Shown: in pieces, positions 1 to 64,000 of the stretch
Numbering within the stretch: position 1 is the first letter of the stretch
Layout of the letters: each line of letters opens with the position of its first letter
Assembly: GCA_040414495.1 (NCBI GenBank)
Contig: JBEDUI010000296.1
Coordinates: forward strand, 4,847-68,846
Direction of reading: 5' to 3'
Source: Mycobacteriales bacterium
GTDB taxonomy: Bacteria > Actinomycetota > Actinomycetes > Mycobacteriales > QHCD01
DNA length: 64,000 nucleotides
The notes under the pieces: generated by a model
Database searches by the model: none
What the model was told of the DNA's origin: nothing
Seen by the model: only the letters and a program-made list of their open reading frames with translations
Made by a program: the position numbers and the translations under genes

Positions 1-1293
1 GATCGTATTCGGCGCGAAGACCGTGTCGGCGTCGACCATGACGATCACGTCATAGCGGGCCGCGCCCAGCCCGGTATTCAACGCGACCGCCTTACCGGAA
101 TTGCGTTGCCGGATCACCGAAACGTTGGCCAGCCCGAGTCCCCGCACGATATCGGCCGTACCGTCGGTAGACCCGTCATCGACCACGATCACCTCGACGT
201 ACGGGTAATCGCCGAGGGCCACCGACCGTACCGTCGCCGCGATGCCAACCGCCTCGTTGTAAGCCGGAACGATGACGCTGACCATGGGTATCCAGCCGTT
301 GTCCAGTGCCCGGCGACGCACGGCCGTGGCGTGCCGGCGGGCGAATACGAACAACAACCCGGTGCGCAGCAACGCGAGAATCGCCAGCAATGCGAGCAGC
401 CAGCCGAGCGCCGACGCGACGAAGCTGGCGACGTCGATCGCCCACCGGAACGTCAGGCCCTGCAGGTGCTCGACCGTGCCGACCGGTCGCATTCCCTGCG
501 TGGCGCCGAGTCCGAGGCCGGCCGAGACGGTCGCGAACCGATAGCCCTGGTCCTTGAGCGCCCGGATTACCTGCGGCAATGCGGTGACGGTTTGCGCCCG
601 GTTGCCGCCGCCGTCGTGGAAGTCGATGATCGTGCCATTGCCACCGGCGTGCGGTACCGCGTTCCGGGTGATGGCCTGCGCGCCCGGTTCACGCCAGTCC
701 TGGCTGTCCCGATCGGACATGATCACGGTGTACCCGGCCCCGGTCGCCCGCTCGATCATGGGTCGTTGCCGCATGGTGAGCGCTTCGGGAATGGACGTGT
801 GCGGCAGGCGCAGCAGCGAGGTGGTGACGCTGGCGCTGCCGGACAACGCCAGTTGGCCCGCGGTCAGTTCTAGGTCGGCCCGCATGCGCGAGGCGCCGGC
901 CAGGTCGACGTTCGTGAACGTGTGGCTGCCGATTTCATTGCCCTGCGCGATTTCCTGGCGTAGCAGATCCGGATGCGATTCCACCCGGGAGCCGACCACG
1001 AAAAAGGTCGCCGGCACCTGCTCCTTTTGCAGAATGGCCAGAATGCGCGGCGTCCAGGTCGGGTCTGGTCCGTCGTCGAAGGTCAGCGCGACCGTCTGCG
1101 GTGGCAGCGAATGCGAGGTCAACGCGCCGTGCGAGCGGTCGATAATCGGCCCGTTTCCCACGACCGGAGCGGATTCCCGTGGAATCCCGGGGCCGGCGGT
1201 CGACGACGCATGCGTTGAATGGCGGGCGTATCCAGCCAGCAAGAGCGAGACCACCATGGCGACAACAGCGACGAGCAGAAGGCCCCAGTGCAT
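1..1293 (-). CDS. bifunctional polysaccharide deacetylase / family-2 glycosyltransferase (MatB / PNAG-synthase-like); 3' end runs off the window
   Basis: Open minus-strand frame from ATG (complement of 1291-1293) to the window edge. It is absent from the ORF track because it has no stop. My translation: MHWGLLLVAVVAMVV (TM) .. PQTVALTFDDGPDPTWTP .. GNEIGSHTFTN (NodB motifs), a second TM stretch, then MVSVIVPAYNEA .. VVDDGSTDGT .. MVDADT (GT2 motifs). Confidence 0.8.
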   Translation of the reverse strand, partial: MHWGLLLVAVVAMVVSLLLAGYARHSTHASSTAGPGIPRESAPVVGNGPIIDRSHGALTSHSLPPQTVALTFDDGPDPTWTPRILAILQKEQVPATFFVVGSRVESHPDLLRQEIAQGNEIGSHTFTNVDLAGASRMRADLELTAGQLALSGSASVTTSLLRLPHTSIPEALTMRQRPMIERATGAGYTVIMSDRDSQDWREPGAQAITRNAVPHAGGNGTIIDFHDGGGNRAQTVTALPQVIRALKDQGYRFATVSAGLGLGATQGMRPVGTVEHLQGLTFRWAIDVASFVASALGWLLALLAILALLRTGLLFVFARRHATAVRRRALDNGWIPMVSVIVPAYNEAVGIAATVRSVALGDYPYVEVIVVDDGSTDGTADIVRGLGLANVSVIRQRNSGKAVALNTGLGAARYDVIVMVDADTVFAPNTI

Positions 1294-1331
1294 GGGTGGC
1301 AGTCGGTGCCGGCCACTCGATCCGCGGCTGA

Positions 1332-2087
1332 TCACGATGCCGACGGCACACTCATCGAGTCATACGGCGGCTGCTGTTCCTCCTGGTGCGTGGGCCAGTC
1401 GGACGGCGTGTTCGTCGGCTCTTGTGACGGCCGCGTGCGCGGATGATGGCGCCTGTGGTGTCGGTGGCGTTCGGTTTTCCCCGGCGGCGACGACTCGGTG
1501 GGGCGGATTGTGGGTTGCTCGCTCGGCGTCACCTTGAACCACGGTGGTCGGACGCTGGGCCGGAACGGTGGCCCGCTGGTCGGTCCGGCGCTCGTCGTCG
1601 GTTCGATGGTTGTGGGCGGCGTGTCGCTGGGAATCGGCGCGTAGCTCGAGCTTGGCGCACTGCTCGGCAGCGGTGTCGGTGTTGGCGACGGCGGCGGGGC
1701 AGTGGAAGCGGCGGAATTGTCGTCGGGATCGGAATCGGCCGGTGTTTGCGGGGTGATTCCTGGTACGACGACCCGCGAGGCATGGCTGGGCATTCGGGAC
1801 GGGTGTGTGGTCGATCGGAATACCGGGTCTTGTCGTGCCTCGGCGAACCGGGTCGGATTCGGCTTGCTGGACGCGGCGCCGGGAACGGCGATCGATAGCA
1901 GATTCGGGCGGCCGCTCAATGTCACTACGACCAACGCGAGATAACCGGAAAGGAAAACTCCGACCGTGGCCGCGCCGCGCTTCACCCACCGTTGCCGCCG
2001 CCCCGTCGGGTCGGCGAACACCGGCTGCGTCGACGATTGCCGGTGGCGGCCTTCGCCGGACGAGGCGGAATTACGTGCAGGGGCCAT
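1332..2087 (-). CDS. membrane-anchored Pro/Ser/Thr-rich protein of unknown function (matA position)
   Basis: 251-aa ORF 38 bp upstream of and co-directional with the deacetylase/GT2 gene. One hydrophobic helix (GAATVGVFLSGYLALVVVTLS) followed by a long P/S/T-rich tail. No domain recognised; the start codon is uncertain. Confidence 0.45.
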   Translation of the reverse strand: MAPARNSASSGEGRHRQSSTQPVFADPTGRRQRWVKRGAATVGVFLSGYLALVVVTLSGRPNLLSIAVPGAASSKPNPTRFAEARQDPVFRSTTHPSRMPSHASRVVVPGITPQTPADSDPDDNSAASTAPPPSPTPTPLPSSAPSSSYAPIPSDTPPTTIEPTTSAGPTSGPPFRPSVRPPWFKVTPSEQPTIRPTESSPPGKTERHRHHRRHHPRTRPSQEPTNTPSDWPTHQEEQQPPYDSMSVPSAS

Positions 2088-2503
2088 TGCCGGGACAGTA
2101 TGCCAGTGTGATAGGCGCTTGGGAGGGAACTACGCAATCGCGCAGCCGACATTGTTATCAACCTGTCCGGGCAGGCTTTCTCGGCTCGCGAAAGGCAATG
2201 CAAATGCACGCCTGTACAACAATCGTGCCATTAACGGAACGTGTTTTCGCGCGCACGGTATGCAATCGTTTTGAGCTGGGTGAAATCCGCGAAAATTGCC
2301 GGCCCGAGTCGGCCAGCACGCGGCGGCTCGGGCATCGATGCGGGCGCGTGGCCGAGCGACACGGAGGCGTTCACCGCACCCTCCAGCCCGGTCGAGCCTG
2401 GCCGTGGCGCTGGGCCGGGGCTGCCTCGCGCCACCGCAAGTCGAAATGCCGATCGAAGACCTGGGTCTGCCCGTATCGGTGCCCAGCCAGGAGCGGAGCT
2501 TGC

Positions 2504-2962
2504 GTGACCGGTCTCGTGCAGTGCGTAGTCCAGGACTGTCCCGACGTACCGGCGCTGGCCGGGTTCTACGCCGCGCTGCTGGGCGGAGCCGTCAACCAAC
2601 CCGATCCGCGGTGGCGCGTCGACGAGGATTGGGCGACCTTGCACCTGGCCTCGGGGCTGGTGCTGGCGTTCCAGCGCTCGCACGACTATCGACCGCCGCG
2701 CTGGCCTGACCCGCGGCACCCGCAGCAGTTCCACCGGGACATCTCCACCGGGACATCTCCACCGGGACATCGACGTGCCGGATCTGGACGCTAGGGCGTG
2801 CTGCTTGAATCCTCGGCCTGCTGCGCGGGCGCCCAGGATCCAAGCAGCACGCCGAGCGACCGTCAGGTCACGGCCGCCGGGGCCACCAGGCTCGATGACG
2901 GCCGCGAATTCTGGCGTACCTACGCCGGTCATCCCTTTTGCCTGTTACCGGGCCGGTTGTAA
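2504..2962 (+). pseudogene. VOC (glyoxalase/bleomycin-resistance fold) family gene, disrupted
   Basis: GTG at 2504 preceded by aggagcggag. The N-terminus VTGLVQCVVQDCPDVPALAGFYAALLGG..DWATLHL..LAFQR is VOC-like. The frame hits TAG at 2792-2794 just after a 14-bp x3 tandem repeat. The same frame continues past the stop to ..REFWRTYAGHPFCLLPGRL* (2962), a typical VOC C-terminus. Confidence 0.5.
2731..2771. repeat. 14-bp direct tandem repeat, about 2.9 copies (ccaccgggacatct)
   Basis: Copies at 2731-2744 and 2745-2758, plus a partial copy at 2759-2771, read directly from the sequence. Confidence 0.9.
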
Positions 2963-3041
2963 CGCGAAAAGCGTGGGCTTCACCACGATTGGCATTCGCC
3001 GAACTGAATTCGCGCGCGAAATTTTATAGGGTCGCTCATAT

Positions 3042-4547
3042 ATGTGCGGCATAGCGGCAATATATGGGTCAGGATACCGGGCGACAGCGGCGCGGATGCT
3101 GGCCCGATTACGCCACCGCGGACCTGATCACGTCGCACAGATCGACCGGGGCGAGCAGGGTTGGCTCGGCCACACTCGCTTGTCCATTATGGACATTGCG
3201 GGTGGTTCGCAGCCGTTCCGGGACGGCGCCGTCTCCTTTGTCTGCAACGGCGAAATCTACAACGACGCCGAAATACGCGACGAACTCGGGCGATCAACCT
3301 TCGCAACCCGCTCCGACAACGAATCGGCCCTACGCCTGTTGATCGAGCAGGGACCGGCGGCGCTGGCACGGCTACGCGGAATGTGGGCGCTGTGCGCGAC
3401 CGGACCGGAATTCTTCCTGGCCGCGCGCGATCCACTCGGAATTAAGCCGTTGTATTGGGCCAGAACCGAGGGAGCTGTGTTATTCGCCTCGGAGATGAAG
3501 GCGTTCGATGAGGCAACTCGGCCTTTGGTGGAGGCGTTTCCGCCTGGTTGTTATTGGACGCCTGGTACGGGACTGGTCCGCTTTGCCGATCCGGTTGCGC
3601 ACACCGATCCGGCGCTACTGGCGACGATTCCCCGTGAGGAATGGATTTCGCGTACGCGTGAGGTGTTGGTCGAGTCGATTCGGCGGCACATGATGGCCGA
3701 TGTCGAGGTCGGCGTTTTCCTCTCCGGTGGTCTTGATTCCAGCATTGTGGCGGCGGTAGCGGCGCGGTATGTGGCCGAATCCGGCCGTCGGTTGCCGACA
3801 TTTGCCGTTGGTACGAGAGACAGCGGCGATCTCGCGGCCGCCCGGGCCGTTGCTGAGCACATCGGCAGCGAGCACCACGAGGCGATATTCGACGCGACCG
3901 ACGCCCGGCATGCGCTGGAAGACGTCATCGGCGCGGTGGAGTCCTTTGACCCCAGCCTGATCCGCAGTTCGGTGCCGAACTGGTTCCTGGCCCAGTTGGC
4001 CGCCCGACACGTGAAGGTCGTGCTGACCGGAGAGGGTGCCGACGAGCTGTTCGCCGGATATTCCTATTACCACGCCGATCACGCCGATCCGGCCGCGCTG
4101 CAGGCCGAACTCGTCCGCTCGATCTGCGAGCTGCACGGGCTGAATCTGCAACGCTGCGACCGGGTGACCATGGCCCATGGCCTGGAGGCGCGAGTGCCGT
4201 TCCTGGACCAAGAGGTGATCCGGCACTCGCTGGCGTTGCCGGCCGCGGCCAAGACGACCGGCCCGGGACAGATGGAGAAGCAACTGCTGCGCGAGGCGTT
4301 CGCCGGCTGGTTGCCGGAGTCCGTGTTGTGGCGGCGCAAGGAACAGTTCGGCGACGGCAGCGGCGCAGCCGACGTGCTGGCCGATGCGGCCGCGGTCGGG
4401 ATCACCGAGGCGGACCTGGCCGCCCAGTGCGATGTGGTCCGGCCGCCGCTGCGCAGCACCGAGGAACTGGCGTACTACCGCATCTACGCCGACCGGCTGC
4501 CCGGCCTGGTACCTGAGCGCACGCTGACCCGGTTCGCTGAGACGTGA
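3042..4547 (+). CDS. asnB: asparagine synthase (glutamine-hydrolysing)
   Basis: 501 aa. N-terminal MCGI nucleophile (class II GATase), SGGLDSS PP-loop motif, C-terminal ..EELAYYRIY.. region. AT-rich upstream sequence (aaattttataggg). Confidence 0.9.
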   Translation: MCGIAAIYGSGYRATAARMLARLRHRGPDHVAQIDRGEQGWLGHTRLSIMDIAGGSQPFRDGAVSFVCNGEIYNDAEIRDELGRSTFATRSDNESALRLLIEQGPAALARLRGMWALCATGPEFFLAARDPLGIKPLYWARTEGAVLFASEMKAFDEATRPLVEAFPPGCYWTPGTGLVRFADPVAHTDPALLATIPREEWISRTREVLVESIRRHMMADVEVGVFLSGGLDSSIVAAVAARYVAESGRRLPTFAVGTRDSGDLAAARAVAEHIGSEHHEAIFDATDARHALEDVIGAVESFDPSLIRSSVPNWFLAQLAARHVKVVLTGEGADELFAGYSYYHADHADPAALQAELVRSICELHGLNLQRCDRVTMAHGLEARVPFLDQEVIRHSLALPAAAKTTGPGQMEKQLLREAFAGWLPESVLWRRKEQFGDGSGAADVLADAAAVGITEADLAAQCDVVRPPLRSTEELAYYRIYADRLPGLVPERTLTRFAET

Positions 4548-4548
4548 T

Positions 4549-4577
4549 CCCGATCTGTCCAATTTGGACAGATCGGG
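4549..4577 (+). terminator. perfect 13-bp-stem hairpin immediately after asnB
   Basis: cccgatctgtcca-att-tggacagatcggg, starting 2 nt after the asnB stop. No U-tract. Confidence 0.55.
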
Positions 4578-4587
4578 CGGCAACGAG

Positions 4588-4619
4588 GGCGCCGTACCGG
4601 CCTTCCCCGGTACGGCGCC
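4588..4619 (-). terminator. perfect 13-bp-stem hairpin after the DivIVA-repeat gene
   Basis: ggcgccgtaccgg-ccttcc-ccggtacggcgcc, 13 nt beyond the minus-strand stop at 4632. Confidence 0.55.
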
Positions 4620-4631
4620 ACAGCCGCGGGA

Positions 4632-5267
4632 TTAGCTGGCCGCGCGCAGCGCCAGCGTCCGCTCGACCCGGTCCAGGAACGCGTCGACCTGGTCCTCGTT
4701 GTAGCCGCGCTTGCCGATCGGCGGCTTGCTGAACAGCACGCCGTGGATCTCCTCGACCGTGACGTCATCCTCGCCGCGCAGCGTCGCCTCGATGCGGTCC
4801 AGGAACAGGTCGACCTGCTGCTCGTCATACCCGCGCTTGCCGAACGGTGCCCGATTGAACTCCACCTCGTGCACCTGCTCCGGGCCGAGCATGCCCGGAC
4901 CCGAGCGTGGCCGCAGCGCGGTCGGCGCCACTGGCTGGTCGCCGCCGTCGAGCAGCCGGTCCAGCTCGTCCTCTACGGAGTCGAGGAAGTCGTCGACCTC
5001 CTGCTCGTCGTAGCCACGATTGGCGAACCCGGACTTGTGGAACGTGATGTGGTGCACGTCGGCCGCACTCAGCGCGTCCGCCGGGGCATCCGTTCCCTCG
5101 TAGTGGGCTCGCAAGGTGCGCTCGATCCGGTCGAGGAACGCGTCGACCTCTGCCTCACGATATCCGCGCCGGCCGACGGACGGCTTATCGAAGGCGAGAT
5201 TCGAAAGACTGTCAAGGTTGAATGGCACGTGGGATTCCCCCTGTGAGCGAGAAACTACTCCGACCAT
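4632..5267 (-). CDS. DivIVA-domain repeat protein (four tandem DivIVA N-terminal motifs)
   Basis: Four copies of F.K...G.RGY.E.EVD.FLD.VE..L in the translation. I placed the start at ATG 5267 (MVGVVSRS..). An alternative GTG at 5228 has a better RBS (agggggaa). The track start at 5312 is probably too early. Confidence 0.8.
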
Positions 5268-5355
5268 GTTACGTGGCGTAAATAGAAATGCCTTCGTTAT
5301 CTCGTACAGCATTCAGCCGTAATTAGTCGCCATTCGGAGTAGGGGATAACTGCGG

Positions 5356-5371
5356 GTGACTATAGGGTCAC
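5356..5371. promoter_or_regulatory. palindrome GTGAC-tatagg-GTCAC overlapping a minus-strand TATAGT -10-like hexamer
   Basis: Read from sequence. It lies about 90-130 nt upstream of the DivIVA-repeat gene start in the low-GC intergenic region. Confidence 0.3.
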
Positions 5372-5775
5372 TAGCTGGGCAATTGCGTTGCGTGAGAGAT
5401 GACTCACACGGCTAGAAATATATTTCATATTCGTCCGACTCGTAGCTACGGAGAGTACTGATGATCTTGATCGGTAGGGCGTGATCACCGCTTTTGGGCG
5501 GGTAGCACTGCGTGAGTACGCCGGCACTCGATCGGTGCCGATCAGCGGCCCGCGCGACCGGCTGACGCGGGACGGATCACGAGCCGCGGCGACTCGGCCG
5601 GCACGGCGTTGGTGATGGTCGCGGACCGGTCGCGGTCGCGGACCCGGATGGGCCCCGGCCAGCCGATGGCGGCGCCCCGGGACTGGCCGGATTCGCCGCC
5701 GGCGTCGCCGAATCCGGCCCTAACTCTGTGACGCGAGCCGCCCGATGCCCGACCCGCACGCGCCCAGCACCCGTA

Positions 5776-5798
5776 TTGTCGCCCGTACGGATTACCCT
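5776..5798 (+). promoter_or_regulatory. candidate RecA-independent DNA-damage promoter (RecA-NDp / PafBC-type) for uvrC
   Basis: TTGTCGccc-N8-TACCCT fits tTGTCRgtg-N8-TAnnnT except for the weakly conserved gtg. The last T of the -10 is 7 nt before GTG 5805. Confidence 0.3.
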
Positions 5799-5804
5799 TG
5801 CTCG

Positions 5805-7775
5805 GTGGCCGATCCGTCTTCATACCGCCCTGCGCCCGGGACCATTCCGGTCGAGCCGGGCGTGTACAAGTTCCGCGACGAACGCGGCCGAGTCATCTAC
5901 GTCGGTAAGGCCAAGAGCCTGCGATCCCGGCTCTCCTCGTACTTCCAGGACATCTTCGCGCTGCATCCGCGGACGCGGCAGATGGTCACTACCGCGGCCA
6001 GCGTCGAGTGGACGGTCGTCTCCACCGAGGTGGAGGCGCTGCAGCTGGAATACAACTGGATCAAGGAGTTCGACCCGCGGTTCAACGTCCGCTACCGGGA
6101 CGACAAGAGCTACCCGTCGCTGGCCGTAACCCTGTACGAAGAGTATCCACGACTACAGGTAATGCGGGGCGCGAAAAAGAAAGGCGTCCGCTATTTCGGG
6201 CCATACGCGCATGCCTGGGCCATCCGTGAAACGTTGGATCTGTTGCTTCGCGTTTTCCCCGCCCGGACCTGTTCTGGCGGTGTTTTCAAGCGCGCCGGCC
6301 AGATCGGGAGGCCTTGTCTGCTGGGCTATATCGGCAAATGCTCAGCGCCTTGTGTAGGCCGAGTCACCGCTGAAGAACACCGGCAGATTGTCGATGATTT
6401 CTGCGATTTCATGGCAGGTAAGACAGATCAGTTGCTCCGCCGAATGGAAAAAGAGATGGCGGTCGCTTCGGCCGAGATGGAGTTCGAGCGAGCCGCTCGT
6501 ATTCGCGACGACATCGGTGCATTGCGCCGGGCCATGGAAAAGCAGGCTGTCGTGTTCGGCGATGGCACCGACGCCGATGTGGTGGCGTTCGCCCAGGATC
6601 AGCTCGAGGCGGCCGTCCAGGTGTTCCACGTCCGCGGCGGCCGGGTCCGGGGCCAGCGCGGTTGGGTGATCGACAAGGTAGAGGACGTGAGCACCGGAGA
6701 TCTGGTCGAGCAGTTCGCCACCCAGATCTACGGCGGCCAGAGCGAGAACGACGCCGGCGAGGAGGTGCCCCGCGAGGTCCTGGTTCCTGAACTGCCGGCC
6801 GACGCCGAGGCGCTGGGCGCCTGGCTGTCCGAGCAGCGCGGCAGCCGGGTCACCCTGCGGGTGCCGCAGCGCGGTGACAAACGTGCCCTACTGGAGACGG
6901 TCGCCCGCAACGCTGAGCAGGCCTTCACCCAGCACAAGCTCAAGCGGGCCAGCGACCTGACCGCCCGGTCCCGCGCACTCTCCGAGCTGCAGGACGCCCT
7001 CGGGCTGTCCGATGCGCCGCTGCGTATCGAGTGCTTCGACGTCTCGCATGTGCAGGGCAGCAACGTGGTGGCCAGCATGGTCGTCTTCGAGGACGGGCTG
7101 CCGCGCAAGAGCGAATACCGCCGGTTCTCGGTGCGCGGCGTGGACGGCGACGATGACACGGCCTGGATGCACGAGGTGGTGCACCGGCGGTTCACCCGGT
7201 ACCTGCAGGAGCGCGTTGACACCGGCGACGGGCCGGATTCGGCGACACCGATTGATCCCGAGACGGGCCGACCGCGTAAATTCGCATATCCGCCCAACCT
7301 GCTGGTGGTGGACGGTGGCCCGCCCCAGGTCGCCGCCGCGGCGCGGGCACTCGGGGAGCTCGGCATCGACGACGTGGCCCTATGCGGCCTGGCCAAGCGC
7401 CTGGAGGAGGTGTGGCTGCCCGGTGAGGACGACCCGGTCATCATGCCTCGCACCTCGGAGGGCCTGTACCTACTGCAGCGGGTACGGGACGAGGCGCACC
7501 GCTTCGCGATCACGTACCACCGGCAACGGCGTTCCAAGTCGATGGTCGCCTCGACCCTGGACGCGATCCCCGGGCTCGGCGAAACGAGACGCAAAGCATT
7601 GCTGGCCCAGTTCGGTTCGCTCAAACGGCTGCGCGCGGCGTCGGTTGAGGATGTCATGGGTGTACCCGGGATCGGCCGGGCAACAGCGCAGACCGTGGTG
7701 GCCGCCTTGCATGACGAGTCGGCCGAGTCGACCCCGACCGTCGATCCGGCGACCGGGGAAATCATCGAGTCCTAA
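5805..7775 (+). CDS. uvrC: excinuclease ABC subunit C
   Basis: [47 protein letters not shown] (GIY-YIG), UVR domain, C-terminal (HhH)2. The start was moved to GTG 5805, in frame with track ORF 5745, to match the usual [10 protein letters not shown]-terminus. Confidence 0.95.
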
Positions 7776-7784
7776 GAGGTTGCG

Positions 7785-8690
7785 GTGACCGACGAGGCAG
7801 CGGAGCAGCGGGCCGGGAATACCGCGCGGGGCGGTATCGAGGTGGTGATCGTCTCGGGGTTGTCCGGCGCGGGCCGAAGTACGGCGGCCAAGTGTCTGGA
7901 GGACCTCGGGTTCTTCGTCGTGGACAACCTGCCGCCCGAGCTGATCTCGACCATGGTCGAGCTGGGCGGGCGGTCGCAGGGTGCGGTGACCCGGATCGCG
8001 GTCGTGGTGGACGTACGTAGCCGGGCGTTCTCCTCCGACCTGCGTGAGGTGATCGTCGACCTTGACCAGCGTGAGGAACGGCCCCGGGTGCTGTTCCTGG
8101 AAGCCAGTGACGATGTGCTCGTACGCCGGTTCGAGAACGTCCGCCGGCAGCACCCGCTGCAGGGCGATGGCCGGCTGGTCGACGGCATCGCGGCCGAACG
8201 GGAACTGCTGCGCGGCCTGGCCGGCGAGGCCGACCTGGTGATCGACACCAGCGTGCTGAACGTGCATGAGCTGCGGGCCAAGATCGAGGCCGCGTTCGGG
8301 CACGGGACCGCCCCGCGGCTGCGGGCGACCGTACTGTCGTTCGGCTACAAGTACGGCCTGCCGGTCGACGCTGACCTCGTGATGGATGTTCGGTTCCTGC
8401 CCAACCCGCACTGGATTCCGGAGCTGCGTGATCTGACCGGCCTCAACGCCGACGTACGGGATTACGTCCTCAGCCAGGAAGGGGCGATCGAGTTCATCGA
8501 GCAGTTCCATCATCTGCTGCAGTTGGTCGGCGCCGGCTACCGGCGTGAGGGGCGGCGCTACCTGACCCTCGCGGTCGGCTGTACCGGCGGGAAGCACCGC
8601 TCGGTGACGATCGCCGAGCGGCTGGGCGCGCTGCTGTGCGCCGATGGAGTCGACGCGAAGGTCGTGCATCGTGACCTGGGCAGGGAGTGA
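7785..8690 (+). CDS. rapZ: RNase adapter / nucleotide-binding protein RapZ (YvcJ)
   Basis: IEVVIVSGLSGAGRSTAAKCLEDLGFFVVDNLPP P-loop N-terminus and ..LAVGCTGGKHRSV C-terminal motif. Conserved position after uvrC. Confidence 0.9.
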   Translation: MTDEAAEQRAGNTARGGIEVVIVSGLSGAGRSTAAKCLEDLGFFVVDNLPPELISTMVELGGRSQGAVTRIAVVVDVRSRAFSSDLREVIVDLDQREERPRVLFLEASDDVLVRRFENVRRQHPLQGDGRLVDGIAAERELLRGLAGEADLVIDTSVLNVHELRAKIEAAFGHGTAPRLRATVLSFGYKYGLPVDADLVMDVRFLPNPHWIPELRDLTGLNADVRDYVLSQEGAIEFIEQFHHLLQLVGAGYRREGRRYLTLAVGCTGGKHRSVTIAERLGALLCADGVDAKVVHRDLGRE

Positions 8691-8691
8691 G

Positions 8692-9642
8692 GTGGGCCAG
8701 CCGCGGGTCGTGGCGCTGGGCGGCGGGCACGGATTGGCCGCGTCGCTCGGGGCGTTGCGGCAAATCACGGAGCAGCTGACCGCGATCGTCACGGTCGCCG
8801 ACGACGGCGGTTCGAGCGGTCGGATCCGGCGCGAGCTGCCGGCCATCCCGCCCGGCGACCTGCGGATGGCGTTGGCGGCGTTGGCCCGCTCGGACAAATT
8901 CGAGTGGGAATCCCTGCTGCAGCACCGGTTCGGCGGTTCCGGCGCCTTGGCTGGTCACCCGGTCGGGAACCTCATCATCACCGGGTTGGCCGAGTTGACT
9001 GGGGACACGGTGCGGGCCCTGGAATTGACCGGCGAGCTGCTCGGCGCGGTCGGCCGTGTGCTGCCGATGAGCACGGTGCCGTTGGAGATCGTGGCCGAGG
9101 TCGCCGATATCGACGATGAGCCGGGCACGATCCGGCGGATCCGTGGCCAGGTCGCGGTGGCCAGTACGCCGGGCCGGGTGTTGTCGGTGACCGTGTTGCC
9201 CGAGCATCCACCGGCCTGCCCGCAGGCGGTCGAGGCGATCCGGTCGGCCGATTATGTGGTGCTCGGCCCCGGGTCGTGGTTCACCAGTGTGCTGCCGCAC
9301 CTGATGGTGCCGGAATTGGCGGCGGCACTATTGGAAACGCCAGCCCGTCGGGTGGTGGCGCTCAACCTCGCCCAGCAGGTCGGGGAGACCGACGGCTTCT
9401 CACCGGAAAAGCACCTCGACGTGTTGTGCGAGCACGCGCCGACCATGCAGATCGACGTTGTCATCGCCGACACCAGTGCGGTTCCGGACGTGCGGGCGTT
9501 GTCCGCGGCAGTGGAGCGAATCGGCGCCGAATTGGTGTTGGCGCCGGTGGCGGCCAATGATGGTTCGGCTCGGCACGACCCGAAATTGTTGGCCGACGCG
9601 TACGCCCAGATCTTCCGTATGCAGCACGCTGGTCGAGAATGA
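8692..9642 (+). CDS. yvcK: gluconeogenesis factor YvcK / CuvA family (CofD-like)
   Basis: VVALGGGHGLAASLGAL..TAIVTVADDGGSSGRIRRE..PPGDLR. GTG 8692 with gggag RBS, 1 nt after the rapZ stop. Confidence 0.85.
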   Translation: MGQPRVVALGGGHGLAASLGALRQITEQLTAIVTVADDGGSSGRIRRELPAIPPGDLRMALAALARSDKFEWESLLQHRFGGSGALAGHPVGNLIITGLAELTGDTVRALELTGELLGAVGRVLPMSTVPLEIVAEVADIDDEPGTIRRIRGQVAVASTPGRVLSVTVLPEHPPACPQAVEAIRSADYVVLGPGSWFTSVLPHLMVPELAAALLETPARRVVALNLAQQVGETDGFSPEKHLDVLCEHAPTMQIDVVIADTSAVPDVRALSAAVERIGAELVLAPVAANDGSARHDPKLLADAYAQIFRMQHAGRE

Positions 9643-9784
9643 CGTTGGAACGTAGTGCGATTCACCGCGGGGGACAGGTTACGTAGAGCAGCGAGAAAAG
9701 AGGTAGATGCGCGCTAAGGGAAGCCTTGGGGCTGGCTTCCATGGCAGAGCAGGTGGGACACAACGGGGAAAGGACTTGAGGCAT

Positions 9785-10765
9785 ATGGCGATGACAGCAT
9801 CGGTGAAGGACGAGCTCAGCCGACTCACGGTGACAAAAACGTGTTGCCGGCGGGCGGAGGTCTCCACCTTGCTGCGGTTCGCCGGGGGGCTACACATCGT
9901 CGGGGGCCGGGTCGTGGTCGAGGCAGAACTCGACACCGGATCAGTGGCACGGCGGCTGCGTAAAGATATTGCGGAGGTGTACGGCTACACCTCCGACATT
10001 CGGATGTTGACCGGTAGCGGTATTCGTAAGGGCAGTCGCTACGTGGTCCGGGTGACGAAGGACGGCGAGGGGCTGGCTCGTCAGACCGGGCTGCTGGATC
10101 TGCGTGGCCGGCCGGTGCGGGGACTGCCGCCGCAGGTGGTTTCCGGCGGGGTGTGCGACGCCGAAGCCGCCTGGCGCGGCGCTTTTCTGGCCCACGGGTC
10201 GCTGACCGAACCTGGGCGCTCGTCGGCGTTGGAGGTCACCTGCCCGGGCCCGGAGGCGGGGCTGGCGTTGGTCGGGGCGGCGCGGCGGCTGGGCATCGCC
10301 TCGAAGGCGCGCGAGGTACGCGGCGTGGATCGGGTCGTGGTGCGTGATGGCGATGCGATCGGCGCGCTGCTGACCCGGCTCGGCGCGCACGAGTCGGTGC
10401 TGGCGTGGGAAGAGCGCCGGATGCGTCGCGAGGTCCGGGCCACCGCCAACCGGCTGGCCAACTTCGACGATGCCAACCTGCGTCGTTCGGCCCGGGCGGC
10501 GGTGGCGGCCGGGGCGCGGGTCGGCCGGGCGATGCAGATCCTCGGCGACGACGCACCGGAGCATCTGCTCAGCGCCGGCCGGCTGCGTCTGGAGCACAAG
10601 CAGGCGTCGCTGGAGGAACTCGGCGCGTTGGCCGATCCGCCGATGACGAAGGACGCGGTGGCCGGCCGGATCCGCCGGCTGCTGGCGTTGGCCGATAAGC
10701 GGGCCAGCGAGTTGGGGCTGCCGGACACCGAGTCGACGGTGACCCCGGAGATGCTCTCGTCCTGA
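9785..10765 (+). CDS. whiA: sporulation/cell-division transcription factor WhiA
   Basis: [39 protein letters not shown].. and a C-terminal HTH. ATG 9785 chosen within track ORF 9707. Confidence 0.95.
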
Positions 10766-10907
10766 GCCGCCATGGTGAACCGGTGTCGCCAGGGCTGGGA
10801 CACCGGTGACACCGCAGCCGGAATGCCGTGATCCGTACGGGATTTGCTTGTGCCTTCCGGTGTGCGGCGGCGTTGTCCCCCAGATCGGTCGGGGGCCCAC
10901 CCGCTAG

Positions 10908-13207
<2,300 letters not shown>

Positions 13208-13211
13208 GCAG

Positions 13212-14000
13212 GTGGCAAAGAAGTCGTCCGGCCGGCGTCCGCTCATCGCCGGCAACTGGAAGATGAATCTCAACCACCTCGAGGCGATCGCCCTGGTGCA
13301 GAAGGTCGTATACGGCCTGCCCAAGGAGACGCTGGAGGCGGTCGAGGTCGTGGTGTTGCCGCCGTTCGTGGATCTGCGCAGCGTGCAGACCTTGATCGAC
13401 GGCGACAAATTGGCCATCGGATACGGCGCGCAGGACCTCTCGCCGCACGCGAGCGGCGCGTACACCGGCGACATCGCAGGTTCGATGCTGGCCAAGCTCG
13501 GCTGCGCGTACGTGGTGGTCGGGCACTCCGAGCGGCGGTTGTACCACTGCGAGGACGACGAGCTGGTGGGCGCCAAGGTCAAGGCGGCCTACGCAGCCGG
13601 GCTCACGCCGATTCTGTGTGTCGGCGAGGGCGTGGACGTCCGCGAGGCGGGGCAGCACGTCGAGCACTCCTGCAGTCAGCTGCGGGCGGCATTGGATGGC
13701 ATCACCGCCGAGCAGGCGCGGACGATCGTGGTCGCGTACGAGCCGGTGTGGGCCATCGGCACCGGCAAGGTCGCGACGCCGGGCGACGCCCAGGAGGTGT
13801 GCAGCGAGCTGCGCAATACGCTGGCCGACCTGTACTCGGGCGACCTGGCTGACGGCGTTCGGATTCTCTATGGCGGTTCGGTGAAGGCCGATAACGCCGC
13901 GGCGATCCTGGAGCAGGTGGACATCGACGGCGCGCTGGTCGGTGGCGCGAGCATCGACGGCGACCAGTTCACCCGCATCGCCCACGCCGGGGCCAACTGA
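13212..14000 (+). CDS. tpiA: triose-phosphate isomerase
   Basis: [30 protein letters not shown] motifs. Confidence 0.95.
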
Positions 14001-14012
14001 TTCATTAACGCG

Positions 14013-14060
14013 GACGCGATGTTCGGGCCGTATTAATCGGTCCGAACATCGCGTCTTTTT
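14013..14060 (+). terminator. rho-independent terminator of gap-pgk-tpiA
   Basis: 14-bp stem gacgcgatgttcgg / ccgaacatcgcgtc (extendable) followed by TTTTT at 14056-14060. Confidence 0.8.
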
Positions 14061-14301
14061 GCGTTTGTACGTAGTCCACTGTGGACTGTTGAAAGCGCCA
14101 TCCGCGTAAGGGGATTCGCGGCTCACCCAAATCGAGGGTGCAGTTGCGATCTGAAGCCGCCGGGTTTCCGGCAGAGATCTGGCGATGTCATTGGTGAGGT
14201 TGCCGAACCGCAGGCCGGAGCCACGGAAGGGCTCGAGCCAGCCGTTGATCCTTCTGTCGGACCGTTGGAGCTGCCAGGCCCGGGCGCGGGTTGCCCGGTG
14301 T

Positions 14302-15189
14302 TCAGCAGCCGATGCCATCCAAGTCGGCCTTGTCCTGTTCGGAGAGGGAGACCCCCGCTCCGGCGATGTTTTCGCGCAGATGCGCAGCCTTGGATGTGCC
14401 GGGGATGAGAAGGATGTTCGGTGACCGGCGCAGCATCCATGCCAGTGCGACGGACATCAATGTCGTGCCGAGCCTGCTGGCGACGGTGGAGAGCGTCTCG
14501 GACTGCAGCGGTGTAAGGCCCCCGAGGGGGAAGAACGGCACGTACGCGATGCCCTCGGCGGCGAGAGAGTCGATGAGGGCATCGTCGTGGCGGTGGGCGA
14601 GGTTGTACATGTTCTGCACGCACACGATGTCGGCGATGCTCTGCGCCTCGGCGACCTGTTCGACGGTGACGTTGCTGACACCGAGGTGACGGATCAGCCC
14701 CTGCCGCTGGAGATCGACGAGCGTGCCGAACGCCTCGGCGATCGACCCGTCCTGCGGCCCGGTCGCGTCGCCCATGCGCATGTTGACCAAATCGAGGGAC
14801 TCGACGCCGAGGGAGTCCAGGTTCTCGTGCACCTGCTGGCGCACGTCCTCGGGTTTCCGGGCTACCGGCCAACCGCCCTGCTGGTCACGATTCGCTCCCA
14901 CCTTCGTGGCGATGAACAACGACTCCGGGTACGGGTGCAACGCTTCGCGGATCAGCTCATTGACCACGCGCGGGCCGTAGGCGTCGCTGGTGTCGATGTG
15001 GGTGATCCCCTGCTCGACGGCCTCACGCAGCACGGCCAGCGCACCCTCACGGTCGGCGGGCGGCCCCATGACCCAGGGGCCGGCGAGCTGCATCGCGCCG
15101 TAACCGAACCGAGTGATCCGCGTATCGCCCAGCGTCCAGCTGCCGCCGGGAAGCCGCGAGGTGGAGTTGTTCATCATGATGCCTTTCAT
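14302..15189 (-). CDS. aldo/keto reductase
   Basis: 295 aa: ..FGYGAMQLAGPWVMGPP..AVLREAVEQGITHIDTSDAYGP..; AKR fold pattern throughout. Confidence 0.85.
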   Translation of the reverse strand: MKGIMMNNSTSRLPGGSWTLGDTRITRFGYGAMQLAGPWVMGPPADREGALAVLREAVEQGITHIDTSDAYGPRVVNELIREALHPYPESLFIATKVGANRDQQGGWPVARKPEDVRQQVHENLDSLGVESLDLVNMRMGDATGPQDGSIAEAFGTLVDLQRQGLIRHLGVSNVTVEQVAEAQSIADIVCVQNMYNLAHRHDDALIDSLAAEGIAYVPFFPLGGLTPLQSETLSTVASRLGTTLMSVALAWMLRRSPNILLIPGTSKAAHLRENIAGAGVSLSEQDKADLDGIGC

Positions 15190-15239
15190 CTCGCACTGGG
15201 GTGGCGGGATGCGGCCGCCTTACATCAGTATCGGAGAGT

Positions 15240-15258
15240 TACTTCCTATCGGGAAGTA
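15240..15258. promoter_or_regulatory. 7-bp inverted repeat TACTTCC-tatcg-GGAAGTA in the AKR/HxlR divergent region
   Basis: Perfect inverted repeat read from sequence. It is centred between the divergent starts (15189 and 15296), where an HxlR-type operator is expected. Confidence 0.35.
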
Positions 15259-15295
15259 GGCACTTTAGAGTGCGTAACCCATCCGACGGTGAGAG

Positions 15296-15658
15296 GTGGG
15301 AGCGGCGACAGCGGCTCAGAAGAAGGCACAGGCCACGAGGGAGCACAACGCCGTCCTGGCGGCCTGCCCCAGCCGTCAATTGCTCGACCGGATCTCGAAT
15401 AAATGGGTCGTGCTGATCCTGCGCGCACTGGGCGGCGACACATCCGCCGCGCCCGGCAGCTCCGATGCGGCCAAGGCGATGCGCTATTCGGAGATCTCTC
15501 GTCTACTGGCCGGGGTTAGCCAGAAGGTGCTGACCAGACCCTGCGGTCGCTGGAACGCGACGGGCTGCTCACCCGCACCGTGCCGCCGACCCAGCCGCTA
15601 CACCCTCATCTGGGAGGAGCCGGATTCGCGCACAGCGACTGCGTACGGCGCCGTTTAG
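15296..15658 (+). pseudogene. HxlR-family transcriptional regulator, frameshifted
   Basis: CPSRQLLDRISNKWVVLILRAL..RYSEISRLLAGVSQKVLT matches HxlR. The expected continuation QTLRSLERDGLLTRTVPPTQP is in the +2 frame (an apparent 1-nt loss in accagacc near 15533). Later segments again change frame. Confidence 0.5.
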
Positions 15659-16080
15659 CGTTGGCTAAACATCCAGCGCTGACCCTCCAGATCGGCGACC
15701 CGATAACTCTTTCCGTGTCCCTCGTCGACCGGCTCGGACAGGATGTGCGCACCGGCCGCCCTGGCCCGGGCGCAATGCGCATCCACGTCGTCGACCTGAA
15801 CCCAGACACCGTTCACGATGTACGGGATGTCGTACCACTGCGCGGCCGGCGGGTAATTCTGGGCCAGTTGATTCGGGCCTTCGTACGGGGGTGGCTGCTC
15901 GGCCAACATGACGACGCCATTGCCCGGGAAATGCAATTCGGCATGCCCGATGCGGCCGTCGTCCATGACGTATTTGTTGCGCACCTCGCAGGCAAACGCT
16001 GTCGGCAGCCACTCCAGTGCTTTCGCGGCGTCGGCGTACGCCAGCATCGGTGCCACGGTCGGGTAATCGGTCACGATCAA
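15655..16080 (-). CDS. VOC family protein (glyoxalase/PhnB-like)
   Basis: 141 aa: ..MLAYADAAKALEWL..FACEVRNKYVMDDGRIGHAELHF..; 4-bp overlap with the upstream SRPBCC gene. Confidence 0.75.
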   Translation of the reverse strand: MIVTDYPTVAPMLAYADAAKALEWLPTAFACEVRNKYVMDDGRIGHAELHFPGNGVVMLAEQPPPYEGPNQLAQNYPPAAQWYDIPYIVNGVWVQVDDVDAHCARARAAGAHILSEPVDEGHGKSYRVADLEGQRWMFSQR

Positions 16081-16871
16081 CTCCCATTCGTACGGGGAAA
16101 GCTCTCGAATGCTTTCGCGGTCTTGATCAATCGGCGGTGTGCGTGTTCGACCAGGCTGGGATCCAGCCCGTAGGTCGTCAGCTGGAGCGTCAGCGTGGCC
16201 GACCCATCGGCGCCGCGCACCATGAGCAGCAGCCGGGCGTTGTCCAACTCGGGAATGGCGAAGAACGCTTCGTTGGCGTGGCCGTACATGCGGACCACCG
16301 CCGGGACCGGATCACCGCCGCGCAACGCCAGCGGCACCTGCTGGCCAACGGCAAGAGACGCTTCTCGTGCTGCGCCTGTCGCAAGGCCCTCGCGTCCCAG
16401 CGCAGCGGCCCAGGCGGCGGCTCGCTCCAGCGACAGATGCGCGATGGCCTTGACCTGTCGCGGCGGCGTGCCGGCATGTTCGTCCAGCCAGGCGGCCAGC
16501 AACTGCAGGATGAGCGCGCCGGTGTCATCGAACGCGTCGTACGTCTCATCCCAGTCGGTGTCGCCATACCCACTGAAGACCAGGCGGACGACGGTGCGAC
16601 CGCCGCGACTTTCCAGGATCCATTCCTCGCCGACGCCATTGCCGCGCAACCGAAGCCGGCGGCCCGGTTCCCAGACCTCGATCGTGGCCGGATCCATGAG
16701 TTGACCGTCCCAACCGATCTGGATGTGGCCACCGACGCCAGGCTCCACGTCGGCCTGATCGGCGAGAAAACAGCGCAAACCCTCGGGGGTGGTGATGGCC
16801 TGCCACACCTGCTCGACCGGTACGCCGAGTTCGATCACGTTGTCCGCCGCGTCCGGCTTCTTGTCGGTCAT
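16077..16871 (-). CDS. SRPBCC (AHSA1/START-like) domain protein
   Basis: 264 aa. The N-terminus ..VEQVWQAITTPEGLRCFLAD.. is typical of Aha1/SRPBCC proteins that follow ArsR regulators. 4-bp overlaps on both sides. Confidence 0.65.
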   Translation of the reverse strand: MTDKKPDAADNVIELGVPVEQVWQAITTPEGLRCFLADQADVEPGVGGHIQIGWDGQLMDPATIEVWEPGRRLRLRGNGVGEEWILESRGGRTVVRLVFSGYGDTDWDETYDAFDDTGALILQLLAAWLDEHAGTPPRQVKAIAHLSLERAAAWAAALGREGLATGAAREASLAVGQQVPLALRGGDPVPAVVRMYGHANEAFFAIPELDNARLLLMVRGADGSATLTLQLTTYGLDPSLVEHAHRRLIKTAKAFESFPRTNGS

Positions 16872-17500
16872 TGTTCGGCCGGCGGTACCGGGTAGGAGCC
16901 GAGGACGAGTCGGAAGCGGCGCCGGCGGGGCGACGTCTCGTCGTGGTGTCGGGCGACGACGGCATTGACCGCGGTGAGGAGGTCCTCGGCGAACCGGGCC
17001 TGCGCGGCGCTCGAGCCAAAGGAGATCTCGGTGTCCAGAGTCAGCGTCGGCAACTGCTTGTCCCGTTTGGCGGCCAGTCGCCGCAGCCGGGCCAGTTCGC
17101 GTACACCGCGGGCGAGGACGGAGACGAGGAAGGTCGCGGACCTACGGTCGCCGTCGAGTTCGTCGTCCTGACCGAGCACGGCCGGGTCGACGACGTACCG
17201 ACGGGCGGTGGCGCGTACGACCCGTTCGGTGCAGTTGCCTTTGCGGCGTTCCTCGACCAATTCGACCAGCCCGGCCGCTTCGAGCTGCCGCAGGTGGTAG
17301 TTGACCCGCTGCCGTGGCAGGCCCAGTCGACGCGCCAACCCGGCCGCCGAGTCCGGCTCGCCGAGCGCCCGCAGCACGTTGAGTCGGGCCGGGTTGAGCA
17401 TCGTCAACGCGGCGCCCTGGTCCGAGACAACCTCGAGCTGGGAAAGCGGCGCCTGCACGTGATCGGCGTTCCCCTGGTCAACCGCTTCCGCACCCGCCAT
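16868..17500 (-). CDS. ArsR-family (winged HTH) transcriptional regulator
   Basis: ..LNPARLNVLRALGEPDSAAGLARRLGLPRQRVNYHLRQLEAAGLVELVEERR.. Confidence 0.8.
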   Translation of the reverse strand: MAGAEAVDQGNADHVQAPLSQLEVVSDQGAALTMLNPARLNVLRALGEPDSAAGLARRLGLPRQRVNYHLRQLEAAGLVELVEERRKGNCTERVVRATARRYVVDPAVLGQDDELDGDRRSATFLVSVLARGVRELARLRRLAAKRDKQLPTLTLDTEISFGSSAAQARFAEDLLTAVNAVVARHHDETSPRRRRFRLVLGSYPVPPAEQ

Positions 17501-17595
17501 GGCCTTACCGTTCCACCGACAAATTATCTTGTCAAGACACCAGAGATCGTCGGGCGGCCCAATTGGGATGGGTGTGCGGCCTGTCCGGCGAGCCG

Positions 17596-17722
17596 TCGGT
17601 CAACGCCGACATCCAGCGAGCGCCTATTTACGGAGATGAGCCGTCGGCCCGTACGGTCATCGGTCAACGCCCATTAGCGGCGAGCGCTCATCTACGGAGA
17701 TGAGTCCTCCGGTCGTCTGACA
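17596..17722. repeat. degenerate 64-bp tandem duplication (2 copies) containing the palindrome CTCATCT-acgg-AGATGAG
   Basis: Copy A is 17596-17659 and copy B is 17660-17722. Shared cores are TCGGTCAACGCC and GCGAGCGC.YATYTACGGAGATGAG. The perfect palindrome is at 17687-17704. Confidence 0.7.
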
Positions 17723-17981
17723 GCGCCGGCTTCAGCGAACGCTGGAATTCCGAGACGGGTCGGGTCGATTCTGAGCCGGCGCAAGCCGATCGCGATGTGC
17801 CAGCCGGTTGCGGAAAGTGGTGCCACACAACGCACAGTGGCGGAAGTGCCGAAGCCCCAGCGGTTCGCCGCCTTCGTTCATCAGCTCACTACCGGGCAGT
17901 ACACGGATGTGCATCAACGTCGGGTAGCCTAGAGGTTCATCCATTCGGGGGAGCGACGTCGAGAGAGGCGACCACTCGTTC

Positions 17982-18209
17982 ATGACGATTGCACTGTCCA
18001 TCGTGTTGATCATTGTCAGTCTTGGCATGGTCGTTCTGGTCCTGCTGCACCGCGGCAAGGGCGGCGGGTTGTCGTCGATGTTCGGTGGCGGTATGTCCTC
18101 GTCGCTGTCCGGATCGTCAGTGGTTGAGAAGAACCTCGACCGGCTCACGATCATATTCGGAGTCATCTGGGCCGTATGCATTGTGTTGCTCGGCCTGCTC
18201 TATAAGTAA
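17982..18209 (+). CDS. secG: preprotein translocase subunit SecG
   Basis: 75 aa, two TM helices, ..LLHRGKGGGLSSMFGGG.. signature. Confidence 0.9.
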   Translation: MTIALSIVLIIVSLGMVVLVLLHRGKGGGLSSMFGGGMSSSLSGSSVVEKNLDRLTIIFGVIWAVCIVLLGLLYK

Positions 18210-18226
18210 CGACCTCGTAAGAGCAA

Positions 18227-18261
18227 CACCGCGCGGATGCCGGCTACGGCTCCGCGCGGTG
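18227..18261 (+). terminator. 10-bp-stem hairpin after secG
   Basis: caccgcgcgg-N15-ccgcgcggtg, 18 nt after the secG stop. No clear U-tract. Confidence 0.5.
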
Positions 18262-18292
18262 TGCAGAGAAATCCGTATGGGGAAGGGGCATC

Positions 18293-18640
18293 GTGGCCGC
18301 AGGTGGCAATGCGATCCGGGGAAGCCGGGTCGGTGCAGGGCCGATGGGTGAGGCCGAGCGGGGCGAGTCAGCCCCACGTCTGCGTATCCCATTCTGGTGT
18401 GCCAACGGGCACGAGACACGGCCGTCCTTTGCCGAAGATGCAGCCATTCCAGACACCTGGGACTGCCCGCGTTGCGGGTTCCCGGCCGGTCGGGAAAAGA
18501 CCGCGCCTCCGGCCGCACCACGGAACGAGCCGTACAAGACACATCTGGCCTACGTTCGGGAACGGCGCAGCGACGCCGACGGCCAAGCCATCCTGGACGA
18601 AGCTCTGGCCAAGGTTCGTAAGCTCCGCTCGGAACCCTGA
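18293..18640 (+). CDS. rbpA: RNA polymerase-binding protein RbpA
   Basis: ..IRGSRVGAG..APR..FWCANGHE..FAEDAAIPDTWDCPRCGFPA..KTHLAYVRERRS.. matches the RbpA pattern (zinc-type). ggggaagggg RBS. Confidence 0.85.
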   Translation: MAAGGNAIRGSRVGAGPMGEAERGESAPRLRIPFWCANGHETRPSFAEDAAIPDTWDCPRCGFPAGREKTAPPAAPRNEPYKTHLAYVRERRSDADGQAILDEALAKVRKLRSEP

Positions 18641-18783
18641 GCGACCGCACGACTTCACCGACGGCGCTGACCGGCCAACCCGGATCCGCGCCGTCGTCTC
18701 GTTTGCACCCCTTGGTGCTCTCCAAAGCCGATTCGGTCGGCCATCAAACTCGGGTGGGCGCACGGCCGGCGTGCACAAATGAA

Positions 18784-18811
18784 GGCCCCGCGGCGACAAC
18801 GCTGCGGGGCC
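18784..18811. terminator. hairpin between convergent rbpA and pgl
   Basis: ggccccgc-N12-gcggggcc followed by cctttgtg. Sits 17 nt from the pgl stop. Confidence 0.55.
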
Positions 18812-18827
18812 CCTTTGTGCGCAACAG

Positions 18828-19607
18828 TCAGGTGATCGGCAGCCGTACGAGCTCGGCTGGCAACTGCGCGGCCGCCGCCCGGTCCAGCAACCACAACGTG
18901 CGCGATCGGCCGTGCGCGCCGGCGGCCGGGATCTGCACCGCGCCGGCGCCGCCCAGCGCCAGCGCCACCGCGCCGGCCTTCTCCGCGCCGACCGTCGCCA
19001 ACCACACCTCGGTAGCCGCCGCGATCGTCGGGAACGTGAACGAGAGCCGGGTCGGCGGCGGCTTGGGCGAACCGTGCACCGCCACCACCGGCCGTTCGTC
19101 ATAGGCCGCCGGCGACTCGGGGAAGATCGACGCGGTGTGGCCCTCCTCGCCAACGCCGAGCATCAACACGTCGAACCGCGGCACGTCGCCGTGGTCCTCC
19201 GGCGCCGCGGCCGCCGCCAACTCGCGGGCATACGCCTCGGCGGCCGCCTCCGGGTTGTCGCCCAACGGCCCGTCCGAGGCCGCATAGGGATGAACCCGGC
19301 TCGGATCCAGTGGCAGATCGTCCAGCAACGCTTCCCGGGCCTGGGTGTCGTTGCGCTCGGGATCGCCAGCCGGCAGGAATCGCTCGTCACCCCACCAGAT
19401 GTCGACCAGCCGCCAGTCCACCGCGTCCCGGGCCGGGCTTGTCCGCAACTCTCGCAGCGCCCCGATACCCAGGCGGCCACCGGTCAGCACGATCGATGCG
19501 TGCCCCTTCGCCGCCTGCGCATCGACCAGCCGGGTGACGATGCGAGCTGCGATCGCCTTTGCCAATAGGTCGCCGTTGGGGCTGATGACGACTTCGTTGT
19601 GGCTCAA
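18828..19607 (-). CDS. pgl: 6-phosphogluconolactonase
   Basis: 259 aa: ..IVLTGGRLG..DWRLVDIWWGDERFLPAGDPERND..; last gene of the tkt-tal-pgi-zwf-opcA-pgl array. Confidence 0.9.
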   Translation of the reverse strand: MSHNEVVISPNGDLLAKAIAARIVTRLVDAQAAKGHASIVLTGGRLGIGALRELRTSPARDAVDWRLVDIWWGDERFLPAGDPERNDTQAREALLDDLPLDPSRVHPYAASDGPLGDNPEAAAEAYARELAAAAAPEDHGDVPRFDVLMLGVGEEGHTASIFPESPAAYDERPVVAVHGSPKPPPTRLSFTFPTIAAATEVWLATVGAEKAGAVALALGGAGAVQIPAAGAHGRSRTLWLLDRAAAAQLPAELVRLPIT

Positions 19608-19660
19608 CGAGCCCTCCCGTGTGGACAGTGAGCTGTGTCAGGAACCGAGTCAGCGTTGTG

Positions 19661-20656
19661 TCAGGAGGCCGATGAGTCCTCGGGCGCCTTGGCGGCCGGG
19701 TCGGTCCAGATGTGCACGCGGTTGTCGGCGCGCTTCTCCAGCCCACCGACCCCGGTCGCGGTGCTCAGAGCGTCGGCGTACGGCAGGTCGGCGTCAAGTC
19801 TGTGCAGCTCCTCGGCGAGCAGTTCGCCCAGGCCGCGGTCGGGCATCGGCACCGTGTTGCTGGCCGAACCGTGCTCGCCGCGATCGAGCTGCGCATGGCC
19901 GTCGTTGCCCCGGCGCAGTCGCAGCTCACCGTCGGCGCTGGTCGAAACCATGACCTCGGCCAGATCGCCGTCGCCGTTGCCGACCACGGGCACCTTCGTG
20001 CCTAACCGGCTGCCCAGCCATCCGGCCAGCAGCTGCGCGCTCGGGCTGTCGGCCGGACCGGAGACGCTGGCGCCGACGACATCGCTGTTGGAAGAGTCCA
20101 CCGCGGCCGCCAACTGGCTGCGCCACGGGGTGATCCGGGTCCAGCACAGGTCGGTGTCGCCGGGGGCGTAGTCCTCGGCCCGCCGACGCAGTGCCTCGCT
20201 CGGATTGGCAGCGCGGGCGCAGTCGGTGATCCGACGATCAGCGAATACGCCCAACGGGTCGTGCGCGATCAGGTCCGGCGGCTCGCCATGCCACCACGTC
20301 ACCACCGGTACGTCGGGGGCGAGCAGCGGCAGCGTGACCGACTCGGCGTGCAGCGCCAGCCGGCCGTACATCCGCAGCACGACCGCCTCGCCCGGACCCA
20401 GCCGACCGCCGATCAGCACCTCGGCGTCGAGCCGGGGGACCGGGGCGTCGACCTCACGACGTACGACGATCAGCAGTCGGCACGGGTGGTGCGAGGCGGC
20501 CATCGTCGCGGCGGCCTCGGCCTCCGGGACGTCGCGTTCGTTCACCACGACGACCAGGGTCAGCGCACAACCGGAGGTCATCGCGCCGCCGGTACGCCGC
20601 TCGGCGGACAACGCCTTGACCACTTCGGTGCCGGTCGTATCCCACAGCGTTGTCAT
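19661..20656 (-). CDS. opcA: glucose-6-phosphate dehydrogenase assembly protein OpcA
   Basis: MTTLWDTTGTEVVKALSAERR..CALTLVVVVNERD.. ATG 20656 chosen within track ORF 19661..20911. Confidence 0.9.
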   Translation of the reverse strand: MTTLWDTTGTEVVKALSAERRTGGAMTSGCALTLVVVVNERDVPEAEAAATMAASHHPCRLLIVVRREVDAPVPRLDAEVLIGGRLGPGEAVVLRMYGRLALHAESVTLPLLAPDVPVVTWWHGEPPDLIAHDPLGVFADRRITDCARAANPSEALRRRAEDYAPGDTDLCWTRITPWRSQLAAAVDSSNSDVVGASVSGPADSPSAQLLAGWLGSRLGTKVPVVGNGDGDLAEVMVSTSADGELRLRRGNDGHAQLDRGEHGSASNTVPMPDRGLGELLAEELHRLDADLPYADALSTATGVGGLEKRADNRVHIWTDPAAKAPEDSSAS

Positions 20657-20723
20657 GAGCTGGCCCCTCCGGTGTACGTCGCGACATTGCGAGTAGCGAA
20701 TGCGTGGTTGTCGGTACGGAAGT

Positions 20724-22262
20724 TCACGGCCGTCTCCACGCCCGCCCGTCGCGCGCCAGCATTTCGTCGGCAGCCTTGGGCCCCCACTCGCCAGCCCGGT
20801 AGAACTTCGGCTGCTGACCGGTCCAGAAATCCTCCAGCGGGTCGATGACCCGCCATGAGGCCTCGACCTCGTCGTTGCGCGGGAACAACGTCGCGTCGCC
20901 GAGCAGCACATCCAGCACGAGTCGCTCGTACGCCTCGGGGCTGGACTCGGTGAACGCCTCGCCGTAGAGGAAGTCCATCGCCACGTCCCGGACCTCCATC
21001 GTGCTGCCGGGAACCTTGGAGCCGAACTTCAGCGTGACGCCCTCGTCGGGCTGCACCCGGATCACCAGCTGGTTGTTGCCCAGCTCGGCGGTGTCGGTGA
21101 CGTCGAACGGCAGATGCGGCGCTTTCCGGAAGACCAACGCGATCTCGGTGACCCGGTGGGGTAGCCGCTTTCCGGTCCGCAGGTAGAACGGAACGCCGGC
21201 CCAGCGCCGGGTCTGCACACCGAGCCGTACCGCGGCGTAGGTCTCGGTCTTAGAGGTGGGCGGTACGTCCTTCTCCTGCCGGTAACCGGCTGCGCGCTCG
21301 CCGGCCAGCCAGCCCTGCTCATACTGACCGCGGATCGCGTACCGGCGCATGTCCTCCGGCAGGCTGATCGCGCGCAGAATCTTCAACTTCTCGGTACGCA
21401 GCGCATCGGCGGAGAACTCGACCGGCTCCTCCATCGCGGTGAGCGCGAGCAGCTGCAGCAGGTGGTTCTGCAACACATCCCGGGCCGCGCCAGTCCGGTC
21501 GTAGAAACCGGCCCGGGTGCCGATGCCGACGTCCTCGGCCATGGTGATCTGCACGGAGTCGACGTAATTGGAATTCCACACCGGCTCGAAGAGCATGTTG
21601 GCGAACCGCAGCGCCAACAGGTTCTGCACGGTCTCCTTGCCGAGGTAGTGGTCGATCCGGAAGACGTCGTTGGCGGTGAACACCTCGTCCACGAGCTGGT
21701 TCAGCTCGCGACCGCTCTCCAGATCGTGGCCGAACGGCTTCTCGACCACGACCCGGCGCCAGCCGCCTGACGCCTCGTTGTTGCTCATTCCGGTGCGCTG
21801 CATCTGCTTGAGCACGGTCGGGAACATCGCCGGCGGGATGGACAAATAGAACGCCGCGTTGCCCCGGATGCCATGCGACTCGGACAGGTCGTTCAGTGTC
21901 TGGGCAAGCGTGTCGAACGCCTCGTCGTCGTCGAACGAGCCCGGCACGAACTTCACGTTGCCGATCAGTCGGGCCCAGGTCTCCTCGCGCCACGGCGTAC
22001 GGGCGTGCTCGCGAGCCGCCTGCTTGGCCAGGGCCTCGAAGTCACCGTGGTCCCAGTCGCGCCGGGCGAATCCGAGCAGTACGAAATCGGTGGGCAACAG
22101 GCCGCGGTTGGCCAGGTCGTAGACGGCCGGAAGCAGCTTTTTACGCGCCAGATCTCCGGTCACGCCGAAGACGACCAGGGCACACGGCTCCGGGATCCGC
22201 GGCAGCCGTCGGTCCCGTGAGTCGCGCAGCGGATTACGGCGGCGCGCGAGGCTCCCGGTCAT
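20724..22262 (-). CDS. zwf: glucose-6-phosphate dehydrogenase
   Basis: ..LVVFGVTGDLARKKLLPAVYDL.., RIDHYLGKE, ..EKPFGHD.. The start is likely ATG 22262 (MTGSLARRRNPLRD); the track start is 22301. Confidence 0.95.
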   Translation of the reverse strand: MTGSLARRRNPLRDSRDRRLPRIPEPCALVVFGVTGDLARKKLLPAVYDLANRGLLPTDFVLLGFARRDWDHGDFEALAKQAAREHARTPWREETWARLIGNVKFVPGSFDDDEAFDTLAQTLNDLSESHGIRGNAAFYLSIPPAMFPTVLKQMQRTGMSNNEASGGWRRVVVEKPFGHDLESGRELNQLVDEVFTANDVFRIDHYLGKETVQNLLALRFANMLFEPVWNSNYVDSVQITMAEDVGIGTRAGFYDRTGAARDVLQNHLLQLLALTAMEEPVEFSADALRTEKLKILRAISLPEDMRRYAIRGQYEQGWLAGERAAGYRQEKDVPPTSKTETYAAVRLGVQTRRWAGVPFYLRTGKRLPHRVTEIALVFRKAPHLPFDVTDTAELGNNQLVIRVQPDEGVTLKFGSKVPGSTMEVRDVAMDFLYGEAFTESSPEAYERLVLDVLLGDATLFPRNDEVEASWRVIDPLEDFWTGQQPKFYRAGEWGPKAADEMLARDGRAWRRP

Positions 22263-22302
22263 GATCCGGCCCGCTCGACGAGCACGTTGCCGGCTTGACA
22301 AG

Positions 22303-23919
22303 TCACGAGATTGCCTCCATCAGCTGGCCGAGGCCAGCAGCACGATCGGTCAGGTGCAGGTGTAACACGGGACGACCCTTGGCCGCGATCACCGCTGCGT
22401 CGCCCGCCGCCTGCGCCGCCTGCAGCACCCCGAAGGTGTACGGACGGTCGGGGATGTCGAGATCCTCGCTGACGGCACCGGTGATCTGGATGAAGCCGCC
22501 GTTCGGGTGGCCACCCTTGTGGTACTGCCCGGTGGAGTGCAGAAACCGCGGTCCGAAGCCGAATGTCGTCTGCAGCCCGGTCGAGCGGGCCACCTCGGCC
22601 CGCAGATCGGCGGCCGACGCCTCGGCGTGCCGGTTGAGGTAGGCCTGGATGGACAGGTATCCGGCCGGCGGCGCGAGGTTGCGCAGCCCGTTGACCACCT
22701 CGGTGAGCGTGTGCGCACCTCGGAGCACCGTCTCGTCGCCGTACACCTCGACCGCGCCATCCACGAAGGCGGGCTTGGGTGCCTCGGACGAGCCAGAGGA
22801 ATCCAGCAGCGAGCGCGCCTGTGCCTTGGCTTCCTCCACATTGGGCTGGTCGAACGGGTTGATGCCGATGATCCGGCCGGCCACCGCGATCGCGTACTCC
22901 CAGACCAGGAAGGCCGCGCCGAGTGGGTACCGGATGCTGGCGCCGTACCCGGATGGGGCCGGGTTCGCGGAGGCGTCTTCCGGACCGAGCACCACCAGAA
23001 TCGCGTCCTGACCGGCGTCGGCGAAACCGGGTGCTCCGACGCCTTCCACGACGACCGGCAACAGACCCTTGCCGTTCTTGCCGGTCGACTCGGCGATCAG
23101 CTGCTCGACCCAGTCACCGAACCCGGCGATGCCCGACCCGGTGTCGGCGAGCACGACCTTCTCCGAACCGGCGTTATGGGCCAGGCCCAGGACCGCGCCC
23201 AACCCGAGACCGGGATTCCCGGCCGCGTCCTCGCTCAGCGCACCGCTGACCGATTCGGCCTCGTCCAACAGCGCGCCGATGTCTGCGCCCGCCAGTCCGG
23301 CCGGAACCAGCCCGAAGGCGGTCAGCGCGCTGTAGCGACCGCCGACGTTCGGGTCGGCCAGGAACACCTTGCGGTAGCCGGCGTCGCGGGCCAACTTCTC
23401 CAGGGGCGAACCCGGGTCGGTGACGACGACCATCCGGCTGGCGGCGTCGATACCGGCGTCGGTGAACGCTTTCTCGTAGGCCCGGCGGTGCGAATCGGTC
23501 TCGACCGTGCCGCCGGACTTGCTGGAGACCACGAGCACGGTGCGCTCCAGCCGGTCGCCCAGCGCCGCCCGGACCTGGCCAGCATCGGTGGTGTCGAGGA
23601 TGACCAACTCGACCCCCGCGGTCGTGGTGATCACCTCCGGCGCCAGCGAGCTGCCGCCCATCCCGGTCAGCACGATGTGGTCGATGTCCTCGGCCAGCAA
23701 CTGCTCACGCAGCGCGCTGATCTCGGCGACCAGCGGCCTGGAGGACTCGGCCAGACCGACCCAGGAGAGTCGGATCGAGGCCTCGTGCTCCGCATCAGGA
23801 CCCCACAGCGTCGGGTCCTGCGCGGTGATCTTGCTCGCCACCTTGTCCGCGACCAACGTGTCAACGGTGGCGCTGAAGTTGCTCTGCGGCGGGTAGCTCA
23901 GCGCGAGGTCACCGCTCAT
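22303..23919 (-). CDS. pgi: glucose-6-phosphate isomerase
   Basis: 538 aa, actinobacterial PGI pattern (..[14 protein letters not shown].., ..[11 protein letters not shown].., ..GGRYSALT..). The start overlaps the tal stop by 4 bp. Confidence 0.9.
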
Positions 23920-25022
23920 TTCGCGGCGCCCTTCAGCTGCGTGGCGACGGTGTCCAGCAGGTGTTTCCAGGATTCGTCGAACTTGGCCACGCCCTCGTCC
24001 TCAAGGACCTGAACGACGTCGTCGTAGTCGACCCCGACCTCTGCCAACGCATCGAGCTGCTGCTGGGCCCGGGCGTAGTTGCCAGTAATCGTGTCGCCCT
24101 CAAGCTTGCCGTGATCGGCGACCGCGTCCATCGTGGCCTCGGGCATGGTGTTGACGATGCCGGGGGCAACCAGATCGACCACATACCGCGTGTCGTCGTA
24201 GGCCGGGTTCTTCACGCCGGTCGATGCCCACAGTGGACGTTGCGGGGCGGCTCCGGCGGCGGCCAGCGCCTTCCACCGGTCCGTGGAGAACGCCTTCTCA
24301 TACCGCTGGTAGGCGAGCCGGGCGTTGGCGATCGCGGATGTGCCGAGCAGCGCCTTGGCCGCTTCGCTGCCGATCTTCTCCAGCCGCTTGTCGACCTCGG
24401 TGTCGACCCGGGAGACGAAGAACGAGGCGACCGATGCGAGCTGGGACAGGTCGTGGCCGTTGGCCTTGGCCTGCTCCAGGCCGCTCATGAACGCGTCCAT
24501 CACGGCGTCGTACCGATCGAGCGAGAAGATCAGCGTCACGTTGACGCTGACCCCGGCCGCGAGGGTCTCGGTGATCGCCGGCAGACCTTCCTTCGTCGCC
24601 GGAATCTTGATGTAGACGTTGGGCCGGTCGACCAACCACCACAGGGCCTTGGCCTCGGCCACCGTCTTGGCGGTGTCGTGCGCCAGCCGCGGGTCGACCT
24701 CGATCGAGATGCGCCCGTCGCCGTTGGTCCGTTCGTAGATCGGGCGCAGTACGTCGGCGGCGGCGCGGACGTCGGTCGTGGTGATGGAACGGACCGCTTC
24801 CTCCAGCGCTACCTCGCGCAGCGCCAGATCACGGGTCTGTTCGTCGTAAGCGTCGCCCTTGTCCAATGCATTGGCGAAGATTGTGGGGTTGGTCGTCGCG
24901 CCGACAACGTGCTTGTCCTTGATCAGCGCGGCGAAGCTGCCGCTACGCAGCCGCTCCCGGGACATGTCATCGAGCCATACCGCCACACCAGCAGCGGACA
25001 GTTCGGCGAGAACGTCAGTCAT
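23916..25022 (-). CDS. tal: transaldolase
   Basis: 368 aa: ..[32 protein letters not shown].. Confidence 0.95.
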
Positions 25023-25057
25023 CTATTGCCTCCCATGAAGAACGAGCGATAACCGAA

Positions 25058-27178
25058 TCAGCTGCCTGTGGTGTTACCCGTCTGGGCGCGAACCTTGTCA
25101 AGGCTGGCGTGTGCCGCTGCGACGACGCGGTCGACGGTGAAGCCGAACTGTTCGTAGAGCGTCGCGTAGGCCGCGCTGGCGCCGTAGTGCTCGAGGCTGA
25201 CGGTCTCGCCGGCCTCGCCGACGAAGTCGCGCCAGCCCTGGGCGATGGCGGCCTCGACGCTGACCCGGGCCTTGACGTTCGGCGGCAGAACCTGCTGCCG
25301 GTACGCGTCGTCCTGCTCGTTGAACCACTCGACGCACGGCATGGACACCACACTTGTGGCAACCCCATCGGCCTCCAGAGCCTTCCGCGCCTGAACTGCG
25401 AGTTGGACCTCAGAGCCCGTGGCGATGATGATCACCGCCGGCGTGCCGCCGGTCGCCGGTGCCAGCACGTAACCGCCCTTGGCGACGCCGTCGGCCGAGG
25501 CGTACTCGGAGCGGTCGAACGTCGGCAGATTCTGCCGGGACAGGGCCAATCCGGCCGGACGGTCGGTGTGCTCCAGGACGGTCCGCCAGGCGACCGCGGT
25601 CTCGTTGGCGTCGGCCGGGCGCACCACGTCCAGGCCCGGGATCGCCCGCAGCGCGGCCAGATGCTCCACCGGCTGGTGGGTCGGGCCGTCCTCGCCGAGA
25701 CCGATCGAGTCGTGCGTCCAGACATAGGTCACCGGCAGCTTCATCAGGGCCGCGAGCCGAACCGCCGGGCGCATGTAATCGGAGAAGACCAGGAACGTGC
25801 CACCGTACGGCCGGGTCCCGCCGTGCAGCGCGATTCCGTTGAGGATCGAGGCCATCGCGTGCTCGCGGATGCCGAAGTGCAGCGTGCGTCCGTACGGGCC
25901 GCCGGGGAACTCCTTGGTCTGGCGCTCGGGCGGCACGAACGACGGTTCGCCCTTCATCGTCGTGTTGTTCGACCCGGCCAGGTCGGCCGATCCGCCCCAG
26001 ATCTCGGGGAACGGGATGAGGCTCTTGAGCACCGCCTCGGAGGCTTTACGAGTGGCGATGCCCTTCTCGTCGGCCGGGAAGGTCGGGAGGCTCTCGGCCC
26101 AACCGGCGGGCAGCCGCCGCTCACGCAGCCGGTCGTGGAGCTCCTTGGCCGCCGGGTTGGCCTGGGCCCAGGCGTCGTACCGCTGCTGCCAGTCGGCGTG
26201 CGCCTGCCGGCCGCGGTCGAGTACCTCGCGGGCGCGGGCCAGCACCTTGGGGTCAACGTCGAACTGCTGCTCCGGATCGAAACCGAGCACCGTCTTGGTA
26301 GCGGCGACCTCATCGGCGCCGAGGGCCGAGCCGTGCGAGGCGCCGGTGTTCTGAGCGTTCGGTGCTGGCCAGGCGATGATCGTGCGCAGCTTGATGATCG
26401 AGGGGCGGTTGGTCTCCGCGCGTGCCGTTTCGTAGGCGTGCTCGAGCGCGGCGACGTTCTCCACGTACGAGCCGTCGTCGCCGACCCAGTCAACGGCCTG
26501 GGTATGCCAGCCGTACGCCTCGTACCGCTTGAGCACATCCTCGGAGAACGCGACGTTCGTGTCGTCCTCGATCGAGATCCGGTTGTCGTCGTAGAGCAGG
26601 ATCAGATTGCCCAGCTGCTGGTGGCCGGCGAGCGAGCTTGCCTCGCTGGAAATGCCTTCTTCGAGGTCGCCGTCGGAGGCGATCACGTAGATGTGGTGGT
26701 CGAACGGGCTCGTCCCGGCCGGCGCGTCCGGGTCAAGCAGGCCGCGCTCACGGCGCGCCGCCATCGCCATGCCAACCGCGTTGGCGATGCCCTGACCGAG
26801 TGGGCCAGTGGTGGTCTCGACACCGGCGGTGTGCCCATGCTCGGGATGGCCCGGGGTCAATGAACCCCAGGTGCGCAGCGCCTTGATGTCCTCAAGCTGC
26901 AGGCCATAGCCAGAGAGAAAGAGCTGTAGATACAAGGTCAGGCTCGAGTGCCCGGCGGACAACACGAAACGGTCCCGACCGGTCCAGTCGGGATCGCTGG
27001 GATCGTGTCGCATGATCTGCTGGTAGAGCAGGTATGCCGCTGGTGCCAGGCTCATCGCTGTGCCAGGGTGCCCGTTGCCGGTTTTCTGCACGGCATCCAT
27101 GGCGAGGACCCGGATTGTGTCGACAGCCTTCCGGTCCTCGTCGGTCCAGCTGGCGGGATATATGTCGGTATTCGTCAC
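25058..27178 (-). CDS. tkt: transketolase
   Basis: VTNTDIYPASWTDEDRKAVDTIRVLAMDAVQKTGNGHPGTAMSLAP.. GTG 27178 with gaggag RBS 9 nt upstream. The 1147-aa track ORF is an artefactual 5' extension. Confidence 0.95.
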   Translation of the reverse strand: MTNTDIYPASWTDEDRKAVDTIRVLAMDAVQKTGNGHPGTAMSLAPAAYLLYQQIMRHDPSDPDWTGRDRFVLSAGHSSLTLYLQLFLSGYGLQLEDIKALRTWGSLTPGHPEHGHTAGVETTTGPLGQGIANAVGMAMAARRERGLLDPDAPAGTSPFDHHIYVIASDGDLEEGISSEASSLAGHQQLGNLILLYDDNRISIEDDTNVAFSEDVLKRYEAYGWHTQAVDWVGDDGSYVENVAALEHAYETARAETNRPSIIKLRTIIAWPAPNAQNTGASHGSALGADEVAATKTVLGFDPEQQFDVDPKVLARAREVLDRGRQAHADWQQRYDAWAQANPAAKELHDRLRERRLPAGWAESLPTFPADEKGIATRKASEAVLKSLIPFPEIWGGSADLAGSNNTTMKGEPSFVPPERQTKEFPGGPYGRTLHFGIREHAMASILNGIALHGGTRPYGGTFLVFSDYMRPAVRLAALMKLPVTYVWTHDSIGLGEDGPTHQPVEHLAALRAIPGLDVVRPADANETAVAWRTVLEHTDRPAGLALSRQNLPTFDRSEYASADGVAKGGYVLAPATGGTPAVIIIATGSEVQLAVQARKALEADGVATSVVSMPCVEWFNEQDDAYRQQVLPPNVKARVSVEAAIAQGWRDFVGEAGETVSLEHYGASAAYATLYEQFGFTVDRVVAAAHASLDKVRAQTGNTTGS

Positions 27179-27502
27179 CCGTGCGCGCTCCTCGCAGGAC
27201 AGGCTCGGCCGCTGCGCCCGAACCAGTCGCAGGACCGTGCGTGATAACGGCTCCCACCCTAGCCCCGGCGCTAACGGCACAGCAGGAAGCCTGTGGACGA
27301 GCCATATGGGCGTGTGGATGTTCGCTGTTCGTACAACTGGCGTTGGCCCGTCTGCTGACCCGAGGCAACCGGCGAGCACCCCGGGCCAGGATGCACGCAA
27401 GCCCGCGTCTACAGTTGGATCCGCGCGGCGGGTGTGTCGCGCTGCCCGGATCATGAGTGACAGCGGCTGGGGTGCTCGTTTCGTGTTGTCTTCGGTTAGC
27501 GG

Positions 27503-28420
27503 TTGTCGGCGGACGTGACTGCCTACACCCCGGTGGCACCGCGCAGTGTCGGCTCGGTGCTGCGGGCCTATCTCGCGCTGACCAAGCCCCGCATCATCGA
27601 GCTGCTGCTGGTCACGACGGTGCCGACCATGCTGTTGGCGGCTCGAGGCCTGCCGCGGTGGACGGTCGTGGTGGCGACCCTGATCGGCGGCATGTTGGCC
27701 GCTGGCAGTGCGAACGCGCTCAACTGCTACGTCGACCGGGACATCGACCAGGTCATGCACCGCACCCAGCGGCGTCCGCTGGCCAAGCAATCGGTCTCGC
27801 CGCGTAATGCGCTGATCTTCGGCATCGCACTGGGCGTGCTCGCCACGGCCTGGCTCGCGGTCACCACGAATGTGCTCTCGGCCGGCCTGGCCGACGCGAC
27901 CATTCTGTTCTACGTCTTTGTCTATTCGATGGGCCTCAAACGCCGCACCTCGCAGAACGTCGTCTGGGGCGGCGCGGCCGGATGTATGCCGGCACTGATC
28001 GGCTGGTCGACCGTCACCGGCACGGTGTCGTGGGCCGCCGCGACGTTGTTCCTGGTCATCTTTTTCTGGACTCCGCCGCACACCTGGGCGCTGGGCATGC
28101 GCTTCCGTGAGGACTACGCGCGGGCCGGGGTACCGATGCTGCCCGCGGTCGCGCCGGCCACCGTGGTTGCTAACCGCATCGTCTTCTACACCTGGCTGAT
28201 GATCGCCTCGTCGCTGGTGCTGTGGCCGTTGGCTACCGGCTGGATTTACGGCGCGGCGGCCATCGCGCTGGGTGTGGTTTTCCTGGGGTACGCGTACCGC
28301 CTGCGGTCGCAGGTTCGCGGCGGCGGCAAGGTCAAGCCGCTGGCGTTGTTCAAGTGGTCGAATACGTACCTGTCGTTGCTGTTTCTCGCTGTCGCGGTCG
28401 ACGCGCTCGTGCTGCACTGA
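27503..28420 (+). CDS. ctaB: protoheme IX farnesyltransferase (heme O synthase)
   Basis: ..YLALTKPRIIELLLVTT..NCYVDRDID..MHRT..RPL..; polytopic membrane protein. Start is TTG 27503 or GTG 27515. Confidence 0.9.
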   Translation: MSADVTAYTPVAPRSVGSVLRAYLALTKPRIIELLLVTTVPTMLLAARGLPRWTVVVATLIGGMLAAGSANALNCYVDRDIDQVMHRTQRRPLAKQSVSPRNALIFGIALGVLATAWLAVTTNVLSAGLADATILFYVFVYSMGLKRRTSQNVVWGGAAGCMPALIGWSTVTGTVSWAAATLFLVIFFWTPPHTWALGMRFREDYARAGVPMLPAVAPATVVANRIVFYTWLMIASSLVLWPLATGWIYGAAAIALGVVFLGYAYRLRSQVRGGGKVKPLALFKWSNTYLSLLFLAVAVDALVLH

Positions 28421-28577
28421 TAGCTGCCTTTTACCCCTTCTTTCCGCATCGCTCCGTTGGAGGAGTAGCGCGAAGATCAAGCCTCCCCTAAACGAGAGCA
28501 CCGCTCTTGCTTCTGCGGCAATGGCCCACTAATGTCTGTCGTAACAGAGAGCAGTGCTCACGGAACGGGAGAATCCA

Positions 28578-29039
28578 ATGAGCAACGCACCGCACTACCG
28601 TCGCCCCGGTCAGATCCAGCAGCGCATTCTCAACCCGTGGGTGGCCTGGATGACCCGTCACGGCATGTCGTTGTGGGGGTCGCGGATCCTGCAGGTCGCC
28701 GGCCGCAGCAGCGGCGAGCCGCGCCGCACGCCGGTGAACGTCCTGACCGTGGACAAGCAGCGGTACCTGGTCTCGGCCCGGGGTCATGGGCAATGGGTGC
28801 GCAACCTGCGGGCCGCCGGCAAGGGGGAGTTGCTGCTGGGTCGTCGGGTCGAGCACTTCGCCGCCCAGGAGTTGTCCGACGAGGACAAGCCGGCGGTGCT
28901 GCGGGCCTACCTGGAGCGGTGGAAGTGGGAAGTTGGCGCGTTCTTCGACGGTGTCGGGCCGACAGCATCTGACGCCCAGCTGCTCGAGATCGCCGGGCGG
29001 CACCCGGTATTCCGCATCGTCGAGGTCGACGACCGCTGA
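28578..29039 (+). CDS. deazaflavin (F420)-dependent nitroreductase family protein (DUF385/Ddn-like)
   Basis: ..RRPGQIQQRILNPWVAWMTRHG..RILQVAGRSSGEPRRTPVNVL..YLVSARGHGQWVRNLRAAG.. ATG 28578. Confidence 0.75.
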   Translation: MSNAPHYRRPGQIQQRILNPWVAWMTRHGMSLWGSRILQVAGRSSGEPRRTPVNVLTVDKQRYLVSARGHGQWVRNLRAAGKGELLLGRRVEHFAAQELSDEDKPAVLRAYLERWKWEVGAFFDGVGPTASDAQLLEIAGRHPVFRIVEVDDR

Positions 29040-29400
29040 GGCTGTCTGTCCTCAATGGACTATTGGTTGTGCTGATCGTGAAATTGGTTGCTGGCTTTCG
29101 GCGCTGCACAGCAGACTTCGCGGCGTGGGCAGTGACATTCGCGCGAGCGGCGGACATTTTCCCCGTACGGAAATCGGAAACGATCGGGCGGATATCGACC
29201 GTTGGCTTCGTGGCTGCCCGATCGAAGTGGCACTGCCGTAAATGCGATCACGAACAGGAGACCGGGTGTCCGCTGGCGATGTGGACTACGACCGCCACGG
29301 TCTTGATTACGCCAGCAGGCGTCGGACGGATCCGTGGATAGCGGCGGCGCTCGGGCCGGCCCCGTACGGTACTGAACGTCGGTCAGCTGTGAGCGAAATT

Positions 29401-29430
29401 TGCGCGCCACGCATTTCTGCGTGGCGCGCA
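29401..29430. promoter_or_regulatory. perfect 13-bp inverted repeat, candidate TetR operator
   Basis: TGCGCGCCACGCA-tttc-TGCGTGGCGCGCA lies 20 bp upstream of the TetR ATG. TACAGT at 29438-29443 sits 7 nt before ATG 29450, implying a leaderless transcript with the palindrome over the -35 region. Confidence 0.5.
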
Positions 29431-29449
29431 GTTTGGGTACAGTGTCCGC

Positions 29450-30088
29450 ATGGTGACCGGCGTCGAGTGCACCCAGCAGCGGATAGAACGGCCCGGCCTG
29501 CGCGAGCGCAAGAAACGCGAGACGCGCGAGGCGATCAGCGTGGCCGCATTGCGGCTGGCGTTGGAGCGCGGGCTGGACAACGTCCGGGTCGACGACATCG
29601 CCGAGGCGGCCGGAGTCTCCCCGCGGACGTACAACAACTATTTCTCCAGCCGGGAAGAGGCGATCTGTGCGCTACGGCTGGAACGCGCGAAGGAAATGGG
29701 CGCGGCACTGGCCGGACGTCCATCGGACGAACCGCTCGATCAGGCCATAATCAACGCAATGATCGCAATGCACGGCGGCGCCCAGCCGGAGAAGGAGACG
29801 CTCCGGCTGATTCTGCATTCGCCGGCGTTGCGGGCGGAATTTCTCAAGAACATGGCCGAGGTCGAGCAACCTCTGATCAACGCGATCGCACAACGCATTG
29901 GTGCCGACCCGGATCGGGATTTGTTTCCGCGATTGTTGGCGACAATTGTCTTCAGCGCGATTCGGGCCGCGACCGAGCAGTGGCTGCGACCGGAGACCAC
30001 CGAGCCGTTGGGCACCTTGGTAGGGCAGGCGCTGGCGTACGTCGCGCCGGCGGCGGCCGCGTACGAACGAGAAGTGCCGGCCCGATGA
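29450..30088 (+). CDS. TetR/AcrR family transcriptional regulator
   Basis: ..RERKKRETREAISVAALRLALERGLDNVRVDDIAEAAGVSPRTYNNYFSSREEA.. Confidence 0.85.
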   Translation: MVTGVECTQQRIERPGLRERKKRETREAISVAALRLALERGLDNVRVDDIAEAAGVSPRTYNNYFSSREEAICALRLERAKEMGAALAGRPSDEPLDQAIINAMIAMHGGAQPEKETLRLILHSPALRAEFLKNMAEVEQPLINAIAQRIGADPDRDLFPRLLATIVFSAIRAATEQWLRPETTEPLGTLVGQALAYVAPAAAAYEREVPAR

Positions 30089-30185
30089 GCAGAATTCTCG
30101 ATATGTCCTGCGCACCGCCGAATATCCGTCGACGTATCCGGAGCGCCCCGGCGACCAGTTGCGTCCCCGACCCGAGAGGGTTGCC

Positions 30186-31919
30186 GTGCTGATCCGTCTT
30201 GTGCGCGCGTATTTGCGCCCGTATCGCAAACCGATCGCGTTGGTGGTCCTGCTCCAACTCCTGCAGACGCTGGCGACGCTCTACCTGCCCACGCTGAACG
30301 CGGACATCATCGACAAGGGCGTGGTCACGGGCGACACCGGGTACATCATGCGGACCGGCGGTGTGATGATCGCCGTGACGCTTGGTCAAATCCTCTGCTC
30401 GGTGGCCGCGGTCTACTTCGGCGCGCGTACGGCGATGGCGTTGGGGCGGGACGTGCGGCGTGGCGTGTTCGGCAAGGTGCAGGAGTTCTCGGCCCGCGAG
30501 GTCGGCCATTTCGGCACGCCGTCGCTGATCACCCGCACCACCAACGACGTGCAGCAAGTGCAGATGCTCGTCCTCATGACGCTGACCATGATGGTATCGG
30601 CACCGATCATGTGCGTCGGTGGCGTGATCCTCGCGCTCAATCAGGACGTACCGCTCTCCGGCCTGCTATTGGTGATCGTGCCGGTGCTGGCGCTGGTTGT
30701 TTTTCTCATCATTTCCCGGATGCGACCGTTGTTCCGGCTGATGCAGACCCGGATCGACACGATCAACCGGGTGTTGCGGGAGCAGATCACCGGTGTTCGG
30801 GTCGTCCGAGCCTTCGTCCGCGACCCCAGGGAACGCGATCGGTTCGCTGGTTCGAACGACCAGTTGTTCACCGTGTCGCTCGGCGTCGGCCGGCTGATGG
30901 CGTTGATGTTTCCCGCGGTCATGCTCGTGTTCAACGCATCCAGCGTCGCGGTGATGTGGTTCGGTGGTCACCGGATCGACAGCGGTCACATGCAGATCGG
31001 CGCATTGACGGCATTTCTCAGCTATCTGATGCAGATTCTGATGTCGGTCATGATGGCGACGTTCATGTTCATGATGGTCCCGCGGGCCGAGGTGTGCGCC
31101 GAGCGCATTCAGGAAGTACTGCGCACCGATTCCAGCGTCGTCGTCCGCCGCAACCCCGTCCGTACCCTGCATGCCCGCGGTGAGTTGGAATTGCGGGACG
31201 TCGAATTCCGGTACCCCGGTGCCGAGCAGCCGGTGCTGCGCGGCATCAGCCTGGTCGCACATCCCGGTCAGATCACGGCCGTGATCGGGAGTACGGGTTC
31301 AGGGAAGACGACGTTGTTGAATCTGGTTCCGCGACTGTTCGACGCCACCGGAGGTTCGGTCAGCGTCGATGGCGTGGATGTACGCACGATGGATAAGGCG
31401 CTGCTGTCCAGCGTGATCGGTCTGGTTCCGCAACGGCCGTATCTGTTCTCCGGCACGGTCGCCTCGAATTTGCGGTACGGAAATACGCAGGCCAGCGACG
31501 AGGAATTGTGGCGGGCATTGGAAATCGCGCAGGCACGCGATTTCGTCGAGCGGTTCCCTGAGCAGTTGGAAGCGCCGATCGCCCAGGGCGGGACGAACGT
31601 GTCCGGTGGTCAGCGACAACGGCTGGCGATCGCCCGCGCGTTGGTGCACCGGCCCGAGATCTACCTGTTCGATGACTCGTTCTCGGCTCTGGACTACGCC
31701 ACGGACGCGGCTTTGCGTGCGGCATTGGCCCGCGAGACGTCGGACGCGACGGTCGTGATCGTTGCCCAGCGGGTGAGCACGATCCGGCACGCCGACCGGA
31801 TCGTGGTGCTCGACGAGGGGCGGGTTGTCGGGACCGGCACCCACCACGAGCTGATGGATACCAACGAGACGTACCGCGAGATCGTGCTCTCGCAGCTGAC
31901 CGAGCAGGAGGCGGCGTGA
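30186..31919 (+). CDS. ABC exporter, fused permease/ATPase subunit 1
   Basis: Six-TM N-terminal half, then GSTGSGKTT (Walker A), VSGGQRQRLAIARAL (signature), IYLFDDSFSALD (Walker B). GTG 30186. Confidence 0.9.
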   Translation: MLIRLVRAYLRPYRKPIALVVLLQLLQTLATLYLPTLNADIIDKGVVTGDTGYIMRTGGVMIAVTLGQILCSVAAVYFGARTAMALGRDVRRGVFGKVQEFSAREVGHFGTPSLITRTTNDVQQVQMLVLMTLTMMVSAPIMCVGGVILALNQDVPLSGLLLVIVPVLALVVFLIISRMRPLFRLMQTRIDTINRVLREQITGVRVVRAFVRDPRERDRFAGSNDQLFTVSLGVGRLMALMFPAVMLVFNASSVAVMWFGGHRIDSGHMQIGALTAFLSYLMQILMSVMMATFMFMMVPRAEVCAERIQEVLRTDSSVVVRRNPVRTLHARGELELRDVEFRYPGAEQPVLRGISLVAHPGQITAVIGSTGSGKTTLLNLVPRLFDATGGSVSVDGVDVRTMDKALLSSVIGLVPQRPYLFSGTVASNLRYGNTQASDEELWRALEIAQARDFVERFPEQLEAPIAQGGTNVSGGQRQRLAIARALVHRPEIYLFDDSFSALDYATDAALRAALARETSDATVVIVAQRVSTIRHADRIVVLDEGRVVGTGTHHELMDTNETYREIVLSQLTEQEAA

Positions 31920-34123
31920 GCGCGCAGAATCCGTCCGGTAACGGGTCCCGGCCCAAGCCGTCGCCGCACCCGACACCCACGCCGTCGCCACAGGATGCAT
32001 CGGCATCGCCGCGGGACGCATTGGCGCAGTCCGCGCCGGCAGCCAACACCGGACCGCCGCCCGGTAGCAGCAGCCCACCCGCGCCGGCAACGAATGCCGG
32101 AGCGCCGGCTGCTGACGGTGGCACGCAGGCACCGGCGGCAGCCAACGGCGGACAGCCTGGGCGAGCCGTTCCGACCCGAGGACCCGGACCGTCCGCGGCC
32201 GAGCGGCGCGGGCCGGGCGGGTTCATGGCCGGAATGTCCACCGAGAAATCGCTGGATTTCCGCGGCTCGGGCAAGCGGTTGCTGGGCATGCTGCGGCCGG
32301 AACGACCGCGCATGATTCTGATCGGAATTCTCGCCATCGCCAGCGTCGGCCTGTCGGTGCTGGGTCCGAAGATCCTCGGTCACGCCACCGACCTGATCTT
32401 CGCCGGCGTGATCGGCCACTCGCTGCCGGCCGGGTTGAGCAAATCCGAGGCGATCGCGGGGCTGCGCCGTGACGGTCACGGGCAGATCGCCGACATGCTC
32501 AAATCGGTCGACGTCATTCCCGGCCAGGGCGTCAATTTCGACAAGGTCGGCGAGGTGCTGCTGGCCGTCATTCTCATCTATGTCGCGGCATCCATATTGA
32601 TGTGGCTGCAGGGTCGGCTCACCACGACGGTCGTCCAGCGTTCGATTTTCCGGATGCGCCGTGATGTGCAGGCCAAGCTCAGCCGGTTGCCGCTCAGCTA
32701 TTTCGACCAACAGCCACGCGGTGAGATTCTGTCGAAGGTCACCAACGACATCGACAACATCGCCCAGACCCTGCAGCAGTCGATGAGCCAGCTGGTGACC
32801 TCGCTGCTCACTGTTGTCGGCGTGCTGACCGTGATGTTCGTGATTTCGCCGTTGCTGGCCGTGATCGCGCTCGTGACGGTACCGGTGTCGGTCATGGTGG
32901 CCGCGCGCATCGGTAAGCGGGCGCAGCCGCAGTTCGTGTCCCAGTGGACGACGACCGGCAAGCTCAACGGTCATATCGAGGAGATGTACACCGGGCATTC
33001 GCTGGTGAAGGCTTTTGGTCGGCAGGCCGAGGCCCAGGCCGTTTTCGATGAGCACAACGAGCAGTTGTTCACCTCCAGCTTCAAGGCGCAGTTCATTTCC
33101 GGCACCATCCAGCCGGCGATGATGTTCATCGGCAACCTGAACTACGTGCTGGTCGCGGTGGTTGGTGCGCTACGAGTCGCCTCCGGTGCGCTGACCCTGG
33201 GCGATGTGCAGGCGTTCATCCAGTATTCGCGGCAATTCAGCCAGCCACTGACTCAGGTGGCGAGCATGGCCAACCTGTTGCAGTCGGGTGTGGCCTCGGC
33301 CGAGCGGGTATTCGCGTTGCTCGATGCCGACGAGCAGAGCCCGGATCCGACGGCGCCGGTGCGGCCGGCCGACGTTCGTGGCCAGGTCGAATTCCACCAC
33401 GTCTCGTTCCGGTATGAGCCGGACAAGCCGCTCATCGAGGATCTGTCACTGTCCGTTGCGCCGGGGCAGACGGTCGCCATCGTCGGGCCGACCGGAGCCG
33501 GCAAGACCACGCTGGTCAACCTGCTGATGCGCTTTTACGAAGTGACCGGTGGGCACATCACGTTGGACGGCGTCGACGTGGCGTCCATGACCCGGGAGGA
33601 CCTGCGGTCGCGGACCGGCATGGTGCTGCAGGATGCCTGGCTCTTCGGCGGGACGATCGCGGAGAACATCGCCTACGGCGCGCCGAATGCGCCCATGGAC
33701 CGGATCGTCGAGGCGGCGCAGGCCACCCACGTCAACCGGTTCGTTCGCACGCTGCCCGATGGCTACGAGACCGTGCTCGACGACGAGGGCGACACGGTCA
33801 GTGCCGGCGAGAAACAGCTGATCACCATCGCCCGGGCGTTCCTGGCCGAGCCGGCGATCCTGATCCTGGACGAGGCGACCAGCTCGGTCGACACCCGTAC
33901 CGAGGTGCTGATCCAGCGGGCCATGAACTCGCTGCGCCGCGGCCGTACGAGCTTCGTCATCGCGCACCGACTCTCCACGATCCGGGATGCGGACCTGATT
34001 CTGGTGATGGAAGACGGCGCGATCGTCGAACAGGGCACGCACGATGAGCTCGTGGAAGCTGGCGGCGCCTATTCGCGGCTGTACTCGGCGCAGTTCGCCC
34101 AAGCCGTAGCCGAAGTCGACTGA
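31916..34123 (+). CDS. ABC exporter, fused permease/ATPase subunit 2, with Pro/Ala-rich N-terminal extension
   Basis: GTG 31916 overlaps the upstream stop (GTGA). About 105 low-complexity residues precede the TM domain. GPTGAGKTT, SAGEKQLITIARA, ILILDEATSSVD. An alternative start near 32225 (MAGMSTEK) is possible. Confidence 0.85.
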   Translation: MSAQNPSGNGSRPKPSPHPTPTPSPQDASASPRDALAQSAPAANTGPPPGSSSPPAPATNAGAPAADGGTQAPAAANGGQPGRAVPTRGPGPSAAERRGPGGFMAGMSTEKSLDFRGSGKRLLGMLRPERPRMILIGILAIASVGLSVLGPKILGHATDLIFAGVIGHSLPAGLSKSEAIAGLRRDGHGQIADMLKSVDVIPGQGVNFDKVGEVLLAVILIYVAASILMWLQGRLTTTVVQRSIFRMRRDVQAKLSRLPLSYFDQQPRGEILSKVTNDIDNIAQTLQQSMSQLVTSLLTVVGVLTVMFVISPLLAVIALVTVPVSVMVAARIGKRAQPQFVSQWTTTGKLNGHIEEMYTGHSLVKAFGRQAEAQAVFDEHNEQLFTSSFKAQFISGTIQPAMMFIGNLNYVLVAVVGALRVASGALTLGDVQAFIQYSRQFSQPLTQVASMANLLQSGVASAERVFALLDADEQSPDPTAPVRPADVRGQVEFHHVSFRYEPDKPLIEDLSLSVAPGQTVAIVGPTGAGKTTLVNLLMRFYEVTGGHITLDGVDVASMTREDLRSRTGMVLQDAWLFGGTIAENIAYGAPNAPMDRIVEAAQATHVNRFVRTLPDGYETVLDDEGDTVSAGEKQLITIARAFLAEPAILILDEATSSVDTRTEVLIQRAMNSLRRGRTSFVIAHRLSTIRDADLILVMEDGAIVEQGTHDELVEAGGAYSRLYSAQFAQAVAEVD

Positions 34124-34229
34124 TGTTTTGGGCCGCGGTCATGACTCTGGGTGTGAGCCGCGGGCGGTTAGCCGGGCCACGCCGGCAGCAGGTCCGATGA
34201 CCGTCCGCGCTCAATATTGAGTTCGAGTG

Positions 34230-34430
34230 CTAGGCGCGCCGCCGCCCGAAAAGCCAGTACGCCGCCGATCCGGTGGTGTTGAGGGCGCTGGCCGCACGCC
34301 AGGCCTTTTTGTTGCCGCGAACCTGTCCGGACGAGCGACCGCGCAGATCGCGCCATGTCAGCGTCATGACCGCGAGGTGCACCACGGCAATGCCAGCGAG
34401 GACGAATTTGTTCGGTTTGCGTTTGTTCAC
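34230..34430 (-). CDS. small membrane protein, PLDc_N-like (cardiolipin-synthase N-terminal domain type)
   Basis: GTG 34430 with gagaggag RBS. VNKRKPNKFVLAGIAVVHLAVMTLTWRDL..KKAWRAASALNTTGSAAYWLFGRRR. Family call is from pattern memory only. Confidence 0.5.
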   Translation of the reverse strand: MNKRKPNKFVLAGIAVVHLAVMTLTWRDLRGRSSGQVRGNKKAWRAASALNTTGSAAYWLFGRRRA

Positions 34431-34860
34431 CGCTGACTCCTCTCTACCTACTGTGATCCTGGCACGAAGAGTATGGAGCGCGTCCGCCGCTGCGGCATGC
34501 TCATTTGTGCTATAGGCAACTTCCCGGCGTCTGCGCCACGTTGTCGCGTGCACGGCAGGAATGCTGCGTACCGGGAAATCCAATCGACCGGAAAATGCAG
34601 CCTACGCCGGTAACAATGCCATCGCGGAAATGTCGGCTAAATTAGCCGAACGCCGGAATCCTGGACCCGAGAATTACCTGGGAAATTCTTAAGAACGTAC
34701 TCGGCGATCCGTGACGAGGACAAATCGCTCCCAATTTACGTCGCGGCTCGGGAGAAATGCATCGCATCGTGGGTTGTCCGCTAGCTGAGCACTGCCGGGG
34801 CTGCCGTTGGCGGTGCGTTCGTGACGGCCCGGTGAGATGGCTGCGCGCGCCCGGCGGGAC

Positions 34861-35056
34861 TGAGCCAGCTCGGGTCGAGTTGTTGAGCGCTTCTGGGGCG
34901 GGTTGGCACTCAGCCAGCTCGGGTCAAGTTGTTGAGCGCTTCGGGGTTGTTTGGACACTGGGGCTGCCGGGTTGAGTTGCGGAGCGCGGCGGGGGCGTGT
35001 TGGCACTGAGCCCGCCCGGGGTTGAGTTGCGGAGCGCGGCGCTGCTGGGCGATGCC
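34861..35056. repeat. 48-49-bp minisatellite, 4 degenerate tandem copies
   Basis: Units at 34861-34909, 34910-34958, 34959-35006 and 35007-about 35056. Shared core G(G)GTYRAGTTGYKGAGCGC and ..TTGGCAC ends. Units 1/2 and 3/4 are the closest pairs. Confidence 0.8.
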
Positions 35057-35098
35057 GCTAATTGTGCCGAACGTCTGTGTCTGGCTACTTAATTGGGC

Positions 35099-35140
35099 GC
35101 AGCCCTGCCGCGGAGTCGAGGAAAACCGCGGCAGGGCTGC
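35099..35140 (-). terminator. 15-bp-stem hairpin after the HtrA-like protease gene
   Basis: gcagccctgccgcgg-N12-ccgcggcagggctgc, 21 nt beyond the minus-strand stop at 35161. No U-tract. Confidence 0.6.
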
Positions 35141-35160
35141 TGTGGACGGGTTGGCGCGAC

Positions 35161-37044
35161 TTAGGAATCTGAGCCGAGCGTGACCCGGGTGGTATGGGTA
35201 TGGCCGCTGCGCGTGTAAGTCACCGTGACGGTGTCGCCCGGGCGGTGCGACCGGACAGCGGCAATCAGCGCGTCGTCGGAGTCGATTTCCCGGTCGTTGA
35301 GCTTGGTGATGACGTCCCCGGCCTTCAGCCCGGCCTTCGCGCCGGCCTCGCCCGGATTCACTGAACGCAGCTGCGCACCGATCGGCACCCCGTTGTTGTT
35401 GGAGGCGCTGACGACCCCGACCCCGATCTGTGCGTGCGTGGCCTTGCCGTTCTTGATGAGCTGGTCGACGATCGGCCGCGCCTCGTTGATCGGAATCGCG
35501 AATCCCAACCCGATCGAGCCGGACTGTGAGCCGCTGCTGGAGCTGCCACCCAGACTGGCAATCGACTGGTTTATGCCGACGACCTGCCCGTCCATGTTGA
35601 CCAGCGCGCCACCGGAGTTACCCGGATTGATGGCCGCATCGGTCTGGATGGCGTCAATGACGGTCGCCTGTACGGCCTGGTTGTTGTTGCCGTTGCCGTT
35701 TCCGTTCCCATTGCCCGGGAAACCGGGTGGAAGCTGCTGATTCGGGTCCTGCCCACCACCGCTGCCCGAATCGCTGGTGTTGACCGGCCGGTTGAGTGCG
35801 CTCACGATGCCGGTGGTCACGGTGCCGGACAGGCCGAGCGGCGAACCGATCGCCACAACCGGCTGACCGACCTGCAGCGCGCCCGAGGAGCCCAAGGTCG
35901 CCGGCTGCGCGCCGGTCACGTTCTTGGCCTTGATGACCGCCAGGTCGGTCACCGTGTCGCGCCCGAGGATGCTGGCGTCAACGGTCTTGCCGTCGTTGAA
36001 CGTCACGCTGATCGAGCCCTGGCCGCCCGCCGCGGAGGAGATGACGTGGTTGTTGGTCAGGATCTCGCCATCCGAGCTCAGGATGATGCCGGTTCCCTCG
36101 TCACCGCTGCCGTCGCCCTGACTGACGGTGATCGAGACAACGCTCGGCAGCACCTGCTGCGCGACCTTCTGCACGGAACCGTTCGACGGCTTCTGGGCCG
36201 AGGTGTTCTTCGCCGGCGGGTTGGCCAACGAGCTGACCACAGTCTTGCCACCGCTGCCGCCCCAGCTGTGTTCGATCGCCGCGCCGGCGCCGCCGCCGAC
36301 GATCGCCGCCACGAGCACCGCCACCGCGACCGGGACGAGATGACGACGATTGCCGTCGTTCTTGCTGGAAAGCTGCGTGTACGTCAACGGTTGCGTCTGC
36401 TGGGCCGGATACGAACCGGTCGAATATGGGCCGTAGTACCCGGCCTGCCCGGAACCGCCGTAGTGCTGTTGTGATCCGCTCTGACGCGCCCAGGGGGAGG
36501 GCATCGGTCCGGTCGGCTGCTGGCCGGCCGCGCCCTGGTCGTACGGCTGCTGTGCCGATTGCTGGGCCGAGCCGTGGCCCTCGGATGACTGTGGGTTCGG
36601 CTGCTGCGCCGAGCCGTAGCGGCCGGGCGACTGCGCGCGCGGCGGTCCTTCGTACGGCTGCTGAGTGGGAGAACCCTCGGACGACCGCTGGCCGGAAGAG
36701 CCCTCGTCCGGCGCGCTGCCGGAACCTTGATGCGGCGCGCGCCCCGAGCCGGGCGGCTGGTCCGAGCCGGCGTACGACTGGCCGCCTGAGTCCTGCCCCT
36801 GGTTCTCGTACGGATCGCCGGCCGATCCCGATCGGCCGCCCTGACCGTAAGGCTGGGATCCAGCCTGCTCGGGGGGTTGAACAGCGTCGTCGTGGTCCAC
36901 GGTGGACTCCTGACCTGCAGGGGCGGCACCTCGGTCTTCGAACGGCCACGCATCGTGGGGCTGATCGCCCTCGCCCGTCTTGGGGGGCTGCTGTGGGTGA
37001 GCGTTGTGCTCGGACGGGTCGTTCGTACCGGGATGTTCGCTCAT
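35161..37044 (-). CDS. trypsin-like serine protease with C-terminal PDZ domain (HtrA/PepD-like)
   Basis: 627 aa. About 250 aa of Q/G/S/P-rich N-terminus, a TM helix (LVPVAVAVLVAAIVGGGAGAAI), then ..ILTNNHVI.., ..DLAVIK.., ..GNSGGALVN.. catalytic-triad motifs and a PDZ region. Confidence 0.9.
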   Translation of the reverse strand: MSEHPGTNDPSEHNAHPQQPPKTGEGDQPHDAWPFEDRGAAPAGQESTVDHDDAVQPPEQAGSQPYGQGGRSGSAGDPYENQGQDSGGQSYAGSDQPPGSGRAPHQGSGSAPDEGSSGQRSSEGSPTQQPYEGPPRAQSPGRYGSAQQPNPQSSEGHGSAQQSAQQPYDQGAAGQQPTGPMPSPWARQSGSQQHYGGSGQAGYYGPYSTGSYPAQQTQPLTYTQLSSKNDGNRRHLVPVAVAVLVAAIVGGGAGAAIEHSWGGSGGKTVVSSLANPPAKNTSAQKPSNGSVQKVAQQVLPSVVSITVSQGDGSGDEGTGIILSSDGEILTNNHVISSAAGGQGSISVTFNDGKTVDASILGRDTVTDLAVIKAKNVTGAQPATLGSSGALQVGQPVVAIGSPLGLSGTVTTGIVSALNRPVNTSDSGSGGGQDPNQQLPPGFPGNGNGNGNGNNNQAVQATVIDAIQTDAAINPGNSGGALVNMDGQVVGINQSIASLGGSSSSGSQSGSIGLGFAIPINEARPIVDQLIKNGKATHAQIGVGVVSASNNNGVPIGAQLRSVNPGEAGAKAGLKAGDVITKLNDREIDSDDALIAAVRSHRPGDTVTVTYTRSGHTHTTRVTLGSDS

Positions 37045-37134
37045 GATGCTTAGGATTACCAGACAGGCTGAGAAGAAACTGAGTCTGACCTGAGGCGTCG
37101 GAAAGAAATCTCCCGCCGGCCCAAGGCCCGTTTT

Positions 37135-37662
37135 CTAGAACGGTAACCGAGGCGGCAGCGACCCTTCCAGCTCCAGCAACCACCGTTTGGTCTCCAACCC
37201 GCCGCCAAAACCGCCGAGTTGGCCGCCGCTGGCCGTAACCCGGTGACACGGAACGATGACCGGCAGCGGGTTCGAGCCCATGATCTGGCCGACGACACGC
37301 GCCGCGTTCGGCTGGCCGGACCGCACCGCCAACTCCTGGTACGTGACGGTTTCGCCGAACCCGACCGTCTCGTATAGCACCTGCAGTACGTGCCGGCCAA
37401 AGGATGCGGTTCGCTCCCAGTCCAACGGCACGTCGAACTCATGCCGCCCGCCGGCCAGGTACTCCCGCAGTTGGTCGGCGGCGAGCTTCGCGATCTGAGT
37501 CGCCGGCCCGTCAGGGTTGGGTGGGTTGCCGGAATTCGGCGGATTACGCAAAAAATTGATCGAACCGACCCCGGCCGCGGTAGCGATCACCCGCAGCCCG
37601 CCGAACGGCGCCGTAACGTCATATACCGCCCGCACGACCGATCCAGATAGTGCTTCGCGCAT
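37135..37662 (-). CDS. ogt: methylated-DNA--protein-cysteine methyltransferase
   Basis: ..TYQELAVRSGQPNAARVVGQIMGSNPLPVIVPCHRV.. (PCHR active site). ATG 37662 chosen within track ORF 37135..37767. Confidence 0.85.
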   Translation of the reverse strand: MREALSGSVVRAVYDVTAPFGGLRVIATAAGVGSINFLRNPPNSGNPPNPDGPATQIAKLAADQLREYLAGGRHEFDVPLDWERTASFGRHVLQVLYETVGFGETVTYQELAVRSGQPNAARVVGQIMGSNPLPVIVPCHRVTASGGQLGGFGGGLETKRWLLELEGSLPPRLPF

Positions 37663-37816
37663 TAGCTCAGTCTGGCCGGTCGGTACGACAGTTTCGCGCC
37701 GGGCGCTTCGTTCAGTGCGATGAGGTCGGTCGGCACAGCCGACCGGGACCGGCGCAGGTCGGTCCATACCGCCGCGGCGAATACGGGCGAAACCTCGGCA
37801 CGCCGGCGAATCGGGC

Positions 37817-39352
37817 TCAGCCGTCGGCCCAGTCCGGCCGGCCGGGCACGGCCATGGTCAACAAGGCACCGCCGGAGGGCGACCGGCCCACGTTGACGTA
37901 CCCGCCGTGCCGCTCTGCCGTCTGCCGGACGATGGCCAGGCCGAGCCCGGAACCGGGCAGCCCGCGCGCATCGGTGGCCCGATAGAACCGTTCGAAGACG
38001 TGCGGCACGTCGGTCTCGGAGATGCCCGGCCCTTCGTCGCCGACCTGCAGCACGCCGTCCTGCAGCGTCACCGTCACGGTGCCGCCGCGCGGGCTCCACT
38101 TCGCCGCGTTGTCGAGCAGATTGGTGATCGCGCGTTCGAGCGAGCTGGCGTCGCCGAACAGGTTCCACGGCGCCATGTGGACCTCGAACGTCACGCCCGG
38201 CGCCCGCCGGCGGACCCGTTGCAGCGCATGGTCGAGCACGGCGGCCAGATCGACTGACTCGGGCGCGGCCGGCGCGCCTTCGGTGCGGGCGAGTTCAACC
38301 AGATCACCGACCAGCGCGCTCAACTCCTCCAGCTGTGCCCGTACGTCGGCCATCAACTCGTCGCGATCCTGTGGCGCCAGCTGCGAGCCGGTGTCGGTGG
38401 TGGTCTGGGCCAGCAGGTCGAAGTTCGTACGCAGGCTGGTCAGCGGGGTGCGCAGCTCGTGCCCCGCGTCCGCCACCAGCTGGCGTTGTCGTTCCCGCGA
38501 CTGGGCCAGCGCGCCCAACATCGAGTTGAAGCTGCTGGTCAGCCGGGCCAGCTCGTCGGTGCCACGGACCGGGATCGGGGTGAGGTCCTCGGTCCGCGCG
38601 ATGTGCTCGGTCGCCGCGGTCAGCCGTTCGACCGGCCGCAGGCCCTCGCGGGCGATGCCAAGGCCGGCAACGGTGGCCACCACGATGCCGCCGACACCGA
38701 CGATGAACATCACCAACGCCATGCGGTTCAGCTCGTTGTTGGTGTCGGTCAGCGACTGGGCCAGCACCAGCGCGTTGCCCTGACCAACCGGAACCGCGAC
38801 GACGCGATACGGCGTACCGTTCGCCGAAATCGTACGGATCGACGAGTCCTCCAGACCGATCGCGACCGCATACTCGGGCGCGCCGACACGAGGCATGCCG
38901 GACTGCTTGACGATCACGGACGACGAATCGACCATGGCGAGCTTCACGTCCGACGCGATGCCGGACAGGACCTGGGTGACCAGATCACGTTGGCCCGCGC
39001 CGCTCTGCGCCAGGCTGGAGATGATCGGCGTCTGGGCCGCACCCTGAGCTCGCGCGGTCAGGCTGCTGTCGAGGTGCGAGTGCAACTCGTACTGAACCGT
39101 GAAGTACGCCGCCAGTGACGCCAACGCCACGGCCAGACCGACCGCGACGGCGACCAGCAACGCCACCCGGGCGCGCAGGCTGGTCCGCCGTCGCACCTTC
39201 CGCGGCTCCGGGGGCGGCGGGGGTCCGAGCTCAACGGTGTCCGGTGGCGCCGGCGGGTGTTCAACGTTGGACGAGGCATGGTCGGCAGCGTGGTGTTCCA
39301 CCGCGTGGTTGGCATCCACACCGGTCCAGCCGCCAGGTGAAGAAGAACTCAT
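37817..39352 (-). CDS. two-component sensor histidine kinase (MprB-like)
   Basis: Two TM segments, HAMP, ..[17 protein letters not shown].. H-box, ..NLLDNAAKW.. and ..GSGLGLAIV.. ATPase boxes. Confidence 0.9.
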
Positions 39353-40035
39353 GGTGGGGTCTCGCGCAGCGCGTACCCAACGCCGCGCACGGTGTGGATC
39401 AGGCGGGGTTCACCCTCGGCCTCGGTCTTGCGACGCAGATAGCCGACGTAAACCTCGAGCGAATTCTCGGTCGTGGGGAAGTCGTAGCCCCAGACCTCCT
39501 CCAGGATGCGGGCCCGGGACAGCACTCGGCGTGGGTTCTGCATCAGCAGCTCGAGCAGGCTGAACTCGGTCCGGGTCAGTCGGATCTCCCGCGCACCCCG
39601 GCGTACCTCGCGGGTGCCGAGGTCCATCGACAGGTCGGCGAAGCTGAGCACCTCGCCCTTGAGGTCGGCGGCGCCGTGCACCCGCCGCAGCAACGCGCGC
39701 AGCCGGGCCAGCAGCTCCTCCAGCGCGAATGGCTTCGGCAGGTAGTCGTCAGCGCCGGCATCCAGTCCGGCCACCCGGTCGGAGACCATTTCGCGCGCGG
39801 TCAACATCAGTACGGGCAGATCGTCGCCGGAGGCCCGCAGCCGCCGGCACGTCTCCAGCCCGTCCATGCGCGGCATCATCACGTCGAGTACGAGCGCATC
39901 GGGCCGTTGGTCGGCGACGGCCTGCAACGCCTCCAGCCCGTCCGACGCCAGCTCGACGTCGTACCCGTTGAAGGACAGCGACCGACGCAACGACTCCCGT
40001 ACGGGTCGGTCGTCATCAGCTACGAGAATCCGCAC
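39349..40035 (-). CDS. OmpR-family response regulator (MprA-like)
   Basis: [36 protein letters not shown]..; winged-helix C-terminus ..[15 protein letters not shown] 40035. ATGA overlap with the kinase start. The 518-aa track ORF is an artefactual extension. Confidence 0.9.
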
Positions 40036-40058
40036 ACAGGTCAGTGTGCCGCGCCCGG

Positions 40059-41057
40059 CTAAGACGCGTCTGAGAATGCGGCCCGTGTCGCGGCGGCCGG
40101 TAGCTCCGGTACGACTTCGGCGGCTTCCGGCAGCGGCCCGCGGTCCCGGGTCGCGAAGAACAGCCGCGCGGTCGCGATCACCGCGAGCGCCGCCCCGAGC
40201 ATGTGGAATCCGACCAGAACGGCCGGTACGTGCGTGAAGTACTGGACGTACCCGATGACCGCCTGGAACACGATCACGCCGCCGAGCACGTATGCCCGTC
40301 GCACAACGGCGGCCGGCGCCCGGGTCGCCTTCAACCCGAAGATCAACGCGACCAGCAGGCCGACGTACAGGAAGACCAAGTCGGCGTGGAACTGGGTGAC
40401 CATCGTCGGATCCCAGCTCAGCCGGCGGGTATGCGGGTCGCCGGCGTGCGGGCCGGTCGCGGTGACCAGCGTGCCGACCGCTTCGACGGCGGCGACCACC
40501 ACGACCAGCAGCCGGATCCCGAGCTGGATCTCCCGCCGGACCACCCGTTGCGGCGGTTCGTCGCCCTCGGTGACCCGGGCGTACAGCCAGACCGCGATGT
40601 AACACAGCACCGGGGAGACCACGAAGTGCACCGCGACGGTGAGCGGGTTGAGCTTGTCCAGCACGGTGATGCCACCGAGCACCGCCTGCACCACGATTCC
40701 GGCCGGCAGTAGCCAGGCGACCGCGAGCACGCGCGGCCGGCGCGGCCGCAGCCGCCAGGCCCCCAGGACGCAGGTGACGGCGGCGGCGAAGACGAGGAAC
40801 GTCAGCAGCCGGTTGCTGAACTCGATGGTCTGGTGCACCGGGCCGTGCGTGTTGTTGCCGCCGGGCAGCAGCCGGCCGTCGGTGCACCGAGGCCAGTCGG
40901 GGCAACCCAGCCCGGAGTTGGAGAGCCGCACCGCGCCGCCGGTCACGATGATGCCGGCGTTGGTGATGATCGCGCCGAGGGCCAGCCGGCGCATCAGTCG
41001 CGGGCTGGTCGGGGTGTCACGGAGGCGTTGGTACGCCGCACGGAGGCGGTCGAGCAC
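40059..41057 (-). CDS. ctaA: heme A synthase (COX15/CtaA)
   Basis: ..[33 protein letters not shown]..; polytopic with conserved His residues. Confidence 0.85.
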
Positions 41058-41094
41058 GCCATGATGGTAGGTCTTCGCGATCGCGCGGCTGGCG

Positions 41095-41514
41095 TCAGGT
41101 ACGGCGTAACCGGCTGTGGATCTCCTGGTCCTTGGCCGGACCGGTGACCCACCAGGTCACCCGCATCCGGGTGCGCGTGGCGCGGACCAGACCGCGGTAT
41201 AGATCAGCCCCGCACGGATGGTGCACTTCAACGCCCGGCCGCCAGGGGTGGAACGGCCGGCCGTCGGCGAATGTCATCTGCCAGCCCTCGGCTCCCGGCT
41301 GCAGCAGCAGCCGCCGGCTGGCCGGGAGTTCCCGTCCGTCCCAGCGCAGCGTTCCCGACTCGGCCCACTCCAGACCATCGCCCGCGGTGGTGATCAGCAG
41401 CTCGCCGTGGAAGCAGCCGGATTCGCCCCGGGCGTGATCGATGAGCCGGCGGTCCAACTGCCAGCGTCCGGCCAACGGCCGCGGATCGGCAGTCAGGTCC
41501 ACAACGCTGGTCAT
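41095..41514 (-). CDS. uncharacterised protein, DUF6314-like; third gene of the vapBC cassette
   Basis: 139 aa with very high GC3. ATG 41514 overlaps the vapC stop (ATGA). ..GRWQLDRRLIDH..GCFHGEL..WAESGTLRW..FADGRPFHPW..HHPCGADLYRG..WWVTGPAKD.. Family name is from memory and needs confirmation. Confidence 0.55.
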   Translation of the reverse strand: MTSVVDLTADPRPLAGRWQLDRRLIDHARGESGCFHGELLITTAGDGLEWAESGTLRWDGRELPASRRLLLQPGAEGWQMTFADGRPFHPWRPGVEVHHPCGADLYRGLVRATRTRMRVTWWVTGPAKDQEIHSRLRRT

Positions 41515-41951
41515 GGCGCGGCCGGGACGGTCGGGTTGATCCAGGTCAGTTCGGTGAATCGAGCGAAATCGCTGTCGGCCGAGCACATCTGTAATCCGTG
41601 CTCGATCGCGAGCGCTGCGAGGTGGGCGTCGCTGATGAGATTTCCGCGCAAGTGATACGTGGTGATCAATCGACCAAGGATCGACGCATGGCCCGGCCCC
41701 TCGCGTGGGATCCACACGATTTCGGGTGCGAGCCAGGGTTCGACGAAGCGGCTCGCGTCGCTTGGCGACAGCGGCCGCAGCGAGGCACGTTCATGAGTGC
41801 TAATGCGAAGGAACGCGACCAACGACTGCCACGGAATGCCAATCCGGCGAGGTCCATTGAGCGCCTCGGTGAGCCACTGCGCAGTCCGCTCGTGAAATGG
41901 ACTCGACTCGTCTGCTGCGTACAGGAGGATGTTGGCGTCGATCGGCATCAT
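41511..41951 (-). CDS. vapC: type II toxin VapC (PIN-domain ribonuclease)
   Basis: MMPIDANILLYAADE.. (Asp5), ..ISDAHLAALAIEHG.., ..CSADSDFARF.. acidic PIN residues. Confidence 0.85.
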   Translation of the reverse strand: MMPIDANILLYAADESSPFHERTAQWLTEALNGPRRIGIPWQSLVAFLRISTHERASLRPLSPSDASRFVEPWLAPEIVWIPREGPGHASILGRLITTYHLRGNLISDAHLAALAIEHGLQMCSADSDFARFTELTWINPTVPAAP

Positions 41952-42178
41952 CGGGCGTGCGGTCCGTCGAGACTTTCCGTCGCATCGGCGACATTGCTGG
42001 CGTCGATCCGTAGCCCGAGATCAACGCTGCGTTGGCGGAATGCGTGTCGTTTCGGGGCTGCTGCGAGTCCGGCGCGCACCAGCTCGTTGATCGCCTCCCC
42101 GGGGCCAATGTTGCGTTCCTCGCAAAGGTGCTGGACCGCGGCGGCTACGTCGTCGTCCAAAGTCACGGTCGTACGCAT
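41948..42178 (-). CDS. vapB: type II antitoxin VapB (ribbon-helix-helix)
   Basis: MRTTVTLDDDVAAAVQHL..GEAINELVRAGL.. ATGA overlap with the vapC start. ATG 42178 chosen within track ORF 41948..42613. Confidence 0.75.
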   Translation of the reverse strand: MRTTVTLDDDVAAAVQHLCEERNIGPGEAINELVRAGLAAAPKRHAFRQRSVDLGLRIDASNVADATESLDGPHAR

Positions 42179-42258
42179 GTGCGCCACGCTAGCGTCACGA
42201 TGCATCAGGCTGAGGTCCATGCCAGGTAAAGGTTGGCGTCCCGCCCGGCGGCTGGTTG

Positions 42259-43059
42259 TTACTCCCAGCGGAAGTAGCGCGCGGCCAGAGCCAGCCCGAT
42301 CACAGCCCACACCAACAGCGTGAGCGTGTCGTGCAGGTTCAGCCCGGCGCCGTCCCGTAACACCGACCGCAGCCCATGCGCCAGCGCGGAGGTCGGCAGC
42401 AGACCCAGCACCGTACGGGCGCCGGTCGGGAACGAGGAGAGCGGGAAGATCACGTCGCCGAGGAACAACAGCACGAACCACACCACATTCGCCCCGGCCA
42501 AGGTCGCCTCGGCCCGCAGCGTCCCGGCCATCAACAGACCCAGCCCCGAGAACGCGGCCGTACCCAGAATCACGTACAGCACGACCGCGCCGGGGTTGCC
42601 GTGCGGATTCCACCCGACCCCGACGCCGACCAGACAGATCACCAGGATCTGAATCAGCTCCAGGCAGACCACCGCGCAGGTCTTGCCCAGCAACAGGATC
42701 GAGCGGGGGAGCGCGGTAACCCCGAGCCGTTTCAGCACGCCGTACTTGCGCTCGAACCCGGTCGCGATCGCCTGGCCGGTGAACGCGGCCGACATGATCG
42801 CCAACGCCAGCACGCCGGGTACGAAGAACCCGGCCCGGCCGCCGTGCACCCCGATCACCGGTTCGGTCACGAGCACGATCGTCAGCAGCACCGGGATGAT
42901 CAGGTTCAGCAGCAGCTGTTCGCCGTTGCGCAGGGTCAGCCGCAGCTCCATGGCCGTCTGGGCGGCGAGCATCCGTGGTGCCGGCGCGGCGCCGGGCCTG
43001 GGCGCCAACTCGCCCGTGCTCCAGGTCGCGCCCGACCGGGCCTGTAGTGGCGTGCTCAC
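42259..43059 (-). CDS. ABC-2 type transporter permease
   Basis: 266 aa, six predicted TM segments. 4-bp overlap with the upstream ATPase gene. Position equals Rv1457c. Confidence 0.8.
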   Translation of the reverse strand: MSTPLQARSGATWSTGELAPRPGAAPAPRMLAAQTAMELRLTLRNGEQLLLNLIIPVLLTIVLVTEPVIGVHGGRAGFFVPGVLALAIMSAAFTGQAIATGFERKYGVLKRLGVTALPRSILLLGKTCAVVCLELIQILVICLVGVGVGWNPHGNPGAVVLYVILGTAAFSGLGLLMAGTLRAEATLAGANVVWFVLLFLGDVIFPLSSFPTGARTVLGLLPTSALAHGLRSVLRDGAGLNLHDTLTLLVWAVIGLALAARYFRWE

Positions 43060-44054
43060 GAGCGCAGCTCCCGACCGGTCAGCTCCAGAAATACGTCTTC
43101 AAGCGTGCGTCGCTGTACTCGCAGATCCTCCGCCAATACGCCCTGCGACGCACACCAGGCCGTGACGGTCGCCAGTAGCTGCGGGTCGATGACGCCTTCG
43201 ACGAGGTAGCTGCCGGAGTCCTCGCTGGCCCGTACGCCCGAGCCCAGCGTCGCGGTCAGGTCGGCCATGTCCAGTCCGGGTCGGGCCCGGAACCGCAGCT
43301 GTCCTTCGGCCCCGTTCTGGGTCAGCTCGGCCGGCGTACCCCGGGCCACACACCGGCCGTGATCGATGACCACGATCTGGTCGGCCAGGTACTCGGCCTC
43401 TTCCATGTAATGGGTGGTGAGTACGACCGTGACGCCGTCGTTCTTCAACGCGGTCACGATGTCCCAGGTGGCGTGCCGGGCCTGCGGGTCAAGGCCGGCC
43501 GTCGGCTCGTCCAGGAAGACCAGTTCCGGCCGGGCCACGATCGCCATCGCCAGCGACAGCCGCTGTTGTTGCCCGCCCGATAGTCGCCGGAACGGGGTAC
43601 GCACGACCTCGCGCAGGCCCAGTCGGTCCAGCAGCAGGTCGGGGTCGAGCGGGTCGCTGGCGTAGCTGGCCACCAGCCGCAGCATCTCGCCGGCCCGCGC
43701 GGCCTGGTACGCGCCGCCGCCCTGCAGCATCGCCCCGATCCGCGGGCGCAGCTCGCGGTGCTCGGTCGCCGGGTCGTACCCGAGTACCCGGACCGTGCCA
43801 CCGTCGGCGGTCCGGAACCCTTCGCAGACCTCGACGGTGGAGGTTTTGCCGGCGCCGTTGGGCCCGAGCAACGCCAGTACGCTCGCCCGTGGCACGTCCA
43901 GAGACAGCCGATCCACGGCGACGAGGTCGCCGTATCGCTTGACGAGATTGTCGATCTGCACCGCCGGCGCGTCAGATCGGGCGGCATCGGGCACGTGCTG
44001 AGGATAGGTCGCGGCCCGGCCGCACTCCGCGCGCGGGCTTGCTCTATGGACCAT
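43056..44054 (-). CDS. ABC transporter ATP-binding protein
   Basis: LLGPNGAGKTST (Walker A), LSGGQQQRLSLAMA (signature), LVFLDEPTAGLD (Walker B). The start codon may be downstream of 44054. Confidence 0.9.
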   Translation of the reverse strand: MVHRASPRAECGRAATYPQHVPDAARSDAPAVQIDNLVKRYGDLVAVDRLSLDVPRASVLALLGPNGAGKTSTVEVCEGFRTADGGTVRVLGYDPATEHRELRPRIGAMLQGGGAYQAARAGEMLRLVASYASDPLDPDLLLDRLGLREVVRTPFRRLSGGQQQRLSLAMAIVARPELVFLDEPTAGLDPQARHATWDIVTALKNDGVTVVLTTHYMEEAEYLADQIVVIDHGRCVARGTPAELTQNGAEGQLRFRARPGLDMADLTATLGSGVRASEDSGSYLVEGVIDPQLLATVTAWCASQGVLAEDLRVQRRTLEDVFLELTGRELRS

Positions 44055-44226
44055 CGCCCACCTAAAATCGCGCGTTCTTGTGCCCGGAAATCCCGGTCAA
44101 GTCCGACATCGCGCCCCAGCCGCTCCGCTGCCGGAGCTTGCGGTCGTAAAAGGCATCTGTGTCAGTGACCAGAGACACGCTGCGCCCTGGTTTGCTGGCG
44201 CCCACTAAAAACGACACAATGTTGTT

Positions 44227-44958
44227 GTGAAATTCGAGGCGATGACCGACGAGCCGGCTGAGTGCCGGACGCGCGAGTCTGTCGAACGCCTCCTGCTGGA
44301 GCGCGGACCTCAGACCGCCGCGGCGCTCGGCTCCCTGTTGGAGCTGAGCCCGGCCGGTGTGCGCCGACACCTGGACGCGCTCGTCGCCGAAGGTCTGGTC
44401 GCCGTGCACGACCGCCAACCGTTGGGGCACCGCGGCCGGGGTCGCCCGGCCAAGGTGTTCGCTTTGACCGAGGCGGGGCGGGAATCATTCCCGCACGCGT
44501 ACGACGACCTCGCCGTATCGGCGCTGAAGTTCCTCTCCGCCCGCGATGGCGAGGACGCGGTCCGCGCCTTCGCCGAGCACCGGGTCGCCGTCCTGGAGTC
44601 ACGGTTCCGGGAGCGGCTGGCCCCGGCGCGGACCCGGGAGGAGAAGGTCAAGGCGTTGGCCGACGCGCTCACCGCCGAGGGGTACGCTGCCTCGGCTGCC
44701 GCCGTGGGTAGCGGAGAGCAGCTGTGCCAGCACCACTGTCCGGTGGCCCACGTCGCGGCGGAGTTCCCGCAGCTGTGCGAGGCCGAGACCCGGGCCCTCG
44801 CGCGAGCACTGGGCACCCATGTCCAGCGGCTGGCGACCATCGCCCGCGGCGACGGCATGTGCACTACGCACGTACCGGCGGCCGTAAGCACCGAAGCTCG
44901 AAACGTACGTAACGCAACCGATAGCACCGCCCCCGAAGCCGGGAGGAAACTGGCATGA
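44227..44958 (+). CDS. sufR: Fe-S cluster assembly transcriptional regulator SufR
   Basis: N-terminal winged HTH (..[22 protein letters not shown]..) and C-terminal Cys triad (..[22 protein letters not shown]..). Precedes sufB with an ATGA overlap. Start is possibly ATG 44242. Confidence 0.85.
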
Positions 44959-46394
44959 CCACCGCACCGGAGACACCGACCGAGGTCTTGACTCAGGACG
45001 AGCAGATCGAGGCGTTGTCCCACTACAAGTTCGGCTGGGCCGACTCCGATGTGGCCGGCGCCTCGGCCCGCCGCGGCCTGTCCGACGAGGTCGTTCGCGA
45101 CATCTCCGCGCGTAAGAACGAGCCGGAGTGGATGCTCGAACGCCGGTTGCGTGGCCTCAAGCTCTTCGGCAAGAAGCCGTTGCCGAACTGGGGTGCCGAC
45201 CTCACCGAGATCGACTTCGACACGATCAAGTACTTCGTCCGGTCCACCGAGAAGCAGGCCGAGTCCTGGGAGGACCTGCCGGAGGACATCAAGAACACAT
45301 ACGACAAGCTGGGCATCCCCGAGGCGGAGAAGCAGCGGCTGGTCGCCGGTGTCGCGGCGCAGTACGAGTCCGAGGTCGTCTACCACAAGATCCGCGAGGA
45401 TCTCGAGGAACAGGGCGTCATCTTCCTCGACACCGACACCGGTCTGAAGGAACACCCGGAGCTGTTCCGGGAGTACTTCGGCTCGGTGATTCCTGCCGGC
45501 GACAACAAGTTCGCCGCGCTGAACACCGCGGTGTGGAGCGGCGGCTCGTTCATCTACGTGCCGAAGGGCGTGCACGTCGAGATCCCGCTGCAGGCCTACT
45601 TCCGGATCAACACCGAGAACATGGGCCAGTTCGAGCGGACGCTGATCATCGTCGATGAGGGTGCTTACGTTCACTACGTCGAAGGCTGTACGGCGCCGAT
45701 CTACAAGACCGACTCGCTGCACTCGGCGGTGGTCGAGATCATCGTCAAGAAGAACGCCCGCTGCCGGTACACGACCATTCAGAACTGGTCGAACAACGTC
45801 TACAACCTCGTCACCAAGCGTGCGGTCGCGCACGAGGGCGCCACGATGGAGTGGATCGACGGCAACATCGGCTCCAAGGTGACGATGAAGTACCCGGCCG
45901 TGTGGATGCTGGGGGAGCACGCCAAGGGCGAGACGCTCTCCATCGCGTTCGCCGGTGAGGGCCAGCACCAGGACACCGGTTCGAAGATGGTGCACGTCGC
46001 GCCGCACACCTCCTCGACGATCGTGTCGAAATCGGTGGCGCGCAGCGGCGGCCGCGCATCCTACCGCGGCCTGGTCTTTGTCGAGCCCGGCGCACACGGG
46101 TCGAAGTCGACCGTGAAATGCGACGCGTTGCTGGTCGACACGATCAGCCGCTCGGACACCTACCCGTACAACGACATCCGTGAGGACGACGTGTCGATGG
46201 GACACGAGGCCACGGTGTCGAAGGTCAGCGAGGACCAGCTCTTCTATCTGATGAGCCGTGGGCTGACCGAGGACGAGGCGATGGCGATGATCGTGCGCGG
46301 CTTTGTCGAGCCGATCGCCCGTGAGTTGCCGATGGAGTACGCCCTCGAGCTCAACCGACTGATCGAGCTGCAGATGGAAGGAGCCGTCGGCTAA
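44955..46394 (+). CDS. sufB: Fe-S cluster assembly protein SufB
   Basis: 479 aa, typical SufB sequence (..[23 protein letters not shown]..). No intein-sized insertion. Confidence 0.95.
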
Positions 46395-46396
46395 CG

Positions 46397-47668
46397 ATGG
46401 CCAGTAGCGACAACGCTCCGCGTCCGGTGGAGCCGACCGAGAGCCGTGTCCGCGAAGAGGCGGCCGCTGAGCAGGCCGCGCTGGCGGCCCAGGTGCTCCG
46501 GCCCGACACCGGCGCGGGCCTGACCCCACCGGCGCACAGCCACGGCGGCCCGGTGCAACCCGGCGACGCCCGGCCCGAACGGCTGGTGTCCCGTGACCCC
46601 GACGCGTTCCCGGTTCCGACCGGGCGCGAGGAGGAGTGGCGGTTTACCCCGCTGCGGCGGGTGAACGTCCTGCTGCAGCCGTTGGAGACCGACGGCAAGG
46701 TGGTGGTCGAGGCGCAGGCCGCGCCCGATGTCACCGTGACCCACGTTCCTGGCGACGACGCCCTGGTCGGCAGCGTGCTCACCCCGGCCGACCGGGTCAG
46801 CGCGCTGGCGATGTCGGCGATCGAGCAGGCCGTGGTCGTCTCCGTACCGGCCGGTGCCACGTCGACCACGCCGACATTCCTGACCATCCGCGGTGAGGGC
46901 GGTACGGCCTACGGTCACCTGATCGTGGACGTCGCCGCGGGCGCGCAGGCCGTGTTGGTGGTCGACCACGTCGGCACCACGACCCTGGCCGCCAACACCG
47001 AGTTCCGGATCGGCGACAACGCCTCGCTGACCGTGGTCTCGTTGCAGGACTGGGACGACGACGCGATCCACATCGAGACACAGGCGGCCCGGCTCGGCCG
47101 CGACGCCCGGCTGAAGCACAGCGTGGTCACGCTCGGCGGCGGGGTCGTCCGGCTCACCCCGCGGGTGCACTTCGACGGTCCCGGCGGCGAGGTCGAGCTG
47201 CTCGGCCTGTACTTCACCGACGCCGGCCAGCACCAGGAGCACCGGCCGCTGATCGAGCACAGCGCCGACCACTGCCGCAGCCGCGTCACGTACAAAGGCG
47301 CGTTGCAGGGCGAAGGCGCCACCGCGGTCTGGATCGGCGACGTGGTCATCCCCGAGGGCAGCGCCGGCACCGACACGTACGAGCTGAACCGCAACCTGCT
47401 GCTGACCGACGGCGCCATCGCGCACTCGGTCCCCAACCTGGAGATCGAGACCGGCGATGTCACCCAGGCCGGCCACGCCAGCGCCAGCGGTCGGTTCGAC
47501 GACCTGCAGCTGTTCTACCTGATGGCCCGGGGAATCCCGGCCGATGTGGCCCGCAAGCTCGTGGTGCGCGGCTTCTTCGCCGAGGTGATCAACCGCATCG
47601 GCGTACCCGAGGTGGCCGAGCGGCTGACCTCGGCCGTCGAGGACGAGCTGGCCCAGGTGGGCGCCTGA
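46397..47668 (+). CDS. sufD: Fe-S cluster assembly protein SufD
   Basis: 423 aa. beta-helix SufBD-family C-terminus (..LQLFYLMARGIPADVARKLVVRGF..). Confidence 0.9.
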   Translation: MASSDNAPRPVEPTESRVREEAAAEQAALAAQVLRPDTGAGLTPPAHSHGGPVQPGDARPERLVSRDPDAFPVPTGREEEWRFTPLRRVNVLLQPLETDGKVVVEAQAAPDVTVTHVPGDDALVGSVLTPADRVSALAMSAIEQAVVVSVPAGATSTTPTFLTIRGEGGTAYGHLIVDVAAGAQAVLVVDHVGTTTLAANTEFRIGDNASLTVVSLQDWDDDAIHIETQAARLGRDARLKHSVVTLGGGVVRLTPRVHFDGPGGEVELLGLYFTDAGQHQEHRPLIEHSADHCRSRVTYKGALQGEGATAVWIGDVVIPEGSAGTDTYELNRNLLLTDGAIAHSVPNLEIETGDVTQAGHASASGRFDDLQLFYLMARGIPADVARKLVVRGFFAEVINRIGVPEVAERLTSAVEDELAQVGA

Positions 47669-47669
47669 G

Positions 47670-48002
47670 ATGAGTGAGTTCCAGCGAGCGTGCGCCGTGG
47701 CCGATGTCCCGGTCGATGGCGCGATGCACGTCGATATCGACGGCACCCCGATCGCGGTGGTCAATTCCGACGGGGAGTTCTACGCCATCTACGACGTGTG
47801 CTCGCACGCGGAGGTACCGCTGTCCGAGGGCGATGTCGACGGCGGCACGATCGAGTGCTGGCTGCACGGCTCGTGCTTCGACCTGGCCACGGGTAAACCG
47901 ACCGGTCTACCGGCCACCAGGCCGGTCCCGGTCTTCCCAGTGAAGATCGACGGCGATGCGCTCTACATCAGCCTGAACAATGGAATTTCCGAGGAGAATT
48001 GA
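47670..48002 (+). CDS. Rieske [2Fe-2S] ferredoxin-like protein (non-heme iron oxygenase ferredoxin subunit type)
   Basis: 110 aa with CSH-N17-CWLHG Rieske ligand motifs (..VCSHAEVPLSEG..IECWLHGSCF..). Confidence 0.85.
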   Translation: MSEFQRACAVADVPVDGAMHVDIDGTPIAVVNSDGEFYAIYDVCSHAEVPLSEGDVDGGTIECWLHGSCFDLATGKPTGLPATRPVPVFPVKIDGDALYISLNNGISEEN

Positions 48003-50211
<2,209 letters not shown>

Positions 50212-50245
50212 TGGGGGAACTGCGGCGAAGGAGCCTGGAGCCTAG

Positions 50246-50722
50246 ATGAAGCTCGAGTCGATGTACCAGGAGATCATCCTGGACCACTACAAGAACCCGC
50301 ACGGCCGCGGCCTGCGGGAGCCGTACGACGCCGAAGTGCACCACGTCAACCCGACCTGCGGGGACGAGGTGACGCTCAGGCTGAAGCTGGACGACGGCGT
50401 GGTCAAGGACGTCTCGTACGAGGGTCAGGGTTGCTCGATCAGCCAGGCCTCCGAGTCGGTGTTGACCGACCTGGTCGTCGGCAAGCCGTTGGACGACGCG
50501 CTGCAGATCGAGCAGGCATTCCTGGAGCTGATGCAGTCGAAGGGAGGAGAGCCGGACAGCCACACCAGCGATCTGCTCGAGGACGCGGTGGCGTTCGTCG
50601 GGGTCTCGAAGTACCCGGCCCGGATCAAGTGCGCGTTGCTCGGCTGGATGGCGTTCAAAGACGCGGCTGGTCAAGCGACCGGTGCCGGCGCTACCGAGGA
50701 AATCATGGGAGGCAGCCGATGA
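50246..50722 (+). CDS. sufU: SUF-system Fe-S scaffold SufU (NifU-like)
   Basis: ..LDHYKNPHGRG..NPTCGDEVTL..GQGCSISQAS..; C-terminal ..KCALLGW.. Confidence 0.9.
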   Translation: MKLESMYQEIILDHYKNPHGRGLREPYDAEVHHVNPTCGDEVTLRLKLDDGVVKDVSYEGQGCSISQASESVLTDLVVGKPLDDALQIEQAFLELMQSKGGEPDSHTSDLLEDAVAFVGVSKYPARIKCALLGWMAFKDAAGQATGAGATEEIMGGSR

Positions 50723-51081
50723 CCGAACAGTCGACAACCGGCGAGCAGGCGGTCTCGAAGGCCGCGATCGACGACATCGAAGAGGCCATGCGCGACGTGG
50801 TCGACCCCGAACTGGGGATCAACGTCGTCGACCTCGGTCTGGTGTACGGCATCACGGTCGACGACGACAACATCGCCACGCTGGACATGACGCTCACCTC
50901 GGCGGCGTGCCCGCTCACCGACGTGATCGAGGACCAGGCCAGTCAGGCGCTGACCGGCGGTCCGGGTGAGCCGCTGGTACGTGAGGTCCGGATCAACTGG
51001 GTCTGGATGCCGCCGTGGGGCCCGGACAAGATCACCGACGACGGCCGCGAGCAGCTACGCGCGCTCGGGTTCAACGTCTGA
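50719..51081 (+). CDS. sufT: metal-sulfur cluster assembly factor (DUF59/SufT)
   Basis: ..VVDPELGINVVDLGLVYG..LDMTLTSAACPLTD.. ATG 50719 overlaps the sufU stop. Confidence 0.85.
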   Translation: MTEQSTTGEQAVSKAAIDDIEEAMRDVVDPELGINVVDLGLVYGITVDDDNIATLDMTLTSAACPLTDVIEDQASQALTGGPGEPLVREVRINWVWMPPWGPDKITDDGREQLRALGFNV

Positions 51082-51111
51082 GGTGCCGCCTCTGATCGCT
51101 GGCCGCCGCTG

Positions 51112-51792
51112 ATGCCGGCCAGCAGACCCGCGGCCGGCGGTGGTCGCTGGGTTGAGGTCGGCCCGGAACGTATCGAGCGGTGGTTGGCCGGCTTTGACGA
51201 GCGGCACCAGGTGGTACGGACCGAGCCGGCGCAGTACGGCCTGCGCGTGGTCGGTGCGGATGGCTCGGTGGCCGAGTGTCACGTGCCGTTTCCGCCGTTG
51301 ACTGGTCGCATTGAAGGTGCCGGTCTGGTGACGGCCGGCTTGACCGAGCACCTGAGTACGAAGCGCCGGGTCGGTGTGCTGTTGGTACGGCTGGGTGGAT
51401 ACGCGGTGGGCGTCTTCGACGGGCCGTCACTCGCCGTGTCCAAAGTGGACAGTCGGTTGGTGCACGGGCGGGCGTCGGCCGGCGGTTGGTCGCAGAAGCG
51501 GTTCGCCCGGCGCCGTGAGGGACAGGTCCGGCAGGCAGGCGAAGCGGCCGCCGACGTGGCGGTCCGGATCTTGATCGGCACGGCCGGCGAGTCAGGCCGG
51601 TTAGATGCGGTGGTGACCGGCGGCGAGCGCAAAGCAGTCGGCGCGGTGCTGGCCGATGGCAGGCTCGCGGCGCTGCGGCCCCTGGTCGTCGAGCGGTTTC
51701 TCACCGTCCCCGATCCGAAGAAGGCGATTCTCGAGGCGTCGCCGGAGGCGTTCAACGCCGTGCATATCCGGATAATCGATGCGCCCGAATAA
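51112..51792 (+). CDS. acVLRF1-family (Vms1/ANKZF1-like) putative peptidyl-tRNA hydrolase
   Basis: 226 aa. ..VGVLLVRLGGYAVGVFDG..SKVDSRLVHGRASAGGWSQKRFARRREGQ.. resembles the VLRF1 catalytic loop (GG.SQ..F.RRRE). The call rests on motif memory. Confidence 0.7.
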   Translation: MPASRPAAGGGRWVEVGPERIERWLAGFDERHQVVRTEPAQYGLRVVGADGSVAECHVPFPPLTGRIEGAGLVTAGLTEHLSTKRRVGVLLVRLGGYAVGVFDGPSLAVSKVDSRLVHGRASAGGWSQKRFARRREGQVRQAGEAAADVAVRILIGTAGESGRLDAVVTGGERKAVGAVLADGRLAALRPLVVERFLTVPDPKKAILEASPEAFNAVHIRIIDAPE

Positions 51793-51878
51793 TCCGTTGT
51801 GTGGTGCGGAAACCGGGTCGAAATCATCCGTTGGCGACCCGTACACTGTTCGGCGTGACTCCACTGATGAGCTGATTT

Positions 51879-51899
51879 GGCCACGTTTCATCCGTGGCC
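51879..51899 (+). promoter_or_regulatory. 7-bp-stem hairpin in the ABC-F leader, 3 nt after a 6-codon uORF
   Basis: ggccacg-tttcatc-cgtggcc. The uORF GTG ACT CCA CTG ATG AGC TGA is at 51855-51875. Confidence 0.3.
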
Positions 51900-51930
51900 T
51901 GCCCCGACTCACCCGACAGCGAGCCCATCA

Positions 51931-53535
51931 GTGATTACAGCAACGCAGCTGGAACTGCGCGCTGGCGCACGTATCCTGCTCTCCGACGTCACCCTCCGCG
52001 TACAACCTGGCGACCGCATCGGCCTTGTCGGCCGCAACGGCGCCGGCAAAACCACCACCTTGCGCGCCCTCGCCGGCGAATCCCTGCCGTACGCCGGCAG
52101 CATCGACCGCCGCGGCGATCTCGGCTATCTGCCGCAGGATCCGCGTACCGGCGATCTCGATGTCACCGCCCGGGACCGGGTGCTCTCCGCCCGCGGGCTG
52201 GACGAGCTGCTGCACAACATGGAGAAGACCCAGGTGGCGATGGCCGGCGCGGCCACCGATGCCGCCCGGGACAAGGCGGTCCGGCGCTACGGCAACCTCG
52301 AAGATTCGTTCGCTGCGCTGGGCGGGTACGCCGCCGAGAGCGAGGCGGCCCGGATCTGCGCCAACCTCGGCCTGCCCGACCGGGTGCTGGCCCAGCCGCT
52401 GCGCACCCTCTCCGGCGGTCAACGCCGCCGCATCGAACTGGCCCGGATCCTGTTCAGCGACGCCGAAACGTTGCTCCTGGACGAGCCGACCAACCACCTG
52501 GACGCTGACTCGATCGTCTGGCTGCGTGACTACTTGAAGAGCCACGACGGCGGGTTGATCGTGATCAGCCACGACGTCGAGTTGCTCGACCACGTGGTCA
52601 ACAAGGTCTGGCACCTGGACGCCAACCGGGCCGAGGTCGACATCTACAACCTCGGCTGGAAGGCGTACCTGCAGCAACGCGAGACCGACGAGCGTCGCCG
52701 ACACCGGGAACGCAAGAACGCCGAGAAGAAGGCGTCGGCGTTGTTGAGTCAGGCCGACAAGATGCGGGCCAAGGCGACGAAGGCGGTCGCCGCGCAGAAC
52801 ATGGCCCGCCGCGCCGAACGGCTGCTGGCCGGGGTGAGCGAGGTACGGCAGGCGGACAAGGTCGCCCGGGTGCGGTTCCCGACCCCGGCGCCGTGCGGCC
52901 GGACCCCGTTGACCGCCGAGGGCTTGTCCAAGTCGTACGGGTCGCTGGAGATCTTCACCGACGTCGACCTGGCCATCGACCGGGGGACGCGGGTGGTCGT
53001 GCTGGGCCTCAACGGTGCCGGCAAGACGACGTTGCTGCGCATCCTGGCCGGCATGGAGACCTCGGACACCGGGGCGGTGAAGCCAGGTCATGGGCTGCAG
53101 CTGGGGTACTACGCCCAAGAACACGAGACGGTCGACCACGATCGTACGGTCCTGGAGAACATGCGCGCCGCCTCGCCCTCCAGCATGACCGACACCGAGC
53201 TACGCCGGATTCTCGGTGCGTTCCTGTTCTCCGGAGACGCGGTCGACCAGCGGGCCGGCACGCTCTCCGGTGGCGAGAAGACCCGACTGGCGCTGGCCGG
53301 CTTGGTGTGTTCGGCGGCGAACGTACTGCTGCTGGATGAGCCGACCAACAACCTCGATCCGGCCTCGCGCGAACAGGTTCTGGACGCGCTGCGTACGTTC
53401 GCCGGCGCCATCGTGCTCGTCACTCACGACGAGGGCGCGGTCGAGGCGTTGCAGCCAGACCGGGTGATCCTGCTGCCGGATGGCGTTGAGGACACGTGGA
53501 GCGCTGACTTCGCCGACCTGGTCGCATTGGCCTGA
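51931..53535 (+). CDS. ABC-F family ATPase (two NBDs, no TM domain; Rv1473-like)
   Basis: VITATQLELRAGARILL..GLVGRNGAGKTT.., a basic inter-domain linker (..RETDERRRHRERKNAEKKA..), then a second NBD ..LGLNGAGKTT..LSGGEKTRLAL..LLLDEPTNNLD. GTG 51931. Confidence 0.9.
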   Translation: MITATQLELRAGARILLSDVTLRVQPGDRIGLVGRNGAGKTTTLRALAGESLPYAGSIDRRGDLGYLPQDPRTGDLDVTARDRVLSARGLDELLHNMEKTQVAMAGAATDAARDKAVRRYGNLEDSFAALGGYAAESEAARICANLGLPDRVLAQPLRTLSGGQRRRIELARILFSDAETLLLDEPTNHLDADSIVWLRDYLKSHDGGLIVISHDVELLDHVVNKVWHLDANRAEVDIYNLGWKAYLQQRETDERRRHRERKNAEKKASALLSQADKMRAKATKAVAAQNMARRAERLLAGVSEVRQADKVARVRFPTPAPCGRTPLTAEGLSKSYGSLEIFTDVDLAIDRGTRVVVLGLNGAGKTTLLRILAGMETSDTGAVKPGHGLQLGYYAQEHETVDHDRTVLENMRAASPSSMTDTELRRILGAFLFSGDAVDQRAGTLSGGEKTRLALAGLVCSAANVLLLDEPTNNLDPASREQVLDALRTFAGAIVLVTHDEGAVEALQPDRVILLPDGVEDTWSADFADLVALA

Positions 53536-53701
53536 CCGTTCGGCCCAGCCGGCGCTGCCTGGGACGGGGGCCTGGCCAATGTGGCATTCGGGCGGCGTGG
53601 AAATCCGCCTGATCTCCTAGCCGTGGCCGCCCTGGTGAGTGATCATGGGTTGACTGGACCCGTTGTCCCCCAGGGCGAGCCAGGCAGAGGAGGCAATCGA
53701 C

Positions 53702-53914
53702 GTGGCCGATCTGAAGAAGGGCGCCCGAATCACCGGCGCGACGCGTGCGAAGCTGTCCGTAGACCTGCGCAAGAAGTACGACTCGGGGAAGAGCATCCGG
53801 GCTCTTGCCGAGGAGTCCGGCCGATCGTACGGCTTTATCCACCGCATCCTTTCTGAGTCCGGGGCACCGCTGCGCGGTCGTGGCGGTCCGACCCGGCGCA
53901 AAAAGACCGACTAG
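53702..53914 (+). CDS. small helix-turn-helix domain protein
   Basis: GTG 53702 with gaggagg RBS. VADLKKGARITGATRAKLSVDLRKKYDSGKSIRALAEESGRSYGFIHRILSESG.. Sits after the ABC-F gene, the Rv1473A position. Confidence 0.7.
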   Translation: MADLKKGARITGATRAKLSVDLRKKYDSGKSIRALAEESGRSYGFIHRILSESGAPLRGRGGPTRRKKTD

Positions 53915-53916
53915 CG

Positions 53917-54666
53917 CTACAACCCCGGGGTGACGCCTCCGTCCACAGCCAGCATGGTGCCGGTGATGTACGAGGCCGCGGGGGAGAGCACGAATGCGGC
54001 GACCCGCCCGAACTCGGCGGGTTCTCCGTAGCGACCGAGCGGAATGTTTCGCAGTTTGGCACTACGGGTGGCGTCGGACTCGGCAGCCGAGACCTCCCGT
54101 AGCCGATCGGTAGCGATTGATCCGGGCAGCAGCCCATTCACGCGGATACCGCGCGGCCCAAATTCGGTCGCCATTGATTTCGCCACCATCGCCAGGCCCG
54201 GCCGGATGCCGTTGGAGATGGCCAGTTCCGGCCGCGCTGCGCGCACCGTCGAGGACAGTACGAAGGCGAGTGCGCCACCGGTCGGCAGGCTTTCGGCGAC
54301 TTGACGGGCAAGGCGCAGCGCGCCGAGAAATACGGTGTCGAATGCCTGTCGCCATTGCTCTTCGGTGATGTCGGCCAGCGTGCCAGCCGGTGGTCCGCCG
54401 ACGCTGATCAGCGCCCCATCGAGCCGGCCGAATTCGTCCTGCGCCGATTCGATGAGGCGTCCCGGCGTGGCCGGGTCGGCCAGATCTGCCACCACGCCGC
54501 GGGCCGAGCTGCCCAGCGCATCAACGGTCGCCGCGACCGATGCCGGGTTGGGCGAGGAGACGACCACGTGCGCGCCGTCGGTCACCAGGGCCTCGGCCCC
54601 GGCCCGGCCAAGCCCACGCGTACCGCCGGTGACGAGATAGGTGCGGCCTGCTAGTCCAAGATCCAC
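53917..54666 (-). CDS. SDR family oxidoreductase
   Basis: ..YLVTGGTRGLGRAGAEAL.. (TGxxxGxG) and a Rossmann pattern. 249 aa. Confidence 0.85.
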   Translation of the reverse strand: MDLGLAGRTYLVTGGTRGLGRAGAEALVTDGAHVVVSSPNPASVAATVDALGSSARGVVADLADPATPGRLIESAQDEFGRLDGALISVGGPPAGTLADITEEQWRQAFDTVFLGALRLARQVAESLPTGGALAFVLSSTVRAARPELAISNGIRPGLAMVAKSMATEFGPRGIRVNGLLPGSIATDRLREVSAAESDATRSAKLRNIPLGRYGEPAEFGRVAAFVLSPAASYITGTMLAVDGGVTPGL

Positions 54667-54897
54667 GCCGGGATCCTTCCGTACGCGATCCCGGCTGCGC
54701 TACGTCCGGACGCTGTGTGGTTCACTACTTCGGTGCATATGACGACGAGCCAGCTAACCGCCTGCGCGGTCGGCCTCGTCGTGCACTGTTGTTGTTGCCG
54801 CTGATCGCGCCTTTCGACCGATCCGCAGGCCAGCCCCGTAGCTGTTCGCGCCGATGTGCGCAACGCCGGGGCGCGAAAATAGCGAGCGACAACACCC

Positions 54898-55713
54898 GTG
54901 ACAATCTCGTTCTCCGAACCACAATCCACCGCCACCCTTAACGGCCGTACCGTCATCGTGCTGCACGCCCATCCCGACGATGAGGCGATCTTCACCGGGG
55001 TGACCATCCGCCGCCTCGCCGATGCTGGTGCGCGGGTCGTGATGATCACGGCCACCAACGGCGATCTCGGCGAGGAATTCGTCCCGCTGGGCGCCGGGGA
55101 ATCGATCAGCGCCCGGCGTACCGCCGAATTGGAACGGGCGGCCGAGATTCTCGGCGTATCCCGGCTGATCCAGCTTGGCCGGCGCGATTCCGGGCTTCCC
55201 GGTTGGCCGGCCAATCAGCATCCGGACGCTTTGATGTCGGCCGATATCGACACGCTGGCGCGCACTGTCGCCGATATCGCGGCGACCGAGAATGCCGAAG
55301 CGGTCGTGCATTACGACCGGCAGGGTATTTACGGGCACCCCGATCACGTGGCGGTGCACCGGATCGGCCGGGCGGCGGCCGACTTGGCTCGCGTGACCGC
55401 ATACGAGTCCACTGTGGACCGTGAGCAGCTGCGCCTGGCCGATGGCCGTAAGCACCTCATTTACGCCGCATCCAAGGCGGTCCGGTCCGGTCCGATCGGG
55501 CACGTGAGCGCCGAGATCACGCTGGCGGTCGCCGGCGAGGAACGCGACCTGCGCGCGAAACGGGCCGCGATCATCGCGCATTCCAGCCAGGTCCGGGATG
55601 AGGAATTGGCCGGACTGGACGGCTTCGCTCAGGCGTACGGGCTGGAGTGGTACGTACGGGTGGGGGCGCCGGCGCTGCTGGACGAGTTGGGCAACGCGCA
55701 CATCGTGAGCTGA
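54898..55713 (+). CDS. PIG-L (LmbE-like) family deacetylase
   Basis: ..VIVLHAHPDDEAIFTG.. and ..YGHPDHVAVH.. zinc-ligand motifs. Confidence 0.85.
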   Translation: MTISFSEPQSTATLNGRTVIVLHAHPDDEAIFTGVTIRRLADAGARVVMITATNGDLGEEFVPLGAGESISARRTAELERAAEILGVSRLIQLGRRDSGLPGWPANQHPDALMSADIDTLARTVADIAATENAEAVVHYDRQGIYGHPDHVAVHRIGRAAADLARVTAYESTVDREQLRLADGRKHLIYAASKAVRSGPIGHVSAEITLAVAGEERDLRAKRAAIIAHSSQVRDEELAGLDGFAQAYGLEWYVRVGAPALLDELGNAHIVS

Positions 55714-55736
55714 CCGAGTTTTGAGACGATGGCGTA

Positions 55737-57425
55737 ATGCCCGCCGCCGATATCCCTGAGTTGAATCCGTCGACCGCCCTGGCCGGCGTCATCGTCGACG
55801 AGCTGATCCGGAACGGCGTACGGCACGTGGTGCTGTGTCCGGGCTCGCGCAACGCCCCGCTGTCGTTCGCACTACACGCGGCCGACGCGGCCGGGCGGTT
55901 GCGGTTGCATGTCCGCATCGACGAACGGTCGGCCGGATTCCTGGCGCTGGGGCTGTCCAAGGGGCTGGCGTTGGAGGGTCGCCGGGACGGGCTGGCCGCC
56001 GTCGTGTGCACCTCGGGTACGGCGGTCGCGAACCTGCACCCGGCCGCGTTGGAGGCGGCCCACGCCGGCGAGCCGATCGTGCTGCTCACCGCCGACCGGC
56101 CGACCGCGTTGATCGGCAGCGGCGCGAACCAGACCACCCGCCAGCACGGCATCTTCGAGCCGGTGGTGTCCACAGTGGACTTTCCCGAAGCTGAGGTACG
56201 GGCCGGCCAGAATGCCGTGTGGCGCGGGCTGATCAGCCGCAACCTGGGGCCGGCCCGGGTGCCGGTGCACTTCAACGTCCCGTTCCGCGAGCCGTTGGTG
56301 CCGGCGGGCTCCGGCTGGCCGGAGCCGTTGGAGGGTCGACCCGACGGCGGTCCGTGGACCCGGTTCGCCGCGCCGGGGGCGCCCGTCGGTGCGCCTCGTA
56401 CGTTTCCGGCCCGCACCCTGGTCGTCGTCGGTACCGCGCCATACCCGACCGCACGACAGGCAGGTGAGGTCGCGGCCGGGCTGGGCTGGCCGGTCGTGAC
56501 CGAGCCGGGCGGTCGGTCGGGGGCGGCCGGCTCCGGCGCCGACATACTGCGGCACGGTGCCCTGCTGCTGGCTGGCGACCTGCCGGCGCGGCTGCGGCCG
56601 GAGGCGGTCGTGGTGGTCGGCCGGCCGACGCTGGGGCGGGGCGTGCAGCGGCTGCTGCGCGAGACCCCGCGGGTGCACGTGATCGACGATGCGACCGGTT
56701 ACGCCGATGCGCAGTACGTCGCGGCCAGCGTCGACCCGGAGCTGAACGCGGTCGCCGAACCGGACCCGGCCTGGTCGGCCGCTTGGCTGGCGGCCGACAA
56801 AATGGCGGCCTCAACGATTGAGGCGCATCTGGCGGCCGAACCGTGGCCGACCGGCCTGCACGTCGCCCGCGATCTGGTCGTCGCGCTCCCGTCCGGGGCG
56901 GCGCTTTTCCTCGGGTCCTCGAACGTGGTGCGTGATGTCGAACTGGCGACCGAGCCGCGGTCCGACGTCGCGATGGTGGTCAGCCGAGGCCTGGCCGGGA
57001 TCGATGGCAGCATCTCCACCGCCGCCGGCATCGCCCTGGCCTCGGGCCGGCCCGGCTACGCGCTGCTGGGCGACCTGACGTTCCTGCACGAGATCGGTGG
57101 ACTGCTCATCGGTCCGAGCGAGCAGCGGCCCGACCTGACGATCGTGGTGCTCAACGACAACGGCGGCGGGATCTTCGCGCTGCTGGAACAGGGCGCGCCC
57201 GAATACGCCGCTGCGTTCGAGCGGGTATTCGGCACGCCGCACGACACCGACCTGGCCGCGCTGTGCGCTGGGTACGGCGTCCCGCACCGCCGGCCGCAGA
57301 GTGCGGCCGAATTCGCCGCCGCGATCCGGCCCGGGCCGGGGTTACGGGTTGTTGAGGTACGGGCAGATCGGGCCGGGTTACGGGATCTGCACGCCCGGCT
57401 CCGCGCCGCCGTCGTCGACCGTTAA
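55737..57425 (+). CDS. menD: 2-succinyl-5-enolpyruvyl-6-hydroxy-3-cyclohexene-1-carboxylate synthase
   Basis: ..NPSTALAGVIVDELIRNGVRHVVLCPGSRNAPLSFAL..RIDERSAGFLALG..; ThDP motif ..GDLTFLHE..NDNGGGIF. Confidence 0.9.
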   Translation: MPAADIPELNPSTALAGVIVDELIRNGVRHVVLCPGSRNAPLSFALHAADAAGRLRLHVRIDERSAGFLALGLSKGLALEGRRDGLAAVVCTSGTAVANLHPAALEAAHAGEPIVLLTADRPTALIGSGANQTTRQHGIFEPVVSTVDFPEAEVRAGQNAVWRGLISRNLGPARVPVHFNVPFREPLVPAGSGWPEPLEGRPDGGPWTRFAAPGAPVGAPRTFPARTLVVVGTAPYPTARQAGEVAAGLGWPVVTEPGGRSGAAGSGADILRHGALLLAGDLPARLRPEAVVVVGRPTLGRGVQRLLRETPRVHVIDDATGYADAQYVAASVDPELNAVAEPDPAWSAAWLAADKMAASTIEAHLAAEPWPTGLHVARDLVVALPSGAALFLGSSNVVRDVELATEPRSDVAMVVSRGLAGIDGSISTAAGIALASGRPGYALLGDLTFLHEIGGLLIGPSEQRPDLTIVVLNDNGGGIFALLEQGAPEYAAAFERVFGTPHDTDLAALCAGYGVPHRRPQSAAEFAAAIRPGPGLRVVEVRADRAGLRDLHARLRAAVVDR

Positions 57426-58264
57426 ACGGCCACGAAGTCCCGTACCAGCTGCGCCAACCGCGTCGGCTGATCCAACGGAATCAACGTGTAGCTGTCCTCG
57501 ACCTCGACCAGCCGCCCGTGCGGCAGCAGCTCGGCCAGCCGCCGTCCGTGCTCGGGCGGCATGACCCGGTCCTCACTGGCCCAGATCACCAGGCTGGGCG
57601 ACTCGAACTTCGGCAGCTCGTCGGCCGCGCCCGTCAGCAGGCCCGGTGCGGCCGCGGCCGCCCGCAGCACCCGGACCGTGTCCCGCCGGATACCGCTCTG
57701 GCTCAGCACCGGCCGGATCCAGCGGGCGGTGGCAGCGTCGCCGCGTTTGGTCAGCCAGCCAAACGCGATCGGCAGCCGGCGCAGTGTCCGTAACCGCATC
57801 TGCTGCATGAACGCACCGAACAGGGCCGGTGGCAGCTTGCCGGTGAGCACCAGCGTCTTGCCGGTCAGCCCGGGCGGGAAGTTGTCGAACGCGTCGCAGG
57901 AGACGAGTACGACGCGCGCCACCCGTTCCGGTGGATCGCCCATCAGCAGCTGTACGAGCGCGCCGCCGGTGTCGTTGCCGACCAACGTCACGTCGTGCAG
58001 GTCGAGACGGTCAAGCAATTCAGCCACCAGCCGGGCAATACCGGGCAGCGACAGGTCGGCCTCGTCCCGTACTGGCCGCCGGTGCGCGCCCAACGGCAAC
58101 GTCGGCACTACGCAGCGATGATCGGCGGCCAGGTCGGCCACCGTGGCGTCCCACAGCGAGGAATCCATCAGCAGTCCGTGCAGCAGCACCAACACCGGAC
58201 CGGATCCGCTGTCCTCGTACTCGATCGTCCCGGCCGACAGCTCGATCGTTGGCATCGTGCTCAC
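57422..58264 (-). CDS. alpha/beta hydrolase
   Basis: ..GPVLVLLHGLLMDSSLW.. and ..LVGNDTGGAL.. nucleophile elbow. The stop codon shares TTAA with the convergent menD stop. Confidence 0.8.
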   Translation of the reverse strand: MSTMPTIELSAGTIEYEDSGSGPVLVLLHGLLMDSSLWDATVADLAADHRCVVPTLPLGAHRRPVRDEADLSLPGIARLVAELLDRLDLHDVTLVGNDTGGALVQLLMGDPPERVARVVLVSCDAFDNFPPGLTGKTLVLTGKLPPALFGAFMQQMRLRTLRRLPIAFGWLTKRGDAATARWIRPVLSQSGIRRDTVRVLRAAAAAPGLLTGAADELPKFESPSLVIWASEDRVMPPEHGRRLAELLPHGRLVEVEDSYTLIPLDQPTRLAQLVRDFVAV

Positions 58265-59199
58265 CCCCTCGCGGCGGTGGGCTCGGTCTGTTCCTGACCG
58301 AGCAGCGCCCGGCGCAGGAACGACAGCTCGGCCAGGACCGCCTGCTCGTGACCGCCGAGGAACGGCTCGTAATGCCCGCCGGGCATCCGGACCAACTCGG
58401 CGTTCGGCGCGCGATGCGCTGCCCGGACGGCGGGTGCCGCCAGCGCCGACTGGTCCTGATCGCAGACAAGTACGAGCAGCGGGATCCGTACCCGCGCCGC
58501 GTACCGTCCCGGCCGGTAGAAACCCAGCCGTAGCGCCGATCGGGCCGCCACCGTCTGCGTCCAGTCCGGATACCGGTCGGCCTGCAGCGCCTTGTCACCT
58601 TCGAGCGCGTCCGGGGTGCTGAGCATGGCGACCGTTCCGGGCGGGCCGACCAGCGGCACCAGGACCGGCCTGCGGCCGATCCGTCCGCCGAGCGTGTCGA
58701 GCACGCCCAGGGCGGTGAAGCGCAGCAACGCCAGTGGCCGCTGATGCCGGGCGAGGTTGCGCCCGGCGGCCAGTCCGTCGACGTTCGGGGTCTGCGCGAT
58801 CGCGGCGGCGAGCCCGGAATTGTCCGCGGCCACGCGCAGGATGTGGCCGCCGGAGGCGGAGAAGCCCCAGATCGCGAGCTTGGCCGGATCGACGCCAGGC
58901 AACCTGCCGGCGTACGAGATCGCGGCTTGCCAATCGGCGAGCTGATCTCTGATCGGCAGCACCTGGCGCGGTTGCCCGCCGCTCTCGCCGATGCGCCGGT
59001 AATCGAAGGCCAGCACGCTGAACCCGGCCTCGTGGAACCGGCGCGCGAACCGGTCGGTGCCCGGCTCCTTGGTGACGGCGAAGCCGCCGGCCATGATCAC
59101 GCACCCGCCGTTGTCGCCCGGATAGTGCCAGGCGGCGCAGTCGGTGTCACCACTGATGAAACGAACCTTTTCCCGCTCTATGGACACGTGGACCCCCAA
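58261..59199 (-). CDS. alpha/beta hydrolase
   Basis: ..IWGFSASGGH.. nucleophile elbow. 4-bp overlap with the downstream hydrolase gene. Confidence 0.8.
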   Translation of the reverse strand: MGVHVSIEREKVRFISGDTDCAAWHYPGDNGGCVIMAGGFAVTKEPGTDRFARRFHEAGFSVLAFDYRRIGESGGQPRQVLPIRDQLADWQAAISYAGRLPGVDPAKLAIWGFSASGGHILRVAADNSGLAAAIAQTPNVDGLAAGRNLARHQRPLALLRFTALGVLDTLGGRIGRRPVLVPLVGPPGTVAMLSTPDALEGDKALQADRYPDWTQTVAARSALRLGFYRPGRYAARVRIPLLVLVCDQDQSALAAPAVRAAHRAPNAELVRMPGGHYEPFLGGHEQAVLAELSFLRRALLGQEQTEPTAARG

Positions 59200-59300
59200 C
59201 GGTCGATAAGTGAACCACGAGGTTCACTTTACGGCGACGGCGCTCGTTCCGCCGGGAAATTCGGGAGCTTCCCGGTCCGGTTCTCGGCCACAATCACGCG

Positions 59301-60143
59301 GTGACCTCGCCAACACCGACCGTCCTCGCCCGTGACTACGGACTCACCGTGCAGACGATGACCGCGCATCCGGGCGGTTTCGAGAGCGAGTGTTGGATCG
59401 CCGACGACACCTGGTTCATCAAGCTGTGGCGCGATCCGGGGCAGCCGTCCGGTCTGCCGCTGCTCACCGAACTGGCCGCGCGCGGCCTTCCGGTGTCCGC
59501 ACCGGTCCCGACGATCTCCGGTGCGTTGTCCGCGTCCTGGCAGGGACGCCCGTACGCGGTCTTCCCGTACGTTCCCGGCCGGGCGCAGTCCGAGGACGAC
59601 TGGCCGCTGGTCGCCGCCGCGCTCAAGCAGGTGCACGGCCTGCGCGGCATCGACCTGCCGTACGCCACGATGGACGAGCCGGACATCCAGAAGCTGCGGG
59701 AACATACCGACCACCCGTGGATCCGCGACCGTAGCCAGGAAGTCCAGGGCGATATCGACCGGCTCGAGGGCGCCATCGCGCGCGCCCGCGCAGCCGACGT
59801 ACCCATCGTCGTCGCTCATCTGGACTTCGGTGGCGCCAACGTGCTGATCGAGGACGGTCGGGTCGCGGCGATCCTGGACTGGGACCAGGCCGTGCTCGGT
59901 CCGCGTGAACACGACGTATGGATCGCGGCGGAACGGAAGCACGGCGCCGAATTCCTCGCCGCGTACGGCGCCCGCGATCTCAACCTCGACCACATCGAGT
60001 ACGCCCTGCTGGCCCGGGCGCTGCGCGACATGGCCGCCCGCGTGCTGAGCGAGCGGGACCGGCCCGGCGTGGACACCTGGGGGTTCGACCGGATCGCCCG
60101 GCTGGAGTCCGATCTGGAGATGTTCCGGCCGTTCTGCCGGTGA
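59301..60143 (+). CDS. phosphotransferase (APH / choline-kinase fold) family protein
   Basis: ..VVAHLDFGGANVLIEDGRVAAILDWDQA.. (HxDxxxxN ... DWD Brenner and Mg motifs). Confidence 0.8.
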   Translation: MTSPTPTVLARDYGLTVQTMTAHPGGFESECWIADDTWFIKLWRDPGQPSGLPLLTELAARGLPVSAPVPTISGALSASWQGRPYAVFPYVPGRAQSEDDWPLVAAALKQVHGLRGIDLPYATMDEPDIQKLREHTDHPWIRDRSQEVQGDIDRLEGAIARARAADVPIVVAHLDFGGANVLIEDGRVAAILDWDQAVLGPREHDVWIAAERKHGAEFLAAYGARDLNLDHIEYALLARALRDMAARVLSERDRPGVDTWGFDRIARLESDLEMFRPFCR

Positions 60144-60146
60144 CTC

Positions 60147-60773
60147 CTAGGGCTGCGCCTCTTCCCGTTCCAACGCCCGCAGCAACGCCTTGAACCCGGC
60201 CCGCACGCCGGTCTCGTCGCCACTGGTCAGCCGGTCGATGAGAAAGCCACGCATCGCGGCCAGGATCATCTCGGCCACCTCGTGCTTGCGCTCGTCGGAC
60301 CAGCCCGGCGGACAGAGCGACATCAGCGTCGGCAGGTACTGCTGTGAGGCACCCCGACCCAACGCTCCGTAGCGGACCGGGTCGTACATCATCAGCCCGA
60401 TCGCCTGGTCCAGCACCCGCGACTCCTCGCCGATGAGCGCCGGCCACACCGCGCCCACCCGTTCGGCCAGCGTCCGGCCGCCCGGGTCCTGGCTCATCGC
60501 GGCCAGCGCGTTGCCGATACGTCGCTCGCGTAGCTCCAGGATCGCCTGGGCCAGCAGGTCGTCGGCCCCGTCGAAGTGGTACAGCAGCACCTTGTGCGTG
60601 GTGCCAGCCGCCCGCGCCGCCCGCCGCAACGAGAAGTCCACCAGCCCGTTGACCGCGAGGTCATCGGTGACCCGGTCGAGCAGCTCGCGGCGCCTGGCCT
60701 CACCGCGCGGCGTTCCGGCCGATCGCCGGTAGCCGACCCGGCGCAGCGAACCCTGTTCCGCGGACGCATTCAC
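60147..60773 (-). CDS. TetR family transcriptional regulator (AcnR position, downstream of acn)
   Basis: ..RRRELLDRVTDDLAVNGLVDFSLRRAARAAGTTHKVLLYHF.. Same strand as acn and immediately after it. Confidence 0.8.
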   Translation of the reverse strand: MNASAEQGSLRRVGYRRSAGTPRGEARRRELLDRVTDDLAVNGLVDFSLRRAARAAGTTHKVLLYHFDGADDLLAQAILELRERRIGNALAAMSQDPGGRTLAERVGAVWPALIGEESRVLDQAIGLMMYDPVRYGALGRGASQQYLPTLMSLCPPGWSDERKHEVAEMILAAMRGFLIDRLTSGDETGVRAGFKALLRALEREEAQP

Positions 60774-60866
60774 CCAGCCAGCATCTCACTGACCGAAACC
60801 GCCAGTAGCTGACACGGCAAAGCGCCGCCCACCCCCGGCCAGGGATGGGCGGCGCAATGGATGCGA

Positions 60867-63593
<2,727 letters not shown>

Positions 63594-63903
63594 GGGAAAA
63601 CTCCTCTCAGCCGGTGGCCTCCATCCTTCCGTAATGTGGCGCGAAGCGGCGCTGCGGGTCGGTACCGGTCAATGTGACGTTGGTCGGCTCGCCGCGACCT
63701 TTCCGCCGCATTCGGCGTTGCCCTTTTCATGCTGCCCGTCCAAATGCCGTTCACTCGTCAGACAACTGGGTCTGAAGCTGCCCTTCCGGGCAGAACTGGC
63801 GGGAAGCATTGGCGATCCGGGTCGGGCATCCGTACTGTCGATGCCTTGACGTGCCGGCGGGGTGGCACGGCTGGGCGCGGACCGGGATGGCAGGTGACAT
63901 GCA

Positions 63904-64000
63904 GTGGCTACTGAGGTGCACGATGTCGCCCGGGCGGTCGAACTAGTTGGCAGCGCCGAGGAGATAACGGTCCTGTCCGGTGCCGGCATCTCCACCGACA
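63904..64000 (+). CDS. Sir2-family NAD-dependent protein deacylase, 5' fragment (runs off window)
   Basis: GTG 63904 follows an in-frame TGA. VATEVHDVARAVELVGSAEEITVLSGAGISTD matches the Sir2 N-terminal GAGIS nucleotide-binding motif. Confidence 0.55.
   Translation, partial: MATEVHDVARAVELVGSAEEITVLSGAGISTD

What the first reader, a model, noticed from the sequence alone, without database searches (positions are those of the whole stretch)
51112..53535. acVLRF1 release-factor homologue paired with an ABC-F ATPase directly after the SUF operon
The 226-aa protein carries a loop (..RLVHGRASAGGWSQKRFARRREGQ..) resembling the catalytic GG.SQ / RRxxE region of Vms1/ANKZF1-type VLRF1 peptidyl-tRNA hydrolases. 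That is the family computationally named acVLRF1 in actinobacteria. To my knowledge it has not been characterised biochemically.

It is followed on the same strand, 138 bp downstream, by an ABC-F protein with two NBDs and a basic linker (Rv1473-like). That class binds the ribosomal E site and modulates the peptidyl-transferase centre. The juxtaposition suggests a two-component stalled-ribosome rescue or antibiotic-response module.
Basis: partly seen in the sequence, partly recalled or inferred. Interest (0 to 1): 0.55.

Follow-up and report, generated by a model that had tools for sequence, protein, structure and literature searches.

The report
Release-factor-like gene beside ABC-F gene
A small, never-tested relative of the protein-release factor eRF1/Vms1 does sit between the iron-sulfur (SUF) operon and a ribosome-protecting ABC-F ATPase gene, but the two genes look like long-standing neighbours with separate controls, not a proven two-part rescue machine.

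Summary
Bases 51112-51792 encode a 226-aa acVLRF1-family protein. It passes the Pfam and NCBIfam cut-offs, carries a GGWSQ loop followed by an RFARRR helix, and its AlphaFold model matches eRF1/aRF1 best.

Bases 51931-53535 encode a two-NBD ABC-F of the ribosomal-protection type, positionally like M. tuberculosis Rv1473/OcrA. The gap between the two genes is 138 bp.

The adjacency is far above chance. The ABC-F orthologue lies downstream on the same strand in 41/68 genome loci and 34/50 metagenome loci that have enough flank.

It nevertheless behaves like inherited synteny (SUF, acVLRF1, ABC-F, HTH_58):
- It always has the same order and orientation.
- It is often interrupted by unrelated genes, some on the opposite strand.
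- It is broken on either side in different lineages.
- It is absent in Propionibacteriaceae.

The 138-bp gap holds the ABC-F gene's own leader. A -10-like TACACT is followed by a leaderless 6-codon uORF whose bases pair with the ABC-F start codon. The same design is conserved upstream of the ABC-F whatever gene precedes it. acVLRF1 itself starts only 30 bp after SufT, so it is probably the last gene of the SUF transcript.

The family calls are supported. The "two-component module" reading is not. A Vms1-Arb1-like cooperation remains possible but is untested.

The parts
50719..51081 (+). SufT (DUF59/FeS_assembly_P), last canonical gene of the SUF operon. Its ATG overlaps the SufU stop (ATGA).
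   Evidence: Pfam PF01883 E 2e-20; sequence and translation.
51112..51792 (+). acVLRF1-family protein, 226 aa, starting 30 bp after the SufT stop. It has an N-terminal RPAAGGGRW motif (residues 5-13), a small N-terminal domain (about residues 12-82) and an eRF1-M-like RNase-H-fold domain (about 86-222).
   Evidence: PF18859 E 4e-42 and NF041024 250 bits against cut-off 125. AlphaFold model with pLDDT 90.2. Foldseek top hits are eRF1/aRF1 at E 9e-9; Vms1-60S (6r84_R) scores E 2e-4. The family profile matches aRF1 3agk at E 7e-9.
51463..51525 (+). Putative catalytic loop and basic helix, HGRASAGGWSQKRFARRREGQ (residues 118-138). The GGWSQ motif is residues 124-128.
   Evidence: Direct reading. 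The columns are invariant or nearly invariant in alignment A1. The loop has lower pLDDT (67-81), as expected for a flexible loop of GGQ type.
51842..51847 (+). -10-like hexamer TACACT, 7 nt upstream of the uORF start codon. This is the geometry of a leaderless transcript.
   Evidence: A TAnnnT hexamer, a 6-7 nt spacer and a mini-ORF occur upstream of the ABC-F in 35/42 genome loci and 32/34 metagenome loci, against 0.11% of random segments.
51855..51875 (+). Six-codon upstream ORF, GTG ACT CCA CTG ATG AGC TGA (MTPLMS*), the proposed leader peptide of the ABC-F gene.
   Evidence: uORFs of 3-6 codons are conserved at the same position in relatives (for example MHTPD, MLRCEG, MLLTQD, MQPLLS).
51862..51933 (+). 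Predicted leader RNA structure. uORF bases 51862-51869 pair with 51926-51933, which include the ABC-F GTG start codon. An internal 7-bp hairpin lies at 51879-51899.
   Evidence: RNAfold MFE -36.7 kcal/mol, z -2.74 against 200 shuffles. The duplex between the uORF and the start region is -17.4 kcal/mol against -10.3 for shuffled uORFs.
51931..53535 (+). ABC-F ATPase, 534 aa from GTG 51931: NBD1, a basic PtIM/ARD linker and NBD2. It is of the ribosomal-protection type and is the positional counterpart of Rv1473/OcrA.
   Evidence: Two ABC_tran domains plus ABC_tran_Xtn. NF000355 at 386.8 bits against cut-off 380. The closest solved relatives are YheS, PoxtA, YbiT and EttA. Orthologues are 67-81% identical in 41 genome loci.
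53663..53914 (+). Small HTH_58 protein that almost always follows this ABC-F.
   Evidence: PF19575 E 1.5e-30. It lies downstream on the same strand in 40/41 genome loci.

Best explanation
The two genes are independent translation-related genes that have been neighbours since an early actinomycete ancestor.

(1) acVLRF1 (51112-51792) is a genuine member of the acVLRF1 family. It is a stripped-down eRF1-like protein with no stop-codon-reading domain and no C domain. It keeps the GG-x-S-Q loop and the arginine-rich helix that in eRF1 and Vms1 reach the peptidyl-transferase centre. The inferred function is codon-independent release of the nascent chain from peptidyl-tRNA on stalled 70S ribosomes or obstructed 50S subunits. 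Release would occur either by ester hydrolysis or, as reported for Vms1/ANKZF1, by cutting the tRNA 3' end. In this genome the gene is most likely transcribed as the last gene of the SUF operon, because the gap after SufT is only 30 bp.

(2) The ABC-F (51931-53535) is an OcrA/Rv1473-type ribosome-protection factor. It has its own promoter-like -10 element, a leaderless 6-codon uORF, and a leader RNA in which the uORF pairs with the ABC-F start codon. The inferred control is translational attenuation: a ribosome arrested on the uORF by a drug that targets the peptidyl-transferase centre frees the start site.

(3) The adjacency reflects conserved gene order (SUF, acVLRF1, ABC-F, HTH_58), not an operon or an obligate pair.

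Shown here: family membership, fold, neighbourhood statistics and conservation of the leader architecture. Inferred: the hydrolase activity, ribosome binding, co-transcription with SUF and the drug response.
For: Membership and fold.

Neighbourhood in genomes: ABC-F downstream on the same strand in 41/68 loci with at least 7 kb of flank. Of these, 18 are direct (gap 25-211 bp) and 23 are separated by 0.5-3.5 kb of unrelated genes. The inserted genes include a LysE exporter and, on the opposite strand, a Zn-metallopeptidase.

Neighbourhood in metagenomes: 34/50 loci, 28 of them direct. Seventeen loci have the compact SufT-acVLRF1-ABC-F layout seen in the window.

Linkage classes, as SufT present | ABC-F present: 26 both, 12 ABC-F only, 8 SufT only and 15 neither in genomes; 21, 5, 3 and 10 in metagenomes. 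The order and orientation are always the same. No other ABC-F lies near acVLRF1 in loci that lack the orthologue.

ABC-F followed by HTH_58 is much tighter, at 40/41.

Independent ABC-F leader.

SufT-acVLRF1 gaps of -16 to 63 bp in many loci.

Propionibacteriaceae context lacks both SUF and ABC-F in 5/5 loci.

The window is a core-genome block (tkt, tal, zwf, ctaA, ABC-2, SUF, ABC-F, HTH, aconitase).

Literature: Rv1473/OcrA and MAB_2736c are ribosome-protecting ABC-Fs (PMC9159947, PMC13041422). uORF attenuation is the usual control of resistance-type ABC-F genes (PMC12421871).
Against: - The adjacency is frequent and spans several actinomycete families. The pair stays together in 17 loci where SUF is not within reach, so selection for proximity cannot be excluded.
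- Yeast Vms1 works with the ABC-F Arb1 on the 60S subunit (PDB 6r84; PMC7026593). A VLRF1 plus ABC-F partnership therefore has a precedent.
- Read-through from acVLRF1 into the ABC-F is not excluded. No terminator-like site was found between them.
- No transcript, activity or binding data exist for any acVLRF1.
- The residue aligned to the catalytic Gln of eRF1 is Trp in this protein, so hydrolase activity is not assured.
- Orthology of the ABC-F to Rv1473 rests on synteny, the family model and terminal peptides deduced from published primers. It was not checked by a direct alignment.
Confidence: 0.6

Rival explanations
1. The pair is a functional two-component rescue module, the actinobacterial counterpart of Vms1-Arb1. 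The ABC-F binds the E site and positions the P-site peptidyl-tRNA so that acVLRF1 in the A site can release the chain. Neighbourhood conservation would reflect this cooperation.
For: Adjacency in 41/68 genome loci and 34/50 metagenome loci, and retained without SUF in 17 loci. Vms1 bound to the 60S subunit together with the ABC-F Arb1 appears among the structural matches (6r84_R). Arb1 is proposed to position peptidyl-tRNA for Vms1 (PMC7026593). Depletion of the mycobacterial orthologue MAB_2736c causes a growth defect without drug, which hints at a housekeeping role (PMC13041422).
Against: The ABC-F has its own conserved promoter-like element and uORF leader regardless of what lies upstream. 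Opposite-strand and unrelated genes are inserted between the two genes in 23/41 genome loci. There is a single fixed order and orientation. Linkage is lost in Kribbella, many Nonomuraea, Cryptosporangium and Propionibacteriaceae. The ABC-F is closer to YheS, PoxtA and EttA than to Arb1. Its tight partner is HTH_58.
Confidence: 0.15
2. acVLRF1 is functionally tied to the SUF operon and to iron or redox stress, not to the ABC-F. It would be co-induced by SufR with Fe-S assembly genes, to clear ribosomes stalled by oxidative or iron stress.
For: The gap after SufT is 30 bp in the window. Gaps are -16 to 63 bp in about 20 other loci, too short for a separate promoter. In Propionibacteriaceae, acVLRF1 lies within one or two genes of a DtxR/IdeR-type iron-dependent repressor in 5/5 loci. 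A thioredoxin gene is also nearby in three of those five.
Against: SUF linkage is lost in Streptosporangiales, Amycolatopsis and many MAGs. A LysE exporter or other genes are inserted between SufT and acVLRF1 in Micromonosporaceae. There is no mechanistic precedent and no expression data.
Confidence: 0.15
3. acVLRF1 is not a hydrolase. It would be a catalytically silent A-site binder with a hibernation or regulatory role, like the bacterial eRF1 homologue Balon, because the residue equivalent to the catalytic Gln of eRF1 is Trp.
For: The profile alignment places the Gln of the eRF1 GGQ motif on the W of GGWSQ. Some family members have GGSSS, with no Gln at either position (9/120 and 6/149). 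Balon-ribosome structures are among the fold matches (8v9l, 8v9j, 8v9k).
Against: The Gln two residues further on (S-Q) is conserved in about 90% of members, and GGQ variants also occur. The describing paper reads GGxSQ as a catalytic motif of Vms1 type with a longer loop (PMC6514570). eRF1 matches are much stronger than Balon matches. The protein lacks the N and C domains that Balon retains.
Confidence: 0.1

Closest known systems
acVLRF-1 family (Pfam PF18859, NCBIfam NF041024; Burroughs and Aravind 2019, PMC6514570)
   Same: Full-length HMM match well above the cut-offs. It has the GGxSQ loop, the Arg-rich helix, no stop-codon-binding domain, and a short distinctive N-terminal region. It is from an actinobacterium.
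   Different: Nothing separates it from the family. The nearest relative is only 72% identical. The paper describes bacterial VLRF-1 proteins as standalone and reports no SUF or ABC-F neighbourhood.
Yeast Vms1 / human ANKZF1 (eVLRF-1) acting with the ABC-F Arb1 on 60S subunits (PDB 6r84)
   Same: Same clade of eRF1-M-like domain with a Gly-x-small-Gln type loop. A VLRF1-type protein is found together with an ABC-F.
   Different: acVLRF1 lacks the zinc finger, ankyrin, VIM and other Vms1 domains. Fold similarity to Vms1 (E 2e-4) is weaker than to eRF1 (E 9e-9). The neighbouring ABC-F is YheS/PoxtA-like and not Arb1-like. No physical or regulatory coupling is shown.
eRF1/aRF1 middle (M) domain
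   Same: Best structural and profile matches. The aligned stretch is GRxxxGG-x-SQ-RF-RR, against GKHKMGGQSQRRYER in aRF1.
   Different: No N (codon-reading) domain and no C (eRF3/ABCE1-binding) domain. Trp replaces the canonical catalytic Gln position.
OcrA (Rv1473) of M. tuberculosis and MAB_2736c of M. abscessus, ARE-type ABC-F proteins
   Same: Two NBDs with a basic linker and no membrane domain. It is followed by a small HTH gene and lies between SUF and aconitase in a core block. The N-terminal (MITAT..L) and C-terminal (..L.ELA/..LVALA) peptides are similar to those deduced from published MAB_2736c primers.
   Different: Orthology was not checked by direct alignment. Resistance function is untested here. 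The leaderless-uORF leader described here was not found described for Rv1473 in the papers that mention both terms (the texts were not read in full).
uORF-mediated attenuation of resistance ABC-F genes (vmlR, msrD, vga(A), lmrC, are5sc, tiaA; PMC12421871)
   Same: A very short uORF in the 5' leader whose occupancy by a stalled ribosome would remodel the downstream RNA.
   Different: Here the uORF appears to be leaderless, and it pairs directly with the SD/start codon of the ABC-F. That implies translational control, not a terminator/antiterminator switch. It rests on prediction only.

Membership tests
acVLRF1 (PF18859 / NF041024) | Score above the curated family thresholds over the full length | tested here: met
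   PF18859 at 143.9 bits against cut-off 27.1. NF041024 at 250.1 bits against cut-off 125, covering residues 12-221 of 226.
acVLRF1 (PF18859 / NF041024) | GGxSQ loop followed by a conserved Arg-rich helix | tested here: met
   G124 G125 W126 S127 Q128 followed by K-R-F-A-R-R-R. These columns are invariant or nearly invariant in A1. GGWSQ is the majority form, in 110/149 representatives of 50%-identity clusters.
acVLRF1 (PF18859 / NF041024) | eRF1-M-like RNase-H-fold domain, without the stop-codon-binding N domain or the C domain | tested here: met
   The AlphaFold model has pLDDT 90.2. Top Foldseek hits are eRF1/aRF1 at probability 1.0, with about 130-140 aligned columns on isolated M domains (2hst, 8hku, 4crm). 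The profile aligns only to aRF1 residues 80-240. Total length is 226 aa.
acVLRF1 (PF18859 / NF041024) | Peptidyl-tRNA hydrolase (or tRNA-cleaving) activity on ribosomes | not testable with these tools
   No experimental paper was found. The NCBIfam name is a prediction.
ABC-F, ribosomal-protection type (NF000355; OcrA/Rv1473-like) | Two ABC NBDs in one soluble polypeptide, joined by the ABC-F linker (PF12848) | tested here: met
   ABC_tran matches in two stretches at E 3.8e-52. ABC_tran_Xtn at E 8.4e-8, residues 249-318 of the 552-aa ORF. The domains fill the 534 aa.
ABC-F, ribosomal-protection type (NF000355; OcrA/Rv1473-like) | Score above the NCBIfam equivalog cut-off | tested here: met
   386.8 bits against cut-off 380, a narrow pass. 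All named ARE subfamilies (Msr, Vga, Lsa, Sal, OptrA, producer type) fall far below their cut-offs.
ABC-F, ribosomal-protection type (NF000355; OcrA/Rv1473-like) | Orthology to Rv1473/OcrA | tested here: inconclusive
   No Rv1473 sequence was available. Support comes from the conserved ABC-F-HTH_58 pair and from the block tkt..SUF..ABC-F..HTH..aconitase, which matches my recollection of Rv1445c-Rv1475c. The terminal peptides deduced from MAB_2736c primers also agree.
ABC-F, ribosomal-protection type (NF000355; OcrA/Rv1473-like) | Confers resistance to 50S-targeting drugs or binds the E site | not testable with these tools
   Known for OcrA and MAB_2736c only (PMC9159947, PMC13041422).
Vms1-Arb1-like two-component rescue module | Co-transcription or shared regulation of the two genes | tested here: not met
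   The ABC-F has its own -10-like element and leaderless uORF leader in 35/42 and 32/34 loci, including loci where an opposite-strand gene separates the pair. This is sequence-based only, with no transcript data.
Vms1-Arb1-like two-component rescue module | Adjacency conserved beyond what shared ancestry explains (independent assemblies, varied order, distant phyla) | tested here: not met
   A single order and orientation in all 75 positive loci. Linkage is lost in several lineages. It is absent in 5/5 Propionibacteriaceae loci and in the one short contig labelled Dormibacteraeota.
Vms1-Arb1-like two-component rescue module | Both proteins bound to the same stalled ribosomal particle | not testable with these tools
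   Needs biochemistry or cryo-EM.
uORF-controlled ARE ABC-F leader | Conserved short uORF in the 5' leader, with RNA pairing that links the uORF to the downstream start or a terminator | tested here: met
   uORF at 51855-51875. Its pairing with 51926-33 gives z -2.74. The uORF::SD duplex has z below -2 in 11/36 genome loci and 26/32 metagenome loci. It is weak in Micromonosporaceae.
uORF-controlled ARE ABC-F leader | Induction by ribosome-targeting antibiotics | not testable with these tools
   Requires reporter or toeprinting assays.

The most novel reading that the evidence does not exclude
acVLRF1 and the OcrA-type ABC-F cooperate on the same stalled ribosome, as Vms1 and Arb1 do in yeast. 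This would give actinomycetes an archaeo-eukaryotic-type release step for obstructed ribosomes or 50S subunits. It would also explain why depleting the ABC-F slows growth even without drugs. The conserved neighbourhood would then be a relic of an ancient VLRF1-ABC-F partnership older than eukaryotic RQC.
Probability: 0.13. Interest if true: 0.8.

Novelty: new member of a known kind. Interest (0 to 1): 0.42.

Why it matters
acVLRF1 is a widespread actinobacterial protein: more than 6,000 sequences scored, and 1,324 clusters at 50% identity. Its function has never been tested.

How bacteria release nascent chains from obstructed large subunits is still debated. If acVLRF1 is a codon-independent release factor, it would be a bacterial rescue activity of archaeo-eukaryotic type. 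That makes it relevant to drug-tolerant actinomycetes and to the evolution of RQC.

This analysis gives concrete constructs and predictions:
- Q128 and W126 mutants of acVLRF1.
- The uORF at 51855-51875 as a drug-sensing leader.
- SUF-coupled expression of acVLRF1.

It also warns against reading the ABC-F adjacency as an operon. The conserved leaderless-uORF leader of OcrA-type ABC-F genes is a useful by-product for those who study intrinsic linezolid, phenicol and macrolide resistance in mycobacteria and their relatives.

Tried and rejected
- **Rfam.** No family matched at gathering score in the whole window. In 50900-52100 only a chance-level hit appeared (P10 sRNA, E 0.66).
- **Consensus scans.** The sigma-70 and intrinsic-terminator scans of 50900-54000 found no promoter and only one terminator-like site, inside the ABC-F gene. 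The scan requires a TTGACA-like -35 and so cannot see actinobacterial promoters that have only a -10.
- **tRNA and tmRNA.** No genes in the window.
- **PADLOC.** acVLRF1 and HTH_58 match no defence family. The ABC-F hits are generic P-loop similarities. A defence-system reading was rejected.
- **RNAalifold** on 14 compact leaders. The sequences are too similar, and the register of the uORF-SD pairing shifts between clades, so column-wise covariation was uninformative (2 compensatory pairs). I relied on per-locus duplex energies against shuffles instead.
- **Gene caller.** My first two versions of the GC-frame gene caller mis-called antisense ORFs. The third version still misses a few genes (for example the SDR at 53917-54666). 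Neighbourhood counts therefore rest on tblastn with the window's proteins and not on the gene calls.
- **Supplements** of the 2019 family paper are not held. I could not obtain its species list or check whether Mycobacterium or Streptomyces carry acVLRF1.
- **Database caps.** A search for non-actinobacterial members reached only Propionibacteriaceae and one short contig labelled Dormibacteraeota. No Chloroflexi locus was examined.


Full report
**1. Observation**

ORF 51112-51792 (+) encodes 226 aa that include ..RLVHGRASAGGWSQKRFARRREGQ... The longest downstream ORF opens at TTG 51877. The start shared with all orthologues is GTG 51931 (VITATQLELR), which gives a 534-aa protein and the stated 138-bp gap.

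The SUF operon lies upstream: SufR, SufB, SufD, a Rieske protein, SufC, SufS, SufU and SufT. The SufT ATG (50719) overlaps the SufU stop. SufT ends at 51081, 30 bp before the acVLRF1 ATG.

**2. The 226-aa protein**

It matches Pfam acVLRF1 (PF18859, E 4e-42) and NCBIfam NF041024 (250 bits, cut-off 125) over nearly its whole length.

An alignment of 20 relatives shows three conserved blocks:
- an N-terminal RPAAGGGRW motif;
- the block HGR..AGG(W/Q)SQ.RF.RRR..Q;
- a C-terminal PDP motif.

AlphaFold2 on that alignment gives a confident model (pLDDT 90.2, pTM 0.83). It has a small N-terminal alpha/beta domain, then three strands, a less confident loop that carries GGWSQ, and a 34-residue helix.

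Foldseek against the PDB returns eRF1/aRF1 first (E 9e-9, probability 1.0). Lower hits are Pelota/Dom34, the bacterial eRF1 homologue Balon on M. smegmatis ribosomes, and yeast Vms1 on the 60S subunit with Arb1 (6r84_R, E 2e-4). A sequence profile of the family finds aRF1 at E 7e-9.

The release-factor fold is therefore confirmed.

One detail deserves attention. The profile alignment places the catalytic Gln of the eRF1 GGQ motif on the Trp of GGWSQ. The Gln that is conserved in the family lies two residues later. Motif counts are:
- Among 120 close homologues: GGWSQ 62, GGQSQ 37, GGSSQ 4, GGQSA 4, GGQSS 2 and GGSSS 9.
- Among 149 representatives of 50%-identity clusters: GGWSQ 110.

The paper that defined the family reads GGxSQ as a catalytic motif of Vms1 type on a longer loop (PMC6514570). 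That paper is the only one found that treats the family, and it is purely computational. The hydrolase activity therefore remains an inference.

**3. The ABC-F**

It has two ABC_tran domains and the ABC-F linker. It passes, narrowly, the NCBIfam model for ribosomal-protection-like ABC-F proteins (386.8 bits against 380). It fails all the named resistance subfamilies and EttA. Its closest solved relatives are YheS, PoxtA, YbiT and EttA, and Arb1 is more distant.

The window as a whole is a core chromosomal block. It runs transketolase, transaldolase, G6PD, CtaA, ABC-2 transporter, SUF, acVLRF1, ABC-F, HTH_58, then several other genes, and ends with aconitase on the minus strand. From my own knowledge of the M. 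tuberculosis map (Rv1445c-Rv1475c), this is the position of Rv1473. Rv1473 is now called OcrA and is an ABC-F that mediates intrinsic resistance to linezolid and chloramphenicol (PMC9159947). Its M. abscessus orthologue MAB_2736c also affects macrolide susceptibility and drug-free growth (PMC13041422).

I could not align the sequences directly. Orthology is therefore likely but not proven.

**4. Whether the adjacency is real**

A scan of one genome per GTDB species returned 80 loci. They come from Cryptosporangium, Streptosporangiaceae, Thermomonosporaceae, Micromonosporaceae, Amycolatopsis, Pseudofrankia, Kribbella, Actinopolymorpha, Trebonia and many MAGs. I mapped neighbours by tblastn with the window's proteins.

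| Measure | Genome loci | Metagenome loci |
|---|---|---|
| ABC-F orthologue downstream, same strand | 41 (of 68 with at least 7 kb flank) | 34 (of 50 decisive) |
| Directly adjacent | 18 (gap 25-211 bp) | 28 (gap 19-283 bp) |
| Separated by other genes | 23 (0.5-3.5 kb) | 6 |
| SufT upstream, same strand | 36 | 26 |
| SufT directly upstream | 6-7 (gap up to 115 bp or overlapping) | 20 (gap up to 202 bp) |
| Compact SufT-acVLRF1-ABC-F layout as in the window | 0 | 17 |

The ABC-F orthologues are 67-81% identical to the window's protein. The metagenome figures come from an independent scan.

For a specified gene in a genome of 6-9 Mb, chance would put it within 3.5 kb downstream in well under 0.1% of cases. 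The association is therefore real.

**5. Module or inherited gene order**

Several results point to inherited order.

(a) In all 75 positive loci the order and orientation are identical. I found no independently assembled variant.

(b) The genes that interrupt the pair are unrelated to translation. They include a neutral Zn-metallopeptidase on the opposite strand in Micromonosporaceae. Between SufT and acVLRF1 there is a LysE-type exporter. In Streptosporangiales an EAL-like gene lies divergently upstream.

(c) Breaks occur on both sides of acVLRF1 at similar rates. The table gives locus counts:

| Class | Genomes | Metagenomes |
|---|---|---|
| SufT and ABC-F both present | 26 | 21 |
| ABC-F only | 12 | 5 |
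| SufT only | 8 | 3 |
| Neither | 15 | 10 |

Kribbella and Actinopolymorpha keep SUF-acVLRF1 without the ABC-F. Some Nonomuraea keep hisEG..acVLRF1 with the ABC-F block, and others lack it.

(d) No other ABC-F paralogue lies near acVLRF1 where the orthologue is missing.

(e) The ABC-F's truly tight partner is the small HTH_58 gene, present in 40/41 loci.

(f) In the Propionibacteriaceae subfamily, 5/5 loci place acVLRF1 within one or two genes of a DtxR/IdeR-type iron-dependent repressor. A thioredoxin gene is also nearby in three of the five. Neither SUF nor an ABC-F is present.

(g) A short contig labelled Dormibacteraeota shows neither neighbour.

**6. Regulation**

The 138-bp gap is not empty. 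A -10-like TACACT (51842-51847) lies 7 nt before a GTG that opens a six-codon ORF (51855-51875, MTPLMS*). This is the geometry of a leaderless transcript.

The predicted leader fold has z -2.74. It pairs uORF bases 51862-51869 with 51926-51933, which contain the ABC-F start codon, around an inner 7-bp hairpin.

The same design is a TAnnnT hexamer, a 6-7 nt spacer and a 3-6 codon ORF, placed 83-148 nt before the ABC-F start. Its frequency is:
- 35/42 genome loci and 32/34 metagenome loci;
- 0.11% of random segments, and 2% of all gene upstream regions (a set that includes the ABC-F genes themselves).

It is present whether acVLRF1 or an opposite-strand gene lies upstream.

The uORF is complementary to the ABC-F Shine-Dalgarno/start region well beyond shuffled controls. 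The duplex z is below -2 in 11/36 genome loci and 26/32 metagenome loci. The complementarity is weak in Micromonosporaceae.

Short uORFs that sense drug-stalled ribosomes are the established control of resistance-type ABC-F genes (PMC12421871). I therefore infer that the ABC-F is an independently transcribed gene under attenuator control.

By contrast, acVLRF1 follows SufT by 30 bp here, and by -16 to 63 bp in about twenty other loci. This suggests that it rides on the SUF transcript.

All of this is sequence-based. No transcript data were available, and read-through from acVLRF1 into the ABC-F is not excluded.

**7. Mechanism and comparison**

The best-supported reading is that acVLRF1 is a codon-independent release-factor-like enzyme for stalled ribosomes or obstructed 50S subunits. 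The family, fold and motif are shown. The activity is inferred. The ABC-F is a separately controlled OcrA-type factor that protects or rescues ribosomes.

Yeast Vms1 acts on the 60S subunit with the ABC-F Arb1 in the E site (6r84; PMC7026593; PMC8012679). The data here fit common ancestry of gene order better than a dedicated module. I give the Vms1-Arb1-like partnership about 13-15%.

Alternative links of acVLRF1 to iron or redox stress through SUF and IdeR-like neighbours, or a non-catalytic role of Balon type, remain open at similar low probabilities.

**8. Verdict**

Both proteins are members of already named families, so I class this as a new member of a known kind.

It has moderate interest, for two reasons. 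The acVLRF1 family is entirely uncharacterised. The analysis also yields specific, testable constructs and a conserved ABC-F leader.

Noticed in passing
window 51842-51933 (also L003, L012, L018, L027, L064, L075, L124, L142 and others, upstream of the ABC-F): A conserved leaderless mini-ORF (3-6 codons) lies 6-7 nt after a TAnnnT hexamer. Its bases are complementary to the SD/start codon of the OcrA-type ABC-F gene. It is probably a drug-sensing translational attenuator. I did not find it described for Rv1473-type genes in the papers that mention both terms.
   Followed up: yes
window 51082-51111 (SufT-acVLRF1 junction); L066, L071, L028, L140, L157 and others: acVLRF1 starts 30 bp after SufT here, and -16 to 63 bp after it in about 20 other loci. 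In many actinomycetes it therefore looks like the terminal gene of the SUF (Fe-S assembly) operon.
   Followed up: partly
L081, L082, L084, L085, L086 (Propionibacteriaceae loci): In this subfamily acVLRF1 lies within one or two genes of a DtxR/IdeR-type iron-dependent repressor in 5/5 loci. A thioredoxin gene is also nearby in three of them. There is no SUF or ABC-F. This is a second iron/redox-flavoured neighbourhood, and it remains unexplained.
   Followed up: partly
window 51481-51495 (residues 124-128, GGWSQ): In the profile alignment, the position equivalent to the catalytic Gln of eRF1 is Trp. The conserved Gln lies two residues later. Family variants include GGQSQ, GGQSA and GGSSS, the last with no Gln at all. 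Which residue is catalytic, if any, is open.
   Followed up: partly
window 51124-51150 (residues 5-13, RPAAGGGRW): This N-terminal motif is nearly invariant in the window's subfamily (98/120 close homologues). It is absent from most of the more distant cluster representatives, including the Propionibacteriaceae-type query. The first seven residues of the model have pLDDT below 50. Its function is unknown; it might be a ribosome-inserting tail.
   Followed up: no
window 53663-53914 and the corresponding genes in L002-L080: A small HTH_58 protein follows the ABC-F on the same strand in 40/41 genome loci. This is a much tighter pair than acVLRF1-ABC-F. In many loci an enoyl-CoA hydratase and a fused ABC exporter come next, but not in the window.
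   Followed up: partly
window 20724-63593: The window is a core actinobacterial synteny block: zwf, tal, tkt, ctaA, ABC-2 transporter, SUF with an inserted Rieske gene at 47670-48002, the ABC-F and aconitase. From memory it resembles M. tuberculosis Rv1445c-Rv1475c. The organism is an uncultured high-GC actinomycete, and its acVLRF1 is at most 72% identical to anything in the databases.
   Followed up: partly
window 25058-28501 (-): The longest ORF that contains the transketolase domains is 1147 aa, but the Pfam domains start only at residue 456. The start is probably over-extended, or an unrecognised upstream gene is fused in my ORF call.
   Followed up: no
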